The notes under the pieces: generated by a model
Databases searched by the model: none
What the model was told of the DNA's origin: nothing
Seen by the model: only the letters and a program-made list of their open reading frames with translations
Translations under genes and position numbers: made by a program
Virus record (IMG/VR): IMGVR_UViG_3300015615_000196
Span: 96,001 to 160,000 of that record
Length of the DNA stretch: 64,000 nt
Origin: a virus
Lineage: Duplodnaviria > Caudoviricetes
Reading direction: 5' to 3' (one strand)
In this document: in pieces, positions 1 through 64,000 of the stretch
Position numbering within the stretch: position 1 is the stretch's first letter
Layout of the letters: each line of letters begins with the position of its first letter

Positions 1-24
1 GATCACGCAACCTTTTCTCAGGGG

Positions 25-282
25 TTAATCGATTAAGATTAACTGTCTTTTCCGAAGCCTCGGCAAATCCATACGAAACCTATGTTCGTTGGCCTTGATC
101 TTGGCATCAGCTAATGTCATCGCCTTCACATAAAAATTCAGAACATCACTCTCCTTAGAGGTTAGTTCAACCATCCAATAATGGATGGGTTCTCGGTACA
201 CGACATGAGAGGGCTGAGGCAGTCTGACATCCAGACTCGGAATTACCCACCTCTTGTCGTCTTCTCTACTTGCGTAGTTCAT
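25..282 (-). CDS. hypothetical protein
   Basis: 85-aa ORF with upstream GGAG and a TAATTTCG -7-like element near 340; no recognisable motif. Confidence 0.55.
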   Translation of the reverse strand: MNYASREDDKRWVIPSLDVRLPQPSHVVYREPIHYWMVELTSKESDVLNFYVKAMTLADAKIKANEHRFRMDLPRLRKRQLILID

Positions 283-388
283 ACTCCATAATTGCTACCA
301 AGACAAGCAATTAGGAGGTGTTTTGATTTTTAATCATACACGAAATTAAGAATAAAATTATTCAAACCAAAATGTCAAAGAACTATCG

Positions 389-462
389 TCATCCGTAGGG
401 GAATCGAACCCCTATTTACGCAGTGAAAGTGCGTTGTCCTTATTCCGTTAGACGAACGGACG
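389..462 (-). tRNA. tRNA-Glu(TTC)
   Basis: Cloverleaf on minus strand: acceptor CGTCCGT/ACGGATG, anticodon arm ACGCA-CTTTCAC-TGCGT, T-arm AGGGG-TTCGATT-CCCCT. Confidence 0.93.
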
Positions 463-472
463 ATAATTTCTG

Positions 473-545
473 TAGCACGTAGGGGAATCGAACCCCTGTT
501 CCCACATTGAAAGTGTGGTGTCCTTGACCGTTAGACGAACGTGCC
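473..545 (-). tRNA. tRNA-Glu(TTC)
   Basis: Acceptor GGCACGT/ACGTGCT, anticodon arm CCACA-CTTTCAA-TGTGG, canonical T-arm. Confidence 0.95.
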
Positions 546-558
546 ATATATTTTAAAG

Positions 559-644
559 TACCTATGGTGGGACTCGAACCCACACGCCCATTACTGAGCA
601 CCAGATTTTAAGTCTGGCGTGTCTACCAATTCCACCACAAAGGC
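559..644 (-). tRNA. tRNA-Leu(TAA)
   Basis: D-arm GTGGAATTGGTAGACAC, anticodon arm CCAGA-CTTAAAA-TCTGG, long variable arm, T-loop TTCGAGT. Confidence 0.95.
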
Positions 645-677
645 ATGTTGCCTGTTGTGATGTCACATAATCGACAC

Positions 678-863
678 TTATTTTTTGTTGCTTCTGTCAT
701 ACTGTTCCAATTTATGTTTTGCTTCATTGATCAATGTTGTTTGATGCGCAACGTTTATTTCTTTTTGATTTGAACTTTTCTTCGTCAATGCATCCGTCAA
801 TTCTTGTTCGAGAGTTGCAACTCTCTCGACTAACTTCTCTCTTTTTTTATCAATTTTTCCCAT
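678..863 (-). CDS. small coiled-coil hypothetical protein within tRNA operon
   Basis: 61-aa ATG ORF co-oriented with the tRNAs, fills inter-tRNA gap. Confidence 0.6.
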   Translation of the reverse strand: MGKIDKKREKLVERVATLEQELTDALTKKSSNQKEINVAHQTTLINEAKHKLEQYDRSNKK

Positions 864-864
864 T

Positions 865-1020
865 TAATTTTTCTTTTATATCAGCTATCATTTCTTCGAC
901 ATCGAAATCCTCAATCAAGTCCATTTGATCGTAGCCTTCTTTTGAGGTGTACACCACAAAGTCTCCGGCTTTAATCAAACAACCTTCTTCGGTCACTATG
1001 TCTCCGAACAGTTTACTCAT
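865..1020 (-). CDS. small acidic hypothetical protein (51 aa, MSKLFGDIVTEEG...)
   Basis: Read manually: ATG at 1020 directly after tRNA-Ala, TAA at 865-867 abutting next ORF. Confidence 0.5.
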
Positions 1021-1021
1021 G

Positions 1022-1093
1022 TGGAGGTATAGGGAATCGAACCCTAATTTCCTGATTGCAAGTCAGGCGTAATCGCCCTTATACGATACCCCC
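1022..1093 (-). tRNA. tRNA-Ala(TGC)
   Basis: Acceptor GGGGGTA/TACCTCC with G3:U70 alanine identity pair, anticodon arm CCTGA-CTTGCAA-TCAGG. Confidence 0.95.
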
Positions 1094-1423
1094 ATACTTC
1101 TTTCTTCTAATCGAGTCATCCAACTCTTTCAAGAAAGATTCTGGTAATTCTATCTTCCTCTGCTCGAACTCATTCAAAATTTCTTGCTTTGAAAAAAGTC
1201 CTTCGCCAATTCCACTACTCCATTCTTTCACCCACAAACCCCAACCTTTTTTTGAAGTGATTACTCCCTTCACAATGTTTGGGTGTCTTGTCTTCATCGT
1301 CTCTCTGAATTTGAAAACTCCGTTTTCGTAATCATTGAAACAACTCTTCCCATCTACTCCGTTCACATCCAATTCCACATTCACACTCGAACCACAGAAT
1401 GTAATTATTCCTGTTCGATACAT
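1079..1423 (-). CDS. hypothetical protein
   Basis: 114-aa ORF co-oriented with the operon; stop codon lies inside the 5' end of tRNA-Ala. Confidence 0.6.
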   Translation of the reverse strand: MYRTGIITFCGSSVNVELDVNGVDGKSCFNDYENGVFKFRETMKTRHPNIVKGVITSKKGWGLWVKEWSSGIGEGLFSKQEILNEFEQRKIELPESFLKELDDSIRRKKYGGIV

Positions 1424-1520
1424 TCTCAGAAACAGTTCAAACTTTTTGTTGAACTTTTCGGAGAACGGTCTTTTGCGTCCATGCGGTAATTAGTCTTCAT
1501 AACTTAACCCTCATTTTATG

Positions 1521-1602
1521 TAGCCCAAGTAGGAGTCGAACCTACACGCCTTTCGGCACTCGCTTTTGAGACGAGCACGTCTACCAATTCCATCATTGGG
1601 CC
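1521..1602 (-). tRNA. tRNA-Leu(CAA)
   Basis: Acceptor GGCCCAA/TTGGGCT, anticodon arm CTCGT-CTCAAAA-GCGAG, variable arm GCC-GAAA-GGC. Confidence 0.95.
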
Positions 1603-1607
1603 ATATG

Positions 1608-1679
1608 CGGTCTATGCGAGAATCGAACTCGCAGCACCACCGTGACAGGGTGGGATGTTAGCCATTACACCAATAGACC
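1608..1679 (-). tRNA. tRNA-Asp(GTC)
   Basis: Acceptor GGTCTAT/ATAGACC, discriminator G, anticodon arm CCACC-CTGTCAC-GGTGG. Confidence 0.95.
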
Positions 1680-1739
1680 GTAGTAGTATCACTTATATAG
1701 ACGCTTCTCTTTTGAAGAACGATACTGTGCGCCATTGTG

Positions 1740-1811
1740 CAGTCCCTACGGGAATCGAACCCGCTTCTCCGGGGTGACAACCCGGCATACATACCAACGT
1801 ACCCAAGGACT
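1740..1811 (-). tRNA. tRNA-Asp(GTC), atypical D-arm (G8, G14)
   Basis: Acceptor AGTCCTT/AGGGACT, discriminator G, anticodon arm CCGGG-TTGTCAC-CCCGG, T-arm GCGGG-TTCGATT-CCCGT. Confidence 0.85.
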
Positions 1812-1826
1812 ATATTGTATTCGTTT

Positions 1827-1984
1827 TACCCCCGGCAGGACTCGAACCTGCAATCCCTTACATTTCTTCTTGCTGTGTATTGGGATGTCCGGTTACGGTT
1901 CGTGAGCAAGAGCATTGGGGCAGTCAACCTTTCAGCAATCCTATTGAACTTGGCCAGATGTGTATACCAATTCCACCACAGGGC
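1827..1984 (-). ncRNA. 158-nt tRNA-Leu-like RNA with expanded anticodon and variable domains
   Basis: Leu-type D-arm GTGGAATTGGTATACAC and T-arm GCAGG-TTCGAGT-CCTGC flank about 110 nt with no canonical 7-nt anticodon loop. Confidence 0.7.
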
Positions 1985-1992
1985 GAATACAA

Positions 1993-2061
1993 ATTGAAAC
2001 TGTTGATGACGGTCAACACTAAGCCCCTCAATGCCTCTATGAGGACTGAGCACATTTCAAT
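1993..2061 (-). ncRNA. putative small three-way-junction RNA
   Basis: Closing helix ATTGAAAT/GTTTCAAT enclosing hairpins AGTCCTCA/TGAGGGGCT and TGTTGA/TCAACA; strand assumed from operon. Confidence 0.35.
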
Positions 2062-2067
2062 GTCATT

Positions 2068-2154
2068 GTAACAGCACCGGATGCATTAGACCACTATACG
2101 ACCTACCCCGAAGGGCAGGGTGGGATTCGAACCCACGTCCTCCGGTGCTACTAC
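2068..2154 (-). ncRNA. circularly permuted tRNA-like RNA (YrlA/bacterial Y RNA-like)
   Basis: 5'->3' order: 14-bp terminal stem strand, T-arm GTGGG-TTCGAAT-CCCAC, acceptor-like stem CCTGCCC-TTCG-GGGTAGG closed by a loop, D-arm GTAT-AGTGGTCTA-ATGC, terminal stem partner. Confidence 0.8.
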
Positions 2155-2172
2155 TTCAATATTTCAAAGAAC

Positions 2173-2451
2173 TTACTTGCCTTCTGCAAGCAGTTGGTCA
2201 ATGTAACCCATCGGACTTGTACCCGGAGGTAGCATTACGATGTTCTTGAACCCATTCTCTTTGGTGATGATTGATTCACTTTCATGAATCGCTCCTTTAT
2301 GTTTCTCACCGTAAGTTCCGGTCATGAGTTTCTTCGAAGCAGGATCAACATCACCCCATTCTGCATGGTGCGAAGAACTATTGTCGATAGGTTCAACGCA
2401 GAAGGTTCTACCTTCTTTTGTCGTCACATAAAATCTTCCAGTTTTACTCAT
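2173..2451 (-). CDS. hypothetical protein, first gene after the minus-strand attenuator
   Basis: 92-aa ATG ORF with natural composition. Confidence 0.75.
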   Translation of the reverse strand: MSKTGRFYVTTKEGRTFCVEPIDNSSSHHAEWGDVDPASKKLMTGTYGEKHKGAIHESESIITKENGFKNIVMLPPGTSPMGYIDQLLAEGK

Positions 2452-2476
2452 AACTCACTCATTTAAAAAACCTTAT

Positions 2477-2509
2477 AAAACAAAAAACCCGACTTTGTGG
2501 GTCGGGTCT
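2477..2509 (-). terminator. intrinsic terminator (attenuator) of the Leu/Ala/Glu/Asp tRNA operon
   Basis: AGACCCGAC-CCACAAA-GTCGGGTTT followed by TTTGTTTT on minus strand. Confidence 0.88.
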
Positions 2510-2526
2510 TTCGAGTTTGATATTCT

Positions 2527-2646
2527 TTAGTATCCAATATCTTCATCTTCCTCTTTAGACCCAACAATAGCGTCATCCTCCACCATAGCCAACGCTACGA
2601 CAGATTCCATCGCTAAAGTTTCTAAAGATAATATTGAAGTTTTCAT
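2527..2646 (-). CDS. putative attenuator leader peptide MKTSILSLETLAMESVVALAMVEDDAIVGSKEEDEDIGY (39 aa)
   Basis: Translated manually; lies between promoter and terminator; 18/39 residues are L/A/E/D, all four Leu codons are TTA/TTG; GTTGGGTCT (2557-2565) is complementary to the terminator 5' arm. Confidence 0.78.
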   Translation of the reverse strand: MKTSILSLETLAMESVVALAMVEDDAIVGSKEEDEDIGY

Positions 2647-2679
2647 TTTCTGCTTTTTTTGAGTTTAATGTCTCTGACT

Positions 2680-2723
2680 CATAAATACGATACAAAGGTA
2701 TAAAAGGTTGCGTTCCCTCCAAA
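2680..2723 (-). promoter_or_regulatory. composite promoter of minus tRNA operon
   Basis: TTTG-N19-TACCTTTG (Bacteroidota primary sigma consensus) overlapping GCAAC-N17-CGTAT and GTATTTAT. Confidence 0.7.
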
Positions 2724-2741
2724 CTTTTTTTCAAATATTTT

Positions 2742-3353
2742 TTAGAAACAGACTTCAAGTTTTTTCAATTCGGTCACAAGATTATTGTAATCGGACTCCA
2801 CGTAACAGTATTCATTGGAGATTTGCTGCATATATTCCTTGCTTGCTCGTGAGTCACTAAGCACAAAAATCCCACAAATTGCTACCCCAAACAACTTTAT
2901 TTGTCGTGCAGCTTCCAGTGTGTCTTCTTCACGATCCGGGTCACCATCGGAGACCAAGACAATTATTCTATGTGCATCAATTCTCCCTCTCCCCAACAAT
3001 TCTTCACCTGCAACTACTACTGCGTCCGTCATATTTGTAGTACCACTTGCACCACCTTTTAAAGATGAAAGTGCCATGTAAACAGTATCTCTATCAGAAG
3101 TTAATCCGGTCATCAAATATGCTTTGTCACTAAAACGAACAACGCCCAATCGTACTCCGTTGTCGTCCAGATCGAATCGATCAACAAAAGTTTTTAGGGC
3201 GTTGTAAATAAATGACTCACTACCGTGAACACTTGTTGACATATCGGCAACAAGCATGATGTCTGCTTTCAAGCATCCACTTGGTTTTCTCGGTGTATCT
3301 GCTGTTTGAAATGACAGAAACACCAGAAACAATATGGATATGAATTTATCCAT
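2742..3353 (-). CDS. vWA-domain protein with N-terminal signal-like segment
   Basis: MIDAS DMSTS, GVVRFS, GTTNMTDAV, IVLVSDG motifs. Confidence 0.85.
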   Translation of the reverse strand: MDKFISILFLVFLSFQTADTPRKPSGCLKADIMLVADMSTSVHGSESFIYNALKTFVDRFDLDDNGVRLGVVRFSDKAYLMTGLTSDRDTVYMALSSLKGGASGTTNMTDAVVVAGEELLGRGRIDAHRIIVLVSDGDPDREEDTLEAARQIKLFGVAICGIFVLSDSRASKEYMQQISNEYCYVESDYNNLVTELKKLEVCF

Positions 3354-3765
3354 CTGCCTTCATTCTCTCGACATGCTTTAAGTAATTCTCAATATAACTT
3401 TCCATGTTCAATTTACCAACAGGGTTCATTGAATGAACGTACCACTGAGGAAAATCTTTCTTGTGATCAATGCAATAATCTACCAACCACTTCACACAGT
3501 CCATACCAGTTTTTTCAGAAATGGTTTCCAAATATTTCATGTAGACCTTACCGTCTTGGTACATTGATTCGTGATAATGTGCCTCTGCAAGATCGTGGTC
3601 AAAAGAAACAACTTCCGGCAAACCGTTCTCCATAACCATCTGAACAAAGTGGTTATAATTGCGCATAGTCTGCCATTCAAGATTCAAATAAATCTCGTTA
3701 CGTGTGTACGCATAGGCTTGTTCTGGATGACGAATGTCGTCCAAAAATAAATTGTACTTTGGCAT
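3346..3765 (-). CDS. cyclic-phosphate-processing receiver-like domain protein
   Basis: LFLDDIR, VSFDHDL, TGMDCVKWL, VHSMNPVG motifs typical of this family. Confidence 0.8.
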   Translation of the reverse strand: MPKYNLFLDDIRHPEQAYAYTRNEIYLNLEWQTMRNYNHFVQMVMENGLPEVVSFDHDLAEAHYHESMYQDGKVYMKYLETISEKTGMDCVKWLVDYCIDHKKDFPQWYVHSMNPVGKLNMESYIENYLKHVERMKADG

Positions 3766-3771
3766 AATGCC

Positions 3772-4272
3772 TTAAAGATACGGACTAATAATGGATTTTA
3801 CAAGTTGATTTCGGAGTTCCGGTGTAAGCCAAGTAAGGCTTATTTCACTACCATCATCATCGAAAAGTGCAAGGTCAAGCATACGACCCAAATTCTTGTA
3901 GTCAATTGATGCTTCTGGATGTTCTGCTGGTTGCCAGTGTGTAGCTGATCTGTATGATCCTCTCCAATCAACATCGACATCACCATTGATAAACATTGTC
4001 AATGGTACGTCTACTCCTTTGTAGTTGTAAACAAAATCAAAATCATAGTCAACATGGAATCTGTCGTCATCGGTATCACGTAGGTCTTCCATTGATCCGT
4101 GTTGGTCACGAATCGTCCAACTTTTTACATTCTTTTTGTTGTTAATCAAGTCATTCACTAAATTGACTTGAAAGTCTTTCGACTTGAGTACCTCGTCTTT
4201 TGACGGGTTTTCGGAACCGTCTACAATCTCTGCTAAACTCGCTGAACGCTTGCTGTATAGTTCGTTGACCAT
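3772..4272 (-). CDS. hypothetical protein (late-promoter motif upstream)
   Basis: 166-aa ORF; GTATTTATA on coding strand at 4290-4298. Confidence 0.75.
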   Translation of the reverse strand: MVNELYSKRSASLAEIVDGSENPSKDEVLKSKDFQVNLVNDLINNKKNVKSWTIRDQHGSMEDLRDTDDDRFHVDYDFDFVYNYKGVDVPLTMFINGDVDVDWRGSYRSATHWQPAEHPEASIDYKNLGRMLDLALFDDDGSEISLTWLTPELRNQLVKSIISPYL

Positions 4273-4334
4273 TATGAAAGTGATTTCTTTATAAATACGA
4301 AGTTTTTCTCGTATTTATGGTTAAAGCTGCCGTT

Positions 4335-5126
4335 ATGCAAAAAAGAACTTTACAGGATATGTTCGAGAAGGTCAATGGTATCAAATTAACCGAAGGTTGG
4401 TTTGGTCAGGGTAATAAAACCCCGGCTCCAATGCAAGGCACTCAACTCAAAACAGCACCTGTTTTCAATTACCAACAGAAATATCAGGAGGTAATGAAAG
4501 GTTTGAACAAGATGGCAAAGCAATACATCCGTTATTTCGTTGCCGATGTAACTGGTGACAATCACGTCTGGTCAAACGATTTTGATTCGTGGATCGCCAT
4601 TGCAGTAAAGAAGGTTCTTGCAAATCCTGCTCAGTTTGCCCAAATTCTACACAAATACCCTCAAGTGGAAGATGCAGTAAAGATGGTTACCGCAGCCGAT
4701 CAAGTTAATCCCCCTGCCGTTGCCGAAAACGTAGAAGGTACTCCTGCTACTAAAGAACATGCATTGGGTTATCTCTCCGACCTTTACAAAGATGTCTACG
4801 GTACAAGACCAAACTTGAGCAGATATAGAAGTATGTCCGATGCTGAGGTATGGCAAGAAATTCAGAACCTTGAGAAACAAGCTGGTGAAGAAGCAGATCA
4901 GGAAGCAGTGTACGATCAACAAAATCTTGCTAAGTTTGAAGCACTGATTCAGAAGACTATTGAACACGGTGCTGGTGATAGAGAAACAGCATTACGTTGG
5001 TTGTACGATTCAGATGATGACCAGTATGATGCATCATACTTCTTGTATAAGCACCACGTCAACACTCATTCACCGGAGGGCAGAAAACTCCAACAGGAAT
5101 TGGATAACGCCATCCTGAAAAAATAA
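4335..5126 (+). CDS. hypothetical protein, possible internal head protein
   Basis: Long ORF (alternative start 4317); GTATTTAT at 4311; N-terminal FEKVNGIKLTE and C-terminal SDLYKDVYGTRP...GAGDRETALRWL segments. Confidence 0.75.
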   Translation: MQKRTLQDMFEKVNGIKLTEGWFGQGNKTPAPMQGTQLKTAPVFNYQQKYQEVMKGLNKMAKQYIRYFVADVTGDNHVWSNDFDSWIAIAVKKVLANPAQFAQILHKYPQVEDAVKMVTAADQVNPPAVAENVEGTPATKEHALGYLSDLYKDVYGTRPNLSRYRSMSDAEVWQEIQNLEKQAGEEADQEAVYDQQNLAKFEALIQKTIEHGAGDRETALRWLYDSDDDQYDASYFLYKHHVNTHSPEGRKLQQELDNAILKK

Positions 5127-5138
5127 TTGAAATTTTCG

Positions 5139-5180
5139 TAACCTTTATTTGGAGATTACGTATTTAAGGATATATCTTTG
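5139..5180 (+). promoter_or_regulatory. composite promoter of plus tRNA operon
   Basis: TTTG(5148)-N21-TATCTTTG(5173-5180) overlapping GTAAC-N16-CGTATTTA. Confidence 0.72.
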
Positions 5181-5213
5181 TGACACAAAAGCAGAGAGAA
5201 AAGTAAAAAGACA

Positions 5214-5297
5214 ATGAAAAAGATCGTAAACGTAGTTCCGCAACCCCAACATCAGCCACAAAACCTGTTGCTTGGGGATACTATGATCGTATCTTAA
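5214..5297 (+). CDS. putative attenuator leader peptide MKKIVNVVPQPQHQPQNLLLGDTMIVS (27 aa)
   Basis: Translated manually; run CCG CAA CCC CAA CAT CAG CCA CAA matches downstream Pro/Gln/His tRNAs; alternative 1:2, 2:3 and 3:4 pairings present. Confidence 0.88.
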   Translation: MKKIVNVVPQPQHQPQNLLLGDTMIVS

Positions 5298-5317
5298 CTG
5301 TCGAAAAAGACATTTAG

Positions 5318-5355
5318 AAAACCCCCAAGCGTAAAGTTTGGGGGTTTTTTGTTTT
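5318..5355 (+). terminator. intrinsic terminator (attenuator) of the Pro/His/Gln tRNA operon
   Basis: AAAACCCCCAAGC-GTAAA-GTTTGGGGGTTTT followed by TTGTTTT, 4 nt before first tRNA. Confidence 0.92.
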
Positions 5356-5359
5356 CTAT

Positions 5360-5434
5360 CGGGATGCGATCCATTAGGTGTGGTTACGTGTTTTGGAAAC
5401 ATGGTTATTGCTGGTTCGAGTCCAGTCATCCCGA
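5360..5434 (+). tRNA. tRNA-Pro(TGG), atypical D-arm, A37
   Basis: Acceptor CGGGATG/CATCCCG-A, anticodon arm CGTGT-TTTGGAA-ACATG, T-arm GCTGG-TTCGAGT-CCAGT. Confidence 0.85.
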
Positions 5435-5495
5435 CCCGATGTAGACCGTTCGCACTGCAAAGACTGGTTCGCCAGATGCGTAGAAGTGCAAGTAT

Positions 5496-5569
5496 CGAGA
5501 GTGTGGTGTAATTGGATAAACACACTACAATCGGAATGTAGAGTTACGGTTCGAGTCCGGCACTCTCGA
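5496..5569 (+). tRNA. tRNA-Pro(CGG), apparent 8-bp acceptor and short T-stem
   Basis: CGAGAGTG/CACTCTCG-A, D-stem GTGT/ACAC, anticodon arm CTACA-ATCGGAA-TGTAG. Confidence 0.8.
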
Positions 5570-5618
5570 CAATTTTTCTTTAAAAGTATTTATTGGAAAC
5601 ATTAAACAAGTTTCCGAT

Positions 5619-5966
5619 ATGACAAGAGAAGAAAAACAGGTATACGATAGACGATGGTATGCTGAAAACAAAGACAGGTTAAAAGCCGAAAAAAACAAAA
5701 GAGGACGTGAAACACGGAGAAGAAACAGTAATTATATTACTGAATATTTGAAAAAACATCCTTGTGTTGATTGTGGTGAAAATGATCCAATCGTATTAGA
5801 ATTCGATCACATCGCAAAGAAAACAAAGAGTATTTCAGATATGATTCGTGGTGCATTTTCTCTTGAGACGATTAAAAATGAAATCAAAAAATGCGAAGTT
5901 AGATGTGCTAATTGTCATCGAAAGAAAACAGCAAAGCAATTTAACTGGCATCGTAACAGAGTGTAG
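5619..5966 (+). CDS. HNH endonuclease
   Basis: CVDCGE..IVLEFDH..CEVRCANCHRKKT zinc-finger HNH signature. Confidence 0.88.
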   Translation: MTREEKQVYDRRWYAENKDRLKAEKNKRGRETRRRNSNYITEYLKKHPCVDCGENDPIVLEFDHIAKKTKSISDMIRGAFSLETIKNEIKKCEVRCANCHRKKTAKQFNWHRNRV

Positions 5967-6029
5967 TTCAGTTGGTAGAACGCTACATTTGGGATGTAGA
6001 GGCCGAGAGTTCGAGTCCCTCCACTCTGA
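5957..6029 (+). tRNA. tRNA-Pro(TGG)
   Basis: Acceptor CAGAGTG/CACTCTG-A, anticodon arm CTACA-TTTGGGA-TGTAG. Confidence 0.95.
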
Positions 6030-6031
6030 CT

Positions 6032-6289
6032 ATGAAGTTCTTTGATGTAGTAGAAATTGGTGATAGTGTAATGGATGGAAAAGTTGTTGAGACAATAACG
6101 AACAAAACATCCAACTCTATCGAAGTTACCAGAACGGCTCGTTCGAAAAATGGTGTGGATTGTAAACAGTGGTTTACGATGAAAGATTTTGAAGATTCTT
6201 TTAAACCTTTAAATCAAACACACTATGAACAAGAAAGAGTTAAAATGGAAAACGGAAATCTTGGAAAGAATTCCGAAGATGACCAATGA
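6032..6289 (+). CDS. hypothetical protein
   Basis: ATG directly after tRNA-Pro, 85 aa. Confidence 0.55.
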   Translation: MKFFDVVEIGDSVMDGKVVETITNKTSNSIEVTRTARSKNGVDCKQWFTMKDFEDSFKPLNQTHYEQERVKMENGNLGKNSEDDQ

Positions 6290-6452
6290 GGAAGTACTGG
6301 ATCAGTACTCGTATCTCTGCGGAGGTGATGACTACGATGGTTGCATGACTGATCGTGGACAATGGGAATTCGAAAAGATCACTGACGAATTGAGCAAACG
6401 CTTAATCGCCTGTGGATTTTTGAAGGAACACATTAATGCAGGAATGCATTAA
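6225..6452 (+). CDS. hypothetical protein
   Basis: 75-aa ORF (GGDDYDGCMT), ends before tRNA-His. Confidence 0.6.
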   Translation: MNKKELKWKTEILERIPKMTNEEVLDQYSYLCGGDDYDGCMTDRGQWEFEKITDELSKRLIACGFLKEHINAGMH

Positions 6453-6458
6453 TGAAAT

Positions 6459-6533
6459 GGGTTAGGTAGCATAATTGGTTAATGCCCTTGACTGTGGATC
6501 AAGTGTATGCGGGTTCGAGACCCGTCCTAACCC
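6459..6533 (+). tRNA. tRNA-His(GTG)
   Basis: G-1 and C73, acceptor GGTTAGG/CCTAACC, anticodon arm CTTGA-CTGTGGA-TCAAG. Confidence 0.95.
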
Positions 6534-6552
6534 CTTAACGTACTTTGAAATT

Positions 6553-6774
6553 ATGGCACACAAAAAAACAACCGTACCGAAAGTTGAAGCTAAAGTAGTT
6601 TCGCTTACGATCCTTTGTCCAACATTGAACAAAGAAGTTATCGTTACCAGTGATTATTCTTTTTCAGGATATGAAGCAGAATGTGAACTGTGTGGATCGC
6701 ACGGTGAAGTGAAGGTGTGTATAATGAAATGTGAATGCGGTAAGACGCATGACATTCAACTTAGTTCTTGGTAA
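6553..6774 (+). CDS. small Cys-rich putative zinc-binding protein
   Basis: CP, CELCGSHG, CECGKTH motifs; ATG at 6553. Confidence 0.65.
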   Translation: MAHKKTTVPKVEAKVVSLTILCPTLNKEVIVTSDYSFSGYEAECELCGSHGEVKVCIMKCECGKTHDIQLSSW

Positions 6775-6816
6775 CTAACTTAGTAACTAAGAAATATCGG
6801 ACATGTCCGATAAAAT

Positions 6817-6889
6817 TGTCCTCTGGTGTAATTGGCAACACGCCTGACTTTGAATCAGGAGAGTTCAGGTTCGACCCCTGAGAGGACAA
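6817..6889 (+). tRNA. tRNA-Gln(TTG)
   Basis: Acceptor TGTCCTC/GAGGACA, anticodon arm CCTGA-CTTTGAA-TCAGG. Confidence 0.95.
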
Positions 6890-6890
6890 C

Positions 6891-6962
6891 TGCCGAATAG
6901 TATAATGGCGATTATTTCTGGCTCTGAACCAGAGGATGTGAGTTCGATTCTCACTTCGGTAT
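6891..6962 (+). tRNA. tRNA-Gln(CTG)
   Basis: Acceptor TGCCGAA/TTCGGTA, anticodon arm TCTGG-CTCTGAA-CCAGA. Confidence 0.92.
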
Positions 6963-6968
6963 CTACAT

Positions 6969-7041
6969 GGTGTTTGTGTTGTAGTGGCTAACATACCAAA
7001 CTGTGAATTTGGAGAAGACGGATCGAAACCGTCCTTACACC
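6969..7041 (+). tRNA. tRNA-His(GTG), divergent
   Basis: Anticodon arm CCAAA-CTGTGAA-TTTGG; two U-U mismatches in acceptor; T-loop ATCGAAA. Confidence 0.75.
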
Positions 7042-7049
7042 CACTTGAT

Positions 7050-7122
7050 TGCTGAGTAGTATAATGGTTCATTACTGCCGCCTTTGAAGCGGAGGATGAA
7101 GGTTCGATTCCTTCCTCAGCGA
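7050..7122 (+). tRNA. tRNA-Gln(TTG)
   Basis: Acceptor TGCTGAG/CTCAGCG, anticodon arm CCGC-CTTTGAA-GCGG, T-arm GAAGG-TTCGATT-CCTTC. Confidence 0.9.
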
Positions 7123-7123
7123 C

Positions 7124-7321
7124 TTAAACCATCATTAGTTTTATCAAGTCATCTTTAGAGACTGGTACTACGATGGTCTTGAATGGGAGAAGCGGTAATC
7201 CAAATACCGTGATGTAACCTGTCTTCACAATATGAAAGTTTCTTTTGTATTCGTGAGTTTGAAGATTTACAGTTAACTCGTAATAGAAGCGAGTCACTCT
7301 TTTGATTCCAAAAATTTTCAT
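7124..7321 (-). CDS. hypothetical protein
   Basis: 65-aa ORF coupled to upstream gene (TAATG overlap). Confidence 0.55.
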   Translation of the reverse strand: MKIFGIKRVTRFYYELTVNLQTHEYKRNFHIVKTGYITVFGLPLLPFKTIVVPVSKDDLIKLMMV

Positions 7322-7812
7322 TAGTTGTGAATGATTAATTCTTTGTTCTTGTAATCGATGATCGCATCGTTGCTTCGTAAAAAGTCCGATCCCAAAACAC
7401 CAACTATTGGCATTCCATCTGCATCGAACGATTCAACCACAAGTTTCAAATTCGCTCCGAAAGGATAAACTTTCAACATGATACTGTCGTGCTCAAACTT
7501 ACAGTTGGCAACATTGTATCTGCTTGATAATCCACCTATCCCGGCCAATCGACTATCAGTCTCATTGAATGTAAATTTGTACTTGTCTGACTGATTGATG
7601 TCCAGCAGTGATGCAGCAGCACCAGTGTCAAGTAGAAGATTTGCATTGCGATTATTCAACTTTATCGGTACAAAGTATAAATACTTGTGATGAATCAATG
7701 CAATGGTTTTCGGTGTTTTGTCTTTAGAAATCGATTTCGAAGTTTTGAGTTGTTCTGGTCTGAATGATGCAAGTATTAGTAGGAGTGATATGAGGATCAC
7801 CATTCTTTTCAT
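7321..7812 (-). CDS. retropepsin-like aspartyl protease with signal-like N-terminus
   Basis: LLLDTGA catalytic motif and GVLGSDFL...IDY motif. Confidence 0.85.
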   Translation of the reverse strand: MKRMVILISLLLILASFRPEQLKTSKSISKDKTPKTIALIHHKYLYFVPIKLNNRNANLLLDTGAAASLLDINQSDKYKFTFNETDSRLAGIGGLSSRYNVANCKFEHDSIMLKVYPFGANLKLVVESFDADGMPIVGVLGSDFLRSNDAIIDYKNKELIIHN

Positions 7813-7833
7813 GACCGTTGTATGTTTATGAAC

Positions 7834-8187
7834 TCAAATTTTGTAAACTCTTAGTTTCAATTTATAAATACGGGCTACATCAATCATGTTCTCGGAACCT
7901 CTTGAATTATTTTTCCAGAACACTACGCAAGCATCTGCGTACCTACCCATTTCTCCGTTTCTGATTGGCCCCGCACTTCTACCGTGCTTATTCCAGTCAG
8001 CAGGAAAGTATTTCACTGCGTGACCTTTCTCAATTGCGTACTGCTCTCCCAACGTATCAGCACCTCTTGCTTTTCCGCAAACGATTTCAACTGGTTCAGT
8101 TACATTTTGTAACAGGTGATCCAACTTCTCACTGAGAAATTTATAGTCCAAAAAATCTCTACTTCCGGCAACAATTAATTTGAACAT
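7834..8187 (-). CDS. SLOG/YspA-like (DUF2493-type) protein
   Basis: IVAGSRDF, CGKARGADTLG, ADWNKHGRSAGPIRN motifs. Confidence 0.85.
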   Translation of the reverse strand: MFKLIVAGSRDFLDYKFLSEKLDHLLQNVTEPVEIVCGKARGADTLGEQYAIEKGHAVKYFPADWNKHGRSAGPIRNGEMGRYADACVVFWKNNSRGSENMIDVARIYKLKLRVYKI

Positions 8188-8226
8188 GCCACAGATTTGT
8201 GTAAACTTACTAAAGTATTTATTGAT

Positions 8227-8895
8227 ATGCAAACACCCTTGAGCGATTTTTGGTTAACGGCTGATCCAATAGATTTCGAACACAAAAAATATCTCATGCT
8301 TGCCTATCAGCAGAAAATGCTGCACGATCTTACTCGCAAAAAACTTTACCCAAATCTCACTGACATCGTTGACAGATTAGCCTACGTCAATGACTTCCTT
8401 CGTAATATGGTTGACTTGGAAAACTCAGCAGTCGCTATCGATCACATTGATTGGCTCAAGAAAGAAGTTATCTACAAAACAAAAATCACAGACGAAACAT
8501 TTGAAGAGGTTCGAGATATTGCAATCATGTCACGAGATATTCTTGCTGACTTGTACATCCGCTATAAAAACTTCTACGATGAAGTTGATGGCAGTATAGT
8601 AATAAGTGGTACGAAGTTCACAGTCTTCGACAAGTACGATGGGTATCTTCAAGTAAAATATGATATGGGAAAGAAGGAGAAGATAATGTACTACGACATC
8701 TATCGTGTTATGTTTCCTGAACCAACATTTCACCTTCACACTTCAAAAGCATCAATGAAACAATACTTCGGTGAACGATTCAAAAAGAATATTTTTGAAG
8801 TCATTATGAATGAAAATTACCCGGCAAAGGAGACTGCCATTCCGGTATTTAGACGTAAGTTCTTATTGTACATTATGGGCAACTACGTACTGTAG
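8227..8895 (+). CDS. hypothetical protein
   Basis: 222-aa ORF from ATG 8227; GTATTTAT upstream. Confidence 0.75.
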   Translation: MQTPLSDFWLTADPIDFEHKKYLMLAYQQKMLHDLTRKKLYPNLTDIVDRLAYVNDFLRNMVDLENSAVAIDHIDWLKKEVIYKTKITDETFEEVRDIAIMSRDILADLYIRYKNFYDEVDGSIVISGTKFTVFDKYDGYLQVKYDMGKKEKIMYYDIYRVMFPEPTFHLHTSKASMKQYFGERFKKNIFEVIMNENYPAKETAIPVFRRKFLLYIMGNYVL

Positions 8896-9108
8896 TTACC
8901 ACTTCCCTTTGAGACAGCGTTTCTTTTTTGATCTCACAGAAGTTGAGATCGGACAATTACAAATCCCACATCTTACAATCGGATGTTTCTTGTAGTGCAT
9001 ACAATTAACGCAAATTGCCAAACGCTTTTTTGCAAGTTCTTCGGAAGCAGCATTCGGAAAGATTAGATTCTTCCAACCATCCATTATCAACTTCATTTCT
9101 TCTATCAT
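8896..9108 (-). CDS. small Cys-rich protein
   Basis: RLAICVNC..RCGICNCP..K..CLKGKW pattern. Confidence 0.7.
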   Translation of the reverse strand: MIEEMKLIMDGWKNLIFPNAASEELAKKRLAICVNCMHYKKHPIVRCGICNCPISTSVRSKKKRCLKGKW

Positions 9109-9761
9109 GGCGTAGGTTGTACGGGATTTTGCTGTACAGGTGCTGGTTGCTGCGGTGCAGCAGGTTGTTTCTTTTGTTTCGGTTGTGGCTTCGGAATTCT
9201 TTGGATTGTGTTATCCAATTGTCCGATGTACTGCATCAACTGTGGTTCACTCATTTTCATAAATGTTTCCAGTGTTGAAAGTTTCGGCATCTTAAACGAT
9301 GCCACATCTTGCTTTGCAACGTTGGTTGTCTTACCAAAAAGATTCTTTGCTGGTTTCACCGTATCACTTACAGTCTTCACCTTTTGTAAACACTTCAAAA
9401 CCAAATTGTACTTCTTCGGATTTTCCTGTTGAAGCTGTGCCAAAATACCTTTTGCTTTTTTGATCTCTTGTGGTGTACCGTAGATACCATCGAAACTCGG
9501 TGTGTTATTTATTGCAACACCCGGCTTCAATTTCTTATTTGGGAAATCAAAATAGTTGATACCAATTAAATCCTTGTAGATGGCATTGGCAGCAACCTTC
9601 GGAGATAAAGCAAGATTTGTTGAGAGCCAGTCACTATAGTTGTCGAAGATTCTTTTAATGGGTTCGTTACCCAACATCGTCTTTCTATAGTTCTTGTCCT
9701 TATTGTAAAGTGCCTCTAAGTGATCGTACACTGCATCAACAAAAGAATTTACTTTACTCAT
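9105..9761 (-). CDS. hypothetical protein
   Basis: 218-aa ORF overlapping both neighbours; P/Q-rich tail. Confidence 0.75.
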   Translation of the reverse strand: MSKVNSFVDAVYDHLEALYNKDKNYRKTMLGNEPIKRIFDNYSDWLSTNLALSPKVAANAIYKDLIGINYFDFPNKKLKPGVAINNTPSFDGIYGTPQEIKKAKGILAQLQQENPKKYNLVLKCLQKVKTVSDTVKPAKNLFGKTTNVAKQDVASFKMPKLSTLETFMKMSEPQLMQYIGQLDNTIQRIPKPQPKQKKQPAAPQQPAPVQQNPVQPTP

Positions 9762-11679
9762 AGATCAATCGTCCTCCTTTTGAAACAAGTATGTGATATG
9801 CTTTGTTCTTCGCCTCAATGAGAGCATTGTGAAGAACTTCCTGTGCGGTAAGTCCGTTGTCGTAGATTCTCAACTTCTGGATACCACCCACCATCGATTT
9901 GTCGAAGATTTTTTCGATCAGTAATCCGTCTTTAGTCTTGTCTTTCACAAGTTTATCTGATCCGACAAATTTGAACTTGTCGAAGTAGTATGCAAATCCT
10001 GCATTGAGCGGGAAGTCTGACTTTACGAATAAACCAACTTTTACTTTCTGCTTGTTTGAATTGTGTTTGAGTCTGATCTTGTATCTGATTTCAAACCATT
10101 CATTCGGTTGTCCGTTGCCACCACCCAAGTAGCTGAACATATACGGTTGCTCTTCGATCACTTCAATATCCACATTGGCAGTGAAGAACAAACCAGTTTC
10201 ACCTGTTGCATATGTCGCAAAGATGTCTCGGTCGTAGAAGTTGACGGTAAACGTGTAATCTCGGTTACTAATCAAATCCAAGTCTTCCATATACTCCAAG
10301 TAGTATTCGTTGGTAGTTGTACCTGTCGTTCCACTATGCGTAATTGCAAGTACAGTGTTCGGAGTAATGTGCATCGGATCACAAGGATCAACATTATGGA
10401 AGGTCGTACTGTCTGCACTTACTGTAACGTATTTCGTCCATCCGGTAATCGGAGCAGGAGGGCAATCGTATACAACCGTAGGATTAACTACGAATGTATA
10501 TCCGGTCATTACCTGTGCTTCGGTGTTTTCATCGAAGATGGTACGTGGGTTCAAGTCCCAATGATATGAGTGCTTCAAGCCAAATGATCCACCACCCCAA
10601 CTAACGTTGTATGGTACACCTTCTTGTTTCTCTCTCGCGTTCTTGAAACCTCTGAAATAAAATTCATCAAAGTCTTTGATCTTCCAGAACTGTCTTCCGT
10701 TGACATAGATTATGAAGTCACCCTTTCTTAAATCTGCACAGTTGAGCAAATCAGGATCGGTGATGATGTCGTATGGTTTGAAAACAATCGTGATGATCGT
10801 CCAGCCTGTCTTTGACATTGCATGAACTGATTCTGCTGTTTCAATATGTCCTTCTGAATCGATTTTTGTATAGCCGATCTTTCTGTCTGATGACAAATAG
10901 AATCCGATAACATTATTGTAAATGTCATTCGGTAAATTTTCAATCGTAATTTCTTCCGTGTGATTCTGGTCGTTGATTGCTTTCTTCGCTACTGTGTACT
11001 CAGAAGTTGAATTCAAGAAATTATATTCGCTGGTTGTTACACCACTGAATGCCTTTTCACTTGATACGGTTTGGAATGTCCCCTTTGACCCGAATGTGAC
11101 CCCTGTGGTAGTTGCCGTGTACGTTACGCATTCTCCTGAGAAATATGGAATGTATTTGTCTTCGGCTCTTGCGCCCATGAGCAAGAAGTATCCATCGTTG
11201 AATGACTGTGGAGTCAAGTACACGATGGTTTCATATGTTACGCCCTTCGCATAACGATAAGGAAGGACTTGATAATCAAATTGTGAGAGTTTGAAGAAAC
11301 CTTGAAGGTATCCACCATCAACAATGAAATAGTTCCCGGTGGTCAAACCAGAGACTGTTGTTGCGGTTACTCCGGTGATCCCGTACCCATCGTAGAAGGT
11401 TCCACCCGTAGGTAGATTGTATCCAACACGGTAAAGGGTAAGTTTGTTGTCTTTCGGGGTTAATGTAAGAGAGTCAGTCATTTCATTGACTCTTCCATTG
11501 TCGAATCCGGTGAGACCGAAATCATAAAGGAAAAGGTCACTTGAAAAACCTCCCGACCATTTGGTTAGACTTACAGACGTGAAGCCAGTGTTCAAATTCC
11601 ACGACTTCAAGCTGGTAAGGTCAATATATGCTGCCAAATCATCGTAGATGATTGTACTTAGACACGATAAATCTCTCAT
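9754..11679 (-). CDS. putative virion structural protein with LamG/concanavalin-like region
   Basis: 641 aa; WTIITIVF, IYVNG, GGIQKLRIYDNGLT motifs; late motif at 11693-11701. Confidence 0.65.
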   Translation of the reverse strand: MRDLSCLSTIIYDDLAAYIDLTSLKSWNLNTGFTSVSLTKWSGGFSSDLFLYDFGLTGFDNGRVNEMTDSLTLTPKDNKLTLYRVGYNLPTGGTFYDGYGITGVTATTVSGLTTGNYFIVDGGYLQGFFKLSQFDYQVLPYRYAKGVTYETIVYLTPQSFNDGYFLLMGARAEDKYIPYFSGECVTYTATTTGVTFGSKGTFQTVSSEKAFSGVTTSEYNFLNSTSEYTVAKKAINDQNHTEEITIENLPNDIYNNVIGFYLSSDRKIGYTKIDSEGHIETAESVHAMSKTGWTIITIVFKPYDIITDPDLLNCADLRKGDFIIYVNGRQFWKIKDFDEFYFRGFKNAREKQEGVPYNVSWGGGSFGLKHSYHWDLNPRTIFDENTEAQVMTGYTFVVNPTVVYDCPPAPITGWTKYVTVSADSTTFHNVDPCDPMHITPNTVLAITHSGTTGTTTNEYYLEYMEDLDLISNRDYTFTVNFYDRDIFATYATGETGLFFTANVDIEVIEEQPYMFSYLGGGNGQPNEWFEIRYKIRLKHNSNKQKVKVGLFVKSDFPLNAGFAYYFDKFKFVGSDKLVKDKTKDGLLIEKIFDKSMVGGIQKLRIYDNGLTAQEVLHNALIEAKNKAYHILVSKGGRLIYE

Positions 11680-11785
11680 TTTTGGACTTTTTTATAAATA
11701 CTAATCGCCAATCGAACGATTAGATTTTCTTGGAATTGAAAACTCCTGTTTGATCAAATTTCCGTATTTATAAAAAACTATATTG

Positions 11786-12994
11786 ATGGCAAACCGCTCA
11801 CAAGATCAAATCACAGAGAAGAAAAAGAAAAAACATTCCCTACGTGGATATTTAGGGCTTCCGATAAGCGGAGTGCTTTACAGTGCCCCACAATTTTCTT
11901 CTTACGATGGCGATAGCAGTGATGTCAGCGAAATGATCAAAGTTGCGAAGTCACTTCAAGAAACTATTGAAGAGACAGGCAAGAAGTACGAAGTCTATGA
12001 TGTTACGGAGAATGACGGTATTCAAAGATACACCGCTCAGTTCCAACCGGACATGAAGGACAAGGAAGTCGGAAGTTTCCCGTACAACGAAAGCAAGTAT
12101 GTCGTAACGATCAAGAATCCTGACGATGGCAAAATTGTCACAATTGGTCAAAATCCACCTGATCACGAAAAGCAGTTAATGGAAAAAGACAAGAAGAAAC
12201 CAGAACCAAAGCACATTAGACATTGGTCTGCAAAATATTGGGACAAGACTCCGATCAAGAAAATCCTTTCTGAAATTATCGAACCGGATTCAGTTGACGT
12301 ATCATTGTTGAAATTCAACGATGAACTTAATCCTGAATTGTGGGATGGAGATAAATTGAAGGAAGATGTACGCACCGCTCTCTTGAAGATAGCAGTTGCT
12401 TTCATCAAGTCATGCAAGATCGAAGAATACCAGTACAAGGATATTGTGTTTGTCGGCAGTAACGCCAACTACACATATACTCCGGCATCTGACATCGACA
12501 TCCATATTGTAATGGACTTCGATCAGTTCAATGTAAAAGATGATGCGATACTTGGTGAGTACTTCGATGCAAAAAAGGACATCTGGTCAAACGTCCACGA
12601 TATTAATGTACACGGTCATACCGTTGAATGCTACGTTCAGAATTCACAAGAACCATACACTTCGTTTGGCGTATACTCATTAGTTAATGATGAATGGGTA
12701 AGAGAACCAATCAAGAAGATGGTTAGTGTTGATGAAGGAGACATTCAACTCAAAGCAGCAGCGTACATGAACACTATCGATAAACTTGAAGAGCGTTTCA
12801 AGAAAGGCGAAGATGTTACTGCTGAGGCAAAGAAAGTGAAGGACAAACTCAAGAAGATCAGACAGAACAGTCTTCAAAAGGAAGGTGAATACTCGGTTGA
12901 AAATCTCGTATTTAAGGTTTTACGTAACAGTGGTTACTTGGAAAAATTGATTGATCTCAAGAATAACAGCATTGATAAAAGTCTCTCAGTATAA
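11786..12994 (+). CDS. Pol-beta-superfamily nucleotidyltransferase
   Basis: VGSNANYTY..SDIDIHI and VECYVQ motifs; late motif GTATTTATA at 11764. Confidence 0.8.
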   Translation: MANRSQDQITEKKKKKHSLRGYLGLPISGVLYSAPQFSSYDGDSSDVSEMIKVAKSLQETIEETGKKYEVYDVTENDGIQRYTAQFQPDMKDKEVGSFPYNESKYVVTIKNPDDGKIVTIGQNPPDHEKQLMEKDKKKPEPKHIRHWSAKYWDKTPIKKILSEIIEPDSVDVSLLKFNDELNPELWDGDKLKEDVRTALLKIAVAFIKSCKIEEYQYKDIVFVGSNANYTYTPASDIDIHIVMDFDQFNVKDDAILGEYFDAKKDIWSNVHDINVHGHTVECYVQNSQEPYTSFGVYSLVNDEWVREPIKKMVSVDEGDIQLKAAAYMNTIDKLEERFKKGEDVTAEAKKVKDKLKKIRQNSLQKEGEYSVENLVFKVLRNSGYLEKLIDLKNNSIDKSLSV

Positions 12995-14268
12995 TGGCAA
13001 AGCAATATTACATCACGGAAACACAGTATCGTAAACTTATCGAAGCAAAAAAATCGAGACAGGACACATACCGTACAATCTGTGAAGAAATTGATAAGAA
13101 GAAGAAAACGTTGACCGAAGCTACCCAATTAAATGAAGGTATTATTGATACCATCAAGAAATATTGGAGAGCAGGTGCATTGACTGCCGGAATTCTTGCT
13201 TCATTACTTGCAGCACAAAAAGTTGATGCGCAGCAATTGCAACAAGCAGGTGTTCCTACTGAAATGGTTCAACAAGCACAGGAACAGATTAAATTCAATC
13301 CTTCGCAGATGACGAACCAACAGATTGAAAAGCGTCTTGTCCAGATCATGAAGCAAAACCATTTGAAAGGATCGCTTCAACAATACCATGCTTTGAATCC
13401 ACAACAGAAGGAGAACATCCTTAATGGTATAAAGAAACAAATCACTTCGTTGGATGACATCAATGCAGTAAGCATTGGTGACTGGCAGAAGGAATTCAAT
13501 TCATCGGACAATGCAATAGAATTTGCCCAACACCATGAGTCAATGGTAACTGTAGAAACAGTTGACACTGTTTCAACCGTACCACTTATGAAAAGTTTTG
13601 CAAAGAACTCAGCAGTGCTTTCAAATCCAGAACAATTAAAGGCCGAATTAGATTCGTTGATAGAAGGCTATACTGAAATTGATTCTATTGTGATCGAGAC
13701 ATCATCAAGCACAACCAGAAATACTGGCCCATCAGAAGGAATGACATGGTTGGAACTTTCAACTCAAAGAGCCAATGCAGTCGCTCAAATTTTAATAGGT
13801 CAGAACATTGATCTTGGTGGCGAAGGTGTGAATATCGTTGGGAAGATTACCCCGGAAATGATCCACATCAATGCTCAAGGCGAAAATGGTGACGGAACCA
13901 GTGGGCCAAAAAGTCCATATGAAGTAAATCCTCAATATGTACAGTCATATAAAGAAAGAGGTATCGATCCTAAATTCTGGCAATCAGCAGCAAAAGATGC
14001 ACCGTATCCAGAACAAGAACTTTACAAATACAATCTCCACCAAAAAGTTAACATAAAGATATACGCTCGTGTAGTAAAAACCGAAACCAAGGACGTACCA
14101 TCATACCGATATGTGTTCTTGAATGTAAAAAATCTTGGTGGTAATATTGAAACAGGTACTCAGGTAAAGAAACAGAACTATAAAAAATGTCCTGTTAAAA
14201 CTGATCAACATCAGGCACACCCTGACAGTCCGAATCAATCAAAACACCATGTACCAAATCATCATTAA
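12994..14268 (+). CDS. putative internal head protein with OmpA-like C-terminal region
   Basis: N-terminal YITETQYRKLIE, LTE/LNE motifs, hydrophobic segment, FAKNSAVL...LELSTQRANAVAQIL. Confidence 0.55.
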   Translation: MAKQYYITETQYRKLIEAKKSRQDTYRTICEEIDKKKKTLTEATQLNEGIIDTIKKYWRAGALTAGILASLLAAQKVDAQQLQQAGVPTEMVQQAQEQIKFNPSQMTNQQIEKRLVQIMKQNHLKGSLQQYHALNPQQKENILNGIKKQITSLDDINAVSIGDWQKEFNSSDNAIEFAQHHESMVTVETVDTVSTVPLMKSFAKNSAVLSNPEQLKAELDSLIEGYTEIDSIVIETSSSTTRNTGPSEGMTWLELSTQRANAVAQILIGQNIDLGGEGVNIVGKITPEMIHINAQGENGDGTSGPKSPYEVNPQYVQSYKERGIDPKFWQSAAKDAPYPEQELYKYNLHQKVNIKIYARVVKTETKDVPSYRYVFLNVKNLGGNIETGTQVKKQNYKKCPVKTDQHQAHPDSPNQSKHHVPNHH

Positions 14269-14269
14269 T

Positions 14270-14296
14270 AAAAAACCCCCGACTTCGGGGGTTTTC
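14270..14296. terminator. bidirectional intrinsic terminator
   Basis: AAAACCCCCGA-CT-TCGGGGGTTTT between convergent genes. Confidence 0.8.
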
Positions 14297-14307
14297 ACTT
14301 TTTGGGT

Positions 14308-14667
14308 TTACCTGAATAGTGCAACAGATTGACTCGATTGCTTTGATTTCCTGACTTTGTAGTCTTTACCATTGGTCAAATGAAATGTTTTGTATTTCTC
14401 GTCTTCATCAATGGATTTTACCAGAGTCGAGTTGATGATGCCGTATTTCTCCTTTGAAGAGAAGGTTGACAAGGTGTCCAGCACCGGGTAATCGAGCAAA
14501 AGGACTTCAATGCCAACTGATTTGTGTTTAAGTTGCTGCTCCTTTGCAACTTGCTCGACCGTGTTCGTATTTATGAGATAAGCGGAATAATACGATTTTT
14601 TGGTTGTTTGTGCGTAAGTGAGAGTTGAACCCACCAGTGCAATCGTCAAGAAAAGTAAGTTTTTCAT
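14308..14667 (-). CDS. secreted hypothetical protein
   Basis: Signal peptide MKNLLFLTIALVGSTLTYA-Q; GCAAC-N16-CGTATAA upstream. Confidence 0.7.
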   Translation of the reverse strand: MKNLLFLTIALVGSTLTYAQTTKKSYYSAYLINTNTVEQVAKEQQLKHKSVGIEVLLLDYPVLDTLSTFSSKEKYGIINSTLVKSIDEDEKYKTFHLTNGKDYKVRKSKQSSQSVALFR

Positions 14668-14814
14668 AGATGTTTTGTCTTGTTAACTCCTTATACGGGT
14701 GACATGGCCAAATGTTGCGTAGAACTTACTATTTTTTACAGAAAATTGTATTTTGACCCTCAAAAGAGTATTTATAAAAAAATACTTGAATAACATTATT
14801 TAAGCACTCATAAA

Positions 14815-17136
14815 ATGAGAAGCCCTTTAGTAAAAGAAAATTTCTATAAAAGATTGAAGGAATTGAGCGGTGCAAAATCTGCCAATAACGCCCCTGCATC
14901 TTTAAGTCAATCAACCCTTATCGATTTTCAAAGAGCCAACGATGGTGTAGCACTTGGTATCGTAAAAGAAAACCACAACTACTTCATCAAGACGGCAAGC
15001 AAACAAGGAGATAAAATCGGAGTCGAAGACTTCGCGTACATCGGTGGTTTGGAAAACAAATTCAAGTACCAGTACAACTCTTTGGCAGAAGCAGAAAAGA
15101 ATAGAAACTTCTACATCAAGACCTTGAACGAGTCTACTTCAAAGAAGTTCAAAAAAATCTCGATTAACGAGAGTGAGAACATCGCAAAGGCTCAAGATCA
15201 CGCAGATGACGTGAAGCCAGAAAAGGCTCAAGGCGAAGCCGACAAGAACATGCAAGTGTCGGAAAACAAAAACATCGATGCTGCACAGACTCACGGTGAC
15301 AAAGTTGATCCCAACAAAGCACAAGGTGAAGCTGACAAGTCAAAAGGTTCAGCACCTTTGAAAGACACAGCAGTCGAAAAAGAACCGGGTGAAGTAGCAT
15401 CTTCAAAAGAGATCGTTGTTGACCCGAAACAATCAGAGAACCCGAAAGAAGTTGATGCAACGAAAGAATCGAGCGCAAAGCCGATCTCAGTTGAAAAGCA
15501 AGTTGAGAAGAAAGTCTCAGACGTTGCTGAACCTATCAACGAAAAATGGAATAAAAAAAACGTAGTTGACCCTAAGAAGAAGGGTATGTTCAAAGGCAAG
15601 ACCAAAGAGGATTTGCACAAAGAACTTACTGCTGCTAAGAAGAGAGGCGATACTACCAAAGAAAAAGAAATCAACTTTGCACTCCGTGCAAAAAACAAGT
15701 GGGGTAAAGTAGACGAACAAGAAGTTTACGAAGGCCACACAATTGAAGAATACGGTAACGAACATCCTGTAAGTGTTGATGACGCTTTGAAAGGTAAAGT
15801 AGCCGAAGACTTCCCGCCAGCAGCAGGTGGTGATGAAAACGCAGAACTTGATGCAGCAGCAAGCGCATTAGATGGTATGGGTGCAGGTGCACCAGCAGCA
15901 GATGCAGCACCAGCAGCCGCTCCTGCCGCAGAACCAAGTGCAGAACCTGAAATGGGCGCAGAACCAAGTGCAGAACCAGCAATGGGTGATGCAGAAGGTT
16001 CAATCAAAGACATCGAAAAACTTAATGGTAAAATCACTCAGAAAGTAAGAGCAACTGAACTTACTCCTGAAATGACCAAAGGATTCTTGAAGTCATACAT
16101 CACAGCATTCGAAGATAAACTCGGAGAACTTGATCATGAAGACAGAAAAGAATTAGCAAACGCTATCCTTAACGACAAAGAAGAAGAATCAGGTGAAGAA
16201 CTTGGTGGCGAAGAAGGACTCGGTGCAGAACCGGAAGCAGGTCTTGGTGATGAAACCGCAGTTACTTCTGATGCAGAAGAAAAAGAAATCGAAGAAACAA
16301 TCAACGCTCACCTTGCTGAAATGGGCATCGGTGAAGACGAGAATGTAAAGAATCATGCAGACATCGCATCGAACACAAAACCTTTCAAGAACTACATGTC
16401 AGAAAGAGGTTACAACCCTTCAAAGGTTGAAGAAATCTCTCTCATGGAAATGGTTAGCTTGATGAATGGTTATACCAACGAATGTGGTGATGCAGTAGCA
16501 AATGCAGACGTTCAGGGAATGTTAGAATTCGTAACTCCTGACGTAAGTGCAAAGATGGCAGAATCAGGCAACGGAATTTTTGAAAACTTGATGAAACCAT
16601 TCGGTGAAAAGATCAAGGTTAACAAGAAAGCATACGCTAACGAAGCCGTAATCGCAGAAAACTTCGGTGACGAAGAAGAAGGCGAAGAGGAAGAAGGTAG
16701 CGAAGATGATGGCGCAGCAGTTGAAGTTGGTGGTGACGAAGAAGGTTCAGAACCAGCAGCAAGCATTGCAGTAGGTGAAGAACCAGCAGGTGAGGAAGAA
16801 GCCGAACTTGAAATCGAGCCTAAGACCGCAGACGCAGCTACAGACGTAGTATCATTTGCACCAGCAGGTGAAACTATGGGTGCAGGTGCTCCGGGTGCAG
16901 AAAAGACTGTTACCGTTGACCTCAACAAGAACACTGTAAGCATGACGTTGAGCGAATCAACTCAAGCTAAGTTGCACAAGATCATCGCAAAGAAAATTGC
17001 TGAACAATTAGATGGCAAGAAGCCAGTGATCAGCGAAGGCAAGAAATCAGCATTGTCTGCTTTCATCGATGAAGAAGTAAGCAAAGCTATCGCAGTAAGA
17101 AGAAAGAAAATCGAAGAAAGACTTCTTAGAAAGTAA
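14815..17136 (+). CDS. acidic prohead core / internal head protein
   Basis: 773 aa, E/A/P-rich, many (L/I/V)xE motifs, internal duplicated segment KAQGEADK; late motif at 14768. Confidence 0.6.
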   Translation: MRSPLVKENFYKRLKELSGAKSANNAPASLSQSTLIDFQRANDGVALGIVKENHNYFIKTASKQGDKIGVEDFAYIGGLENKFKYQYNSLAEAEKNRNFYIKTLNESTSKKFKKISINESENIAKAQDHADDVKPEKAQGEADKNMQVSENKNIDAAQTHGDKVDPNKAQGEADKSKGSAPLKDTAVEKEPGEVASSKEIVVDPKQSENPKEVDATKESSAKPISVEKQVEKKVSDVAEPINEKWNKKNVVDPKKKGMFKGKTKEDLHKELTAAKKRGDTTKEKEINFALRAKNKWGKVDEQEVYEGHTIEEYGNEHPVSVDDALKGKVAEDFPPAAGGDENAELDAAASALDGMGAGAPAADAAPAAAPAAEPSAEPEMGAEPSAEPAMGDAEGSIKDIEKLNGKITQKVRATELTPEMTKGFLKSYITAFEDKLGELDHEDRKELANAILNDKEEESGEELGGEEGLGAEPEAGLGDETAVTSDAEEKEIEETINAHLAEMGIGEDENVKNHADIASNTKPFKNYMSERGYNPSKVEEISLMEMVSLMNGYTNECGDAVANADVQGMLEFVTPDVSAKMAESGNGIFENLMKPFGEKIKVNKKAYANEAVIAENFGDEEEGEEEEGSEDDGAAVEVGGDEEGSEPAASIAVGEEPAGEEEAELEIEPKTADAATDVVSFAPAGETMGAGAPGAEKTVTVDLNKNTVSMTLSESTQAKLHKIIAKKIAEQLDGKKPVISEGKKSALSAFIDEEVSKAIAVRRKKIEERLLRK

Positions 17137-17636
17137 TGAACGAACAAACCGACTTAAAACTTATCTACGTTTTAAAAATCGGGTACAACACTAAAAAGGA
17201 GGGTCTTTATGAATTCATATTCAGTAAAGACCCTTCTTCCGTTGATGCCGAAGCATGGGGATGGACACAAATGCCAGCAAAGGGCAATGCCAATCCACCT
17301 GACGAGAAATGCATTGACTTGACACTATCCCTCAAGACCGACAAGATCGATTTGATCTGTCTCCATGACCTCAATGATCGTATGTACTTGGATGGCTACT
17401 ATACCATTCACGCACTCGCGTATCAGGACTTGGAAGAGGATAGCAACAGTGATCTCATGTACGATGAACTTCCGATCCTTGTGTTCCACTACGGAATGAA
17501 ATTGAAAGAAGTGCAAGACATCCTCTACACCCGTGATCTCATGTTCAAAGAAATTAAACCAACCGTTACTGAGTCTGTCGTCATCCCTGACGAAGAAGAA
17601 ATGGAAGAAGAAGATGACGATCAAATGATCGTTTAA
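17136..17636 (+). CDS. hypothetical protein
   Basis: 166-aa ORF coupled to upstream gene. Confidence 0.8.
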   Translation: MNEQTDLKLIYVLKIGYNTKKEGLYEFIFSKDPSSVDAEAWGWTQMPAKGNANPPDEKCIDLTLSLKTDKIDLICLHDLNDRMYLDGYYTIHALAYQDLEEDSNSDLMYDELPILVFHYGMKLKEVQDILYTRDLMFKEIKPTVTESVVIPDEEEMEEEDDDQMIV

Positions 17637-17670
17637 ACTGTTCTTTACCATAGGTAGAGAACCTACAAAG

Positions 17671-17709
17671 GTCTGACGCTGAACCCTTAATCAGCGTCTT
17701 TTTTGTTTT
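17671..17709 (+). terminator. intrinsic terminator
   Basis: GACGCTGA-N8-TCAGCGTC-TTTTTTGTTTT. Confidence 0.8.
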
Positions 17710-17740
17710 AAGGCTATTTATAGAAAACTATAGTCAGTCA

Positions 17741-19750
17741 ATGGCGAAGAAGAAAAAAGACGATAATGATCTTGATTTTATCCCGGAGAACAATAAACGT
17801 CCACTAACCCCGGAAGAAATTGCGAAAATCGAACAGAAGAAAAAGGTTCGAGAACTCCGTGAGAAGACAAAGAACCAAGTTCAAGTTATCGTTACAAAAT
17901 CTGGCGAAGTAAAGAGAGCGGATCAACTCACTCTTCAAGAGCAACAAGAAGAATACACTCGTTGCGCAATTGATCCAATCTACTTCATTGAATCGTACCT
18001 TACAGTATTTGACCAGACCCAAGGCGAAGCCGGGGAAATCGTGCCATTCAAACTCTTTGGTTTTCAGAGAGACTTGATCAAATCTTATTTAAGAAACAAA
18101 CAGAACATCGCCAACAAGTATCGTCAGGCAGGGGTTTCAACCACTACTTGCGCATACATTGCTTGGTACGTAATGTTCAACGATAATCGATACGTTGCCG
18201 TAGTCGCTGATAAACTTGAAACCGCTCGTGACGAGTTGCTTTCTGACATAATCGAATTTATTGAGGGCTGTCCGGCATACTTGAAACCAACCATTGCAAG
18301 TAAGGATACTGCTCACCATAAGAAATACAAGAACGGTAGCCAGTTGAAGGCATTTGCTGCAACGAAACTTAGAGGCCCGACCCCTACCCTTATCTTTTGG
18401 GATGAAACTGCATGGACAGAAAAAGGAGACCAGTTCTGGACTTCTGCTGCTCCGTCTGTACGAAACACAGGTGGTCGTGTAATCTTCGTATCTACTCCGA
18501 ACGGTTTGGATGCCGTGTTCTATGCAACATTCGATAAGGCAACACGTAAAGAAAACTCGTTCAATGCTATCGAACTTTGGTGGTACAACGACCCACGTTA
18601 CAACAAAGGATTGTATTGGGTAAAGAACGAAAACAAGACCAACGAATTCAAAGTCGTTGACGAAAACTTCTCTGCTGAAAAACGTAAACAATTTATTGCC
18701 GATGGATTCGTGGGAAGAAGTGCTTGGTACGAAGGTGCTAAGATGGAATACAATGGCAACATGCGTAAACTTGCTCAGGAAGTTGAATGTTCATTCTTGG
18801 GTTCAGGTGATAACTTCATTGCCGAAGAATACATCAAACGTATTGAGGACGAAGAATTGAAGACACCTATTCAGGAAGAATGGGAAGACAAAGGAATGTG
18901 GATTTGGAAGAAACCAGTTGAAGGTGCACAGTATGTTATTGCCAATGACGTATCAAGTGGACACGGTGAAGACTTTTCAACGGTCAACATCCTTGAACTA
19001 TATGATGTGACCGAAACCATCAACATTGTCGAAAACGGAATTACCGTTGCCAAGAAAGTTAAGAAAAGAAAGATTGAGCAGGTTGCCGAGTACGTTGGCA
19101 AAGTTACTCCACAAGGTCTTGCCGAGATCATTTACTACTACGGTAAAATGTACAACATGGCATACTGCGTCATTGACGTGAGTGGTGGTTATGGTGTATC
19201 GACCGTTGAAAAACTTATTGAGTTTGGTTATAAAAATTTACACTATTCAGAGATTCAACATAAACCAACTCGTGATCGCATGGCTTCATACGTGAAGATT
19301 TCTGAGAAAGAAGTAGCACCGGGAGTGTTTGTTAAGGTTGACCTTATTCCGGGATTCATGATCGGAAACAATCGTGCAATGGTACTTCAAGAAATGGAAC
19401 GTTGTGTTCGTATGAAGGATGTTATTGTGAGATCAAGACGATTGACCTCAGAATTCAAAACCTTCGTTACCGTACCCGGCCCACGTCTTGCAGACCACAA
19501 GCGTTCTTTCCACGATGACGACATTATGGGCTTCTCAATCGGGGTATACGTTATCTCGTTTGACATGTTCAAATCGGCTCAAAGTGCTGAAAAAACAAAG
19601 AAAATGCTTGACGCGATTTTGGTAGTAAGTAATATTGACGAACACCTACAAGAGGACGAAATCAGGAAGAGAGAAGCCCCGGATGTACGCCACCATGCCA
19701 ACCCTTACGGGGCGCATAGTTGGTTATTTAAAAATTTGAAGGGAAAATGA
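17741..19750 (+). CDS. terminase large subunit (T4 gp17-like)
   Basis: DPIYFIESY, KYRQAGVST, LIFWDE Walker B, STPNG, QEVECSFLGS, DVSSGHGEDFS, HDDDIMG nuclease motifs. Confidence 0.96.
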   Translation: MAKKKKDDNDLDFIPENNKRPLTPEEIAKIEQKKKVRELREKTKNQVQVIVTKSGEVKRADQLTLQEQQEEYTRCAIDPIYFIESYLTVFDQTQGEAGEIVPFKLFGFQRDLIKSYLRNKQNIANKYRQAGVSTTTCAYIAWYVMFNDNRYVAVVADKLETARDELLSDIIEFIEGCPAYLKPTIASKDTAHHKKYKNGSQLKAFAATKLRGPTPTLIFWDETAWTEKGDQFWTSAAPSVRNTGGRVIFVSTPNGLDAVFYATFDKATRKENSFNAIELWWYNDPRYNKGLYWVKNENKTNEFKVVDENFSAEKRKQFIADGFVGRSAWYEGAKMEYNGNMRKLAQEVECSFLGSGDNFIAEEYIKRIEDEELKTPIQEEWEDKGMWIWKKPVEGAQYVIANDVSSGHGEDFSTVNILELYDVTETINIVENGITVAKKVKKRKIEQVAEYVGKVTPQGLAEIIYYYGKMYNMAYCVIDVSGGYGVSTVEKLIEFGYKNLHYSEIQHKPTRDRMASYVKISEKEVAPGVFVKVDLIPGFMIGNNRAMVLQEMERCVRMKDVIVRSRRLTSEFKTFVTVPGPRLADHKRSFHDDDIMGFSIGVYVISFDMFKSAQSAEKTKKMLDAILVVSNIDEHLQEDEIRKREAPDVRHHANPYGAHSWLFKNLKGK

Positions 19751-19800
19751 CTTTTGGGGGAGTAGACGAGTATTTATAATAAACTATAAAAAAGTATAAA

Positions 19801-21762
19801 ATGGCAGAAAACAAGAAAACCATATACCAGAACCTGAACACCATGCTTAACTTGGATGGTGCTGGATTAACCTCTGATGACCTCAGAAAAAATCCAGAAG
19901 AAAAGATTCTGTTGAAAGCCGAGAATCCTGCTGACTTAAAGGTTAAAGCCCTTGAGATTCAGCAGAAGGAAGTCATATTCGATAAGTTCTTCAAGATTCA
20001 ACAAGCTGGTTTTCAAAAGGCCATGCAATATGAAGCAGCACGTCTCCCTGCTTATATTGATTACGAAGGTATGGAGTATTACCCATTGATCGCAAGTGCT
20101 CTTGACTTGCTCATGGAAGAATCAACCACCATCGGTGATGATGGTAAGATGCTCCGAATCTATTCAAAGAAGGAACGTATCAAAGAAATCCTCGAAGAAT
20201 TTTTTTACGGTACTCTTAACATCAATGTCATGCTTCCGTTCTGGACAAGAAACTTGGTCAAATACGGTGACAACTTCGTGTACATGCTTGGTGAAAAAGG
20301 AAAGGGTATCCGTTACGCAAGACAGTTGGTTAACTTCGACATCGAACGTAAAGACGAATTCAAGGACAAAAAAATCAGAACCATTTTCAAAAACAGAATC
20401 ACAGGTGACGAATTCAACATGTTTGAAATTGCTCACTTTAGACTTCTTGGTGATGATAAGTTCTTGCCGTATGGTTCATCTGTATTGAACAAAGTTCGTA
20501 GAGTATTCCGTCAGTTAATCATGGCAGAAGATGCTATGTTGACTTACCGTATTCTTCGTGCTGGTGAAAAGCGTGTATTCAAAGTTGACGTTGGTAACCT
20601 TGATGACAAGGATATTGAAGCATACGTAACCAGAGTTGCACAGAAATTCAAAAAGCAACAACAAGTCTACAAGAACAATGGACAAATCGATTACCGTTTC
20701 AACATCTTAGGTAACGATGAAGATATATTCATTCCTGTTCGTGATGGTAAGTCTACCGTTATCGAAACACTTCCGGGTGCAACCAACTTGGATGCAATTC
20801 AGGACATCACATACTTGAGAGATAACTTGTTCTCAGGTCTTGGTATTCCGAAACCGTTCTTGGGCTTCCAAGGTTCGGCTGGTGAAGGTAAGAACTTGGC
20901 TCAAATGGATGTACGTTTCGCAAAGAAAGTAAACCGTATTCAGCAAGCCCTTATTCAGGAATTAAATAAGATGGCGATCATCCACCTTTACTTGAAGGGT
21001 TTCGAAGATGATCTTCACGAATTCAGCTTGTCGTTGACCAACCCGTCAACTCAGGCAGACAAACTTAAAACAGAAACACTACAAGCAAAGGCTCAGTTGT
21101 ATGCTGATCTTACTCGAACCGAAAGTTCAGGTATTGCAGCAGTATCACACACATGGGCAAAAAGAAATATATTCAACTGGTCTGACAAAGAAATCATGGA
21201 AGACCTCAAGAATCAAAGAATGGAGAGAGCAATTTCTCAAGAGTTGCAGGATACAGGAACAGTCATCCCTAAGACTGGCGTATTCGACAGCATCGACAAA
21301 AAATATGGCACTTCAAATCCGTTACCAGCACAACCACCACAACAGGGTGGCGCACCTAATGCAGGTGGTGCACCGGAACCGGGTGAAGGAGCCAATACTG
21401 GTAATCCACCACCGGAAGCAGGGGCGACAAACGCTCCACAATCAGTAAATCAATTACCTGAGCCTCAAGGTGTGGGCGCACCGCCAGCACCAGCAGGAGG
21501 CGCACCCGTACAAACCGAAAGCGTTAAAAAGAAAAAGCCATTGAGCGAAGACGCTTTTGAAGAGAAACTTCAAATGCTTGTTGGCATGAAGAGTTCACCG
21601 GAAGGCACTGACGTTGAGGATGATAACAATCATTCATTGGCAAATCAGGCAAAAAGACAGATCAATGTCGCAAGACAAATGATCACAGAAATTGATAAGA
21701 TGATGCATAAAGGAACTGGAAATTTTAATACCGAGTCCGACAAGCAAGTGGATTCGGAATAA
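19801..21762 (+). CDS. portal protein (T4 gp20-like)
   Basis: EDAMLTYRILRAGEKRVFKVDVGNL, EDIFIPVR, IETLPG, LGIP motifs. Confidence 0.96.
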   Translation: MAENKKTIYQNLNTMLNLDGAGLTSDDLRKNPEEKILLKAENPADLKVKALEIQQKEVIFDKFFKIQQAGFQKAMQYEAARLPAYIDYEGMEYYPLIASALDLLMEESTTIGDDGKMLRIYSKKERIKEILEEFFYGTLNINVMLPFWTRNLVKYGDNFVYMLGEKGKGIRYARQLVNFDIERKDEFKDKKIRTIFKNRITGDEFNMFEIAHFRLLGDDKFLPYGSSVLNKVRRVFRQLIMAEDAMLTYRILRAGEKRVFKVDVGNLDDKDIEAYVTRVAQKFKKQQQVYKNNGQIDYRFNILGNDEDIFIPVRDGKSTVIETLPGATNLDAIQDITYLRDNLFSGLGIPKPFLGFQGSAGEGKNLAQMDVRFAKKVNRIQQALIQELNKMAIIHLYLKGFEDDLHEFSLSLTNPSTQADKLKTETLQAKAQLYADLTRTESSGIAAVSHTWAKRNIFNWSDKEIMEDLKNQRMERAISQELQDTGTVIPKTGVFDSIDKKYGTSNPLPAQPPQQGGAPNAGGAPEPGEGANTGNPPPEAGATNAPQSVNQLPEPQGVGAPPAPAGGAPVQTESVKKKKPLSEDAFEEKLQMLVGMKSSPEGTDVEDDNNHSLANQAKRQINVARQMITEIDKMMHKGTGNFNTESDKQVDSE

Positions 21763-21792
21763 TATCAGTATTTATATTTAAACTTTTGCGGT

Positions 21793-22605
21793 ATGTCGAA
21801 ATACAACTTAGGGATTGTAAAAGCCTCGTTATTAAGCAATTTGAATGAGCAAGTGGCTCTCAAGGAATTTGTGAAAATTCTTAAAGAGTCAAGCGTTCTG
21901 AATTTGACTCACACCATTTTCGACAACCTCGAAAAGAAGCATATCTCAAATGAGGATTTAGCCATCAAGTACATTGATGAAAACCTCAATTTAATCAAGA
22001 AACAATGCAGCAGAGAAGTCTTCGAAAAGGAGACCCAAAAAATCTTACCTCTTATTGAAGGGATCGCTTTTTCAGATACCAACAAAGGTAAGTTGTATGA
22101 AAACATTCATACGATGATCACCGAAAGTTTAAACGGTAAGAAAGCTACCAACGTAAACAAACTTCACGACTCATTCAGCTTTGTTCTTGAGCATCTTACG
22201 ACCTCTCCGAAGAAAGCTGCCGTAGAAGAAGTTGAACTTCCGAAGGAACTTGTTATCAATGAATTCATTTTGAAAAGAGCCATCAACGAATTTAACTCAA
22301 AGTATGCTGGTGTTCTTTCAGAAGAAGAAATGGCGTTGATCAAATCAATCGTGCATGAAAATGCAGCAGAGAAGAAAAAGAGTTTCGAGACTATTAAAGA
22401 ATCTACCCTTCACTCATTGAAGGCATTGAAAGAAGAACTTGAAAATCAAGATGAAAAGGCTCCTGCTCACGAACAAAGAGAAGCAGAATTGTTCGCTACC
22501 AAGATAAATGAATCAATCACGAATATTGAGAAACTCAAATTCGGTGAGGAAACGTTTACAAAGGACGTTCTTGATCTTGTGAATCTTAAAAAGGAATTGG
22601 AGTAA
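21793..22605 (+). CDS. hypothetical head-assembly-associated protein
   Basis: 270-aa helical ORF after portal, late motif at 21768, LNE/LKE/INE motifs. Confidence 0.6.
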   Translation: MSKYNLGIVKASLLSNLNEQVALKEFVKILKESSVLNLTHTIFDNLEKKHISNEDLAIKYIDENLNLIKKQCSREVFEKETQKILPLIEGIAFSDTNKGKLYENIHTMITESLNGKKATNVNKLHDSFSFVLEHLTTSPKKAAVEEVELPKELVINEFILKRAINEFNSKYAGVLSEEEMALIKSIVHENAAEKKKSFETIKESTLHSLKALKEELENQDEKAPAHEQREAELFATKINESITNIEKLKFGEETFTKDVLDLVNLKKELE

Positions 22606-24087
22606 TTATCCGATTCCGAGTGCTACCTTACATTTTTTCAATCTAACAACACGATCATCAAGACCATTGTATCCACCGTTTACTAATTTGGTGGTTCCAA
22701 TAATGTTGTCAACATCTGCCGTTTGATTTACGTTTCTGAATTTCCAGAAGTGGAATGCGCTGATTACAGCATTGTCCGGTTGTGCAAGTAACTCAGGATT
22801 TGCAACCAAATCCAATCCCATTAACTTTCCAGTCTTATCGTAGATACCTCTACCAGTGGTTTGAATTGCACCCCTACCTCTGTAGGTGTAGCCATCTGGA
22901 TCAGGCCCATTACCAAGATCAGAACGATTGCTATATCCAATATTGGCAATTTTTTCAGGGAAGCCAACGTATCCTACCGTGTCCGCTACAGTCTTGAAAT
23001 ACTTGTTGAATGGACTCACACGCATTAATTGCTGTGCTGTATAGTTGAGATTTTCTGTGAATAAGTTCAAGTCTCCGCTTTCGTGTCCAATGATTGCGAA
23101 GAAGTGAGCAAGACGAATACGTGTGTTCAACTGGAACTTATCCATGTTGTTATCACGATTGAATGCACTCAAAACCAATGGTACATTTTCAGCATGAATC
23201 TTTGGGCAGCATCCTTTAAGTTGCGCCTCAGTCAATTGAGAAAGATGTTCCTTGTTTTTCGGATTATCTGGATCGCTGGTGTAGGCAATCATCGGAATAT
23301 TGAAGTTGATGTCGTATCCAAAACTTGCAAGGGTTTTGAAGATATTGTTTACGTAATCCTTTGGAGAATTAACATCATTCCCATACTTCTTTTTCATGAA
23401 ATCCAACAACAAAGAATAGTTGTCGAATCCTTGATTTGATCTTACATAGTAAGAGAATAACGATGACGAAGCCAAGTTTTTATTGGTCGAACCATATGAT
23501 GAAAGTTGATAGAACTGACAGAACAAAGCAATCTTCGGATTGTTTGCAAGGTTCTGGAACATCACTTTTCTGTTTGCCGTAGCCGTTGCATTATCTGCAT
23601 CCGATGATTTGGTTTGGCCATTTCTGCTATTCAAATTCGGTATCCACGTCAATATTTGATATGGATCACCAGTAACTCCAACCATCATTTTAGCAACATC
23701 AGTATCATCCAACATTTTAGTTGCGCTGAATATGATATTGAAATATTCGTAGTCGTTTATACCACTAATACCCATCGTGTTTCTTTGTGAGAAAGACAAT
23801 GGTGAGAATCCGCTTTCTTGAAATGCTTGTGCAGCAGCAACGTTCGGATCGACCAAAAATTGACTACCGAATTCATCAAACCATCTAATAAGATTTTCAG
23901 AATATGCCGTAGTCGCAGTGATCGGCACATTGCTATCGTCTACCATTGTAGCAGTGAAGGTCGTACCAACAGGAATATTACTTTTCGGTAATTTTATTTT
24001 TGGAGTTGCCGAGAAGATCGTTGTGCTGGCAGCACATTTTGCTTTAATAAAGTCCTTTGCCTTCTGTGTTAATTTGATATACTGCAT
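22606..24087 (-). CDS. two-domain peptidoglycan hydrolase (SLT-like plus GH19 lysozyme-like)
   Basis: C-terminal HFFAIIGHESG, ENLNY, YRGRGAIQTTGR, NGGYNGLDDR (GH19); N-terminal AAQAFQESGF..MGISG. Confidence 0.85.
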   Translation of the reverse strand: MQYIKLTQKAKDFIKAKCAASTTIFSATPKIKLPKSNIPVGTTFTATMVDDSNVPITATTAYSENLIRWFDEFGSQFLVDPNVAAAQAFQESGFSPLSFSQRNTMGISGINDYEYFNIIFSATKMLDDTDVAKMMVGVTGDPYQILTWIPNLNSRNGQTKSSDADNATATANRKVMFQNLANNPKIALFCQFYQLSSYGSTNKNLASSSLFSYYVRSNQGFDNYSLLLDFMKKKYGNDVNSPKDYVNNIFKTLASFGYDINFNIPMIAYTSDPDNPKNKEHLSQLTEAQLKGCCPKIHAENVPLVLSAFNRDNNMDKFQLNTRIRLAHFFAIIGHESGDLNLFTENLNYTAQQLMRVSPFNKYFKTVADTVGYVGFPEKIANIGYSNRSDLGNGPDPDGYTYRGRGAIQTTGRGIYDKTGKLMGLDLVANPELLAQPDNAVISAFHFWKFRNVNQTADVDNIIGTTKLVNGGYNGLDDRVVRLKKCKVALGIG

Positions 24088-24090
24088 ATC

Positions 24091-27000
24091 TTATGGCTTT
24101 ACAAAAATCTTATTCAAGTCATTGCTTAACGGTGCGTTTGACGGGAATGCACTGTCATTCGGATTACCCGAAAGCGTACTACCAACATTGAATGTATCTG
24201 AGTTACCACCAGTTAATCCTGCTGCACTGTAGAAGTCAGTTACCAACGGATTAGGATTTGATCTAACCTTCACACCCATGAATTTTGTCTTCATGTTGTT
24301 TGGTACAACCGTATGCTCCACACCCAAAATAATGTATGCTCCATTGAATAACGGAACATTTTCAAGAATGAAATATTCCGTAGGCTGGATCATCATATTA
24401 CCCATTGCTTCTACTGTACAGCTATAGCTTCTTTGTTCATAGGTTGAATACAAATTCTGACCTTTTGGAACAGGTGAAGACGTGCTTTGGTCTTGTGCTA
24501 TTTCAGATAAGATTGCCAAACTTTCGTTTGTCTCTTTATGCTCGTTTGTATCAAGGTCGATGCTCTTGAACATCGTCTGATTTTGTTTTGCAAACGAAAC
24601 CTTAAATCCTCTTACTGCATTATTATTGAAGTCATCTGCATTAACCAAATCATTTTCACTTCTAAATCCATCATTTTCGAAATCGCTCAACGGGTCATCC
24701 AATTGTGAAGCTGTACCACCAATGTACATACATACGAAGGCAGGTGATTCGTTGTGAATCAAATCTCTCGAACTACCGTATGGTTTAAATGAATTGATCC
24801 ACTGGTCATCTTTGAATGACAAGAAGTTTTGCAACGGGAAGAATTCGAATCCATTCAACGCAAGGATTCTTGTCATCACACTAAAGACACTCACATCATA
24901 GTCTTGTGACATTTCAATGATTGGTCTGAAATCAATCATAACCTTATCACCGATGTCGTTAAAGAATCGATCCACGAACATGAATTGATCAATTAATCTT
25001 GTACCACTACCACCATAAACGCCTGTTTGATCTACCCCGTTTACCCACTTGTCAGCAATTGCTTTGAATGAGTAATAAATCTGGTTACGAATATCTGGAT
25101 CACTGGTTGTTTCTCTGAACTTAGTTTCCTGTTCAACCACATCCTTTCTCTTTGCCTCACATAACTTATTTACCTTTTTCAAAAAAGTATTGAAGAACGT
25201 AGCATTGACACGTTTGTTAAATGAACTATCTGCATTAAGTGTTTTCAAAGGAACAAAGTTCTTCTTCGAGACCTTGTTGGTTGTATCTGTCGTATCAGCA
25301 GGAAAGAATGTGGTTTCTGTGTAATTCAACAAGTAACGTCTTCTCAAAAGTTTTTGGAGAATGAAACTGAAATCATTTCCACCTTCAAGTTTCGGATCGG
25401 GTTCGAGTCTTGCTTCATACATGTCTTCTCTATCACCTGAATCGACATCAGTTGATGGACTCACTTGATTAATCATGTCGATGATCGACTGCTTGATAAA
25501 AGTAAATCCTTCTGGTGTCTGATCTCTTAAATATGTCTGTGCTTCTTTCAAAAGATTGGTCGCATCAGTAAGTGAGATTTGACTGATGTACGTTGCATAT
25601 GGTTCGAATGGTGCTCGATCAAATGTTACACCGTATACACTCTTCGAACGTGCAATTGATGCAATCGTCTCAGGAGGTAAATTCGGTGCGAATGAATTAT
25701 GGAAGAAGTATGCGTACATACCCATATTCAAATGAGCAAAGAATGGCACTTCAATGTATGCCGGGAACGCAAACTTTGTGTTGACCGAAACAAATGAGTT
25801 GCTGTTGTTTCCTTGGTGGAAATACGTCAACGCACCACAAAAGTTAATTAAGATATAGAACAATTTACAGTCATCAGTAATGAGAGGATCGGTTAAATAT
25901 GCCAACACTTTTCTATCGTAATAAACATTTGTACGACCATCACTTGATGCACGACCAAGGAACTGTACGAATCTATCGAGCAAATTGTTGTCTTTGGTTA
26001 CAACGCCAAATACGTTGTTGTTACCAATGAAGTCACTATCGTATTTTGTGTCTTGTGCTGCTTCATCAAAAATGTATGGAATGTTATTCTTTGCGAACGT
26101 ATCGAATCCGTGCTTGTCGAAAAGAAGAGTCTTGAAGAAACCTTGGCTACCAACATCATTGATGAAAGTATCTACCATGTTTTCTTCGCCATCCGATTCA
26201 TTATTGCTTGCAGAAGTTGCTTCGTGTCTTAAAACTGGTTGTTCGTCTACAATATCAAAACCAACGAAATTTGGATTGGTACGATCTTTTGAAACCTTCT
26301 CCCCGTTCAATAACAAGTAGTTTACACCACCATCTATCTGATCTGAGAATGAAGAGTAATGTGGTGAATTCTGTTCAAAGAACTGATAGAGCATGTTCTT
26401 CGAATCATCCTTTTCGTTTACTGTCGCAACCCAATTTTGTACTTGAATCTGGAATGAATCAAGGAGATTTAAATCTTGAATACTGTTGACAAGGTTTACC
26501 GCTTCGGCTTCTGCAACAAAACGAATAAGTGCTGTGTTCTTGTCTTCGAAGATGTCAGTGGTTGCATTTACCACTGTGAAAGCAACACCAAAGAATGATT
26601 GTAAGAAATCTTTTGCAACCGCTCCATCTTCTTGATAGAACAAGAAACCGTAGCTATACTGACTACCAACATAGAATCGGTTAAGCACCTCATTCATAAT
26701 TTGAGGAATGTTTGTTAAACGATTGTATGGCGATTCGGTAGTTCTGTTTCCTACAGACGAGTCAATTGGGTTAATTGGAATCCAGATGTTGTTACCGTCC
26801 GCATCAATACTTTCCTTCATGTTTTCATTGGTTTGAATCTTTACAAGTTTTGTAAAGGTTTCAATGAAGGTCTCCACGAAATCAACTTCCGGGAAATTCA
26901 TATTGTCAAGACCAACATTCGGATCACCCGGATATGCTCTTTCTCTTCTCTTGATCGTCTTACCGTTTTCGTCAGTAACCAATTTCTGGTTTAACACCAA

Positions 27001-28557
27001 CGGGAATGCAGCAATTGATTTGGTTGTGTCTTTTCTCTTTGAATTGTTGTTCTCCAAGATTCTTCTCATGTCAGCATTTACTTGGTGTGCCTTCTCAGCA
27101 TCGTTACAAACGCTTCTTAATTTCTGGAAGAAGGTTTCAATGTCATTAGCAAACACCTCAAAAATATTTCTGATCGTAGGCAACGCTCCAATCTTCTGAA
27201 CCGTAAGGTCGTTCACCTTTGCTCGTAATGCTGTTTGTTTTGTGGTATAGTCTTCTTCCTGTGCCACAATTCTCTTTCTCAAAGAAGTGTAGAAGTCAGT
27301 TACATCCAGTCCAACATATCGTTTACCTTTGTTGGGTGGGAGTTGGTTAAATCCGTAGTATTTGATTGCACCATCATTTTTGGCAAGAGTATTGTCAACG
27401 GTCTTTGCTTGGTTTAAGAAGTTGTTCTTCAAGACCGTGAACGTATCATTGATTGAATCTTTCTTATTCTGATCAACGGCCAAGTTTTCATCGTACTCGT
27501 ACAAAATCATTATACGATCATCCTGTGCAGCATTATTCACACCATCTGCACTTGAAAGACGTAATTTGTTCGCATAGACGTTTACAGTTCTTACCTTCGA
27601 AGCAATGTTCGAGTCGTTTACATTGGTCTGCTGACCTTGTGTTGTAATGTGTGCATTTGGCAGAGTAAACAAATACGTTCCGACATTGTTTGAAACATCG
27701 GTCTTTGTCCCTACGATAATGGAATAGTTGTCAAGGTTATCAATCACAGACTGAATCTGTGTTGAGTATTCCTTTATCTTATTCAAGTCATTTGCGTCCT
27801 TAGAATCGGTTTTCAACTTATCAAGACTATCGTACAGTTTCTTGGCTCTGGTGATTAACTCTCTGGTGTTACGTGGCTTACTTGAAAGATCAAGATCAAC
27901 GCCAGTTACTTCCGGTGTTTCCAAGTTGATGTTTTCATCCATCAACGGAACAATGTCAATGTACTTGAACAGTATGTCAGTTAATGCTGCAAATCGTTGT
28001 CCAACGAAACTACAGGTGATTACATAGTTACCCGTGTTCGCATCGAAACGAGTAGATTGCTTCAACATATGAAGACTGTAGTTTGCAGCCTTACCGTAGT
28101 ATCCTTTAAGAGTCAAATTGAAAATTGGTGGCGGGAAGCTGTACAATACCGAGTACTTGCTTTTTGTACCAAGAGTAATCAACGACAAACCTCTGATGTC
28201 AACGAATTGAATTTCAACTTCTGGAACATAGCTGGCATTCATCTTGAATGTAATCTGTGAGATACCGAATCCTTCAAAAGGAGTCTCACCAGTGTTATCC
28301 AAGCTATTTGTCCAACGAGTAGTGTACTGGTTGGTGTCCGGGTCAAAACCCATCAAATTAATATTGATAGAATCGTTCTCCGTTCCGATGGCACTGATTT
28401 TACCCACGCCTTCGGTTACGATCACACTTGACCCTCTTCTCTTCGCGGTAAGTTCTGCGAAGATGAACATTTCAGAGTAATCAGGTGCTGCGTTCAACCC
28501 CAAGTTGATTAACGGTTGTGGGGCAATTCCATCATTTGGATCAATAATATTCGCCAT
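24091..28557 (-). CDS. large baseplate hub / tail protein
   Basis: 1488 aa; FGISQI..IQFVDIRG N-terminus and CTVEAMGNMMIQP..NGAYIILGVEH C-terminus resembling hub proteins; adjacent to lysin. Confidence 0.6.
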   Translation of the reverse strand: MANIIDPNDGIAPQPLINLGLNAAPDYSEMFIFAELTAKRRGSSVIVTEGVGKISAIGTENDSININLMGFDPDTNQYTTRWTNSLDNTGETPFEGFGISQITFKMNASYVPEVEIQFVDIRGLSLITLGTKSKYSVLYSFPPPIFNLTLKGYYGKAANYSLHMLKQSTRFDANTGNYVITCSFVGQRFAALTDILFKYIDIVPLMDENINLETPEVTGVDLDLSSKPRNTRELITRAKKLYDSLDKLKTDSKDANDLNKIKEYSTQIQSVIDNLDNYSIIVGTKTDVSNNVGTYLFTLPNAHITTQGQQTNVNDSNIASKVRTVNVYANKLRLSSADGVNNAAQDDRIMILYEYDENLAVDQNKKDSINDTFTVLKNNFLNQAKTVDNTLAKNDGAIKYYGFNQLPPNKGKRYVGLDVTDFYTSLRKRIVAQEEDYTTKQTALRAKVNDLTVQKIGALPTIRNIFEVFANDIETFFQKLRSVCNDAEKAHQVNADMRRILENNNSKRKDTTKSIAAFPLVLNQKLVTDENGKTIKRRERAYPGDPNVGLDNMNFPEVDFVETFIETFTKLVKIQTNENMKESIDADGNNIWIPINPIDSSVGNRTTESPYNRLTNIPQIMNEVLNRFYVGSQYSYGFLFYQEDGAVAKDFLQSFFGVAFTVVNATTDIFEDKNTALIRFVAEAEAVNLVNSIQDLNLLDSFQIQVQNWVATVNEKDDSKNMLYQFFEQNSPHYSSFSDQIDGGVNYLLLNGEKVSKDRTNPNFVGFDIVDEQPVLRHEATSASNNESDGEENMVDTFINDVGSQGFFKTLLFDKHGFDTFAKNNIPYIFDEAAQDTKYDSDFIGNNNVFGVVTKDNNLLDRFVQFLGRASSDGRTNVYYDRKVLAYLTDPLITDDCKLFYILINFCGALTYFHQGNNSNSFVSVNTKFAFPAYIEVPFFAHLNMGMYAYFFHNSFAPNLPPETIASIARSKSVYGVTFDRAPFEPYATYISQISLTDATNLLKEAQTYLRDQTPEGFTFIKQSIIDMINQVSPSTDVDSGDREDMYEARLEPDPKLEGGNDFSFILQKLLRRRYLLNYTETTFFPADTTDTTNKVSKKNFVPLKTLNADSSFNKRVNATFFNTFLKKVNKLCEAKRKDVVEQETKFRETTSDPDIRNQIYYSFKAIADKWVNGVDQTGVYGGSGTRLIDQFMFVDRFFNDIGDKVMIDFRPIIEMSQDYDVSVFSVMTRILALNGFEFFPLQNFLSFKDDQWINSFKPYGSSRDLIHNESPAFVCMYIGGTASQLDDPLSDFENDGFRSENDLVNADDFNNNAVRGFKVSFAKQNQTMFKSIDLDTNEHKETNESLAILSEIAQDQSTSSPVPKGQNLYSTYEQRSYSCTVEAMGNMMIQPTEYFILENVPLFNGAYIILGVEHTVVPNNMKTKFMGVKVRSNPNPLVTDFYSAAGLTGGNSDTFNVGSTLSGNPNDSAFPSNAPLSNDLNKIFVKP

Positions 28558-28640
28558 AGAGATATGTAGATAAATAGTAATTGTGGGTTTTTCAACTATT
28601 TATTGGTGAACTCATTCTACACCAGAATTCAAAGAAAAAG

Positions 28641-29375
28641 ATGTCAAAAGCACGTAGTTTACACGAAGGAAAAATATTAGGGAGGGGAGAAACCGGATTC
28701 GGTTTGTTGATCGAGAATGATGCAGGATACATTGATGCTGCATTGAACACGGAGTTGATCAAGAAACTTGTAACCGAAGGATACCAAATCAAAGATAATG
28801 AACCAGTACTTGTAAACTGCATTCTTCAAAAATGGGGTGTAAAAAACAAGAATGGTCGTATCTATCCAAAGGACGTTTTAGTGCCGGAGGTGAATCGTTA
28901 TATGGAGTTGGTTACAATCAACTCAGCAATTTCAGAAGCAGACCATCCTGAAAGTTCGGTCGTATCATTGTTGAACGTTGCACATCGTATCACAAAGATG
29001 TGGTGGGGTAGCGGAGAGAACTCAAACATTTTATACGGTACTCTCGAAATCATTACATCACCCGGCTATCAAAAGATGGGTATCTGTAGTATGATCGGAG
29101 ACAAGATCGTAGAGTACTTGAAACGTAATATACGATTGGGTATTTCAAGCAGAGGATTAGGAACATTGGCCAAGAATGACGATGGAGATAACATCGTACA
29201 GAAGGACTTTGAACTGGTATGCTTTGACTTGGTTGCTTCTCCGAGCACTCCGGGAGCGTATTTATTTCCAGAGGAAAACCCATCAACAATGGGTGAAAGT
29301 AAAGAAAACAAAGAAGGTTTGATCCTTACCGAGAGATATAAAAGGATCATGGGTAAGATGGACAGATTTCTTTAA
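28641..29375 (+). CDS. prohead core protease (T4 gp21-like)
   Basis: NKNGRIYP, SEADHP, GISSRGLG, FDLVASPSTPGA motifs. Confidence 0.95.
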   Translation: MSKARSLHEGKILGRGETGFGLLIENDAGYIDAALNTELIKKLVTEGYQIKDNEPVLVNCILQKWGVKNKNGRIYPKDVLVPEVNRYMELVTINSAISEADHPESSVVSLLNVAHRITKMWWGSGENSNILYGTLEIITSPGYQKMGICSMIGDKIVEYLKRNIRLGISSRGLGTLAKNDDGDNIVQKDFELVCFDLVASPSTPGAYLFPEENPSTMGESKENKEGLILTERYKRIMGKMDRFL

Positions 29376-29467
29376 GTATAGGCTTTTTTTATAGGCGACT
29401 GTAAAAAACTATACTTTTCGAAAAAAGACCTGTATTTATTATTAACCAAAAACAAATTAAATTTTGT

Positions 29468-30979
29468 ATGGCAAAAGAAGAAAAAGAAAAGTCAGCAAAT
29501 AAGTCAGTATTCGACAAGGCTATGATTGAATATACTCAGATCGTTGAGGTAGCCAAGAAGAAACTTGCCGAAGGTCATTCGAAAGAACTTGACGAGTTAT
29601 TTGCAAAACTTCTTAATGAAAACTTATCACTTAGCCAAGAACCAGAAATGGTAAAAGAAGAGTCTCAGTCTACAGAGACGAAAGTTGAAGAGTCTGCAAC
29701 CGCAGATAAACCGGAGGCGATCAATATGAAAGAAGCCTCTATGAAAGAAATTGAAGAAGCATTCGATGCTGCAAGTGATGAAGATGAATTCAAAGTTGTA
29801 AAGACCGATGACAACGCCAACGGTAATTTCTCACTTCAAGATATTGAAGGTGAGATTTCGGAAGTGATGTCGGAGATCGAAGCAGCCGAGAATGCTCAAC
29901 AAGTAGACCCTTCGGCTCAAGCTGCACCAGCAGTAGTTGAGGAAGACAATCTAACTAAACTCAAAAAAGTTCACGAACAAATGGGACAAATGATCGAAGC
30001 AATGGAAGGCGAGAAAAGCGACCTTGCGTTAAAAGAAGCATTTCATGCAAAAATGAATGAAATGATGGGCCAAGGTTACGAAGAAAAAATCGGTGTTGCT
30101 GAATGCATGAAAATGTATGAAACCTTCAAAGCTAAAAGCGGAGAAGATGCAGCAGCAGCGAAAAAATCAGCCGAAGCCGCTCCGGTAAATGAAACCAGTG
30201 ACGGTAAAACCTTTATGCCTAATTCAGGCGTAGCAGGTACTCACAACCCGAACAGTGCAGCAGGTGGGGGAGCATTCCCAAGCACCGCAAAGCCAGCCGA
30301 AAAGCAGCTTGACAAAGCAACTGTAAAGGAAAACGAATTACCAGCAGCCGTAGCAGCACCTGCTGCACCAGCAGTATCAGAAACTCACGGTGTAGGTTTG
30401 TCTGCAAACAAGTTAGTTAGTGGAACCGAAACCCCTCGTGTTGAACACAAGGATTACGCGAAGAACAAAGTAAGATTGGCTTTGCAGAAGGAAGGCGTGG
30501 ATAAGTTAAAGAACCGTATCAACTCATTAGTCAACGAGAATTTTGAATTGACGAAGGGCGCAAACAAGGCAAAAGAGACTTTGAAAGAAATGACAAAGAT
30601 CAATGAGTCTTACAAAGTAGCCATCGACAAGTACAGAAAACAACTTAACGAAATGGCGTTGGTATCAGCAAGCATCGCGAATGTAAACAACATCTTAGTA
30701 AATGAAAGTCTCGCACTTTCATTCGAAGACAAGAAGAAAATCGTAGAGGCTTTCAAGGCAGTGAAAACTGTTGAAGAATCAGAGACCACCTATAAGAAGA
30801 TTATCAAGGAGTACTCAGAGGAAAAGAAAACGATCAAAGAAAGTGTAGAGCAGAAACTCAATACTACCGTAATCGAAAACTCTTCATCAGAAGAAGTGAA
30901 GAACGGTGTTGAAGGTAACGCTCTCAACGAACATGTTGAAAAAATCAAAAGACTTTCAACATATACGTCAAAAAAATAA
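29468..30979 (+). CDS. prohead scaffolding protein (gp22-like by position)
   Basis: Acidic coiled-coil ORF between protease and major capsid protein. Confidence 0.75.
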   Translation: MAKEEKEKSANKSVFDKAMIEYTQIVEVAKKKLAEGHSKELDELFAKLLNENLSLSQEPEMVKEESQSTETKVEESATADKPEAINMKEASMKEIEEAFDAASDEDEFKVVKTDDNANGNFSLQDIEGEISEVMSEIEAAENAQQVDPSAQAAPAVVEEDNLTKLKKVHEQMGQMIEAMEGEKSDLALKEAFHAKMNEMMGQGYEEKIGVAECMKMYETFKAKSGEDAAAAKKSAEAAPVNETSDGKTFMPNSGVAGTHNPNSAAGGGAFPSTAKPAEKQLDKATVKENELPAAVAAPAAPAVSETHGVGLSANKLVSGTETPRVEHKDYAKNKVRLALQKEGVDKLKNRINSLVNENFELTKGANKAKETLKEMTKINESYKVAIDKYRKQLNEMALVSASIANVNNILVNESLALSFEDKKKIVEAFKAVKTVEESETTYKKIIKEYSEEKKTIKESVEQKLNTTVIENSSSEEVKNGVEGNALNEHVEKIKRLSTYTSKK

Positions 30980-31014
30980 AAAGAAATAACCCAAAACCAA
31001 AAACCATTTAAAAA

Positions 31015-32673
31015 ATGAGTCTTTTATTAGAAAGCACCGAAGTAGGTAACATCGGTCTTAAACAATTGAGAGAGCAAAGAGAACTTACTACCCAAAGATG
31101 GGAAAAAGTAGGTCTTTTGGAAGGTCTTGAAGGTAACACCAAAGAGAACTGTGCCCTTTTATTTGAAAACCAATTATCATGGATGCAATTGAACGAATCA
31201 ACTGATTCAGCATCAAGCGGTCAGTTCGAAACCGTTGCATTCCCGGTAATTCGTAGAGTGTTCGCTAAGTTACTCGCGAACGAAATCGTGTCAGTTCAAG
31301 CATTGAACTTGCCTATCGGTAAGTTGTACTACATCAATCCTAAGATTTCTGTACGTACATCTGCAAACGCACACACATCACCTGATGGCGCATACAGCAA
31401 CGCAGCTACTTTGGCTCCGGGTACTGGTACGCAATTCGAAACTCGTTCATTGTATGATGCGTTCTACGCTTCTTCATACAGCGATGAAGGAACTGGATTG
31501 TTTGACAGAAACAAGGGCAAATTTACCATCGCGTCTGGTGCAACCTCTAACTCAGGTTACACTGCTGGTGACAAGCAAATCGAAGTAAAAATCGCTGGCT
31601 TTGTTACCACAAACCAAGGTAAACTTGTCGGCCCTCAAGGGGTTCCGATGGATACCGAAGCATTCCTTGCTTCATTGGTAATCAATAACACAGTTGCACT
31701 TGTTGCACCTGCTCCTTACGGTTCAGCATCATTGCCAATCGGCTCTTCAATGCAGTACCACGTTAAGGTTCAGAAGTACGGCCAAGCAATCGTAGACAGA
31801 ACAGGTAAAATCACTCTTGTGATCGACCTTTCATTCGGTGGAACAAACGGCTACCAAGCCTTCACCGCAGCTACGACTCCTGCTTTCACCTTCCAGTACA
31901 GAGTTTACTCTGACCTTGAAGAAGATAGCGAAATGGCAGAAGTTACCTTCGGTCTTGACGAAGTAACGGTTTCAGTTGAGCCTCGTAAAATGAGAGCACA
32001 ATGGACTCCTGAACTTGCACAAGACGTGTCAGCGTTCCACAACATTGACGCAGAAGCAGAATTGACTGCCTTGTTATCTGAGCAAATGGCTGCTGAAATC
32101 GACCGTGAAATCCTTCGTGATTTGCGTAGAGGTGCAGCGTGGGTAACCCGTTGGGACTACGATGGTCTCCGTAAGCAATCAACTAACTACTACGGTACTC
32201 AAAAGGACTGGAACCAGACCTTGATTACCAAGATCAACCAGATCAGTGCACAAATCCACAAGTCAACTCTTCGTGGTGGCGCATCATGGGTAGTAGTATC
32301 ACCTGAAATCAGTGCTGTTCTTGATGACTTAGAATACTTCCACGTATCTAACGCATCACCTGAGCAGGACAAGTACAACATGGGTATCGAAAAGATTGGT
32401 GTGTTGTCAGGCCGTTACCAAGTGTACCGTGACCCGTATGCACCAGCAAACACCATGTTGGTTGGTCACAAGGGTTCTTCAATCCTTGAAAGCGGTTACA
32501 TCTACGCACCATACGTGCCGATGCAATTGACCCCGGTTATGTACAATCCGTTCGACTTCAAGCCGATCAGAGGTATCATGACTCGTTACGCGAAGAAGTT
32601 CATCTTAAACCGTTACTACGGTAAGATTCTTTGCGATGGCTTGACCACGTTCGGTATCGGTGACTTGATGTAA
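31015..32673 (+). CDS. major capsid protein (T4 gp23-like)
   Basis: PVIRRVF, RKMRAQWTPELAQD, EIDREI, YAPYVP, PIRGIMTRYA motifs. Confidence 0.98.
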   Translation: MSLLLESTEVGNIGLKQLREQRELTTQRWEKVGLLEGLEGNTKENCALLFENQLSWMQLNESTDSASSGQFETVAFPVIRRVFAKLLANEIVSVQALNLPIGKLYYINPKISVRTSANAHTSPDGAYSNAATLAPGTGTQFETRSLYDAFYASSYSDEGTGLFDRNKGKFTIASGATSNSGYTAGDKQIEVKIAGFVTTNQGKLVGPQGVPMDTEAFLASLVINNTVALVAPAPYGSASLPIGSSMQYHVKVQKYGQAIVDRTGKITLVIDLSFGGTNGYQAFTAATTPAFTFQYRVYSDLEEDSEMAEVTFGLDEVTVSVEPRKMRAQWTPELAQDVSAFHNIDAEAELTALLSEQMAAEIDREILRDLRRGAAWVTRWDYDGLRKQSTNYYGTQKDWNQTLITKINQISAQIHKSTLRGGASWVVVSPEISAVLDDLEYFHVSNASPEQDKYNMGIEKIGVLSGRYQVYRDPYAPANTMLVGHKGSSILESGYIYAPYVPMQLTPVMYNPFDFKPIRGIMTRYAKKFILNRYYGKILCDGLTTFGIGDLM

Positions 32674-32692
32674 TAGTTAAGTAAACTAAATC

Positions 32693-32726
32693 AAAATGGG
32701 TTGTGAAAACAACCCATTTTTTTTTG
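32693..32726 (+). terminator. intrinsic terminator after capsid gene
   Basis: AAAATGGGTTG-TGAAAA-CAACCCATTTT plus T-run. Confidence 0.85.
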
Positions 32727-32771
32727 TCCTCTCAGCCAGAAAAAAGTATTTATAGGTGTAGAAAACTAAAT

Positions 32772-33080
32772 ATGCTTTTAAATTACATTTACTCATTTGT
32801 GTTGTCATTTGCAATGTCATTCGTGACACTTCTTCAAACGGTTGAAGGTATCGATGCTGGCGAAGCTATCAATAGCTTGCGTCAGAATAATGCCGTTGTC
32901 GGTATTCTCTACTTCATAGTAGTGGTAGAGGCTACTGTCATCGTAATCCTTTGGAGAAACGTGAACAACTTACAAAAGGAACGTGTAGAAGACCTCAAAG
33001 CACGACTACAGTCGGAAGAGGACTTGAGAAAAGAAATTCAGGAAGTATACGCTAAACTAAATCTTGAAAAGAAACGCTAA
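32772..33080 (+). CDS. small membrane protein, holin candidate
   Basis: Two hydrophobic segments, charged C-terminus; late motif at 32746. Confidence 0.5.
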   Translation: MLLNYIYSFVLSFAMSFVTLLQTVEGIDAGEAINSLRQNNAVVGILYFIVVVEATVIVILWRNVNNLQKERVEDLKARLQSEEDLRKEIQEVYAKLNLEKKR

Positions 33081-33084
33081 ACCA

Positions 33085-33477
33085 ATGGGCACATTATCAA
33101 CAGACGAAAAATCAAATATCTGGACAAAGATCGGAATGATCGGGTTCATGTTTTTCATAATTGTATTCGTATCATTCAGTTCATGGATTTACTTCAACAA
33201 CAATAATAACGTTGCAATCCGTATTCAAACGGACAATGAAGTAAACAAAGAAAAGACTGCGGTTAATGAGGCTCTTACAAAAACGCTCGTATTAAAAAAC
33301 GATAGTATTACATCGTACAAGACGGAAGTGAAAAAGAAGGATAGTCTTCTTATCAATGAAATCAAGTACTTCAAACAGGAATTAGAAAAGGAAAAACATG
33401 AAAAAGATTCTCTTGTTAATATTCTTCGTCATTTTAAGCAAAGCGACATTCAGCCAGTCAGAAAATCAACCAATTAA
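33085..33477 (+). CDS. single-TM coiled-coil protein, i-spanin candidate
   Basis: N-terminal TM then coiled coil; overlaps next gene. Confidence 0.45.
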   Translation: MGTLSTDEKSNIWTKIGMIGFMFFIIVFVSFSSWIYFNNNNNVAIRIQTDNEVNKEKTAVNEALTKTLVLKNDSITSYKTEVKKKDSLLINEIKYFKQELEKEKHEKDSLVNILRHFKQSDIQPVRKSTN

Positions 33478-33895
33478 CAACGACACGGGTGATCTAATCA
33501 TCATGACCAAAGCAAAGCACGAAGCCTTGCGCAGGGACATCGAAGATTACAAGATACTGCTGATCAAGTACCAAAGTCTTAGAATCGAACAAGAAACTCT
33601 TGCTGCTGATTTAGATCGCCAATCAAAGTTATTGGAGTCTAAAGCAGAAAACTTAGAGGCTTCTCGAAAGCGTATTGAGTTTCTTGAAAGTGAAATCAAT
33701 ACTCTCCGTATTCAAATCGAACAACAACAAAAGAAGATCACGGAAATGGATGCCGTGTACAAAAACATCTACCGCAACTACTACGCTGAAAAAGCAAAGG
33801 TATACAGGATGCAAAAAGGACAAGCCAATCTGCGTGTGTGGCAAGGTGCTGCCTTATTCTTTTTCTTCGCAATGTTAATTGTTGGGAGTCAGTAA
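33398..33895 (+). CDS. signal-peptide coiled-coil protein with C-terminal hydrophobic segment
   Basis: MKKILLLIFFVILSKATFSQ; heptad-rich middle; VWQGAALFFFFAMLIV. Confidence 0.6.
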   Translation: MKKILLLIFFVILSKATFSQSENQPINNDTGDLIIMTKAKHEALRRDIEDYKILLIKYQSLRIEQETLAADLDRQSKLLESKAENLEASRKRIEFLESEINTLRIQIEQQQKKITEMDAVYKNIYRNYYAEKAKVYRMQKGQANLRVWQGAALFFFFAMLIVGSQ

Positions 33896-35446
33896 TCAGT
33901 CTCCCATGAACACAGGTTTGCTCGACTTATTAACCTGTGCTTCCAGACGACTAATTCCTTCCGTTTCGGCAATGGAGTGAATGTCATCTTCTCTCCAATC
34001 GTAGTCGTATACCAACTCGTTCTTCGCACGAGTGATTGCAATGTACTTGAGGTTCAATTCCTGCTGGTACATCCAACCTTTCGATACACCCAACGGTATC
34101 TCGTCAGGACGCACGATAAAGACTCTATTAGCTTCCAGACCCTTTGCCTTGTGAACGGTACTCAGGATGATTCCTTCCGTTACGTTATCCTTGAAGATGC
34201 TCAAGATCATGGACTTCAACTCGTTGATCGAATCGACCATTTTCATGAGGAATCGGAGTACGTCAATCTTGTCGGCAAGCAGTACATATCCCGTATGCTC
34301 GTCCACGTTTATAACCCCCGATTTTTGTAGCTTTTCCCTCAGTGCCGAAAGCTGGTTTGTCAGTTTAGCGCCCAATTGGGCAAGGCTCTTTTCCCCCTCA
34401 ATCATGTGAATCAGGTTGACCCCCAAATCACTGCCCTTTATTGAGGCTTTTTTCTTCATTACAAGGAAATTAAAGAACAATCGGATCAGGGGTAGGGTTT
34501 TCCTTGCCAACACGAAATCACCGTCTTCTGCCTCGTCTAAAACGCTTCCAGAGCGCACTATACCATCTACGGCAGTTTCCATAGGTCGAAGGTCTGGAAC
34601 GAGCGTATTGGCCTCTAAAACGATATTCTTGGCACACCTGAACGTAATGGTCAACGGGAGGACTTTGGTATTGGGTAAACGGGTCAAATTCTCGAAAGAA
34701 TGGGTATCGGCTCCCGTGAACGCATAGATCGATTGAAGGTCATCCCCGCAGAAGATAAGACGGGTGGTTGGCTTCCCCGTTGCTTTATCCCATTTGATCA
34801 GTTTCTTGATCAATTCGTGTTGGGCTTTGCAAAGGTCTTGGGCTTCATCCACAAGTACGAAGTCCTGTGGGAACAACCAGATTTTCTTGTCAACACACGG
34901 CAAGTAGACCATATCCGTGAAGTCCATTGTTTTCTTGTCATTGAGCATTTCTTCCAAGATCATGAATGCTCGGTTGGTGTCTTCCAGATCGAACTTGATG
35001 TCATAACGTTCTGCAAGTTCAAGAACACGGTTCTTGTCCAGAGTCAAAGTCAATCGAATAAGATTGAGCATTTGCTTCATGTTGGTCACGTACTCCATTG
35101 GGTTTGCCACTTGCGACATATCCCAATTTTTCATTTGCTTGTTGAGTACTTTGTCTGCTTTGAATTCGTCTACCTCACAGTCTTTGTACTTGCGTTTGAT
35201 CGCAGAGTAACCCAAGCCATGTGAAGTGTAGCAGAATGTTTCAGTCGGGAGTTTGCCTTTCAACTCCATCTGAATGTGTTTGTTGAAGGCTAAGAATGTT
35301 TTTGATTTTCCTTGCGGAAGTATCTTTGCAATATTGACGAGTGTCGTTGTCTTACCTGCACCAGCACGGGCACGAATAACTAAATTGCCATCATCGAATC
35401 TGACCCAATCGTAGATAGCTAACTGTTCTTCTGTGTCTTTGAACAT
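33896..35446 (-). CDS. UvrD/Rep-like superfamily 1 helicase
   Basis: ARAGAGKTT, VDEAQD, GDDLQSIYAFTGA, TFRC, STVHKAKGLE, YIAITRAK. Confidence 0.93.
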   Translation of the reverse strand: MFKDTEEQLAIYDWVRFDDGNLVIRARAGAGKTTTLVNIAKILPQGKSKTFLAFNKHIQMELKGKLPTETFCYTSHGLGYSAIKRKYKDCEVDEFKADKVLNKQMKNWDMSQVANPMEYVTNMKQMLNLIRLTLTLDKNRVLELAERYDIKFDLEDTNRAFMILEEMLNDKKTMDFTDMVYLPCVDKKIWLFPQDFVLVDEAQDLCKAQHELIKKLIKWDKATGKPTTRLIFCGDDLQSIYAFTGADTHSFENLTRLPNTKVLPLTITFRCAKNIVLEANTLVPDLRPMETAVDGIVRSGSVLDEAEDGDFVLARKTLPLIRLFFNFLVMKKKASIKGSDLGVNLIHMIEGEKSLAQLGAKLTNQLSALREKLQKSGVINVDEHTGYVLLADKIDVLRFLMKMVDSINELKSMILSIFKDNVTEGIILSTVHKAKGLEANRVFIVRPDEIPLGVSKGWMYQQELNLKYIAITRAKNELVYDYDWREDDIHSIAETEGISRLEAQVNKSSKPVFMGD

Positions 35447-35678
35447 CTTCGTACTTGTATTTATCGAATTTCTTAATTAATTTTTTAATGCTGGCTTTTG
35501 TGTGTCCGGGGAAGCAATCCTTTATTCTCGCATAGCCCCTACGCTTAACTGTCCAGTTGAGATAAATATACGTAAGTTCGTAGTAAAAGTTGCGGAGACG
35601 CTTAAATTTTTTGGTGCGCTTTTTGAAATTCCGCATATATTGATCTGTAGTCACCATTGAGGTAATCATTCTTGGCAA
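35391..35678 (-). CDS. hypothetical basic protein (start uncertain)
   Basis: ORF fills gap in minus-strand run; overlaps neighbours. Confidence 0.4.
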   Translation of the reverse strand: MPRMITSMVTTDQYMRNFKKRTKKFKRLRNFYYELTYIYLNWTVKRRGYARIKDCFPGHTKASIKKLIKKFDKYKYEDVQRHRRTVSYLRLGQIR

Positions 35679-35817
35679 GCCATTTAAATACGTCTTCTAT
35701 ATCGAATCCGTTAACGGCTTTTGTTATTTTTTCTCTTTGGTTTGGTGAGACGTTTTTCCATTCATGACCACATTCGCAAGGGGTCATCCAACATTCGGGA
35801 CAGTCTGATAGTGCCAT
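35602..35817 (-). CDS. small Cys-motif protein
   Basis: DCPECWMTPCECGH. Confidence 0.65.
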   Translation of the reverse strand: MALSDCPECWMTPCECGHEWKNVSPNQREKITKAVNGFDIEDVFKWLAKNDYLNGDYRSIYAEFQKAHQKI

Positions 35818-35824
35818 AACTTAT

Positions 35825-36310
35825 TTAAATTTCTTTCCAATGTTCATTGTCAACACCACCCTGTAACTCGAAGACTTGCCCGGTCTGAATGACCTTGACT
35901 CGCAGTCCTTCTTTACGTGTAAAAATTTGATCATCGTAGATGATTCCGTTATAGTTTAAACCATCACGTTCTTCAAGAGTGAGAACACTGATGTCGAAAT
36001 TTTTGTTAATTAATCTGTCAGCAATTCCGAACAATTCAAATTGTTCTTTGATCGTAACGGCAAAGATGTTTCCTAATCTTGTGATCTCTCGTTCAAGATG
36101 CTTGAGTCGTTCAAGTTCTTCTGGTGGTAGTGGTCGTCTTTTCGGATTCTCTTCGTGAAGATCAATCGTAGAAGTAACTACACTACGAGCCATTTCCAAT
36201 GCCATGAACTTATGCTCAACAAAGGACATTTCTTTTTCGGTTCCGTCTACCGGAGTAATATACGGACGACCGTCCGTGTTAATCTCTATGTCGTACTTAA
36301 AATTAAACAT
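35825..36310 (-). CDS. hypothetical protein
   Basis: 161-aa ORF in operon-like run. Confidence 0.75.
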   Translation of the reverse strand: MFNFKYDIEINTDGRPYITPVDGTEKEMSFVEHKFMALEMARSVVTSTIDLHEENPKRRPLPPEELERLKHLEREITRLGNIFAVTIKEQFELFGIADRLINKNFDISVLTLEERDGLNYNGIIYDDQIFTRKEGLRVKVIQTGQVFELQGGVDNEHWKEI

Positions 36311-36521
36311 CCTTCATTTTGTTTTTGTATAGAATTATCTTGTGGCAGATTTCATAGTTTTCCAGTCGTTCGTGGAACGAAAGAAGCCTGTCAACCAGAC
36401 CATTACTCATAGCATGGGTCAAAGTCACCTTTTCGAAGTTTTCAAGTTCGAAAACCATAAAACGTGTTGCTACCCAATTAAAATTTTCTTGCAATGCAAC
36501 GCTTTCCGGCAGAACTACCAT
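36303..36521 (-). CDS. hypothetical protein
   Basis: 72 aa, ENYEIC motif. Confidence 0.6.
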   Translation of the reverse strand: MVVLPESVALQENFNWVATRFMVFELENFEKVTLTHAMSNGLVDRLLSFHERLENYEICHKIILYKNKMKDV

Positions 36522-36556
36522 TATGAATTGTCAGTATTTATGTAAAAGTAGGAATT

Positions 36557-37675
36557 ATGCCTCAGATTACAAAAGCCGACAAGCAAAAACTTTACCTTCA
36601 AATCAAGCACGAATTGGGCTATCCCAAGAGACCGTTTGAGTTGGATGAACCGATGATGGATTCATATTACGAAATGGCCGTTGAAGACTACAGTAGCATT
36701 GTCAATCAGTGGTTAATCGAGCAACAGTGGGTTAGTTTACAAGGTCTCCAAGTTGATAGCGCAAACTTCATCGATGCGTACACAAACAAGAACAATGATT
36801 TCATGCGTAGTTTCACCTACGCCTATTCAAAGCAAGTTGGCTTGGGTACGAACGCTCCGTCAGGAGAAACTTGGCATTTGAAGAAAGACTTCGTAGTCAT
36901 TTCTGCTGACACACAAGTATATTCAATTCCTGCTGGACGTGAAGTTAACGAAGTTCTTTGGGTAACACCACCACAAATTGATAGTGGTCTTGTTGATCCG
37001 TTTGCACTTACGAACTGGTCACCGGGAACTTACGGTTGGTCATACTTAGGTAGACCCGCCAGCTATATGCAGCCAACGTATTCCTTGTTGCTTTCAGCAC
37101 AGGATCGTCATACAAAGAAAAGAATTCTTCAATCAGAACTTACCTACCGTATCACTGGTGGCCCTAACGGAACAAAACTTTTGTACTTGTATCCAATTCC
37201 GGGAGATCGCGCAGAGATTACTAATGGTTGGGGTAAACATTTTGAAGGAGCCAAAGTATGGTACTTCTACTACGATGTGAATAACAAGGGTAGAAAGAAA
37301 TGTCTTGAAAATAACAGTGACATTATTAAACTTCCGAGCGATGCGCCAATCAATACTTTGAAGTGGAAGACAATCAACAGTGTTGCAAGAACCAACATTC
37401 GTGACTTGCTCATTTCAAGAGTTAAAATCAATCTTGGTAATATCAGAGGTTTCTACAGTGGTGACATCGGTGCAACAACCAAGCAACTTACTTTGGACTA
37501 CCGTATGCTTATCGAGCAGGGTGAAACGTTGAAAGAACAAGTTCGTACATCGATCTTAGAATCGTTGACTAAACTTTCTCTTGTACAACTTACCAGAGAT
37601 CGTGCAGAAATTGCTGCAAACGTAAACAAAGAAAGAGGCTTCCAGCCTGTAGATCACGCAATCATTACTTTGTAA
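36557..37675 (+). CDS. neck protein (gp13-like)
   Basis: IKHELGYP..FEL N-terminus, LGNIRGFY, LTLDY C-terminus; late motif 36534. Confidence 0.75.
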   Translation: MPQITKADKQKLYLQIKHELGYPKRPFELDEPMMDSYYEMAVEDYSSIVNQWLIEQQWVSLQGLQVDSANFIDAYTNKNNDFMRSFTYAYSKQVGLGTNAPSGETWHLKKDFVVISADTQVYSIPAGREVNEVLWVTPPQIDSGLVDPFALTNWSPGTYGWSYLGRPASYMQPTYSLLLSAQDRHTKKRILQSELTYRITGGPNGTKLLYLYPIPGDRAEITNGWGKHFEGAKVWYFYYDVNNKGRKKCLENNSDIIKLPSDAPINTLKWKTINSVARTNIRDLLISRVKINLGNIRGFYSGDIGATTKQLTLDYRMLIEQGETLKEQVRTSILESLTKLSLVQLTRDRAEIAANVNKERGFQPVDHAIITL

Positions 37676-37676
37676 T

Positions 37677-38213
37677 ATGCCAAAGTCGAAGAAAGACCAT
37701 ATTGATTTTGAAGACGACAGATATGGATTATTCATGTCGGAGAACAGTTACGATCTTGACGTTATGTACGGTAGAGAGTATTTGAAGACTGATAGTCCAT
37801 TCTATGTGAACTACTACAAAGTAAACGTGTTGGAGTCTAAAGTTGATGACCTGTACGGTGAATCAAAACCTACAGACAAAAAATTCTTCCCGCCAATCAA
37901 ATTGAATGTGATGATGGACATCACCGAAGGAAACGAAAAATTTTTCAGTGAAAGTGGCGTGTTGAGAGACGATGTGGGCAATCTTGTATTCGGTGTCTTC
38001 TTTGAAGAATTGAAAGAGAAACAAATTGAGATTGTTCTCGGAGACTTTGTTTCTATTAACGTAGGCAGCAGAGAAAGATTCTTCGAAATCTCTGACCCGA
38101 ATTACGTAAGTGACGATACTACCAAATCAAGAGGTGGTTTCAGAAACGACTACTGGAAATCTATTGAGGCAACTCCTGTGAAGGAGGACGTTGTTCCTGA
38201 GATAATGAATTAA
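37677..38213 (+). CDS. neck/head-completion protein (gp14-like)
   Basis: DDLYGES, GDFV, FFEI motifs; follows gp13-like gene. Confidence 0.65.
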   Translation: MPKSKKDHIDFEDDRYGLFMSENSYDLDVMYGREYLKTDSPFYVNYYKVNVLESKVDDLYGESKPTDKKFFPPIKLNVMMDITEGNEKFFSESGVLRDDVGNLVFGVFFEELKEKQIEIVLGDFVSINVGSRERFFEISDPNYVSDDTTKSRGGFRNDYWKSIEATPVKEDVVPEIMN

Positions 38214-38475
38214 TCTTCGGTATTAATTTTTCGTGACGAATACGTTCGAGTTCTCGAACGATATATTGATGCTGCTCTTTGGAGTGGATGTTCAAATCCT
38301 TTGCATACTTTATGTACATGTCAAGAGTGAATTCTAAGAATTCGAGTTCTTTCTTAGAAAGAAAATTTGCTTGCTCCTGAAACTGTTGAAGTTTCTTCTT
38401 GAAGCGTATAGCATACAAGAACAACCCAACACTTAAAAGAACAAGCAATCCACATATTGCCCATGCAAGTATCAT
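38161..38475 (-). CDS. small membrane protein
   Basis: N-terminal TM helix. Confidence 0.6.
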   Translation of the reverse strand: MILAWAICGLLVLLSVGLFLYAIRFKKKLQQFQEQANFLSKKELEFLEFTLDMYIKYAKDLNIHSKEQHQYIVRELERIRHEKLIPKINSLSQEQRPPSQELPQ

Positions 38476-38476
38476 T

Positions 38477-39451
38477 TTATTTTACCAATACTCGTGCATC
38501 TTTTCGGTTTTCGTTGGCGAAGATTTTACGATATTGAAGGAAGCCTCTGAAATTTCCTGACCATCCCCACGTACCTTCTTCTCCGTCATCAGCATTGAAT
38601 GAGGAATCAAATGCGAATTCGTAATCGCTCATTGATCTTCCGCAGTGTTCCATCGGAGACCAGTGACCAGAAGAAACAAGACGATCATGAAGTTTAATAT
38701 CGTTCTCGTAGTTATCTGGTTTTCCTTCTTCTCCCACTACCGTGTACGAAATTCTTGCGCAACGAGCAGAAGCAATCTTCAATCGAATTTCATCGACCAG
38801 TTCTTTGTGTCGTTCGCTACCGTATGCCCAACGTAACGGCTCACCGTATTCTTTGGTAAGAATTGCGGTAATCATTTCTTCATCGATCTTATCACCGAAT
38901 GGAATGTGCCATTCACCCGGTTGCAAAATCTTAGGTTCAGATACGTTGTAGGCTGCAAGCATTTCTTCTGCCAACTTCTGAATGTGAATGTCAGCAAACT
39001 CACTTGCGCGAAGTGCATAATAGTTTTCCCATTCCGTTGCAGTCACGATTACCGTGTGCCACATGTAGGGTTCAAGAACTCTATTTGCAATTTGTTTTGT
39101 CACACCCAATGATCCGTTTAGAATTTCGGCATGGGTTGCAGCACTGTCTCTCGCTTGAAGCCAAGCATCAACACGCACATCAACATCGGCAGGATAATTC
39201 CAATATTCATTCCCCTGCATACCGGGATGATCTTTCATCCACTTGAGGGGAATGAATGGGTTCTCTTTCACAGCCTGTATCATTTTCTTAAATGGTATTG
39301 CTCTGGAAGAAGCACTGTTACGTGTAAACATTCTGTGAGTGTTGAACTCAGCAAGAATGTACCGGGGGAAAGTTATGACGAAAGTCGTGAGTCTGTTGCC
39401 GAATTGATTCTTAGAATCGGCAACAATTTGTGCACTTATCTTAGTCATCAA
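38477..39451 (-). CDS. thyX: FAD-dependent thymidylate synthase
   Basis: RYILAEFNTHRMFTRNSASSRAIP, KQIANRVLEP, ARCARISY, GHWSPMEH. Confidence 0.92.
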   Translation of the reverse strand: MMTKISAQIVADSKNQFGNRLTTFVITFPRYILAEFNTHRMFTRNSASSRAIPFKKMIQAVKENPFIPLKWMKDHPGMQGNEYWNYPADVDVRVDAWLQARDSAATHAEILNGSLGVTKQIANRVLEPYMWHTVIVTATEWENYYALRASEFADIHIQKLAEEMLAAYNVSEPKILQPGEWHIPFGDKIDEEMITAILTKEYGEPLRWAYGSERHKELVDEIRLKIASARCARISYTVVGEEGKPDNYENDIKLHDRLVSSGHWSPMEHCGRSMSDYEFAFDSSFNADDGEEGTWGWSGNFRGFLQYRKIFANENRKDARVLVK

Positions 39452-39457
39452 AAGTAG

Positions 39458-40651
39458 TTACTTGTAAAATGATTTCCTGTACTCGATTAGAGCATGGTTC
39501 AGATACTCGTAGTCAGGAACTTCCGGCAAGTTACTATTTTTGTACAACTCAGGCAAATCTTTCATGATTTTTTCGGCATAGGCCATTGCATCCTCATATT
39601 CCACCAATCCGTACTTAATATCCATCAAGAATTGGCGGTCGTGAGTACGCTCCAAAATAAGCCCTTTACCTTCTCCGATCTCTTTGGCAACGCTCAACAG
39701 ACGAACGCAATGGGAGATATTTTTCGTATCGTAATTTTGCTTGAGGTTATTGTTGTAACGCTCAGGGTTACGATGCTTCACCCAATGCCAGTATTGTTCG
39801 TAATCTTTGCAATGCTTAATGTATCCATCCTTGTTATAAGAAATGTTACCAAGAAACATTACTTCACCAGAAGGAATTGATTCCATCTTAGGAACGGACG
39901 AAAGACGAATCTCGTTGGAGTCTTCCAGTTCAATTCCTTTGAATCCGTAACCCATCGGCTTGCCTTGTGATCTACGAAGTTCTTTAATTTGTTCGACTTC
40001 TTGTGCAGGGACTTTGCCACTGAACAGTTCGTCAGAAACTACATCGTAGTAAAGAGCATATGAATCTCTTGCGTTTGCAAGGTTAACAACCCCGCAAAAC
40101 TTTTGATCCATAGTATGCTTTGCCAGCCACTTGCGGAGATCAAGAGTTTTTCCACCATCCATCAGTGAGCAGAAATCAAGAGGGGTCTTGCGTTCTTCAC
40201 CAACAGGGTTGACAATCTTTTTGTTAAGACCACGAGCCTTCTTGATTTGTGCAATAGCGTAATCACCAAAAGACTTCTCACACTTCCTTGAAAGGATGCG
40301 TGACATATCAAGTTGAAATGGAAGATCAACCATTGTCTTCTTAATCGCAACTGATAGTTCAAGTACGTTTGGATTGTTTGCGTTCAGAAGTTCGATGAAC
40401 TTTCCAATCTCCATATAGGTGATGTCATTGTCTTCCGGTTGTTCTTTTACCACCACGTCCTTGAAGTCGGCTTCGATACGGTGATGTAGTGAAAAGAAAT
40501 CATCCTTGTGAAGATAGAAGATACCGTACATGTCAATGTCGGATTTCTCGTTGTGAAGGTTAAAAGCATGACTGCCGATAACCGCCTCAGCGATAATCAG
40601 GTTGTTCTCCCGAATGAACTTCTGGTTATATTTATTTTTTAGATACGTCAT
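39458..40651 (-). CDS. RlaP/YcgL-like Pol-beta nucleotidyltransferase
   Basis: IGSHAFNL..SDIDMYGIF, NNPNVLE, YDTKNISHCVRLL, FLMDIKYG. Confidence 0.85.
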   Translation of the reverse strand: MTYLKNKYNQKFIRENNLIIAEAVIGSHAFNLHNEKSDIDMYGIFYLHKDDFFSLHHRIEADFKDVVVKEQPEDNDITYMEIGKFIELLNANNPNVLELSVAIKKTMVDLPFQLDMSRILSRKCEKSFGDYAIAQIKKARGLNKKIVNPVGEERKTPLDFCSLMDGGKTLDLRKWLAKHTMDQKFCGVVNLANARDSYALYYDVVSDELFSGKVPAQEVEQIKELRRSQGKPMGYGFKGIELEDSNEIRLSSVPKMESIPSGEVMFLGNISYNKDGYIKHCKDYEQYWHWVKHRNPERYNNNLKQNYDTKNISHCVRLLSVAKEIGEGKGLILERTHDRQFLMDIKYGLVEYEDAMAYAEKIMKDLPELYKNSNLPEVPDYEYLNHALIEYRKSFYK

Positions 40652-40853
40652 GTTTTATTCTCGATACGAATATTTTGCTTTTGATCTGACAGGCGTTACA
40701 CTGAAAGAACCAACGAACATAGTGGACAGCTTTAAACAATTTTGGTCGTGGTGTTGGGTCTTTAACTTGTAGCCAATGTCCTTTGCAATCTCCGCAGATT
40801 ACATCCGCAGGTTCAAACTCTTCTACCTTAACCGTTGTTGTCGTTCCGCTCAC
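40632..40853 (-). CDS. small zinc-ribbon protein
   Basis: CGDC...CNAC. Confidence 0.6.
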   Translation of the reverse strand: MSGTTTTVKVEEFEPADVICGDCKGHWLQVKDPTPRPKLFKAVHYVRWFFQCNACQIKSKIFVSRIKHDVSKK

Positions 40854-41277
40854 TTACTTCGTCTTTTCCTTTTAAAATTACTTCCTCACTTATTTTGTAT
40901 GCAAGAACTGCTTCCTGTTCGTAGTGCTTGATTGTGAAGTCAATGATCTTCTCGATTTCACTTCTGGTGCATTTGATTCGACAAGGAATCATCCTGTCTT
41001 TGAATCTCCTGCTGTCCGGGCTTACCCACTCTCCCTTTGCCGTCTTCATTACGGTAAGACCACCAGAAATGGTGATTACGAACTCGTCCCACTGCTTATG
41101 ATGTTCATACGTAAATTCCTGACTTTTGTTGGAGGCAGGGACTAAAATTTCCCACATTTTTTGTTTGACCTTTTCAGCACCCTTTTCCTTCACCTTGATT
41201 TTGTACTTGGTCAAGAAATACGTAGCCAATCCCATCATCAGCACGTAGGCAATAAAATCGTGGTTAATTGCTTCCAT
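40828..41277 (-). CDS. hypothetical protein
   Basis: ATG at 41277; WEILVP, GGLT, MIPCRI, YEQEAV. Confidence 0.65.
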   Translation of the reverse strand: MEAINHDFIAYVLMMGLATYFLTKYKIKVKEKGAEKVKQKMWEILVPASNKSQEFTYEHHKQWDEFVITISGGLTVMKTAKGEWVSPDSRRFKDRMIPCRIKCTRSEIEKIIDFTIKHYEQEAVLAYKISEEVILKGKDEVSERNDNNG

Positions 41278-41815
41278 CGAACATGTAATCAATGTAGTCA
41301 AACATTTCTTTGTAGTCTTCGTTATACACCTGAGCCTTGAAGTGAGGATGCTCTTTCTTGTACATATCAGCTTTGCCTTTGAACTCGATGTTTGCAATAC
41401 GGTCGCAAAGTTTTACGAACGTAGCACCTTCCGTTTCACGGATGTCTTTGTAAATGAAGTCAGGCATTCTTTCTTCACGGTTACGACCGCGAGTGTAGTT
41501 TGTTACTGCACGAACGATTTCAGCGACCGGAATAGAATTCAATGCCTTCTTAACATCATTGTACGACAACCTTGCATCCTCAATTGAATCATGCAACCAG
41601 CAAGCAGCAATAACAATCGGACGTAAATGGAGCGGAATCAAATGGATGAAACGATACGCCACATCAACCACATGGGAAAGGTGGATCGTATACGATGCAT
41701 CACCGTACATATGGTTTGTATCATTGTGTCCCTTCGTTGCAAGCACGATGGCTTTCAGCACCATCGCACCGTGCTGTTTCGGAAGGAATGTCAAATTGTT
41801 TTCAACAGTATTCAT
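41264..41815 (-). CDS. HD-domain hydrolase, SpoT/Mesh1-like
   Basis: YTIHL..V, WLHDSIED, VKLCDRIAN. Confidence 0.85.
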   Translation of the reverse strand: MNTVENNLTFLPKQHGAMVLKAIVLATKGHNDTNHMYGDASYTIHLSHVVDVAYRFIHLIPLHLRPIVIAACWLHDSIEDARLSYNDVKKALNSIPVAEIVRAVTNYTRGRNREERMPDFIYKDIRETEGATFVKLCDRIANIEFKGKADMYKKEHPHFKAQVYNEDYKEMFDYIDYMFDGSN

Positions 41816-42797
41816 TTTCTTGTGCGTTTTCTAAAAAGTTGTAAAATTGAACGATGTCCTCTTCGATCTGTTTCGTGTTTGAATTCAACATGAAATGTTC
41901 GAAGCTATCGCCACGATATTTCTTGTACATGCCGATGAACTTACCGAGAGGTTCACCATCCAAACCAAGCAAACTCATTACAACGTGTCCGTTGAATTTC
42001 TTGGAAACCTTCTCAAGGATTTCCTGACGCTTGATATGTTGTGCATATGCAGTCTTCAATTCCGAACCGAAGAAAGCATCGATTTCGTCAAGGTAAACTT
42101 CCTTCGTTTTCACGAAAGGATAATTTTTGTCCGGGGCATTGGTTTCTACGTAATCCAAAAACTTCATGAAGTCAGGACGTTCAAGTCTGCCAACGAAGTT
42201 TCCTTTCTGATATGAGGTTGCACAGAAATATTTGCTGGCGATTACATAATCGAAAATTTCTTGAACGTTGTCGAATCCTTGTTTCCAACGCTCATACGAC
42301 AAACCAACGAACTCCAACATTTTTTCCATGTCTCTTGTCACGCTGATCTCTTTTGAGATATGATTGTTGAACCCTCTCAACACGTAGAACAATCCATCTT
42401 CACCATAGCGAAGGTTGAACTTGTGGTAGATACGACCAATCAAATTTCCGAGAATGTTGTACGACATGAAATTGTATGTGCTTTCCAGCTTACGGCTTCC
42501 AACAAGAAACACGTCAACTTGAAAATCCATATAAAGCATGGAGTAGACGTTTCGCACCGACTGAGTTTCGGTTACGCCTAAGTCCTTGATCAATTCCTTC
42601 TTCCACTGAGGTTTATTCAAAATGATTGCTGCATCGACAATAATGTCAACGTCTCCGTAGTCGGCCTTCTCACGGTAGGCAACGGGAATACGATAAGACT
42701 CGCCAAAGTGTTTGTCGAGAATTGGTATCAATGAAGCAACGATTTGAAAATATCGTTCCTTTGATACACGTCCAGCTTTGAATAAATTACCGCCCAT
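41802..42797 (-). CDS. PolX-like nucleotidyltransferase
   Basis: YREKADYGDVDIIV, FQVDV, LGNLIGRI..GEDGL. Confidence 0.75.
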   Translation of the reverse strand: MGGNLFKAGRVSKERYFQIVASLIPILDKHFGESYRIPVAYREKADYGDVDIIVDAAIILNKPQWKKELIKDLGVTETQSVRNVYSMLYMDFQVDVFLVGSRKLESTYNFMSYNILGNLIGRIYHKFNLRYGEDGLFYVLRGFNNHISKEISVTRDMEKMLEFVGLSYERWKQGFDNVQEIFDYVIASKYFCATSYQKGNFVGRLERPDFMKFLDYVETNAPDKNYPFVKTKEVYLDEIDAFFGSELKTAYAQHIKRQEILEKVSKKFNGHVVMSLLGLDGEPLGKFIGMYKKYRGDSFEHFMLNSNTKQIEEDIVQFYNFLENAQENEYC

Positions 42798-43051
42798 TAC
42801 TTTAGTTTTGAAATATCGTCAATCAATTTTTTTATCTCTTCCGGTGAACCAGCTTCTTGTGTTTGTTTCAAGTATTCTTCATACGATGATTCAAACTTGT
42901 TCATTGTGGCTTCGATCTGCTTTACCTGCTCAATCGCGAACCTTGCTTGGAAGCCACGATCTTTTTTCATTTGATCGTTATCGTAGTTTGCTTCGTCAGC
43001 ATAAAATTTTAGTGTCTCTGTTAATCTTGCAAGAACGTTTTCAATTTCCAT
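42797..43051 (-). CDS. hypothetical protein
   Basis: 84 aa, LKFYADEANY..DRGFQAR. Confidence 0.7.
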   Translation of the reverse strand: MEIENVLARLTETLKFYADEANYDNDQMKKDRGFQARFAIEQVKQIEATMNKFESSYEEYLKQTQEAGSPEEIKKLIDDISKLK

Positions 43052-43409
43052 ACATTACATCGTCAATTTTGTCGAGTGCTTCATCTATCGATGTTGTATA
43101 AATGCCACCCTTATTAAAGTCATCATCCAACAAGGTGATACTGAGTAATACTTCAAAAGATTTATTCTCAAACCACTCAAGGTAGATGTATTTGTGCTCG
43201 AATCGTATAACGAAAACCAGTGTGTTCAGTCGGTTGATATGGCAGACAATGTTTTCCGGTTTATGTTTGTAGACCCGGTTCAGTATCTTAAAAAAAGGCT
43301 CGTCATATACCTTCATTTTGTCGTAGCCCTTCAATGCCAATTCCTCACGGAACTCCCTGATTACCTTTTCTTTCTTGACTTGTACTTTATCCATAACTGC
43401 TACTTCCAT
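43041..43409 (-). CDS. hypothetical protein
   Basis: 122 aa; GTAAC-N16-CGTATAA directly upstream. Confidence 0.65.
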   Translation of the reverse strand: MEVAVMDKVQVKKEKVIREFREELALKGYDKMKVYDEPFFKILNRVYKHKPENIVCHINRLNTLVFVIRFEHKYIYLEWFENKSFEVLLSITLLDDDFNKGGIYTTSIDEALDKIDDVMYGN

Positions 43410-43429
43410 ACCCCCTTATACGTAAAAAG

Positions 43430-43777
43430 TCACTTTTGGTTACGCTCGGCCAAGATTTGTTTCTGTTCTTCAATCAATGCCAGCATGTCCTTTCGTTCAA
43501 ATTCATACAGTTTGTACTCCCTGTAATATGCACAAACCGGATTCTTTTGAATGTTACGAGAGAAGTAAACACCTTGAGAATCAGAATTTTCGAAGCCCAC
43601 GTACATTTCATTTTCAACATTGAAGTACGAGTAAACCACCCCTTTTTTGAAAAAAATGAAAAGCATATTCCGTGTGGGATAATACACTGATTTCATGATG
43701 TTCGAAGAATCAAAAAGTGCCTCAACGTACAATTCCTGAGTTTCTTCGTCTTTCAATTCCTTACGTTCAAGTAGCAT
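43430..43777 (-). CDS. KTSC-domain protein
   Basis: SSNI..Y....L.I.F..G.VYSYFNV....SQGVYFSRNI. Confidence 0.85.
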   Translation of the reverse strand: MLLERKELKDEETQELYVEALFDSSNIMKSVYYPTRNMLFIFFKKGVVYSYFNVENEMYVGFENSDSQGVYFSRNIQKNPVCAYYREYKLYEFERKDMLALIEEQKQILAERNQK

Positions 43778-43797
43778 GGTATGAAGTATTTATCTGT

Positions 43798-44622
43798 ATG
43801 GCGTACCCTAAAATCAAGAAAACAAACTTTGTTCTTAATCCACCAAAAGTGGGGTCGGAATATCTTAAATACGGTTTAGAGCGTATTGAGACGTTAATGG
43901 TCAAGTCCGACAAGAAGACCAACTACCTTCCAAAAGGTGTCTCCATTAAAGACATTGATCAAGCAGCCTTTGATTTCGTTAAAAACAAAGATAGCAAAAT
44001 AATCATCGATGGGAAGGATGTACCTGTGATTTTTTTGACCAATGAACGTTGGGCCGAATTCGCCAAAACGTGGCAATATGTCGATCTTGACAAGAACTTA
44101 GTCACACCGTTCATTACAGTGGTACGATCAAATTTCAATCCAGAAGGAACCCGCCTTGGCAAGCGATACAATGTAGCACAGAGAAGATCATTCCGATACC
44201 TTGACGTACCCATTTTAGATGAAGGTCAAGTCATCAATTTACGATTCAAAATTCCTGAACCCGTGAATGTTGACCTCACCTATGAAGTTCGTTTGTTCAC
44301 GAAATATCAAACCAACGTAAACATCTTTGATGAAAAGATTGCAAGAGCATTTGCAAGTAGACAAGCCTACACTTGGATCAAAGGTAATCCTATGCCTATT
44401 ATTCGAGAAGGTACTGCAATGAACAACACCGTTCAAGATGTAAAAGGCGACAGAATGTACGTTCAACAACACACGATTAAAGTACTCGGATTTCTTCAAT
44501 CAGAAGATGACTTCTCAATTGTGAAAACTACGAGACTTCCGAATATCGGAATCGTTATTGATAAAGGTGAGAATATTGGAACTACTGTGAATACTGCTCA
44601 AGTCAACCCACCACAGGAGTAG
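43798..44622 (+). CDS. tail completion / sheath stabiliser (gp15-like)
   Basis: VPVIF..ERW, PFITVVR, PEPVNVDLTYEV; late motif 43786. Confidence 0.6.
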   Translation: MAYPKIKKTNFVLNPPKVGSEYLKYGLERIETLMVKSDKKTNYLPKGVSIKDIDQAAFDFVKNKDSKIIIDGKDVPVIFLTNERWAEFAKTWQYVDLDKNLVTPFITVVRSNFNPEGTRLGKRYNVAQRRSFRYLDVPILDEGQVINLRFKIPEPVNVDLTYEVRLFTKYQTNVNIFDEKIARAFASRQAYTWIKGNPMPIIREGTAMNNTVQDVKGDRMYVQQHTIKVLGFLQSEDDFSIVKTTRLPNIGIVIDKGENIGTTVNTAQVNPPQE

Positions 44623-45280
44623 CTATGATCGCTGGTTCTACCGGAACATAATTCACACGTAAAAGCAAAATCACATCCCACGCATCTGAAAGTGCTTCAT
44701 GCGTAACTGGCCCACGAAGGTTCACACGCTTTTTGCAAAGATCAGTTGATGGTGGTACTTCGTCTGTTTCCCAATCGATGAATTTCAAACTTGGATCGAG
44801 TGATCTGTAGTGAAATTTTATTCCATTTGTTCCCAACGATCCAATGTTGTCGTAGGGATTCCGTCCGACATTTTCGAGAAAACGTTTGTCAAATGAGGCA
44901 AAGTTTTTTCCTGCTGCAACAATTTCAACAACACCACTGGCGTTCTCTTTGAAACCATTTGCAAGTAACCAAAGTCTGAAATCAGCAAATAACTCTTCTA
45001 TGGTAAGAGCATGTTCAGTCAAGAAAGGACTGTTCTCCAATGGAATCTTTATTCCGCTTTTGATGTCGGCAATTGTCGCCATCAATTTCGCATTCATCTT
45101 TGCAGCAACGGCACTAAACATATATTCATCATTTGCTGCGATGATGATTCTACGATACTTCTTCGATTCTTCGTAGGACTTTGGATTCTTGGTGTCCTCA
45201 ATGATGGCGGCAAATTCGAGAATCTGATTTTTCTCGCTATCAATGCCTGTGGTTTCAATGTCTATGGAAACGTAACGCAT
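44603..45280 (-). CDS. DEDDh 3'-5' exonuclease
   Basis: SIDIETTG, GKNFASFDKRFL, HEALSDA. Confidence 0.9.
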   Translation of the reverse strand: MRYVSIDIETTGIDSEKNQILEFAAIIEDTKNPKSYEESKKYRRIIIAANDEYMFSAVAAKMNAKLMATIADIKSGIKIPLENSPFLTEHALTIEELFADFRLWLLANGFKENASGVVEIVAAGKNFASFDKRFLENVGRNPYDNIGSLGTNGIKFHYRSLDPSLKFIDWETDEVPPSTDLCKKRVNLRGPVTHEALSDAWDVILLLRVNYVPVEPAIIATPVVG

Positions 45281-45317
45281 AAAAAAAGGGTTAACTCCAC
45301 AAAGCTAACCCTTTTTC
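45280..45317 (-). terminator. intrinsic terminator
   Basis: AAAAAGGGTTAGC...GTTAACCCTTTTTTT on minus strand after 45334..46113. Confidence 0.7.
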
Positions 45318-45333
45318 TGAATATTTCAAATTC

Positions 45334-46113
45334 TTATGCTACCTTCAATGATGCCAAGACTTGAGGAATAATTTCTTCTACTGCCGGAACAAGTTCACTT
45401 GCCTTGATTGCAGACAATCCGCTTTCTCCTGCTGCAAGTGCACCATGACCAGCTTGTGCTGCATGAATTGCACCGCCAATGCTTGCTGCGAATAGTCCTG
45501 CAACAAGAGTATAAAACACAATATTGTTAACTTTGTCCTTCTTATCTTGCGGAAGGTTCTTGGTGAATGGTGCTGTTAATCTACCAATAAAATCAATGTA
45601 TTTGTGGTGCATATCATGACCCCACTTTTGAGCCTTCTGTCCCCACACGTTTAAATCACCACTACCAACTTTTTTGCCCAAGAACGAAGCAGCTTTACCG
45701 AGTAAATTTGCCATTGATGGGATTGCTGCTGCAACTCCTGCTGCGGTAGCTAAAAGTTCGTTAAGTTGTCCTTGTACTTCTTCTCTGAGTGCTTGCGCCT
45801 CTGCTACTCTTTGTGCTGGTTGCGTTGCTTGCTGCGCTGGTGCTGCCTGTTGTTGACTACCATCATTTACATTCAATTGACCATCATGATTTGCATCTGC
45901 CTTCTGTAAATCGGCAGGAAGTTTTTGAATGAGTTGGTTCATTGCTGCTTCCAATTCTCTTTCCAGATTCGGATCGACTTGTGTCGGATTTTGATTCTGA
46001 GGTTGTTGCGGTGCAGGAGCGGGTTGTATATCTTCGTTGATGCGTTTTTTGACGTTATAGTCCGTCAAATATTTCATTCTTTCAACATGCTCTTTCAAGG
46101 TTTTTTTGCTCAT
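45334..46113 (-). CDS. putative internal head protein with hydrophobic C-terminal helices
   Basis: LKEHVERMKYL..INE N-terminus; LNE motif; late motif 46131-46139. Confidence 0.55.
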   Translation of the reverse strand: MSKKTLKEHVERMKYLTDYNVKKRINEDIQPAPAPQQPQNQNPTQVDPNLERELEAAMNQLIQKLPADLQKADANHDGQLNVNDGSQQQAAPAQQATQPAQRVAEAQALREEVQGQLNELLATAAGVAAAIPSMANLLGKAASFLGKKVGSGDLNVWGQKAQKWGHDMHHKYIDFIGRLTAPFTKNLPQDKKDKVNNIVFYTLVAGLFAASIGGAIHAAQAGHGALAAGESGLSAIKASELVPAVEEIIPQVLASLKVA

Positions 46114-46139
46114 AAAAGACGTGATTTCTCTATAAATAC

Positions 46140-46898
46140 TTAGATAGTAACGTAATTCCCATCAATTGTGAAGGTGTTTCCAGAAGGGTAATTTGTTTTC
46201 TCAATCGGGAATGATTCTGTTGGTGCATTCACAAACTGATCAAATTCAGGATTTACAAGTTCTTTTAGAATCATCTGACTTGGCGCAAGAGAATATGTCA
46301 TAGTTGACATATTCAAAGTAAATTGAACATACAATTTTTCTTGTGTTGTTAATGAACTATTATCATTCACAAACGAATAAAACTTGCCAGATTTTGCAGA
46401 ATAAAATAAAAATTTGGCATAGATCGTTGTTCCTGTTATTGTGTCAATGAAGTCCTGTGACAGATACAGATTGCTGAATTCCATCGTTGCAGTATATTGA
46501 TAGATCGATGACAAAGTCGTCTTCGCAAAATCATAACCATTAAAATATCCAGTATGTATTTTTTTACTGATCTCGTCTTTATAACTATTAAAAATTTGAA
46601 TAATATAAAAACTATTCTTTGCTGCTGTCGTTGTATATGCAGTTGATGCAAATTCTGTTGGTGCAACAGAAGTAACAAATGCAAACCCATTCCAAAATTT
46701 AAATTGAATACTGTAATCGATTGCCGGGTTAAAGCGTCTAACCTCTGCGTCTGACACACCATTAATTGAATCAATTGTCTGATCTTCCACTAAAGAAAGC
46801 ACATCATCATCATAACCCAAAAGATTTCCAGCACCAGTTATTGGGATGGTTATTTTTTGATCGACAAGGCCGTTTAATTTAATTTTGAATCTATTCAT
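46140..46898 (-). CDS. putative structural (baseplate/tail) protein
   Basis: Beta-rich ORF in late operon. Confidence 0.5.
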   Translation of the reverse strand: MNRFKIKLNGLVDQKITIPITGAGNLLGYDDDVLSLVEDQTIDSINGVSDAEVRRFNPAIDYSIQFKFWNGFAFVTSVAPTEFASTAYTTTAAKNSFYIIQIFNSYKDEISKKIHTGYFNGYDFAKTTLSSIYQYTATMEFSNLYLSQDFIDTITGTTIYAKFLFYSAKSGKFYSFVNDNSSLTTQEKLYVQFTLNMSTMTYSLAPSQMILKELVNPEFDQFVNAPTESFPIEKTNYPSGNTFTIDGNYVTI

Positions 46899-46899
46899 G

Positions 46900-48060
46900 T
46901 TATGCACAACGATTGCCTAAGTTATTCAAATTACTCGATGGTTTCTTGTTTACTAAACTATTAGGGCCAAACAGTATGTCACCAAATACTGCATTTGTGT
47001 TCGGGTGATTCAAATCAGGATTTAATGGTAATACAATGTTGTTAAAAAGGTAATGTCTCTTATTCACAAAAGGATAATCGACACCCCTTCCACTAATTGG
47101 ATCAATGTAGCCATTTGGTAGTAGGTCTTTCCATATATAATTTCCTCGATTGTCTACTTTCACAGCATAAGAAGGAATGATCAAATCATTTTCCGTACCA
47201 CCAGTCGCATTTGCTGTTATTGTTTCATCCCCATAATCTCTAATTTTTAACGGAATAAACGGATTGTATTTGAACTGTAGATTTCCGAGATCGTATGGAA
47301 ATAAAACATAATACTCCATTTGATCTTTCAACTCTTCTTCGAAATTAGTATCAACATAAATTACTCGATCACCCTCAAGTACTTGACCGGGATTATATGG
47401 TGGATGTGCCAAAATTGGAATTATTGTTTTGTCTGGTGTGTTGGGGCCAGTAAAATGGATTTGGCTTACTGTTTCTGTTTGAGAATTGCCGTTTTGATTC
47501 GGGTGAAAATCAAAAAACAAATAAAAATTAGTATAGGGTTTTTTGAAAGAATCAACAGCACCTTCGATGTTGAAGTCCATATTAAAATCAAATGCGTACT
47601 CGTAATTGAAAAAAATGTTTCTCGCAAATCCTGCCTTATACACTTCTGCATTACTTAGTTTAGTTACTACTGTATAATTTCTAATGAATGTATTTACTGA
47701 AAGTGCTGTATGTCCTGTTGAAGGATAACACAGGTATACATCAAAACAAGTAAGAAGATTTTTTGTCACTCCGCTCAATTCTTCACCCAAACGTGGAGGA
47801 AAAAAGAAATCTGGAAGTTTTTTGTAAAGTCTTTTTAAACCATTAATGTTTGAAAGAAAATCAATGTTACCATACACACGATATGATTCACTTTCTTGTC
47901 TTTCGGCATTGAATAAATCACTCACACTGATAACAGATGATTCATTATAGGAAAGAAGTTCTTTCGTTGAACTGGTCAAATTGATATTGAAATTCTGATC
48001 AACAACAACCCCATCTACGTTCTTAGCTGAACCCAACTGTAACTGTAATTCTTCACTCAT
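46900..48060 (-). CDS. putative structural (baseplate/tail) protein
   Basis: 386 aa; FNAERQES, WKDLLPNGYID..GVDYPFVNKRHY; TATTTATA upstream. Confidence 0.55.
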   Translation of the reverse strand: MSEELQLQLGSAKNVDGVVVDQNFNINLTSSTKELLSYNESSVISVSDLFNAERQESESYRVYGNIDFLSNINGLKRLYKKLPDFFFPPRLGEELSGVTKNLLTCFDVYLCYPSTGHTALSVNTFIRNYTVVTKLSNAEVYKAGFARNIFFNYEYAFDFNMDFNIEGAVDSFKKPYTNFYLFFDFHPNQNGNSQTETVSQIHFTGPNTPDKTIIPILAHPPYNPGQVLEGDRVIYVDTNFEEELKDQMEYYVLFPYDLGNLQFKYNPFIPLKIRDYGDETITANATGGTENDLIIPSYAVKVDNRGNYIWKDLLPNGYIDPISGRGVDYPFVNKRHYLFNNIVLPLNPDLNHPNTNAVFGDILFGPNSLVNKKPSSNLNNLGNRCA

Positions 48061-48165
48061 ATGGTATAAATAATGAAGATTAAATAAATTTTAGAATCGG
48101 GACAACCTTTAGTAAAAAACCTCGTATAACCAAGCAAAGGGTTAAAAATTTAAACAAAAAACACT

Positions 48166-48711
48166 ATGAAAAGCATGAAAAACGTATTTTCGATCTTTAT
48201 GGTCGCTCTGATTCTGGTCGCATCCAGTTGTTCAAAATCGGATGATCCGACCCCGTCCACACCATCAACACCTACCCAAAGCAATTTGGACAAAGTGAAG
48301 GCTACGTTAAGTGGCACATGGACTTTCCAACAGTTTGTACTGACGGAAGTAGCCAACAGCAAAACTAAGACAATCACATCTTGTGATAAGTCTTCTTTGA
48401 CTGGTTATTTTTCCAATACGAATTGGACAAATCTGACTCCTGAGTTTAATTTTGTTTATGCCAGTGGTATTTCGGCAACAGGAACCAATGCTTGTATTTC
48501 AGCGTCAGCATCATATACGATTACTGTTGTTGAAAATACGGATCATACGGTAACTGTCACGTTGGATGCGGGTGGTAGTGCAAAACAAGTGTACAATGTC
48601 AATGTTAACGACATCACAGCCACTTCGATAAAAGGTACGTTGATCAGCAATGGTAGTGCCGTTTCTTCAACCAACGGTTACACGGTCGTATACACATACA
48701 CGCGATCATAA
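48166..48711 (+). CDS. Bacteroidota-type lipoprotein, lipocalin-like
   Basis: Lipobox VASSC followed by SKSDD; LSGTW motif; ACAAC-N16-CGTATAA upstream. Confidence 0.8.
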   Translation: MKSMKNVFSIFMVALILVASSCSKSDDPTPSTPSTPTQSNLDKVKATLSGTWTFQQFVLTEVANSKTKTITSCDKSSLTGYFSNTNWTNLTPEFNFVYASGISATGTNACISASASYTITVVENTDHTVTVTLDAGGSAKQVYNVNVNDITATSIKGTLISNGSAVSSTNGYTVVYTYTRS

Positions 48712-48729
48712 TTTGAAATAACCAACCAA

Positions 48730-48760
48730 GAAAAGCCTCGCAGATTGTGGGGCTTTTTTT
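48730..48760. terminator. bidirectional intrinsic terminator
   Basis: AAAAGCCTCGC-AGATT-GTGGGGCTTTT plus T-run. Confidence 0.75.
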
Positions 48761-50795
48761 ATATAAGACCAATTCGATTTAAGAATGCAATACAATCAGC
48801 ACTTCCAAACCCCTTAAAAAAATAAGTTCCGGCTTGACCGTTACTGTAAGGGATTGTCATGTGTTTATAATCTGTACCAGTTAATGGTGTCACATCATAT
48901 GGTGGATCAATGCCATTTCTAAATCCTTTCGGTGATGTATCATTCAATGTTGCGTCTCTTAGTATGACTAAATCACTTTTGGGAACATTTATAAAATTTG
49001 TTTCGTGTAGATCAGCACGAGCCATATGAATTGTATTTTTTATTGGCCCACCTATTAATTGTGAGTTATCTTCTGATCCTGCTTTAACTCTATTGTTTGC
49101 ATTTAGCAATTTTGTTCTTCCTGCTTCGTTATCATCTAATCTACTATTGTATACATACTGAGGGAAATACAAACAGAAATTCATGTGCTCTGATGCAAAT
49201 AATCTTATGCTTCCATTGTTAACGTCTGTACCGTTACTTGGGAATTCGTTTACTGTTGTTCCAGTTTCAGCATTGGTCACAACTGCACCTGACGAATAAA
49301 CTATTGTTCTCTTATTTAAGAAATTAGGTAAGGTATTACCTTCATTGTCGTTTCCATCGCTATTTGCAATACCATAAAATTTCGCAACACTATAAAATTC
49401 ACCTGCCAAGAATTTTTTATTTTGTCTTCTCCAATTATTGTTTTGAGTTAAATGTGTTGTGTCGTCCGTATGATATACTGGCGAGTTGTTGTTCTGATCT
49501 GCAACGTTAGCATATTGAGGTATTTTCAATCTCATTCGTCTTGTATTATTTACTCTACTTCTGTAGTCATCTGCTCTATCCATTGGTAGTGCGGTGTCGT
49601 CCGAATAATCAAGAACCATGAATCCATTAAACTCAATGAATACACCTCTTGGATCGTCATCCGGTACAACAACTTCTTGACCGAGTTCGTCTGTGATAAT
49701 TTTTTTTCTATTGCATGGGACAATGTATACGAATTGTCCATTTTCGACATATCTCGTATATTGATCTTGAGTGAGTAATTTATATGCTGTTGGATCAAAC
49801 GAATTACCTGTGATCTGAGCATCAGTAATTGTATTGGGCAAATACAACAACGTCTCGTTGATCAATCCGTTTCGTTTTGTTGCAATCGATGCATTTAAAA
49901 CTTCTCCCGGCCCCTTATCCTCCATTGCATACAATTGTTTAATTGTGTTCCCACCACGACCCCAATGTGCCGATTGACCATCAGTAAATGCTGCCCCAAA
50001 AATTGTGAATGATGCGATTAGTAATGCTCGAATCTTAAAATCTTGTCGAGTAATGCCAATTTCAAAATTTTCTTCATCACCCCAAAATGGTTTTACATCA
50101 ACAGCAACTTCTTGTGTTTCAACATTTGGTAATGTTTCAAGGTCAGTAGAGAATTTTACTTTTGTCCCGTTGTCAGTAAAAAGAACTGGTGAGTAACCAA
50201 GATTGTTAATCATTGTTCCCGGTGTCATCGAATACTTACCAATGTCAGTAATGTCTACTGACATGGTCATTGTTTGAACACCAATTGGTACACCAAAAAT
50301 CATGTAGTCACCAGATTGATTTGTAACTGTCGTGTACTTGTAGTATTTTTTATATACCTCTAAAAATGTAGGGTTCGTTGTGATCTCTTCTTTTGTTGGA
50401 AACGTACCAACGGGTACTGTCGGTGCGTATTGTCCGGCTACAAGGAATGGATTATTGACTGCTACTCTTGGAAGGAGGTTGTATTTTACCCCATCAAGGT
50501 CTTTGTCTCTTGGGGATGAATAGGGGTACACCGCATAGATTTCACCGTTTGCCTTGTCTTCGTCTGATACTGGAATGAAGACTGATATTTTAGCATTCGG
50601 TATCCCAATGCCTCCATTTGCTATTACTCTACCAACTACAACCCCGTAGTTGGCATTGAAGGTTCCATAGATGTCTTTTTGGCTTATTTTGAGGGATAAA
50701 ATCTCGAAGAAATCAACATCGTTTTCCAGACGCATCGTCAAGTATTTATCTGTACCACCCGCAGTGGTGCGTAGTCTGACGGACTTGTTTCCCAT
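48759..50795 (-). CDS. putative baseplate/tail-associated structural protein
   Basis: 678 aa; GVVVGRV..GIPNAKISVF, TNQSGDYMIFGVP; late motif 50816-50824. Confidence 0.6.
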   Translation of the reverse strand: MGNKSVRLRTTAGGTDKYLTMRLENDVDFFEILSLKISQKDIYGTFNANYGVVVGRVIANGGIGIPNAKISVFIPVSDEDKANGEIYAVYPYSSPRDKDLDGVKYNLLPRVAVNNPFLVAGQYAPTVPVGTFPTKEEITTNPTFLEVYKKYYKYTTVTNQSGDYMIFGVPIGVQTMTMSVDITDIGKYSMTPGTMINNLGYSPVLFTDNGTKVKFSTDLETLPNVETQEVAVDVKPFWGDEENFEIGITRQDFKIRALLIASFTIFGAAFTDGQSAHWGRGGNTIKQLYAMEDKGPGEVLNASIATKRNGLINETLLYLPNTITDAQITGNSFDPTAYKLLTQDQYTRYVENGQFVYIVPCNRKKIITDELGQEVVVPDDDPRGVFIEFNGFMVLDYSDDTALPMDRADDYRSRVNNTRRMRLKIPQYANVADQNNNSPVYHTDDTTHLTQNNNWRRQNKKFLAGEFYSVAKFYGIANSDGNDNEGNTLPNFLNKRTIVYSSGAVVTNAETGTTVNEFPSNGTDVNNGSIRLFASEHMNFCLYFPQYVYNSRLDDNEAGRTKLLNANNRVKAGSEDNSQLIGGPIKNTIHMARADLHETNFINVPKSDLVILRDATLNDTSPKGFRNGIDPPYDVTPLTGTDYKHMTIPYSNGQAGTYFFKGFGSADCIAFLNRIGLI

Positions 50796-50931
50796 AGAAT
50801 TTGACTATTGTTTTTTATAAATACAAATTAAAGAAATTCCTGATTTTGCCCTGAAAGAAAGTATTTATAAAAAAAAGTTTGAATTCACAGTCGAATTTAA
50901 TCATATAAACTAAATCATTCAAAGACAAAAC

Positions 50932-53667
50932 ATGGCAAGCAATTTTGTATTCGTGTCTCCGGGAGTTAAGTTCAAAGAAAGAGACCTTTCATTTGTTTCA
51001 AAAAACGTTGGTTTAACAACCCTTGGTTTGGTCGGTGAGACCCCTAAAGGGCCAGCGTTCCAACCCATCGCAGTTTCAAGCAAAGCGGATTTAACTTCAA
51101 GATTTGGGAGTCAATCAGTTGAAAAGTACCCTAACGGAGATTTGAAGTTCCAACTTCCTTACGTTGCAAACGCATACATGGATGAATCAGACCAGTTAGT
51201 AGTCACCAGATTACTCGGTCTATCGGGTTATCAAGCAGGAACAGCTTGGGGTTTAAGAGTAAGTGCTGGTATTGATCTTTCAACAACTGGCGTTACTTCA
51301 ACCGGAACATCAGTAGCAGCATTCAGTGGTAGCATGTACTTAGGTACACCAATTACTAATGTTGGACAAACTGGAACCATCTTCACAGGTTACACCAAAT
51401 TCAACGCAACACAATTCCAAACAATTGTAAGAGACTTCAAAGTACTCACCCTTTCATTAGGTTCAGGTACTGTTCAAGTAACAGGCACTACAGTAACTGG
51501 TTCTTCACTTTCAGAATTCGAAGGAATGGTATTGGCAGTTGTAAGATCAAGAGCAAATATTGAAGACGTTGTTGACGGTTCACCTGTAACAACCTTCGAT
51601 GCGACTCAACTCCAAATGGTTGCCAACAACACCACACTTGGTGCTGGTGACTTCTTCGGCAAATTTACATTGAGAGCAGGAACTGGTATCACGAACACGG
51701 AAGACTATATCGTGTCGTTGAATCCTGACGGAAGAGAATTCATCACAAACGTACTTGGTGACAAACCAAAAGGTAAGAACACCAAAGTATACGTTGAGTC
51801 AGTATATCCTGACCTTATCAGAAAATTAGACGCTGATGGTGTTGCTTACGGTATAAGCACGTCAATCATCAACGCAACAACAAATACATTCACCGACTAC
51901 CGCGAGTCATTCAAGACTCCTGAAACCCCTTGGGTTGTAAGTGAATTGAGAGGTAACAAAATCGAAAGATTATTCAAGTTTATTTCGATTTCAGACGGTA
52001 ACATGGCTAACCAAGAGATTAAAGTCTCTATCGCCAACATCGATCCGATCTCAAGAGAGTTCGACATCGTTGTTCGTGACTTCTATGATACTGATGCGAA
52101 CGTAAACGTTCTTGAGTCATTCACTCGTTGCTCAATGCAAAAGGGATTGACCAACTACATCGGTGCTCGTGTTGGTACTGCTGATGGTGAGTTCACTATT
52201 CAAAGCAACTACTTCGTAGTTGAAATTGATTCAAACGCTCCGGGCGATTCGTTCCCTGCTGGTTTCGAAGGTTACGTAGTCTTCGATTGGGCAAGTGGTT
52301 CAACTGGTTCAGGAGTAAACGGTCAATCACCTGAAATTCTTTACAAGACTGGTTACACAGCATCTGATAGAGTTAACCGAGTTTACTTGGGTATTTCTGA
52401 AAGAGCATTTGATGCAAACGGTTTAGTTGGTACAGGTATCGACCAGAACTTCTACAACTACAACGGACTTGACATTAGCGCAAGCAACGGTAACGCACCG
52501 TCTGGCTATATCAAGACCAAAGGTTATCACTTAGATTCAGCAGCAACTGGCTCAAGCTATGTTGATGGATTGAATGTAATTGGATCATTCGTAGTTGGTG
52601 CTGCATCTTTCCAGACTGCAAGTGATGTAACTAACCCATCAAATCCTTACAGCAACAAAGCTGCACGTAAGTTTACATTCGCACCTTACGGTGGTTTCGA
52701 TGGTTGGAACGAACACAGATTCGTAAGAAGTATCACAGACCTTTACAAGAAAGGTGGTATCTATGATGGTGTTCCAGCAGGTGCAACTCCGAACAACGAT
52801 TACCAAGCATGGGAATTGGGTGTTGCAACATTCCAGAACAGTGAGGAAGTTACGATCAACGTATTTGCAACTCCGGGTATCAATTGGAGTGACAACATCG
52901 GCCTCGTAAACGAAACAATCGAAATGATCGAACAGAAGAGAGCAGACTCGTTGTATATCATCGATGCTCCTGATGTTGAAGATTCTCCTTCAATGGCAGA
53001 TGATCTTGTCGATCTTCTTGACAGCACAGACATTGATTCAAACTACAGTGCAACATTTGCACCTTGGGTTCAAATCAAAGACTCTATCAATAACCAGAAC
53101 GTATACATCCCGCCTACCGCAGAAGTTGTGAAGTCAATTGCCTTCACTGACAATATCAAGTTCCCTTGGTTTGCACCTGCTGGTTTGCAGAGAGGCGTTA
53201 CTGACGCGATCAGAGCAAGAAGAAAACTTTCTCTTGATGAAAGAGACACATTGTACGCAGGTCGTATCAACCCTATGGCAACATTCGCTGATACTGGCGT
53301 AGCAATCTTCGGTCAAAAGACATTGCAGAAGAAAGAGTCTGCTCTTGACAGAATCAACGTAAGAAGACTGTTGTTACAGTTGAGAGTGTTGATCTCTAAC
53401 ATCGCAGTAAGATTACTTTTCGAACAGAACGATCAAACTACAATCGATGAATTCTTAGCAAAGGTTAATCCAATCTTGGAAACCGTTAAGAGAGAAAGAG
53501 GACTTGAAGACTTCAAGGTTGTAATGGATAGTTCAAATAATACTCCTGAAACAAGAGACAGAAATGAATTGTATGGTGAAATCTTCATCAAGCCTACCAA
53601 GGCAGTTGAATTTATCGGTTTGACCTTTACGATTACTCCTTCTGGTGCTTCTTTCGATAATATCTAA
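50932..53667 (+). CDS. tail sheath protein (gp18-like)
   Basis: VSPGV..ERDLS, GETPKGP, PWFAPAGLQRG, FGQKTL, DRINVRRL, FEQND. Confidence 0.97.
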   Translation: MASNFVFVSPGVKFKERDLSFVSKNVGLTTLGLVGETPKGPAFQPIAVSSKADLTSRFGSQSVEKYPNGDLKFQLPYVANAYMDESDQLVVTRLLGLSGYQAGTAWGLRVSAGIDLSTTGVTSTGTSVAAFSGSMYLGTPITNVGQTGTIFTGYTKFNATQFQTIVRDFKVLTLSLGSGTVQVTGTTVTGSSLSEFEGMVLAVVRSRANIEDVVDGSPVTTFDATQLQMVANNTTLGAGDFFGKFTLRAGTGITNTEDYIVSLNPDGREFITNVLGDKPKGKNTKVYVESVYPDLIRKLDADGVAYGISTSIINATTNTFTDYRESFKTPETPWVVSELRGNKIERLFKFISISDGNMANQEIKVSIANIDPISREFDIVVRDFYDTDANVNVLESFTRCSMQKGLTNYIGARVGTADGEFTIQSNYFVVEIDSNAPGDSFPAGFEGYVVFDWASGSTGSGVNGQSPEILYKTGYTASDRVNRVYLGISERAFDANGLVGTGIDQNFYNYNGLDISASNGNAPSGYIKTKGYHLDSAATGSSYVDGLNVIGSFVVGAASFQTASDVTNPSNPYSNKAARKFTFAPYGGFDGWNEHRFVRSITDLYKKGGIYDGVPAGATPNNDYQAWELGVATFQNSEEVTINVFATPGINWSDNIGLVNETIEMIEQKRADSLYIIDAPDVEDSPSMADDLVDLLDSTDIDSNYSATFAPWVQIKDSINNQNVYIPPTAEVVKSIAFTDNIKFPWFAPAGLQRGVTDAIRARRKLSLDERDTLYAGRINPMATFADTGVAIFGQKTLQKKESALDRINVRRLLLQLRVLISNIAVRLLFEQNDQTTIDEFLAKVNPILETVKRERGLEDFKVVMDSSNNTPETRDRNELYGEIFIKPTKAVEFIGLTFTITPSGASFDNI

Positions 53668-53721
53668 AATGGTAGTATTTATCAGAAAAGCAATAACATT
53701 AAAGTTTTGAACTAAAAAATA

Positions 53722-54210
53722 ATGGCAGAATTACTCAGAGGTATCCCGGTTGACTTTGAACCTAAAAGAAAGAACCGATTCGTATTAGAGTTCCCTACTG
53801 AACTTGGGATCGAATCGTGGAAAGTCCAGACCGTTACCAGACCAAAGTTGGAAATCAACTCTGTTGAAGTTCATTGGATCAACACCGTGAACTATGTAGC
53901 AGGTAAAGGTAAGTGGCAACCAATCGACATCGAATTTATCGATACGCAAGGCCCATCTACTTCTACTGAATTGATGGAATGGGTTCGTCTTGAATTCGAA
54001 TCGTTGACTGGTCGTATGGGTTATGCAGCAGGATACAAGAAGACACTCATTTTGAAAGCACTTGACCCAACTGGTGTTGAAGTTGAAAAGTGGGAATTGA
54101 GAGAGTGTATGATCACCAACGTAGAGTTCGGTGAAAACTCACAAGAAGATGATGGATTGCAAACCGTAAAAATCACGGTACAACCATTCATGTGTATCCT
54201 CAACTACTAA
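53722..54210 (+). CDS. tail tube protein (gp19-like)
   Basis: EPKRKNRF, AGKGKW, EWV, GYAAGYKK, VEKWEL; follows sheath. Confidence 0.93.
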   Translation: MAELLRGIPVDFEPKRKNRFVLEFPTELGIESWKVQTVTRPKLEINSVEVHWINTVNYVAGKGKWQPIDIEFIDTQGPSTSTELMEWVRLEFESLTGRMGYAAGYKKTLILKALDPTGVEVEKWELRECMITNVEFGENSQEDDGLQTVKITVQPFMCILNY

Positions 54211-54245
54211 TAGCCTTTTTTACCTTAGAAGGATTAGTTATAGAC

Positions 54246-54280
54246 AAAAAAAGACCGCTTCGCTGGCGGTCTTTTTTATT
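54246..54280. terminator. bidirectional intrinsic terminator
   Basis: AAAAAAGACCGC-TTCGCTG-GCGGTCTTTTTT. Confidence 0.85.
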
Positions 54281-54295
54281 TACGGTAGGTTTCGA

Positions 54296-54535
54296 TTAAG
54301 CCATTGTGTACTTAACGACCTTCGTGCCTTTCTGGTTCACGATGTTCGTCTTGATGTTGGTGTAGCCGTCATTCAAGCGAAGATCAGAAATTGTCGCTCT
54401 CAAGTTTTCAACTCCGAAACGAGTTCTTGCAGTTTCGTAAGTGAGCGTCTTACCAGCTTTCAAAGCACTCAATACTTGAGCCTTCTTTGCGGTCTTCGTT
54501 TTACCCGTGTTCTTTGTCGTCTTAGTTTTTGACAT
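54296..54535 (-). CDS. small basic helix-turn-helix-like DNA-binding protein
   Basis: VLSALKAGKTLT..ARTRFGVENLRATISDLR..GY. Confidence 0.65.
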   Translation of the reverse strand: MSKTKTTKNTGKTKTAKKAQVLSALKAGKTLTYETARTRFGVENLRATISDLRLNDGYTNIKTNIVNQKGTKVVKYTMA

Positions 54536-54599
54536 AGTAGTAAATGTTAAAATGAAGTTATGAACTGTAAATATAAGGCTAAAATCTGGAATTCCAAAT

Positions 54600-55331
54600 T
54601 TATCGCTCTAATTGTTCTTGAGAATATACCGTTAATTTTGACCAGTCGGCATCAAAAATTTCATCAGCCAGACCAAAGTCAACGGCCTCTTTTGCAGTAA
54701 GATATACGTCCTCTTCTTTGTCCATACGATTACGGAGCCACTTCTTTATTTGAATCTGGCTCTTGTCTTTCATACTTCCACCGAATTTCATTGATCGGGC
54801 GTAGATGTCCAACATGGTTTTTTCAGCCAGTTTATCAAACTTGACGGCTGATCGTACTTGCTTTACCGTACCCTCAATGCCCATTGTCCCGTCATGGAAC
54901 AGGAAGTAACTATTGGGCATCATTACCCTCTTATTCCCTGCTTGAAAGATCAACGATGACATTGATCGTGCATGGCTGTAGTTGAGGATGGTTACAGGCC
55001 AAGGGAATGATCGAATAGCATCATAGATCGCCATACCTTCCGTCCAATCTCCCCCACATGTTTTCATATGGATCACCAATGGTATCTCAGGATTCACACG
55101 CATACAAACGTTTAGGTTTCTGATGAATCGGTTTGCCATTACAAACTCCACACCCGGTTCATTTGTTTCTTGATGACCTACTCCTGTTATGTACGACTCA
55201 ATACCGAAAAGGTAAATATGATTCGATTTTAAATCAAGGTCGCCCTCCAAAACGTAGTAGAGAGGATCGTCCTGTTTAAACTTCAACTTATGGTCTAACT
55301 TATAGTTTTTTTCTTCTTTGCTTCTTCCCAT
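54600..55331 (-). CDS. ClpP-like protease
   Basis: GGDWTEGMAIYD, ARSMSSLI (Ser), LFHDG (His), DVYLTAKEAVDFGLAD. Confidence 0.88.
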   Translation of the reverse strand: MGRSKEEKNYKLDHKLKFKQDDPLYYVLEGDLDLKSNHIYLFGIESYITGVGHQETNEPGVEFVMANRFIRNLNVCMRVNPEIPLVIHMKTCGGDWTEGMAIYDAIRSFPWPVTILNYSHARSMSSLIFQAGNKRVMMPNSYFLFHDGTMGIEGTVKQVRSAVKFDKLAEKTMLDIYARSMKFGGSMKDKSQIQIKKWLRNRMDKEEDVYLTAKEAVDFGLADEIFDADWSKLTVYSQEQLER

Positions 55332-55332
55332 G

Positions 55333-56163
55333 TTAAAATGCTCTTGACATAATCATGTTAACTTCGTTGCTGTAGTCATCACATGGAATAATCTGGTAGT
55401 TCTCGTTAACCTCATTGAACCACACGATGTAGCAACCATCGATTTTAATTCCTATATTCCGCTCAAGAATTCTTTTGTATGTCGTTAACTGTAAGCAGTA
55501 GATACTGTATTCACAGTCCGGCAAGTGGGATACGATCCCTTTCAAATTCTTTCGGAACTTGCTTTCCTTATTGAGTTCCTTGTTCGTCTTCCAATCCCAT
55601 ACTTGAAAACATTGCTTCTTCACATTCCAGAAAAGAATGTCCATCATCCCTGCCAATTCCCACTCTTCATCGAAGACAACGAATTCAGTTTTGATCGGAA
55701 TCAGTTTTCCGTTTGTGTCAGCGTGAAACTTGTCAACGTATTTTATTACGATGTCGTATTCCTCTTTCACAGTTTTCTCGCCACGAGATTTCAGAATGTC
55801 AATGTTTTCCTTCCCTAACTTTGCATCGGCAAGTTCCGGGTCAAACTTGTACACTTTGTTGTTGAACAGTAGTTCAGCGTAATTGTGCACGGCTGATCCC
55901 TTTACTTGGGACTTAATGTTGAGGGCTTTCCAATACGCAAGAACTTGATCCTGCGTCATCTTCAATTCACCTTTCTTGATGTTCGACCAATAGTATTCAT
56001 CGAATTCTTCTTGGTACTTATGTAACATCGTAGTCACCGAAATTAAGTTCTTGTCGCCCACAAAGTATTTGTGAACATCATCATGAAACTTGATTCCGTT
56101 GAACTTAGTAAATAATTCCATCGGGATTGGAACACCAGTCCAATCACTTCGCAATTCACCCAT
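55333..56163 (-). CDS. PD-(D/E)xK exonuclease
   Basis: HKY, ISVTT, GSAVH, AGMMD, DWKT, YCLQLTTY. Confidence 0.85.
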   Translation of the reverse strand: MGELRSDWTGVPIPMELFTKFNGIKFHDDVHKYFVGDKNLISVTTMLHKYQEEFDEYYWSNIKKGELKMTQDQVLAYWKALNIKSQVKGSAVHNYAELLFNNKVYKFDPELADAKLGKENIDILKSRGEKTVKEEYDIVIKYVDKFHADTNGKLIPIKTEFVVFDEEWELAGMMDILFWNVKKQCFQVWDWKTNKELNKESKFRKNLKGIVSHLPDCEYSIYCLQLTTYKRILERNIGIKIDGCYIVWFNEVNENYQIIPCDDYSNEVNMIMSRAF

Positions 56164-56175
56164 TTAGCAAATATA

Positions 56176-57078
56176 TTAATTAATCCTGATATTTGGCTGC
56201 AAAATCTTCGAAAAATCAATGTTTTGTAACTGATTGATTATACCTGACTTATCTGCCGGAAGACCAGAATATCCGTGTATGTGTTGGAGAATGGCATCAC
56301 GTATAACCTCAAGGGCTTCTACTGCAAGGTCGCCACGCATCATTGGGTGACCCTCGTTAAAAATACGATCCATGTCCGTTTTCTCTAACCCATTTGACTT
56401 GAACTTAGGGATACCGTCATGTGATAGTAACGCAATCTTATCAGCCATCATCACGGATGTGCTTAGTGTTGTTTTTGTATTGTTGTTGTTTGGTAGCTGG
56501 AAAAAATTCATTTGGAGGAACGCAGGATTCTCTTTGTTCAATGCCAAAATGTTGTCGATTTGGTGTTTACCAGCACGGATTAACACCTCTTTATCTTTTA
56601 ATAAAACGTCCGTGTTCTTTCTCCCTACAAGGGCAATGTCTTCGTTGTCCGGGAATACTCCGATAGCGTCCGGGATAGAAGACGGGTTCTTGTCAGGATT
56701 GACAACAGAAACGTTTGTAGTTGCTAATGCTGTGAAGTAACCATCGTAAGGAATTTTGTGTGGTTGTGAGATTACACTTCCAATCCAATGTCTTCCTCTT
56801 TGAGGGTAGCGAGTATCTTCAAGGAAAATACGAACAACCTCTCCTACCTGTGGAAGTATCCAAAAATGCTTTGGAAGCATCGGCATTGCCAATGGAAGTT
56901 GGGCATCGTTTGTTTTAGTATCCAAGTCAGGAATACGTGCTGCAATACGACCACCTTCGGCAGTATCGACAATACTAACCACCTCACCGTAGTAGACGTT
57001 TCTAACCGGATTCTCTTTGTTAGTTTGCTTCTTGTACGGGTTACTGGTCTGAATGTAATGTTTGTCGTAGCCGTTCAT
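56176..57078 (-). CDS. baseplate spike/hub protein with gp5-like OB domain
   Basis: GEVVSIVD..GRIAARIP..PQVGEVV..HWIG. Confidence 0.75.
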   Translation of the reverse strand: MNGYDKHYIQTSNPYKKQTNKENPVRNVYYGEVVSIVDTAEGGRIAARIPDLDTKTNDAQLPLAMPMLPKHFWILPQVGEVVRIFLEDTRYPQRGRHWIGSVISQPHKIPYDGYFTALATTNVSVVNPDKNPSSIPDAIGVFPDNEDIALVGRKNTDVLLKDKEVLIRAGKHQIDNILALNKENPAFLQMNFFQLPNNNNTKTTLSTSVMMADKIALLSHDGIPKFKSNGLEKTDMDRIFNEGHPMMRGDLAVEALEVIRDAILQHIHGYSGLPADKSGIINQLQNIDFSKILQPNIRIN

Positions 57079-57278
57079 TAGTCAATGATGTTTTTTAGGT
57101 TCGCAGCGTATTGCTCTTCAATGTTATAAAGTTCTTGTTCAAGAGTATTGTATTGCTCTTCAAGTATCTTGTTTGCTTCAACGATCTTGAGCATTTCATT
57201 CTTTACTTGTTCGTGACGATCCTGCAACGACTTTGAAATCTTGAGATATTCTTCTTTGCTTACTTTTACTTCTTCCAT
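57078..57278 (-). CDS. small coiled-coil protein
   Basis: 66 aa, coupled to next gene. Confidence 0.65.
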   Translation of the reverse strand: MEEVKVSKEEYLKISKSLQDRHEQVKNEMLKIVEANKILEEQYNTLEQELYNIEEQYAANLKNIID

Positions 57279-57280
57279 AG

Positions 57281-57688
57281 TTACTGAATTACACCGTAGG
57301 CGGTCGTTAATGTGATGGTTGAACCAATAACGTTTACTGGCCCCGAAGGTGAAGAACCAGCAGCCGTAAGGGTTGTACCCGGTGGTACGGCAACAGTGAT
57401 CTTTGCATCTTCTTGAAGTGCTTTGATTATCTCTTCAACACGGATACGCTCCATAAGTTCATCTGGACTCACTCCACCGCTCGGCAATGCACCAACAGGA
57501 AGACCAGCTTCGGTCTTACGCTGAATAATACGGCTTGCAATCTTGGTAGGTGATAGTCCTGATCTGGTCGGTGAACCAATCAAAATCAAAGGTGTAGGCA
57601 CGGTCGTAGCCGACCCACCTTGAATCTTCAAGATTTTCTTGATACCGTTGAGTATAGATGTGAACTTACTAAAGTCGATTTCTGCCAT
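57281..57688 (-). CDS. hypothetical protein (baseplate-gene neighbourhood)
   Basis: 135 aa, GLSPTKIASRII. Confidence 0.7.
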   Translation of the reverse strand: MAEIDFSKFTSILNGIKKILKIQGGSATTVPTPLILIGSPTRSGLSPTKIASRIIQRKTEAGLPVGALPSGGVSPDELMERIRVEEIIKALQEDAKITVAVPPGTTLTAAGSSPSGPVNVIGSTITLTTAYGVIQ

Positions 57689-57694
57689 ACTCTT

Positions 57695-58999
57695 TTAGAA
57701 CAAACTTTGGATGATGCGAATAAACGCTTGTAATTTCTCTTGAACAATGATCGTTACCACAGGGATAACCAACTTGATCAATTCAGCCTTGAGAAGGTTG
57801 AATATAAACTCATTCACTAAAGCCCCCGAAGCGTCTGACAAACACTTGATAAAGTTCTTTTGCGAGTTAATGTCATCGGCAGGGTTGTGAGGGAAGTTAA
57901 CGTTGTCGTTGTTTTTGAAACCATTGAGCATCATCATCAAAACACGGATTTGCGGTGTTGATGTTAATGCAAAAACAATGGCTGCGGTGATTGTCTTGAT
58001 TAGTCTCTTAAAGAAGCCATCACGTACAGCATTCTTGTTTTGTGGATTTACTTGTGCTGGATTCTTGCCGAAACTTTTCTCCATCAAATTATTGTAGGAG
58101 TTACCAACCTGAACTGGATCGGTGCTACCCGTATTTGTTCTAATTAAGTCTTCAATGTCGGATAATGAAATATCGCTATCAATGATAGAACAACCAACAT
58201 CCACAGGAACAAGACCAAGTGATTTATTCTTGGCAAGTTCTTGAAGTGCTGCAAGTTCATCATCACTCAATACTGCGGTGTCATCACCTTCAATAAGTTT
58301 TTGAATAAGTGCACGAATCTTCTCTTCCTCTGCCATTGAGTTCAATGGTTTCTTCGAACCTTTTGAGGCAGTGCCGTAGATCGTATCCAATACGGTTGTA
58401 GTAAATTCTTTCTCGTCAATCAACTTGAGGTCGGGATGATCAATATAACCCGTCACGAATGATCCAATGGTCTGTGAAGGGTTGAGGGGTTTAACAGTCA
58501 TCTTATCAAGTGCACTGTCGTAGTTCATCTTAATGTTACCGAAGGTTACATCCGTTCCCGGACTTACCATTGCATCGTATGCTTTCTTGTCAAATCCTGC
58601 TGGTGAATCAGCGTAGAGCAATGATCCAGATGCCGATGCAGGATCGGTCTTTAACTTATTAAAAAGGTCTATCTTCTTTACGGGCACGGCATATCCAGAA
58701 GCAAAGCCAGAAGGTAGCGTTGCATTTGAATTGAATGTTACCGATTGTTTTTTGAGGTTGGTCTTGAGATCGGGTTCTACTGTACGAACGAACTTCGTCA
58801 TCACATTTCCTGTTGTTCGTTGCAATGCCTCACTACCGATGGTAGCGGTAAGCAAATCGAGCATGAATGGGACTGGTTCGTTTTTTGTGTTTACAGATGG
58901 GTACGTAAAATTTGGATCGGGTAGCTTGGCAGTTTTGCCAATTGAATTCATAACCCCGATGTCAGTAACAATGGATTGTTTGTCATTTACGATACTCAT
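57695..58999 (-). CDS. hypothetical protein
   Basis: 434-aa ORF. Confidence 0.75.
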   Translation of the reverse strand: MSIVNDKQSIVTDIGVMNSIGKTAKLPDPNFTYPSVNTKNEPVPFMLDLLTATIGSEALQRTTGNVMTKFVRTVEPDLKTNLKKQSVTFNSNATLPSGFASGYAVPVKKIDLFNKLKTDPASASGSLLYADSPAGFDKKAYDAMVSPGTDVTFGNIKMNYDSALDKMTVKPLNPSQTIGSFVTGYIDHPDLKLIDEKEFTTTVLDTIYGTASKGSKKPLNSMAEEEKIRALIQKLIEGDDTAVLSDDELAALQELAKNKSLGLVPVDVGCSIIDSDISLSDIEDLIRTNTGSTDPVQVGNSYNNLMEKSFGKNPAQVNPQNKNAVRDGFFKRLIKTITAAIVFALTSTPQIRVLMMMLNGFKNNDNVNFPHNPADDINSQKNFIKCLSDASGALVNEFIFNLLKAELIKLVIPVVTIIVQEKLQAFIRIIQSLF

Positions 59000-59151
59000 T
59001 TTGTTGTGACTATTTTAGTATTAAAATATTAGCGAGAGTTATAATATGTGCGACAATTGCACATTATTAACCAAGGTCATAACCTCACCTTTGCGTTTCA
59101 TCCCATAGCGGGAGTGTTTAACACAACTAACACTTAACTTTTTTAATGTTA

Positions 59152-59544
59152 TTATATCTGTATTTCACCACGTTCTCTGGCTTCCTGAATCAATTGTCTC
59201 AACTTATCTTTCGAATCGTCTGACAATGTTTCGGTTGCATCTGCTGTTTTAGATGATGATGTTTTACCTTGTCCACTGGCTCCTTTATCCTTAAAGACAA
59301 TATCACTCAACACTTTCATTAACGTAATTTTCTGGTCTTGGTTTCTTGCAAGAGCATTGATAAGTGCAACGATCTCTTTACCAGTAGCTGCGATTTCACC
59401 TTGTTCCTTTACCTTCGAATTCCAGTTGTTGAACAATGCAATGATCGTTGATCTGATTTGATGTGCATCATTGTATGTCTCCTGCATTAAAGACTTAACG
59501 CTTTCTTCGTTGATTTCAATCTGTTTTCTCTTAATACGTGCCAT
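59152..59544 (-). CDS. hypothetical helical protein
   Basis: ATG at 59544 downstream of CTATTTAT motif. Confidence 0.7.
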   Translation of the reverse strand: MARIKRKQIEINEESVKSLMQETYNDAHQIRSTIIALFNNWNSKVKEQGEIAATGKEIVALINALARNQDQKITLMKVLSDIVFKDKGASGQGKTSSSKTADATETLSDDSKDKLRQLIQEARERGEIQI

Positions 59545-59580
59545 ATTCTTAGTTTTGCTAATAAATAGTTCAGGCAAGAA

Positions 59581-60474
59581 TTAATTTTCGTTGAAAAAGC
59601 CGTTCTTTTCAAGGAAATAGAGTTCTCTGAATTGCTTCATCGAAGAACGTATCTCTTTGGTTGTGAGGCTGGTTTGTTCTTTCAAATAGAGTAAAATCTT
59701 GTTCTTAGTATAGTTGTTGGAGACCTTTCGGCCATACTTACCGTATGTGCCTTCCTCCAAGAACAGCACGTTCCAATTCAAAAGTACGTTGATAATGGCT
59801 TCACCTACAATGATCTCGTTTTTCTTGAGGGTCTTATCCGTATCGATTTTAACACGAAGACTTTCAATGATCTTGTTGATCAACTCCTGCAACTCAAGGT
59901 CATTGCTGTGATCCATTTCGTACATGTATTCTTCCTTGGTCTCAATTTCTTCATGGAAGTCTTCGAAGGCAAGGTTCTGAATTTTTTCATTGTAGCTTTT
60001 CTTTCCGTGATCACGGAAAAAGTTTCGAACAATGGTTTGGCAGTAGCTGAATGCTTTCGAACTGAATATTCGATAGTTATTCTTGTTGTCACCACTGATG
60101 TAATCCTTCAAACCCTTCTCGGCATCTTCAATGTAGAAGTACTTTCCTTCTGCACCACACTTATTCCACTTATCATCGTCTTCGGCTTTCTTGCTTCTGT
60201 ATTCAATAATAAACGGGCGGTATTTTACCATCTGCTCAATTAAGTGAGAAGTAGCATAGAATTCCAAATCCTCAGTCTCATAGTTACCAATGTGAATAGG
60301 GTAACGTCTGAGAATGGATTCAATCATTCTCTTGAATGGTTTTTGTAGAATATCCTTGTAGAGTTTATTTCGTTCATCATGTGAATTAGTCATCACATAA
60401 CGAAGTGCTGCCTCTTCTTCTCTTTCTGCAAAATATAGTTTTGTGGTATCACTACTTTTCTTTTTTCTTGGCAT
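59581..60474 (-). CDS. putative phage sigma factor (gp55-like late sigma)
   Basis: YF..REEEA..RY, RMIESILRRY, KAFSYCQTIVRN resembling sigma region 2 of T4-like late sigma factors. Confidence 0.65.
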   Translation of the reverse strand: MPRKKKSSDTTKLYFAEREEEAALRYVMTNSHDERNKLYKDILQKPFKRMIESILRRYPIHIGNYETEDLEFYATSHLIEQMVKYRPFIIEYRSKKAEDDDKWNKCGAEGKYFYIEDAEKGLKDYISGDNKNNYRIFSSKAFSYCQTIVRNFFRDHGKKSYNEKIQNLAFEDFHEEIETKEEYMYEMDHSNDLELQELINKIIESLRVKIDTDKTLKKNEIIVGEAIINVLLNWNVLFLEEGTYGKYGRKVSNNYTKNKILLYLKEQTSLTTKEIRSSMKQFRELYFLEKNGFFNEN

Positions 60475-60498
60475 ATCATAAACACAGAGAAGATCAGA

Positions 60499-61320
60499 TT
60501 ATTGTTGCACTGGTTCTGCAACTACTGCCTTCCTTGCATCGATGATACGGTCGTTGAAAAAGTGTGATTCCTTCTTTGCGGTTTCAAACCAAAATCTTCT
60601 GTCGTCTTGGGTTAAGATCGCACCAAGTCCCATGAACAAACTTCCATCACGGTTGATGGTGTGCTTGTATCCATACTTCGGAATAACATATATCTTGTTA
60701 CCGTTGTTCAAGAATCTCAAGATGAATTCGTATGAGAACGATAACACGATGTTTGATTTCAAACCACCGACAGCCAAGAAGTCTTGAGTGTTGATAACTG
60801 CACCACCAAGAGTATAGAATGAAAACTCATTCAATGATCTTGAGTTGAGGTATCCCAACACACCGTTTTCTCCAACGTATCCGTTCGACCAGATATTTTG
60901 GTTCACGAGTTGGAGTGGCATACCCGTCTTGTCGTCCGTATCAATTGTGATCGGTAAGAACATAGACACGTCCTTCAACTTCGCAGCATACTTCTCTGCG
61001 TTTCTGAAATAAATGATGCCGTACTCGTCATCAAATTCAAGAATAGAGAAATACTTTGTCTTCACGCTCTTTGCAGCGAAAGTGATTTGACCACAGAAGT
61101 CAGTCTTCTCTTCGTTCTTCAACGTAGTAACACGTTCTCCGTAGTTTCTTTCTGCAAGGTAATTCAACAACCCGCCTTCTTCGGCTCTGTGGCTGTATAC
61201 GATTAGTAACTCAGGAGTTGCATCCACCTGCTTCATGAGTGAGTTGATGGCCAAGTCTAAGTACTTCTCAGTACCTTCAATAAATTCGTGGATTGGCAAT
61301 ATTGCTGTGATATTATTCAT
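60499..61320 (-). CDS. glycosyltransferase family 2-like
   Basis: TAILP, AINSL, YFSILEFDD, YEFILR. Confidence 0.8.
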   Translation of the reverse strand: MNNITAILPIHEFIEGTEKYLDLAINSLMKQVDATPELLIVYSHRAEEGGLLNYLAERNYGERVTTLKNEEKTDFCGQITFAAKSVKTKYFSILEFDDEYGIIYFRNAEKYAAKLKDVSMFLPITIDTDDKTGMPLQLVNQNIWSNGYVGENGVLGYLNSRSLNEFSFYTLGGAVINTQDFLAVGGLKSNIVLSFSYEFILRFLNNGNKIYVIPKYGYKHTINRDGSLFMGLGAILTQDDRRFWFETAKKESHFFNDRIIDARKAVVAEPVQQ

Positions 61321-61345
61321 TTTCTTATTTAAGTTTTAGGTTGAA

Positions 61346-62488
61346 TTATGCTTGTGATTCAGCAGGAGCCGTTTCGGTCTTTGTTTCCTGTGCTTCTAAT
61401 GCTTCAAGCGTCTTATTTAACGAATCAACTCTTTCATTGAAATACGTGGTGTAGATCGCAATCAATTGATTCTTTGAAACCTCCGGTGAATACGCATCCG
61501 TGATCTTCTTCATGTCTGCATATACGTTTGCTCCGATTTCGTCATCAAGGAACTTTCTGAGCGTGTCTGCAATAAGTCCCGGAATTTGATAAAAGTCATC
61601 GCTCCACACTCCGCAATTCTCAAGTGCCTTTCCATCCGGCCCAATCAAATATTCAGGAGTTACATCAGGAAGAAGAGAGATCGGCACAGTGCCAACCTTC
61701 ATACATTCAAGAGGGAAAAGTGCGTGGCTTGAAATTCTATCCAACCACAATGCTGCGAAATTCTTTCCGAGTCTGTCAGCAAAGTCTTTACGTCTCAAAT
61801 GCTTCGGTGGCTTCGAATCCGTTACAAGCGGTTCAAAGTTGATCCATCTGTATTGCGGGAATTTAGCGAAGAACAACTTCACGATCTTATCAAGTTCTCT
61901 CTCGTTTCTTACCAAGATAGAAATGACCGGACGCTTCAACTCTTCCTTGTTCTGGAAGTAGTCTGGAACCGATACATTGTAAGAACGAATACGAAACTTT
62001 CCTTTTCCGAAGAACTCTTCAACGAAACGTTCCATCGTCTTGCTGGTAGTTAAAACGTTGTTTATACCAAACGTAGTCCAGTCAAAACCCGGAAGCAATG
62101 CCTTCGTAGCATTGTCGATAGACTGGAACAATACGACTCTCATGCAAGGCAATTTCTTGGTTTGCTCCATTACGTTCGTGAAGATTTCAGGAATCACGAG
62201 CATATCTTCGGGAGAAACACTAATACCAGCAGAATCAGCAGCGACATGTTCCAAATCCAACAATTCAGGTTCAATGAAGTCGGGCTTCACGAACTTTCCT
62301 GTTTCGGTTAAAATCACTACGTTATAGCCGAGACTTTTAAGTACCGTACCATGAAAGTAGATTTCATAAATTGATGCAGCAGGTGCGCCCTGTAAGTCAG
62401 GAAGGAAGAACATGATCTTGTTCTTCTTGCTCTCCAAGTTTGCCAAAGAGAGTTTTAATTTTTCAATATTTGTTTTTTCTGCACTCAT
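61346..62488 (-). CDS. GT-B fold glycosyltransferase-like protein
   Basis: EIYFH..L..LGYNV, VIPEI, LFPLECMKVGTVPI. Confidence 0.7.
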   Translation of the reverse strand: MSAEKTNIEKLKLSLANLESKKNKIMFFLPDLQGAPAASIYEIYFHGTVLKSLGYNVVILTETGKFVKPDFIEPELLDLEHVAADSAGISVSPEDMLVIPEIFTNVMEQTKKLPCMRVVLFQSIDNATKALLPGFDWTTFGINNVLTTSKTMERFVEEFFGKGKFRIRSYNVSVPDYFQNKEELKRPVISILVRNERELDKIVKLFFAKFPQYRWINFEPLVTDSKPPKHLRRKDFADRLGKNFAALWLDRISSHALFPLECMKVGTVPISLLPDVTPEYLIGPDGKALENCGVWSDDFYQIPGLIADTLRKFLDDEIGANVYADMKKITDAYSPEVSKNQLIAIYTTYFNERVDSLNKTLEALEAQETKTETAPAESQA

Positions 62489-62489
62489 T

Positions 62490-63263
62490 TTATTGTGCGT
62501 TAAGGTTTAGTTTATTCACTACATAATCTCTGAAAACGTTTTTGGTTGCGTCTTCTTCGGTGGCTGCAATCAGTCCACCAATACCGTAGTCTTCTATATA
62601 ATCAGCAGTACTATCGGCATTATATATACGGGTCAGCTTGACAGTTGTCTTGCCTTCCGGTTTCTTATTTAAGATATTCGGATCGGTGGTAAGTACCCAA
62701 TCAAACTTATCCCATACTTCTTGATCATCATAAGCGATGAAAATGTTCTTTGCTTCAACACGCATCTTGCTCAAGAAGAACAATGTTGCAGGAATTGCAA
62801 CCTTTCTGGTCTTTGCATAGAAGTAGATGTCGAAGTACTTCTCGAACAACTTAATGAACGTGGTCATATCAACATCAGCATTCATATACAACTTCGGAGC
62901 ACTACCGTGAATTTCGAATACGAAGTCCTCATAAAGGAATTTCTCGAATACTTGTTGTGCTGTGAGCATTGTTTTCTCAGTATTGAATGCGAAGTCATCT
63001 ACACCAGCCTTACCTGTTTCCTGATTGACAACATATTCAGTAGGGGAAACCTTCTGCATGTTCTCGTCTTCCAAGAACTTCTCATTGAGGAAGTCTTCAA
63101 CCACTTCTGTGTCCTTAAACTCATAGTGGTTCATAAGGTCATAGGTGTCAAAGGGTTCTTTAATTCCCTGCTCCCCGAATTCATCTGCATAGTATCGATC
63201 AAACGCAAGCCACTTGGCTCTTAATACTTCGTCAATGTCGATACCTAATTTTGGTTTACTCAT
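62490..63263 (-). CDS. HAD-family 5'(3')-deoxyribonucleotidase-like protein
   Basis: LGIDIDEVLR motif I, YN near C-terminus. Confidence 0.7.
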   Translation of the reverse strand: MSKPKLGIDIDEVLRAKWLAFDRYYADEFGEQGIKEPFDTYDLMNHYEFKDTEVVEDFLNEKFLEDENMQKVSPTEYVVNQETGKAGVDDFAFNTEKTMLTAQQVFEKFLYEDFVFEIHGSAPKLYMNADVDMTTFIKLFEKYFDIYFYAKTRKVAIPATLFFLSKMRVEAKNIFIAYDDQEVWDKFDWVLTTDPNILNKKPEGKTTVKLTRIYNADSTADYIEDYGIGGLIAATEEDATKNVFRDYVVNKLNLNAQ

Positions 63264-63658
63264 AGTTCTTTTGGTTTTTTATGTGATACTGGAATAATGA
63301 TCACCGCATCTTCTACGGTAGTCGTCAATACATCGTTTACTTCGTTAACACCCTCACCCAAATAAATCGGATCAAGGTATACTTTGTAGTTCTTATCTTC
63401 TTGGGCAATGTGTTTTACAAAATCCTCAAGTCTCATTGCCGGAGAGTTTCTTGGTAAAGTGAACTTGTCACCTTGCATGTGTTCAGCATAATCCTCTGTT
63501 TCAGGATAAATCTGATAGAGCAAATGAAATTCACATCCTACTTCCTTTTCCATATTCGCAAGGAACTCAAGAATTCGAGCATGGCGTTCTGGATCGTGCA
63601 TTTTCTCACGAACTTCTGCCATCCTACGCTCATATTCTTCGTTAAAGTTCTTTCCCAT
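63260..63658 (-). CDS. hypothetical protein
   Basis: 132 aa in operon-like run. Confidence 0.7.
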   Translation of the reverse strand: MGKNFNEEYERRMAEVREKMHDPERHARILEFLANMEKEVGCEFHLLYQIYPETEDYAEHMQGDKFTLPRNSPAMRLEDFVKHIAQEDKNYKVYLDPIYLGEGVNEVNDVLTTTVEDAVIIIPVSHKKPKEL

Positions 63659-63941
63659 TGACCGGGGCTTTTTGTACGATGAAGTGATTTAAATTCTCAT
63701 TTAAGATTTCCAAATTTTTTCTGTATTGATCGAATAAATCCTGATCAAGAACATAATGTGGATTTATACATTCAAGTCTTGTTCCTTCCCCTCTTCTTGG
63801 AATGACGAACACGGTAGCATCAAGATTCCTTACCACTTCTTCCGGCAGTAATCCTTTTGAGACTCGTCTTACAAATTCAGTAACATCTTTATCTTCCATG
63901 TTACCAACATCCACATAAAGCACTAAAATCATGTTATCCAT
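63642..63941 (-). CDS. hypothetical protein
   Basis: 99 aa, ILVLYVDVGN..TRLECINP. Confidence 0.75.
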   Translation of the reverse strand: MDNMILVLYVDVGNMEDKDVTEFVRRVSKGLLPEEVVRNLDATVFVIPRRGEGTRLECINPHYVLDQDLFDQYRKNLEILNENLNHFIVQKAPVNGKEL

Positions 63942-64000
63942 TCAATTGTTGTTTTTTGGGTTCCTTACTGTTATAATGATCTTTAAACTTGTTCTCGATT

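Follow-up and report, generated by a model that had tools for sequence, protein, structure and literature searches.

A tRNA operon in a phage genome of 363 kb is likely gated by a ribosome-mediated (leader-peptide) transcription attenuator in the style of trp and ilv, and the block that it controls is probably made when ribosomes slow on the block's own codons. The anatomy of the unit, its conservation, the complementarity of its RNA regions with compensatory changes, and the co-variation of leader codons with downstream anticodons can be read directly in this genome and its relatives. The unit has what marks a leader-peptide attenuator: an ORF after a promoter, codon enrichment, an intrinsic terminator, an antiterminator exclusive with it and, by folding prediction, an anti-antiterminator. 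It lies near the start of the window, the whole stretch of 64,000 nucleotides that was analysed, and its parts are as follows:

2682-2722, minus strand: promoter region, a Bacteroidota sigma-A-like TTG-N19-TACCTTTG (2722-2693) overlapping the phage-wide motif AACCTTTT-N13-CGTATTTA (2709-2682).
2527-2646, minus strand: leader ORF, 39 codons plus stop, MKTSILSLETLAMESVVALAMVEDDAIVGSKEEDEDIGY; ATG start about 40 nt past the promoter, open in 22 divergent homologues.
2618-2628, minus strand: region 1 (UCUUUAGAAAC), putative anti-antiterminator, pairing with region 2 in the predicted full-length fold.
2572-2616, minus strand: probable sensing window, codons 11-25 (LAMESVVALAMVEDD), drawn from the family profile; 14 of its 15 codons are read by the block's tRNAs.
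2579-2604, minus strand: apical hairpin of the protector rod, over codons 15-23, from the predicted fold.
2557-2565, minus strand: region 2 (GUUGGGUCU), antiterminator 5' strand, from duplex energy against shuffles, family pairing and folding.
2501-2512, minus strand: region 3 (AAAGACCCGAC), terminator 5' arm, common to the antiterminator, from family pairing and folding.
2482-2493, minus strand: region 4 (GUCGGG plus U6 tract), terminator 3' arm and T-run, from hairpin prediction and family pairing.
2173-2451, minus strand: 92-codon ORF, first gene of the gated unit, directly 3' of the terminator, from the ORF list; no family match.
2053-2163, minus strand: Y-RNA-like (YrlA) tRNA-like element between the terminator and the first tRNA (Rfam RF02553, 29.7 bits, E 2.6e-4, under the gathering score).
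388-1811, minus strand: gated tRNA genes within the window, with small ORFs between them: Asp, Asp, Leu(CAA), Ala(UGC), Leu(UAA), Glu, Glu.

The original prediction had the operon's canonical tRNAs as Asp, Leu, Ala and Glu only. Those four are present, but the array extends beyond window position 1, and three tRNA-Met and three tRNA-Val genes just past that point are the rest of it; the full gated block is thus one of 13 tRNA genes (Asp x2, Leu(CAA), Ala, Leu(UAA), Glu x2, Met x3, Val x3). A promoter downstream of the terminator had been named as the finding that would count against gating, and no further recognisable promoter motif or terminator is seen inside the array. Its four small ORFs found no family in Pfam or PHROGs, and a tRNA-like stretch at 1826-1990 was not called by ARAGORN with introns allowed.

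The leader ORF, at 2646-2527, was correctly described, as was its content: four Leu codons, all TTA or TTG (TTA x3, TTG x1), four Ala, six Glu, four Asp and zero Pro, His or Gln. Set against the amino acids of the full block, 24 of 38 codons match, where 35% would be expected (binomial P 4.5e-4), and the leader's richness in D/L/A/E/M/V is equalled by just 2 of 998 genomic ATG-ORFs of 30-50 codons. One earlier caveat, that the Val codons have no matching tRNA, dissolves; the Val and Met codons of the leader are accounted for by the tRNA-Val and tRNA-Met genes with which this array continues past the window. The leader codons that have no tRNA in the block are those for Ser, Thr, Ile, Lys, Gly and Tyr. 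A second caveat placed the EEDED run inside the antiterminator, while in fact the run follows the antiterminator strand and lies beyond the conserved sensing window; a regulatory role is improbable, since the closest relatives, L252 and L262, do not keep it.

Is this leader one of a kind? Every one of the genome's four tRNA blocks is preceded by a promoter of its own, a short ORF beginning with MK, and a terminator. When the four leaders are set against the four blocks in a matrix, only the diagonal is significant (37/41, 9/20, 24/38 and 8/26 matching codons, P 1.5e-7 to 1.3e-3). The tRNA-Trp gene sits in block 1, whose leader has Trp, and the leader of the Asp/Leu/Ala/Glu/Met/Val block has zero Trp. 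The forecast that every cluster would have a leader enriched in its own codons is borne out by all four clusters and by the homologous clusters of relatives, which carry matched leaders as well; three related phage records have the same sorted blocks and leaders.

As for the promoter, the predicted TTTG-N19-TACCTTTG is present at 2723-2693, but it overlaps the phage-wide motif AACCTTT-N12-13-CGTA, and either of the two could be in use. The motif occurs in 34 genome copies against about 2 expected by simple arithmetic, and it aligns across all four tRNA-block leaders. A strong terminator follows within 330 nt in only 4 of the 34 copies, and these are the ones before tRNA blocks.

Stricter promoter-type pattern scans gave 22 non-redundant homologues of the leader, many of them on short, phylogenetically related contigs, so that counts among them are not independent events; among the looser pattern matches listed, most were chance. 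The 22 leaders keep the ORF, the terminator and the antiterminator, with compensatory changes. The terminator that had been predicted after the ORF was found at 2512-2482; it is a strong intrinsic terminator on the minus strand (about 2513-2481) with a 12-13 bp stem, a 7-nt loop and a U6/T-run, and it is 98.1% paired across the family. The proposed 9-bp antiterminator, in which GUUGGGUCU (2565-2557) pairs with AGACCCGAC (2509-2501), is likewise present, and its inner helices were seen on folding the RNA without the terminator 3' arm. The duplex of regions 2 and 3 (2:3) reaches -14.6 kcal/mol against -8.7 in dinucleotide shuffles (P 0.01). Across the family the core 2:3 helix is 93.9% paired, compared with 23-56% when slid, and in 20 of 22 leaders the stretch within the ORF that is complementary to the terminator 5' arm pairs more strongly than dinucleotide shuffles do (median z -3.7).

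Compensatory pairs are found as U-A x9 / C-G x5, as G-C x15 / A-U x3, and as C-G / U-G / U-A; covariation in the conserved core helix is modest, with 4 double-change cells, matched by 17 of 500 shuffles. The stretch GUCGGGU is preserved whether its GGG falls in codon phase 0, as in 18 leaders, or in phase 1, as in 4, and the constraint is therefore on the RNA and not on a Gly codon. The leader RNA as a whole folds with z = -4.2, and the protector rod with -32.9 kcal/mol. The upstream hairpin GTAGCGTT/GACGCTAT, proposed earlier, is absent from the predicted fold and was rejected as the main upstream structure; in its place stand UCUGUCGUAGC/GCUAUGGUGGA and UAGCG/CGCUA.

How would such a switch operate? 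We infer that the leader ORF is translated, and both the direction of the switch and its physiological signal are likewise read from the arrangement of its parts. Transcription would begin some 40 nt before the leader ATG. If the leader is free of ribosomes, or its ribosome has completed translation, the RNA would fold into the long protector rod, in which region 1 (2628-2618) hides region 2 (2565-2557); region 3 would then pair with region 4, and the U-tract terminator (2512-2482) would halt RNA polymerase. A ribosome stalled in codons 11-25, all but one of which are for Leu(UUR), Ala, Met, Glu, Val or Asp, would keep the rod melted and region 2 free to capture the emerging region 3, so that the terminator is blocked and the polymerase continues. 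Read-through would reach the 92-codon ORF, the Y-RNA-like RNA and the 13 tRNA genes, and the other three blocks would be controlled likewise by their own leaders.

In an equilibrium stall map of the complete transcript the terminator is favoured almost everywhere, even with a stalled ribosome, and therefore the switch must be kinetic, as in trp. The map was replaced by ribosome-mask folding of the RNA present before region 4 has been transcribed. In RNA ending before region 4, 2:3 is formed in 21 of 22 leaders, and in full-length RNA the pairings 1:2 and 3:4 are formed in 17 of 22, 1:2 by folding prediction. For 18 of the 22 leaders, the footprint of a ribosome at the stop codon by itself leaves region 2 uncovered; in the replete state, termination would depend on a ribosome occupying the 2:3 loop or on the rod re-forming.

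The position of the sensing window follows from the family profile. At offsets -18 to -4 from the GGG codon of region 2, 82-100% of codons are for L/V/A/D/E/M/W, against 24-42% in the flanking stretches. When a standard footprint is masked, the 2:3 helix is formed in 82-100% of leaders at A-site offsets up to -4 and in none at -3 to +5; the end of the sensing window (-4) thus coincides with the boundary where a stalled ribosome starts covering the antiterminator strand. The Asp codons 24-25 are at the extreme edge of the window. The match goes down to synonymous codons: leaders before blocks with only tRNA-Leu(UAA/CAA) use UUR over CUN in a ratio of 35:3, while leaders before blocks with only tRNA-Leu(UAG/AAG) use CUN over UUR in a ratio of 18:12 (Fisher P 4e-6). 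In ten relatives tRNA-Trp is located in this block type, and there the leader has Trp; Trp codons for the most part go with the position of tRNA-Trp. There are two exceptions: L267 has Trp in its leader and no tRNA-Trp among 14 downstream tRNAs, and L204 has a mini-cluster of Tyr, Tyr, Met and Leu without a leader.

These observations bear on the strongest of the other explanations, namely a real switch that is not codon-specific and that either senses general translation capacity, being opened by whichever ribosome enters the leader, or is operated by an RNA-binding protein or tRNA in a T-box- or TRAP-like manner. Structure alone is silent on the trigger, stalling-dependent switching is not demonstrable by equilibrium modelling, and the phage encodes sigma factors of its own, so it may have dedicated regulators as well. 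We nevertheless regard this explanation as improbable: the codon content follows the downstream tRNA set, to the synonymous Leu and the rare Trp codons, and the matching codons are restricted to a stretch that the ribosome footprint delimits. T-box riboswitches bind uncharged tRNA directly through a specifier codon, and translation is not needed. The phage leader resembles them as a terminator/antiterminator switch reading the state of specific tRNAs; unlike them, it has an in-frame ORF with a many-codon window. The T-box covariance model (RF00230) had no match in window positions 1-9000 at E up to 1, and a T-box-like reading was rejected on this ground; nor did any Rfam leader family match within 2482-2700 at E up to 1.

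The leader could also be more ordinary: the ORF might encode a small acidic phage protein or have arisen by chance, with the hairpin ending the upstream VWA/cREC operon and the tRNAs transcribed independently. The genes upstream do share its strand, small ORFs are common in phage tRNA arrays, and the leader's own enrichment is moderate (P 4.5e-4). However, a conserved promoter falls between the VWA gene and the leader ORF, and the array has no alternative promoter. Moreover, from relative to relative the genes upstream change but the promoter-leader-terminator unit stays with its tRNA block, and the peptide sequence drifts although composition, RNA pairing and the choice among synonymous codons are preserved, all of which makes this account very hard to sustain. 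It is just as unlikely that the main targets of the attenuator are the Y-RNA-like gene and the protein genes, namely the 92-codon ORF and the small ORFs, and that the tRNAs ride along as passengers to be processed out of whatever transcript carries them. The terminator is indeed followed by an ORF instead of a tRNA in this genome and in its closest relative L252, where the distance from promoter to first tRNA is similar, and a 47-codon ORF takes that place in relative G001; but in the majority of relatives, as in the genome's other three blocks, a tRNA lies within tens of bases of the terminator, and the ORFs are neither conserved across the family nor matched to any family.

The probable attenuation of the tRNA block by its leader peptide can be placed beside known systems. 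The enterobacterial multivalent attenuators include the ilvGMEDA leader, with Leu/Val/Ile codons, and the thr leader, with Thr/Ile codons, and the group also has trpL, hisL and leuL. With these the phage leader shares a short ORF (here presumably translated) with regulatory codons for several amino acids, the mutually exclusive protector (1:2), antiterminator (2:3) and terminator (3:4), and a U-tract terminator before the regulated genes. It differs in that it regulates tRNAs and not biosynthetic enzymes, so that the loop feeds back on decoding capacity itself; in that one phage has four units dividing the amino acids among them; and in its probable Bacteroidota host, its phage-specific promoter class and its lack of a sequence or Rfam relationship to them. 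In E. coli the pheM leader attenuates pheST, which encodes phenylalanyl-tRNA synthetase, and this is likewise leader-peptide attenuation of a component of the translation apparatus, not of biosynthesis; there, however, one amino acid is sensed, a synthetase is controlled rather than tRNA genes, and the system is bacterial, not viral. T4-like and jumbo phages also have clustered tRNA genes with small ORFs between them, but here the blocks are sorted by amino acid, each with a matched leader and terminator, and no such report was found for large-phage arrays.

To our knowledge, leader-peptide attenuation, a textbook mechanism, has been described for the biosynthesis of amino acids and for a small number of synthetase genes, and our literature search found no description of attenuator-controlled tRNA genes. 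The same logic apparently governs viral tRNA genes here, with four parallel units among which the genetic code is split. It is tempting, and still rather speculative, to view the four leaders jointly as a codon-resolved sensor of decoding capacity, with which the phage turns on the replacement block whose codons have slowed, the sorting of tRNAs by amino acid making this selectivity feasible. The slowing might come from tRNA-depleting defences such as host anticodon nucleases, from host shut-off, or from the codon demand of the phage itself. If the attenuator works in this way, it would be a natural feedback loop on decoding capacity, it would account for the sorting of tRNA genes by amino acid in these phages, and the old question of why large phages carry tRNAs would become directly testable: which shortage opens which block? 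The units would also be compact, codon-programmable sensors, reusable as reporters of tRNA availability.

The host is probably a member of the Bacteroidota; there is no host or prophage link, because the promoter/leader pattern had zero matches across 185,579 prokaryote genomes. Megablast of window positions 1-8000 against GenBank phages returned a single tRNA-sized match only. The VWA neighbour gene has no relatives among viral contigs, and a 269-aa neighbour has only distant ones (about 30% identity, one domain), through which no homologous leaders were reached. The only Rfam leader-family hit is to the other leader, at 5246-5354, where His_leader (RF00514) scores 33.7 bits and so stays under its gathering score of 49.

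The source record is a virus of 362,603 bp with direct terminal repeats. ARAGORN finds 61 tRNA genes in the whole genome, of which 57 are grouped by amino acid into four blocks:

genome 53816-61542, minus strand: block 1, Trp, Phe, Thr, Arg, Ile, Ser, Asn, Gly, Leu(UAG, AAG), Cys
genome 80858-82876, minus strand: block 2, Tyr, Lys
genome 94576-97811, minus strand: block 3, Asp x2, Leu(CAA), Ala, Leu(UAA), Glu x2, Met x3, Val x3
genome 101359-103123, plus strand: block 4, Pro, His, Gln

Far from these blocks and outside the window lies a tRNA with anticodon CUA, of the amber suppressor type (genome 299220-299292, minus strand); an odd tRNA whose anticodon loop is short (genome 298550-298621) and a lone tRNA-Leu(UAA) are also remote from the blocks.

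The leader studied belongs to block 3, whose final six genes (Met, Val) fall just before the window start, so that they were invisible to the original prediction of a Leu/Ala/Glu/Asp leader. The feature is real. The promoter-like TTTG-N19-TACCTTTG (2723-2693), the 39-codon ORF (2646-2527) and the terminator hairpin (2513-2481) are all present on the minus strand, the four Leu codons are three TTA and one TTG, and GUUGGGUCU (2565-2557) forms a 9-bp duplex with AGACCCGAC (2509-2501). The hairpin proposed upstream is absent from the predicted fold, where other pairing takes its place. Folding of the leader RNA (165 nt) gives -50.4 kcal/mol (z -4.2), and predicted energies are -32.9 kcal/mol for the protector rod (region 1 with region 2, the 5' strand of the antiterminator), -18.8 for the antiterminator and -15.3 for the terminator. 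Only 2 of 998 genomic ATG-ORFs of 30-50 codons equal its richness in block 3 residues.

Does every block have a leader of its own? This had been foreseen for each tRNA cluster, and it holds for all four blocks of this genome. A common layout lies upstream of each: a conserved promoter block, an ORF whose product begins MK, and a hairpin that is GC-rich and has a U-tract. The other three leader peptides are:

block 1: MKSLMSNISRINWCGSTITGGISTLNFRGSNSHIGSFDLNTI
block 2: MKKSYSYKTYKKSFSRQGKSM
block 4: MKKIVNVVPQPQHQPQNLLLGDTMIVS

When every leader was scored against every block, significance appeared on the diagonal only, and all off-diagonal cells were at or below expectation. Diagonal matches for blocks 1-4 were 37/41, 9/20, 24/38 and 8/26 codons (P 1.5e-7, 2.7e-4, 4.5e-4 and 1.3e-3), the block 3 value being scored on the full block against an expected 35%; strict wobble rules leave 22/38 matched (P 1.8e-4).

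The block 3 leader has the structural make-up of the leader-peptide attenuator class, and we consider it likely to be a codon-matched attenuator of a phage tRNA operon. Its nearest functional counterparts are the established multivalent ilv and thr leaders and the pheM-pheST attenuator. In Rfam it matches no leader family and no T-box; a weak His_leader match (33.7 bits, E 0.018) lies at 5246-5354 on the plus strand, where it covers the leader of the divergent Pro/His/Gln block. Full-text literature searches returned no account of tRNA genes controlled by leader-peptide attenuation, and the predicted system would be a known type of control in a new variant, acting on tRNA genes.

The proposed RNA switch can be followed across 22 homologous units, the number left after duplicate removal. 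The strongest pairing of the terminator 5' arm with the leader exceeds that of dinucleotide shuffles (P<0.05) in 20/22 units, with a median z of -3.7, and its site is constant, the end of the stop codon lying 6-36 nt further on. Pairs flanking an invariant GGG/CCC vary in a compensatory manner at three positions: one is U-A in nine and C-G in five, another G-C in 15, A-U in three and G-U in one, and a third C-G in 16, U-G in three and U-A in one; the change at this third position in the close homologue L252 is matched in the terminator. In a MAFFT alignment, the seven-pair antiterminator core is 93.9% paired, as against 23-56% when slid, and the terminator is 98.1% paired across the family. 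Covariation within the core is modest because the core is highly conserved: its four double-change cells were reached by 17/500 shuffles, and the sequences are kin, so that the changes are not independent events. The motif GUCGGGU is retained both in the 18 units where GGG is a Gly codon and in the four where it spans Arg-Val codons, and its conservation in either frame therefore suggests that the constraint acts on the RNA.

Folding of RNA that ends before region 4, the terminator 3' arm, gives the antiterminator in 21/22 units. In 17/22, full-length RNA folds with region 2 paired to the start of the ORF and with the terminator formed. Equilibrium folds of the whole transcript favor the terminator even with a stalled ribosome included, and this requires the switch to be kinetic, like that of the trp operon. 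In the footprint model, a ribosome at the stop codon leaves region 2 uncovered in most units. Termination in the replete state would then come about in one of two ways: the ribosome fills the antiterminator loop, or the protector rod re-forms.

Which codons would be sensed? If the ribosome is taken to cover -15 to +11 nt relative to the A-site codon, antiterminator formation is possible at A-site offsets up to -4 from the region 2 GGG codon, but at none from -3 to +5. Across the family, offsets -18 to -4 are 82-100% L/V/A/D/E/M/W, compared with 24-42% in the flanking stretches, and this compositional boundary coincides with the point where a stalled ribosome would start to cover region 2. The putative block 3 sensing window, LAMESVVALAMVEDD, has 14/15 codons matched. 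The EEDED run flagged originally lies past the boundary and is missing from the nearest homologues, L252 (MKTSILSLETLAMESSVVALAMVEDDRTVGSNDIIRS) and L262; therefore, it is probably not regulatory. Synonymous Leu codons follow the tRNA-Leu genes of the block behind the leader: UUR to CUN is 35:3 in leaders of blocks with only tRNA-Leu(UAA/CAA), whereas CUN to UUR is 18:12 where only tRNA-Leu(UAG/AAG) is found (Fisher 4e-6). Leaders of the block 3 type (L267, L269, L273) are included. The genome-wide UUR share is 47%. As for Trp, its tRNA is the first gene of block 1 here, and leader 1 has a Trp codon while the block 3 leader has none; in ten relatives the tRNA-Trp is in the block-3-type array and Trp is in its leader. 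Leaders of the block 1 type in relatives mostly lack Trp, except L251 and L268, each with one as last codon, and L267 has Trp in its leader with no tRNA-Trp among the 14 tRNAs seen.

The motif common to the leaders, AACCTTT-N12-13-CGTA, has 34 genome copies, against about two expected by rough arithmetic; those in the window include 2709-2686 (minus) and 5140-5162 (plus). Only the four copies that precede tRNA blocks have a strong terminator within 330 nt downstream. Its AAC/CGTA pattern resembles ECF-sigma promoters, and two phage genes outside the window code for sigma factors of ECF size (genome 9579-10073, minus; 254276-254746, plus). The Bacteroidota-type promoter originally proposed is present, but it overlaps the phage motif, and either could serve block 3. 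Since the minus strand from the leader to past the last tRNA-Val contains no further promoter motif or terminator-like hairpin, the array looks like a single unit.

Between terminator and first tRNA, block 3 has a 92-codon ORF without family matches and a YrlA-like element, which set it apart from most relatives and from the other three blocks. Features around the leader are:

2053-2163, minus strand: Y-RNA-like (YrlA, RF02553) tRNA-like element inside the presumably gated array, 29.7 bits (gathering score 69, not reached), E 2.6e-4
1826-1990, minus strand: tRNA-like stretch of about 165 nt whose T-arm (GCAGGTTCGAGTCCTGC) is perfect and whose 5' part resembles a D-arm
2742-3765, minus strand: upstream neighbors, a secreted-looking VWA-domain protein and a cyclic-phosphate-processing receiver domain protein (cREC_REC, E 2e-22)

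The stretch at 1826-1990 is not called as a tRNA by ARAGORN (introns allowed) or Rfam; it could be a tRNA interrupted by a long insertion, or else a tRNA-like RNA. The cREC_REC protein adjoining the tRNA blocks is suggestive of RNA-repair signalling. Among relatives the genes 5' of the leader unit vary, which assigns the unit to the tRNA block rather than to the operon before it.

A promoter-motif scan of viral contigs gave at least three related records, of 326, 178 and 58 kb (the last a fragment), with the same four kinds of block, each with matched leaders, and a stricter pattern gave dozens of further units in viral and metagenome contigs. All 22 homologous units precede Asp/Glu/Val/Leu/Ala/Met(/Trp) tRNAs. 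Smaller phages with one mixed array also have a leader and terminator, the leader residues mirroring the array; such are L208, L209, L213, L222 and L227, contigs of a different kind of up to ~107 kb. One example, MKNLNTFNRTEPTPANDGLGNLCLCSDLK, stands ahead of Pro, Asn, Gly, Asp, Thr and Ala tRNAs, and L209 has a second, internal leader, MRTTMVHISSFKQQEICSWYRHGQNCGSELDLG, ahead of Val, Glu, Phe, His, Ser, Ile, Lys, Cys, Trp, Tyr, Gln and Arg. One exception is a Tyr-Tyr-Met-Leu mini-cluster in the related phage G002 (L204:2300-2900, plus), which directly follows a Bacteroidota-type promoter with no leader and no terminator. In a sibling-sample contig near-identical to the related record G001 (L216:7603-7805, minus), a 35-nt deletion within the homologous leader leaves an ORF of 12 codons that lacks the sensing window; this may reflect natural variation or an assembly artefact.

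Follow-up and report, generated by a model that had tools for sequence, protein, structure and literature searches.

The transcription of a tRNA operon in a giant bacteriophage is very probably controlled by a ribosome-mediated, that is, ribosome-stalling, transcription attenuator, the output of which would be tRNA on demand. The operon, referred to here as operon D, encodes tRNAs for Pro, His and Gln and lies in a window of 64,000 nucleotides (positions 96,001 to 160,000 of IMG/VR record IMGVR_UViG_3300015615_000196). A sequence-only reading of the window had proposed that its leader has the geometry of a trp- or his-type attenuator and serves as a feedback sensor for tRNA. Four kinds of observation now bear on this proposal: the anatomy of the leader, its conservation in related phages, the covariation of its paired segments and the matching of its codons to the tRNAs encoded downstream.

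The phage and its tRNA operons

The source record is a complete genome of 362,603 bases with direct terminal repeats, belonging to a 362.6-kb T4-like phage with a Gp23-type capsid. The nearest capsid proteins of cultured phages are only 24–42% identical, and blastn against cultured phages gave isolated tRNA matches only, indicating that the phage has no cultured close relative. Its bL12 is closest, among named matches, to Cytophagales proteins, and a Shine-Dalgarno motif was found in none of the 77 leaders described below; thus, a Bacteroidota host can be inferred as likely, and the host is probably a member of the Cytophagales. Because bS21 is absent from the genome, membership of the bS21 phage clade has not been shown. 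The phage encodes RNA ligases and Pnkp.

About 57 tRNA calls in the genome are split over four operons, all of which begin with a common promoter motif followed by a short leader ORF and a terminator. Operon A carries tRNAs for Ser, Thr, Asn, Ile, Gly, Cys, Phe, Arg, Trp and Leu (CUN), operon B those for Lys and Tyr, operon C those for Asp, Glu, Val, Ala, Met and Leu (UUR), and operon D those for Pro, His and Gln.

Anatomy of the operon D leader

The elements of the operon D leader are as follows.

5140..5180, + strand: promoter region of operon D, read from the sequence, start site unmapped
5140, + strand: AACCTTT of the promoter region
5148-5151, + strand: -33-like TTTG, with a 21-nt spacer to TATCTTTG
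5159-5166, + strand: phage late-type motif CGTATTTA
5173-5180, + strand: Bacteroidota sigma-A -7 box TATCTTTG (-7 consensus from PMC9723704)
5214..5297, + strand: leader peptide ORF D, 27 codons, in an A-rich context without Shine-Dalgarno; translation inferred
5238..5261, + strand: control codons CCG CAA CCC CAA CAT CAG CCA CAA (Pro/Gln/His), overlapping RNA segment 1
5244-5255, + strand: segment 1
5270..5277, + strand: segment 2, GCTTGGGG, the antiterminator strand, covarying with segment 3
5323-5330, + strand: segment 3, CCCCAAGC, forming 8 Watson-Crick pairs with segment 2
5315/5318-5355, + strand: intrinsic terminator (segment 3, segment 4 and U tract), 16 pairs

The promoter, the ORF with its eight consecutive Pro/Gln/His codons and the strong terminator of the sequence-only reading were all located where it had placed them: TTTG and TATCTTTG stand 21 nt apart, the codon run can be read directly, and the 16-pair hairpin ends at 5355, just ahead of a first tRNA that begins at 5359/5360. 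The combination AACCTTT-N13-CGTATTTA occurs five times genome-wide, preceding tRNA leaders in four cases and GOLLD RNA in the fifth. TAnnTTTG is found 5′ of 69 and GTATTTA 5′ of 71 of the 77 leaders, a set partly selected on these motifs; leader promoters combine host sigma-A and phage late-type elements. Of the 725,202 windows that the genome offers in six frames, only 7 hold a run of eight Pro/Gln/His codons, and ORFs homologous to leader ORF D and likewise in frame are present at more than 30 loci.

The three alternative pairings that had been proposed are present as well. The 8-bp 2:3 helix was confirmed, and the predicted fold of the leader RNA (z = −4.6) is the state containing 1:2 and 3:4. 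Among 28 terminators scored genome-wide for upstream pairing to the terminator 5′ arm, that of leader D has the strongest, −15.8 kcal/mol (median about −6). The best non-tRNA Rfam match at the locus is His_leader (5246-5354), at 33.7 bits below the cut-off of 49 bits, and no T-box riboswitch match was found there in Rfam at E ≤ 1.

The genes and inserted elements downstream, with tRNAs called by ARAGORN and Rfam, are as follows.

5359..5437 (start 5359/5360), + strand: tRNA-Pro(TGG), low-scoring
5496..5570, + strand: tRNA-Pro(CGG)
5586..5593, + strand: internal late-promoter-like motif GTATTTAT ahead of the HNH gene, function inferred
5619..5966, + strand: HNH-like ORF inserted in operon D (Pfam HNH, E = 0.0015, under the curated cut-off)
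5957..6030, + strand: tRNA-Pro(TGG)
6460..6534, + strand: tRNA-His(GTG)
6817..6890, + strand: tRNA-Gln(TTG)
6891..6963, + strand: tRNA-Gln(CTG)
6970..7042, + strand: tRNA-His(GTG)
7050..7123, + strand: tRNA-Gln(TTG)

Exactly eight tRNAs are returned by the two programs, all on the + strand and all specific for Pro, His or Gln, as had been claimed. Judged from its Pfam match, the HNH-like ORF is probably a homing endonuclease. This ORF, other small ORFs in operon D and the motif at 5586 had been omitted from the sequence-only reading.

The sister operons

The leaders of operons A and B lie outside the window, and operon C lies partly within it.

Genome C1:61730, minus strand: operon A leader
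Genome C1:83007, minus strand: operon B leader
2682..2709, − strand: operon C promoter motif
2527..2646, − strand: leader ORF C, 39 codons, rich in Asp/Glu/Ala/Val/Met, with Leu solely as TTA/TTG
2558-2565, − strand: operon C antiterminator strand, within leader ORF C
2477..2509 (5′ arm 2501-2508), − strand: operon C terminator
388..1811, − strand: in-window part of operon C, tRNA calls for Asp (two), Leu(CAA), Ala, Leu(TAA) and Glu (two)

Three tRNAs for Met and three for Val belong to operon C beyond the window edge. Codons for all 20 amino acids are represented in the four leaders taken together, every leader matching the operon that it precedes, and the control region of leader A writes Leu solely as CTN. 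The fraction of own-class codons in the four leaders is 0.90, 0.42, 0.65 and 0.32, against backgrounds of 0.48, 0.12, 0.31 and 0.09, and within this genome the true assignment of leaders to operons is the best of the 24 possible. In leader B of this genome the 2:3 helix is weak and split (−5 to −7 kcal/mol).

Conservation and covariation in related phages

Relatives were found by scanning viral and metagenome contigs for sequence patterns; leaders of operons A, B and C were fetched by promoter and terminator patterns and those of operon D by the codon run. Thus, in each case the query lacked the other side of the match. The D-leader pattern gave 36 matches in viral contigs, 33 of them genuine; in one genome per prokaryotic species it gave 20, none with a downstream tRNA. 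Since this prokaryote scan used a single D-type pattern, other attenuated bacterial tRNA operons are not excluded. Using the upstream 269-aa gene as a query gave distant loci only and was of no use, and two DNA runs that were searched yielded only short pieces and tRNA cross-matches and were left out of the analysis. From 23 related records the tRNA regions were taken, and the statistics leave out two genomes that nearly duplicate others. The final set comprises 77 leaders from 22 genomes including this one; curation was partly by judgement, four weak intra-operon leader calls having been dropped by eye and five leaders restored. The genomes are related, and therefore leader counts are not independent.

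Capsid proteins are 73–92% identical across these genomes. A leader is present at every operon whose start fell within the fetched DNA, and in near-complete relatives the leader, 2:3 and 3:4 are kept at every operon. The attenuator proposal would have been refuted by homologous loci without the ORF or without the 2:3 pairing, and no such outcome was seen in the relatives. The proposed geometry is further supported by compensatory changes and by the same layout at all four tRNA operons and in 21 relatives. Over the 15 leaders of class D, the 2:3 helix is 90.8% paired (slid controls, 16–58%) and shows 19 double changes against 7.9 in shuffled alignments, a value reached in 0 of 500 shuffles; its variants GCTT:AAGC, GAAC:GTTC, GAAT:ATTC and GAGT:ACTC stand beside a constant GG:CC. 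The terminator (3:4) of these leaders is 91.7% paired. For the whole set, the cognate 2:3 duplex has −14.5 kcal/mol as compared with −8.1 when shuffled (better in 77 of 77 leaders) and −11.6 with the arm of another leader (better in 67 of 76).

Folding of the untranslated leaders gave the terminator in 76 of 77 and the 1:2 hairpin in 55 of 77, the latter from minimum-energy folds with 1:2 covariation uncounted. When ribosome stalls were simulated, 2:3 formed in about 90% of leaders for stalls up to 4–5 codons before segment 2; that 2:3 is lost when the ribosome footprint overlaps segment 2 is built into the simulation. In most leaders the D codon run stops 9–13 nt 5′ of the GGG core. On the full-length RNA the terminator outweighs the antiterminator by 10–17 kcal/mol; the switch must therefore operate kinetically, during transcription, as in trp. 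Such a switch would need a polymerase pause and transcription-translation coupling in the host, both of which are inferred.

Leader codons match the tRNAs of their own operon

The own operon is the best match for all 75 testable leaders, and 94–100% of an operon's amino-acid classes are represented in its control region. The match is confined largely to the control region: the fraction of codons served by tRNAs of the own operon is 0.70 there versus 0.04 after the antiterminator for D, 0.92 versus 0.61 for A, 0.61 versus 0.13 for B and 0.82 versus 0.35 for C. The codon-anticodon enrichment that the sequence-only reading had suggested looking for in related phages was borne out against synonymous resampling, 489 of 526 anticodons having a cognate codon where 452.7 ± 5.8 were expected. 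The count of distinct codons was not above resampling (1105 versus 1094 ± 10). No matching codon exists for a few tRNAs, for example stray Val, Arg, Cys and Gln tRNAs, the CAT-anticodon tRNAs of operon A and Arg CCT. Pairwise scores did not cleanly identify the CAT tRNAs of operon A as Ile2.

How do the leaders behave when a tRNA gene changes its operon? One clade (this genome, G006 and G007) has the gene for tRNA-Trp in operon A, whereas the other genomes have it in operon C; in all leader cases (36 of 36), a Trp codon (TGG) occurs in the control region if tRNA-Trp belongs to the operon and is missing if it does not. CUN-reading Leu tRNAs belong to operon A in five genomes and to operon C in fourteen, and CUN codons track them between leaders in 28 of 29 cases; the Leu codons of leader C are 0 CUN and 28 UUR without CUN tRNAs in its operon, and 32 CUN and 57 UUR with them. 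In G005, Thr, Arg and Ile tRNAs form a fifth operon that is preceded by a leader of its own, and Arg is missing from leader A in this genome alone. The Trp, Leu-CUN and Arg/Thr moves map to three branches of the capsid tree, which is unrooted, so that their direction is unknown. As each move is a single event, the effective sample is three. The change in Leu codons is synonymous and isoacceptor coverage exceeds synonymous resampling, which points to the tRNA species rather than the amino acid as what the leaders test.

A model for attenuation of the tRNA operon

An outline of the proposed process is as follows. RNA polymerase would start about 30 nt 5′ of the leader ATG, with a ribosome trailing behind it. 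When the ribosome passes quickly through the Pro, Gln and His codons, it would cover segment 2 on reaching the stop codon, allowing the terminator to form, and no tRNAs would be made; without translation, 1:2 pairing would lead to the same off state. A ribosome stalled on a control codon would cover segment 1 so that segment 3, on emerging, could pair with segment 2. This 2:3 pairing would pre-empt the terminator, and the eight operon D tRNAs would be transcribed. Once fresh tRNA is made, the stall would be relieved, and the loop would thus be one of negative feedback. The four switches would divide the whole genetic code into four blocks, what is sensed being how much charged tRNA is available for particular codons. 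The attenuator would be most useful when infection leads to cut or degraded host tRNAs, and tRNA loss is the most sensible trigger because more tRNA cures it.

The idea of a feedback sensor for tRNA, put forward in the sequence-only reading, has gained support in that leader codons follow tRNA genes between operons. Translation of the leader, stalling, pausing, coupling, regulated read-through and the trigger, be it cleavage of tRNA, its dilution or a lack of amino acids, are still inferred. The evidence base for the attenuator includes no expression, Ribo-seq or reporter data.

Alternative explanations

The same attenuator might respond to amino-acid starvation, by way of uncharged tRNA, or to an imbalance at some stage of infection rather than to tRNA loss, a variant within the attenuator reading that is unlikely but deserves to be kept in mind; extra tRNA would then buffer elongation or dilute the stringent response. 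Amino acids are the signal for classical leaders, and a stalled ribosome is blind to the difference between uncharged and missing tRNA, as established for trp and his leaders. However, the Leu codon families track the isoacceptor of the operon (CUN accounts for 0 of 28 when CUN tRNAs are elsewhere), isoacceptor coverage above synonymous resampling would not be needed for sensing an amino acid, added tRNA supplies no missing amino acid, and no biosynthetic genes were seen in the tRNA operons.

We give little credence to a general translation-stress sensor of the ermC/TopAI uORF type, in which any slowing of ribosomes would open all four operons and the codons would be secondary. Such a broad response might be expected of leader A, which samples ten amino acids, and in simulation any early stall frees segment 2, but it does not explain why there are 4–5 separate leaders with near-disjoint codon sets that shift when tRNAs move. 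It seems similarly improbable that the leaders are real but mostly bypassed or vestigial, with internal or late promoters, or protein antitermination, giving rise to the tRNAs and the terminator setting a basal level. The motif at 5586 is of a late type that also precedes portal, sheath and other structural-type genes and recurs inside operons A and B; from its position, it could act as an attenuator bypass that transcribes six of the eight operon D tRNAs regardless, and the leader promoters themselves bear phage late-type in addition to host sigma-A elements. Against a vestigial role, the leader, 2:3 and 3:4 have been kept with compensatory changes at every operon of near-complete relatives despite capsid divergence to 73–92% identity. 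Hardly credible, finally, is the notion that the peptides act in trans or that the C/A-rich run is an RNA-binding site, the codon match being coincidental: the D run is of low complexity and CAACATC is invariant in the alignment, whereas the Pro, Gln and His codons vary synonymously, the other three leaders differ in base composition and share the layout, the peptides are poorly conserved 3′ of the antiterminator, and the own-operon match is 75 of 75. Attenuation responding to tRNA supply thus remains the preferred reading.

Relation to known systems

Multivalent leader-peptide transcription attenuators control the ilvGMEDA, thr, his, trp, leu and pheA operons of E. coli, and pheM is the leader of E. 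coli pheST. T-box riboswitches resemble the phage leaders in that antitermination depends on tRNA status. They bind uncharged tRNA directly and need tRNA to be present, whereas the phage ribosome sensor would also respond to absent tRNA. The cyanobacterial trn operon is a tRNA array under TrcR repression, induced by translational stress; TrcR, unlike the phage leaders, is a protein repressor acting at initiation and is not codon-specific.

Among E. coli attenuators is pheL (PMC3082878), and leaders of hisS paralogues are known in bacilli (PMC2965389). The phage leaders share with the amino-acid attenuators of E. coli a short ORF, control codons, 1:2/2:3/3:4 pairing and an intrinsic terminator 45–65 nt past the stop codon. 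They differ in being phage-borne and in having tRNA genes, not enzymes, as output; they cover up to ten amino acids, mostly with 1–3 codons each, and 4–5 of them partition the whole code with matching down to the isoacceptor. The family criteria of His_leader, trpL, ilvL, thrL and pheM are unmet, there being no match above cut-off and tRNAs being downstream. Like the phage leaders, those of pheM and the hisS paralogues exert leader-peptide feedback on a supplier of charged tRNA, but they control synthetases for one amino acid and not the tRNAs themselves. Leader-peptide attenuation has been reported as likely in Flavobacterium (PMC9723704). A literature search, with most subscription papers beyond reach, found no published trp-type attenuation of tRNA genes, and a survey of huge phages does not mention attenuation.

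In phage T5, tRNA-Lys replaces the host tRNA cut by the anticodon nuclease of PARIS (PMC11464382), and two other papers treat phage tRNAs as counter-defence to host tRNA cleavage (PMC10264068, PMC11555353). Attenuation is not mentioned in the PARIS paper; the leaders described here would add to such counter-defence a layer of control driven by demand.

What the leaders may mean for phage tRNAs

With these leaders, tRNA would join the outputs of leader-peptide attenuation and the phage its carriers, both for the first time, and the grouping of these tRNA arrays would be explained. The leaders could serve directly as biosensors for the isoacceptor-specific loss of tRNA in Bacteroidota, and the question of the role of phage tRNAs becomes testable with a 150-nt reporter. 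We incline, by no means firmly, to the view that a clade of giant Bacteroidota phages has an evolvable codon-audit system, in which 4–5 ribosome sensors between them check all 20 amino acids, down to the single isoacceptor, and turn on only that block of tRNAs which is in short supply, as an inducible counter-defence against host immunity that cleaves tRNA. The purpose of phage tRNAs has been debated for decades (PMC10264068). Since the switch would fire only on slow decoding of specific codons, replacement of depleted or cleaved tRNA is favoured over static codon compensation, and a codon-specific switch would record what the phage expects to lack.

Distribution of tRNAs among the operons

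The tRNAs of this giant T4-like phage and its relatives lie in four operons (A-D; five in the relative G005), each behind a promoter, a short leader ORF and a terminator, the proposed leader-peptide attenuator. In all genomes the grouping partly tracks the first codon base, and each operon holds one of the four queuosine-type tRNAs (A, Asn; B, Tyr; C, Asp; D, His).

Unusual tRNAs in operon A

A tRNA with a CTA anticodon, possibly an amber suppressor, recurs across the clade at or past the end of operon A (at its tail in G003-G013, G019 and G023, e.g., loci L316, L328 and L342). In the phage genome itself (G000) it is:

C1:299220-299292, CTA-anticodon tRNA

In operon A of G007, G008, G011 and G022, a CAT-anticodon tRNA occupies the place of the relatives' Ile(TAT) tRNA. 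It is probably a lysidine tRNA-Ile2, for which pairwise scores gave no clear assignment; an ATA codon is present in every operon A leader.

Operon D

In operon D (Pro/His/Gln) of the related genome G014 (C1:178629), no tRNA-His was called, and the control run, the leader codons matching the operon's own tRNAs, has Lys and Gln at the relatives' His positions. This is possibly a fourth co-change of leader and tRNA, although His is present earlier in the same leader. In the window, a 10-bp palindrome at 6431-6454, immediately 5′ of tRNA-His(6460), is possibly a processing site or a minus-strand terminator.

Promoter motifs elsewhere

The leader-type promoter motif occurs a fifth time in G000, upstream of about 1 kb of non-coding DNA:

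L407:1634-2806 (G000 C1:190634-191807), plus strand, region with a GOLLD RNA (159.8 bits) and a tRNA-Gln-like gene

Other viral contigs carry a repeated element consisting of the promoter motif, a terminator and a 15-codon ORF without tRNA downstream (L126, L128-L130, L136, L140, L144, L153 and L155). The motif GTATTTATA stands upstream of the portal, sheath and many other genes throughout G000; it is likely the phage late promoter and matches the T4 late consensus in reverse complement.

Other elements in operons B and C

Operons B (Lys/Tyr) and C (Asp/Glu/Ala/Val/Met/Leu-UUR) contain other genes or elements:

L405:2947-4016 (G000 C1:80947-82016), minus strand, RNA ligase gene and ribosomal protein bL12
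window 2053-2163, minus strand, weak YrlA/Y-RNA-like match (29.7 bits)
window about 1825-1983, minus strand, tRNA-like element carrying a long insert

The RNA ligase gene and bL12 lie inside the Lys/Tyr operon and therefore may share its attenuator. The YrlA/Y-RNA-like match and the insert-bearing tRNA-like element both lie downstream of terminator C and ahead of the first tRNA-Asp, and would fall under attenuator control.
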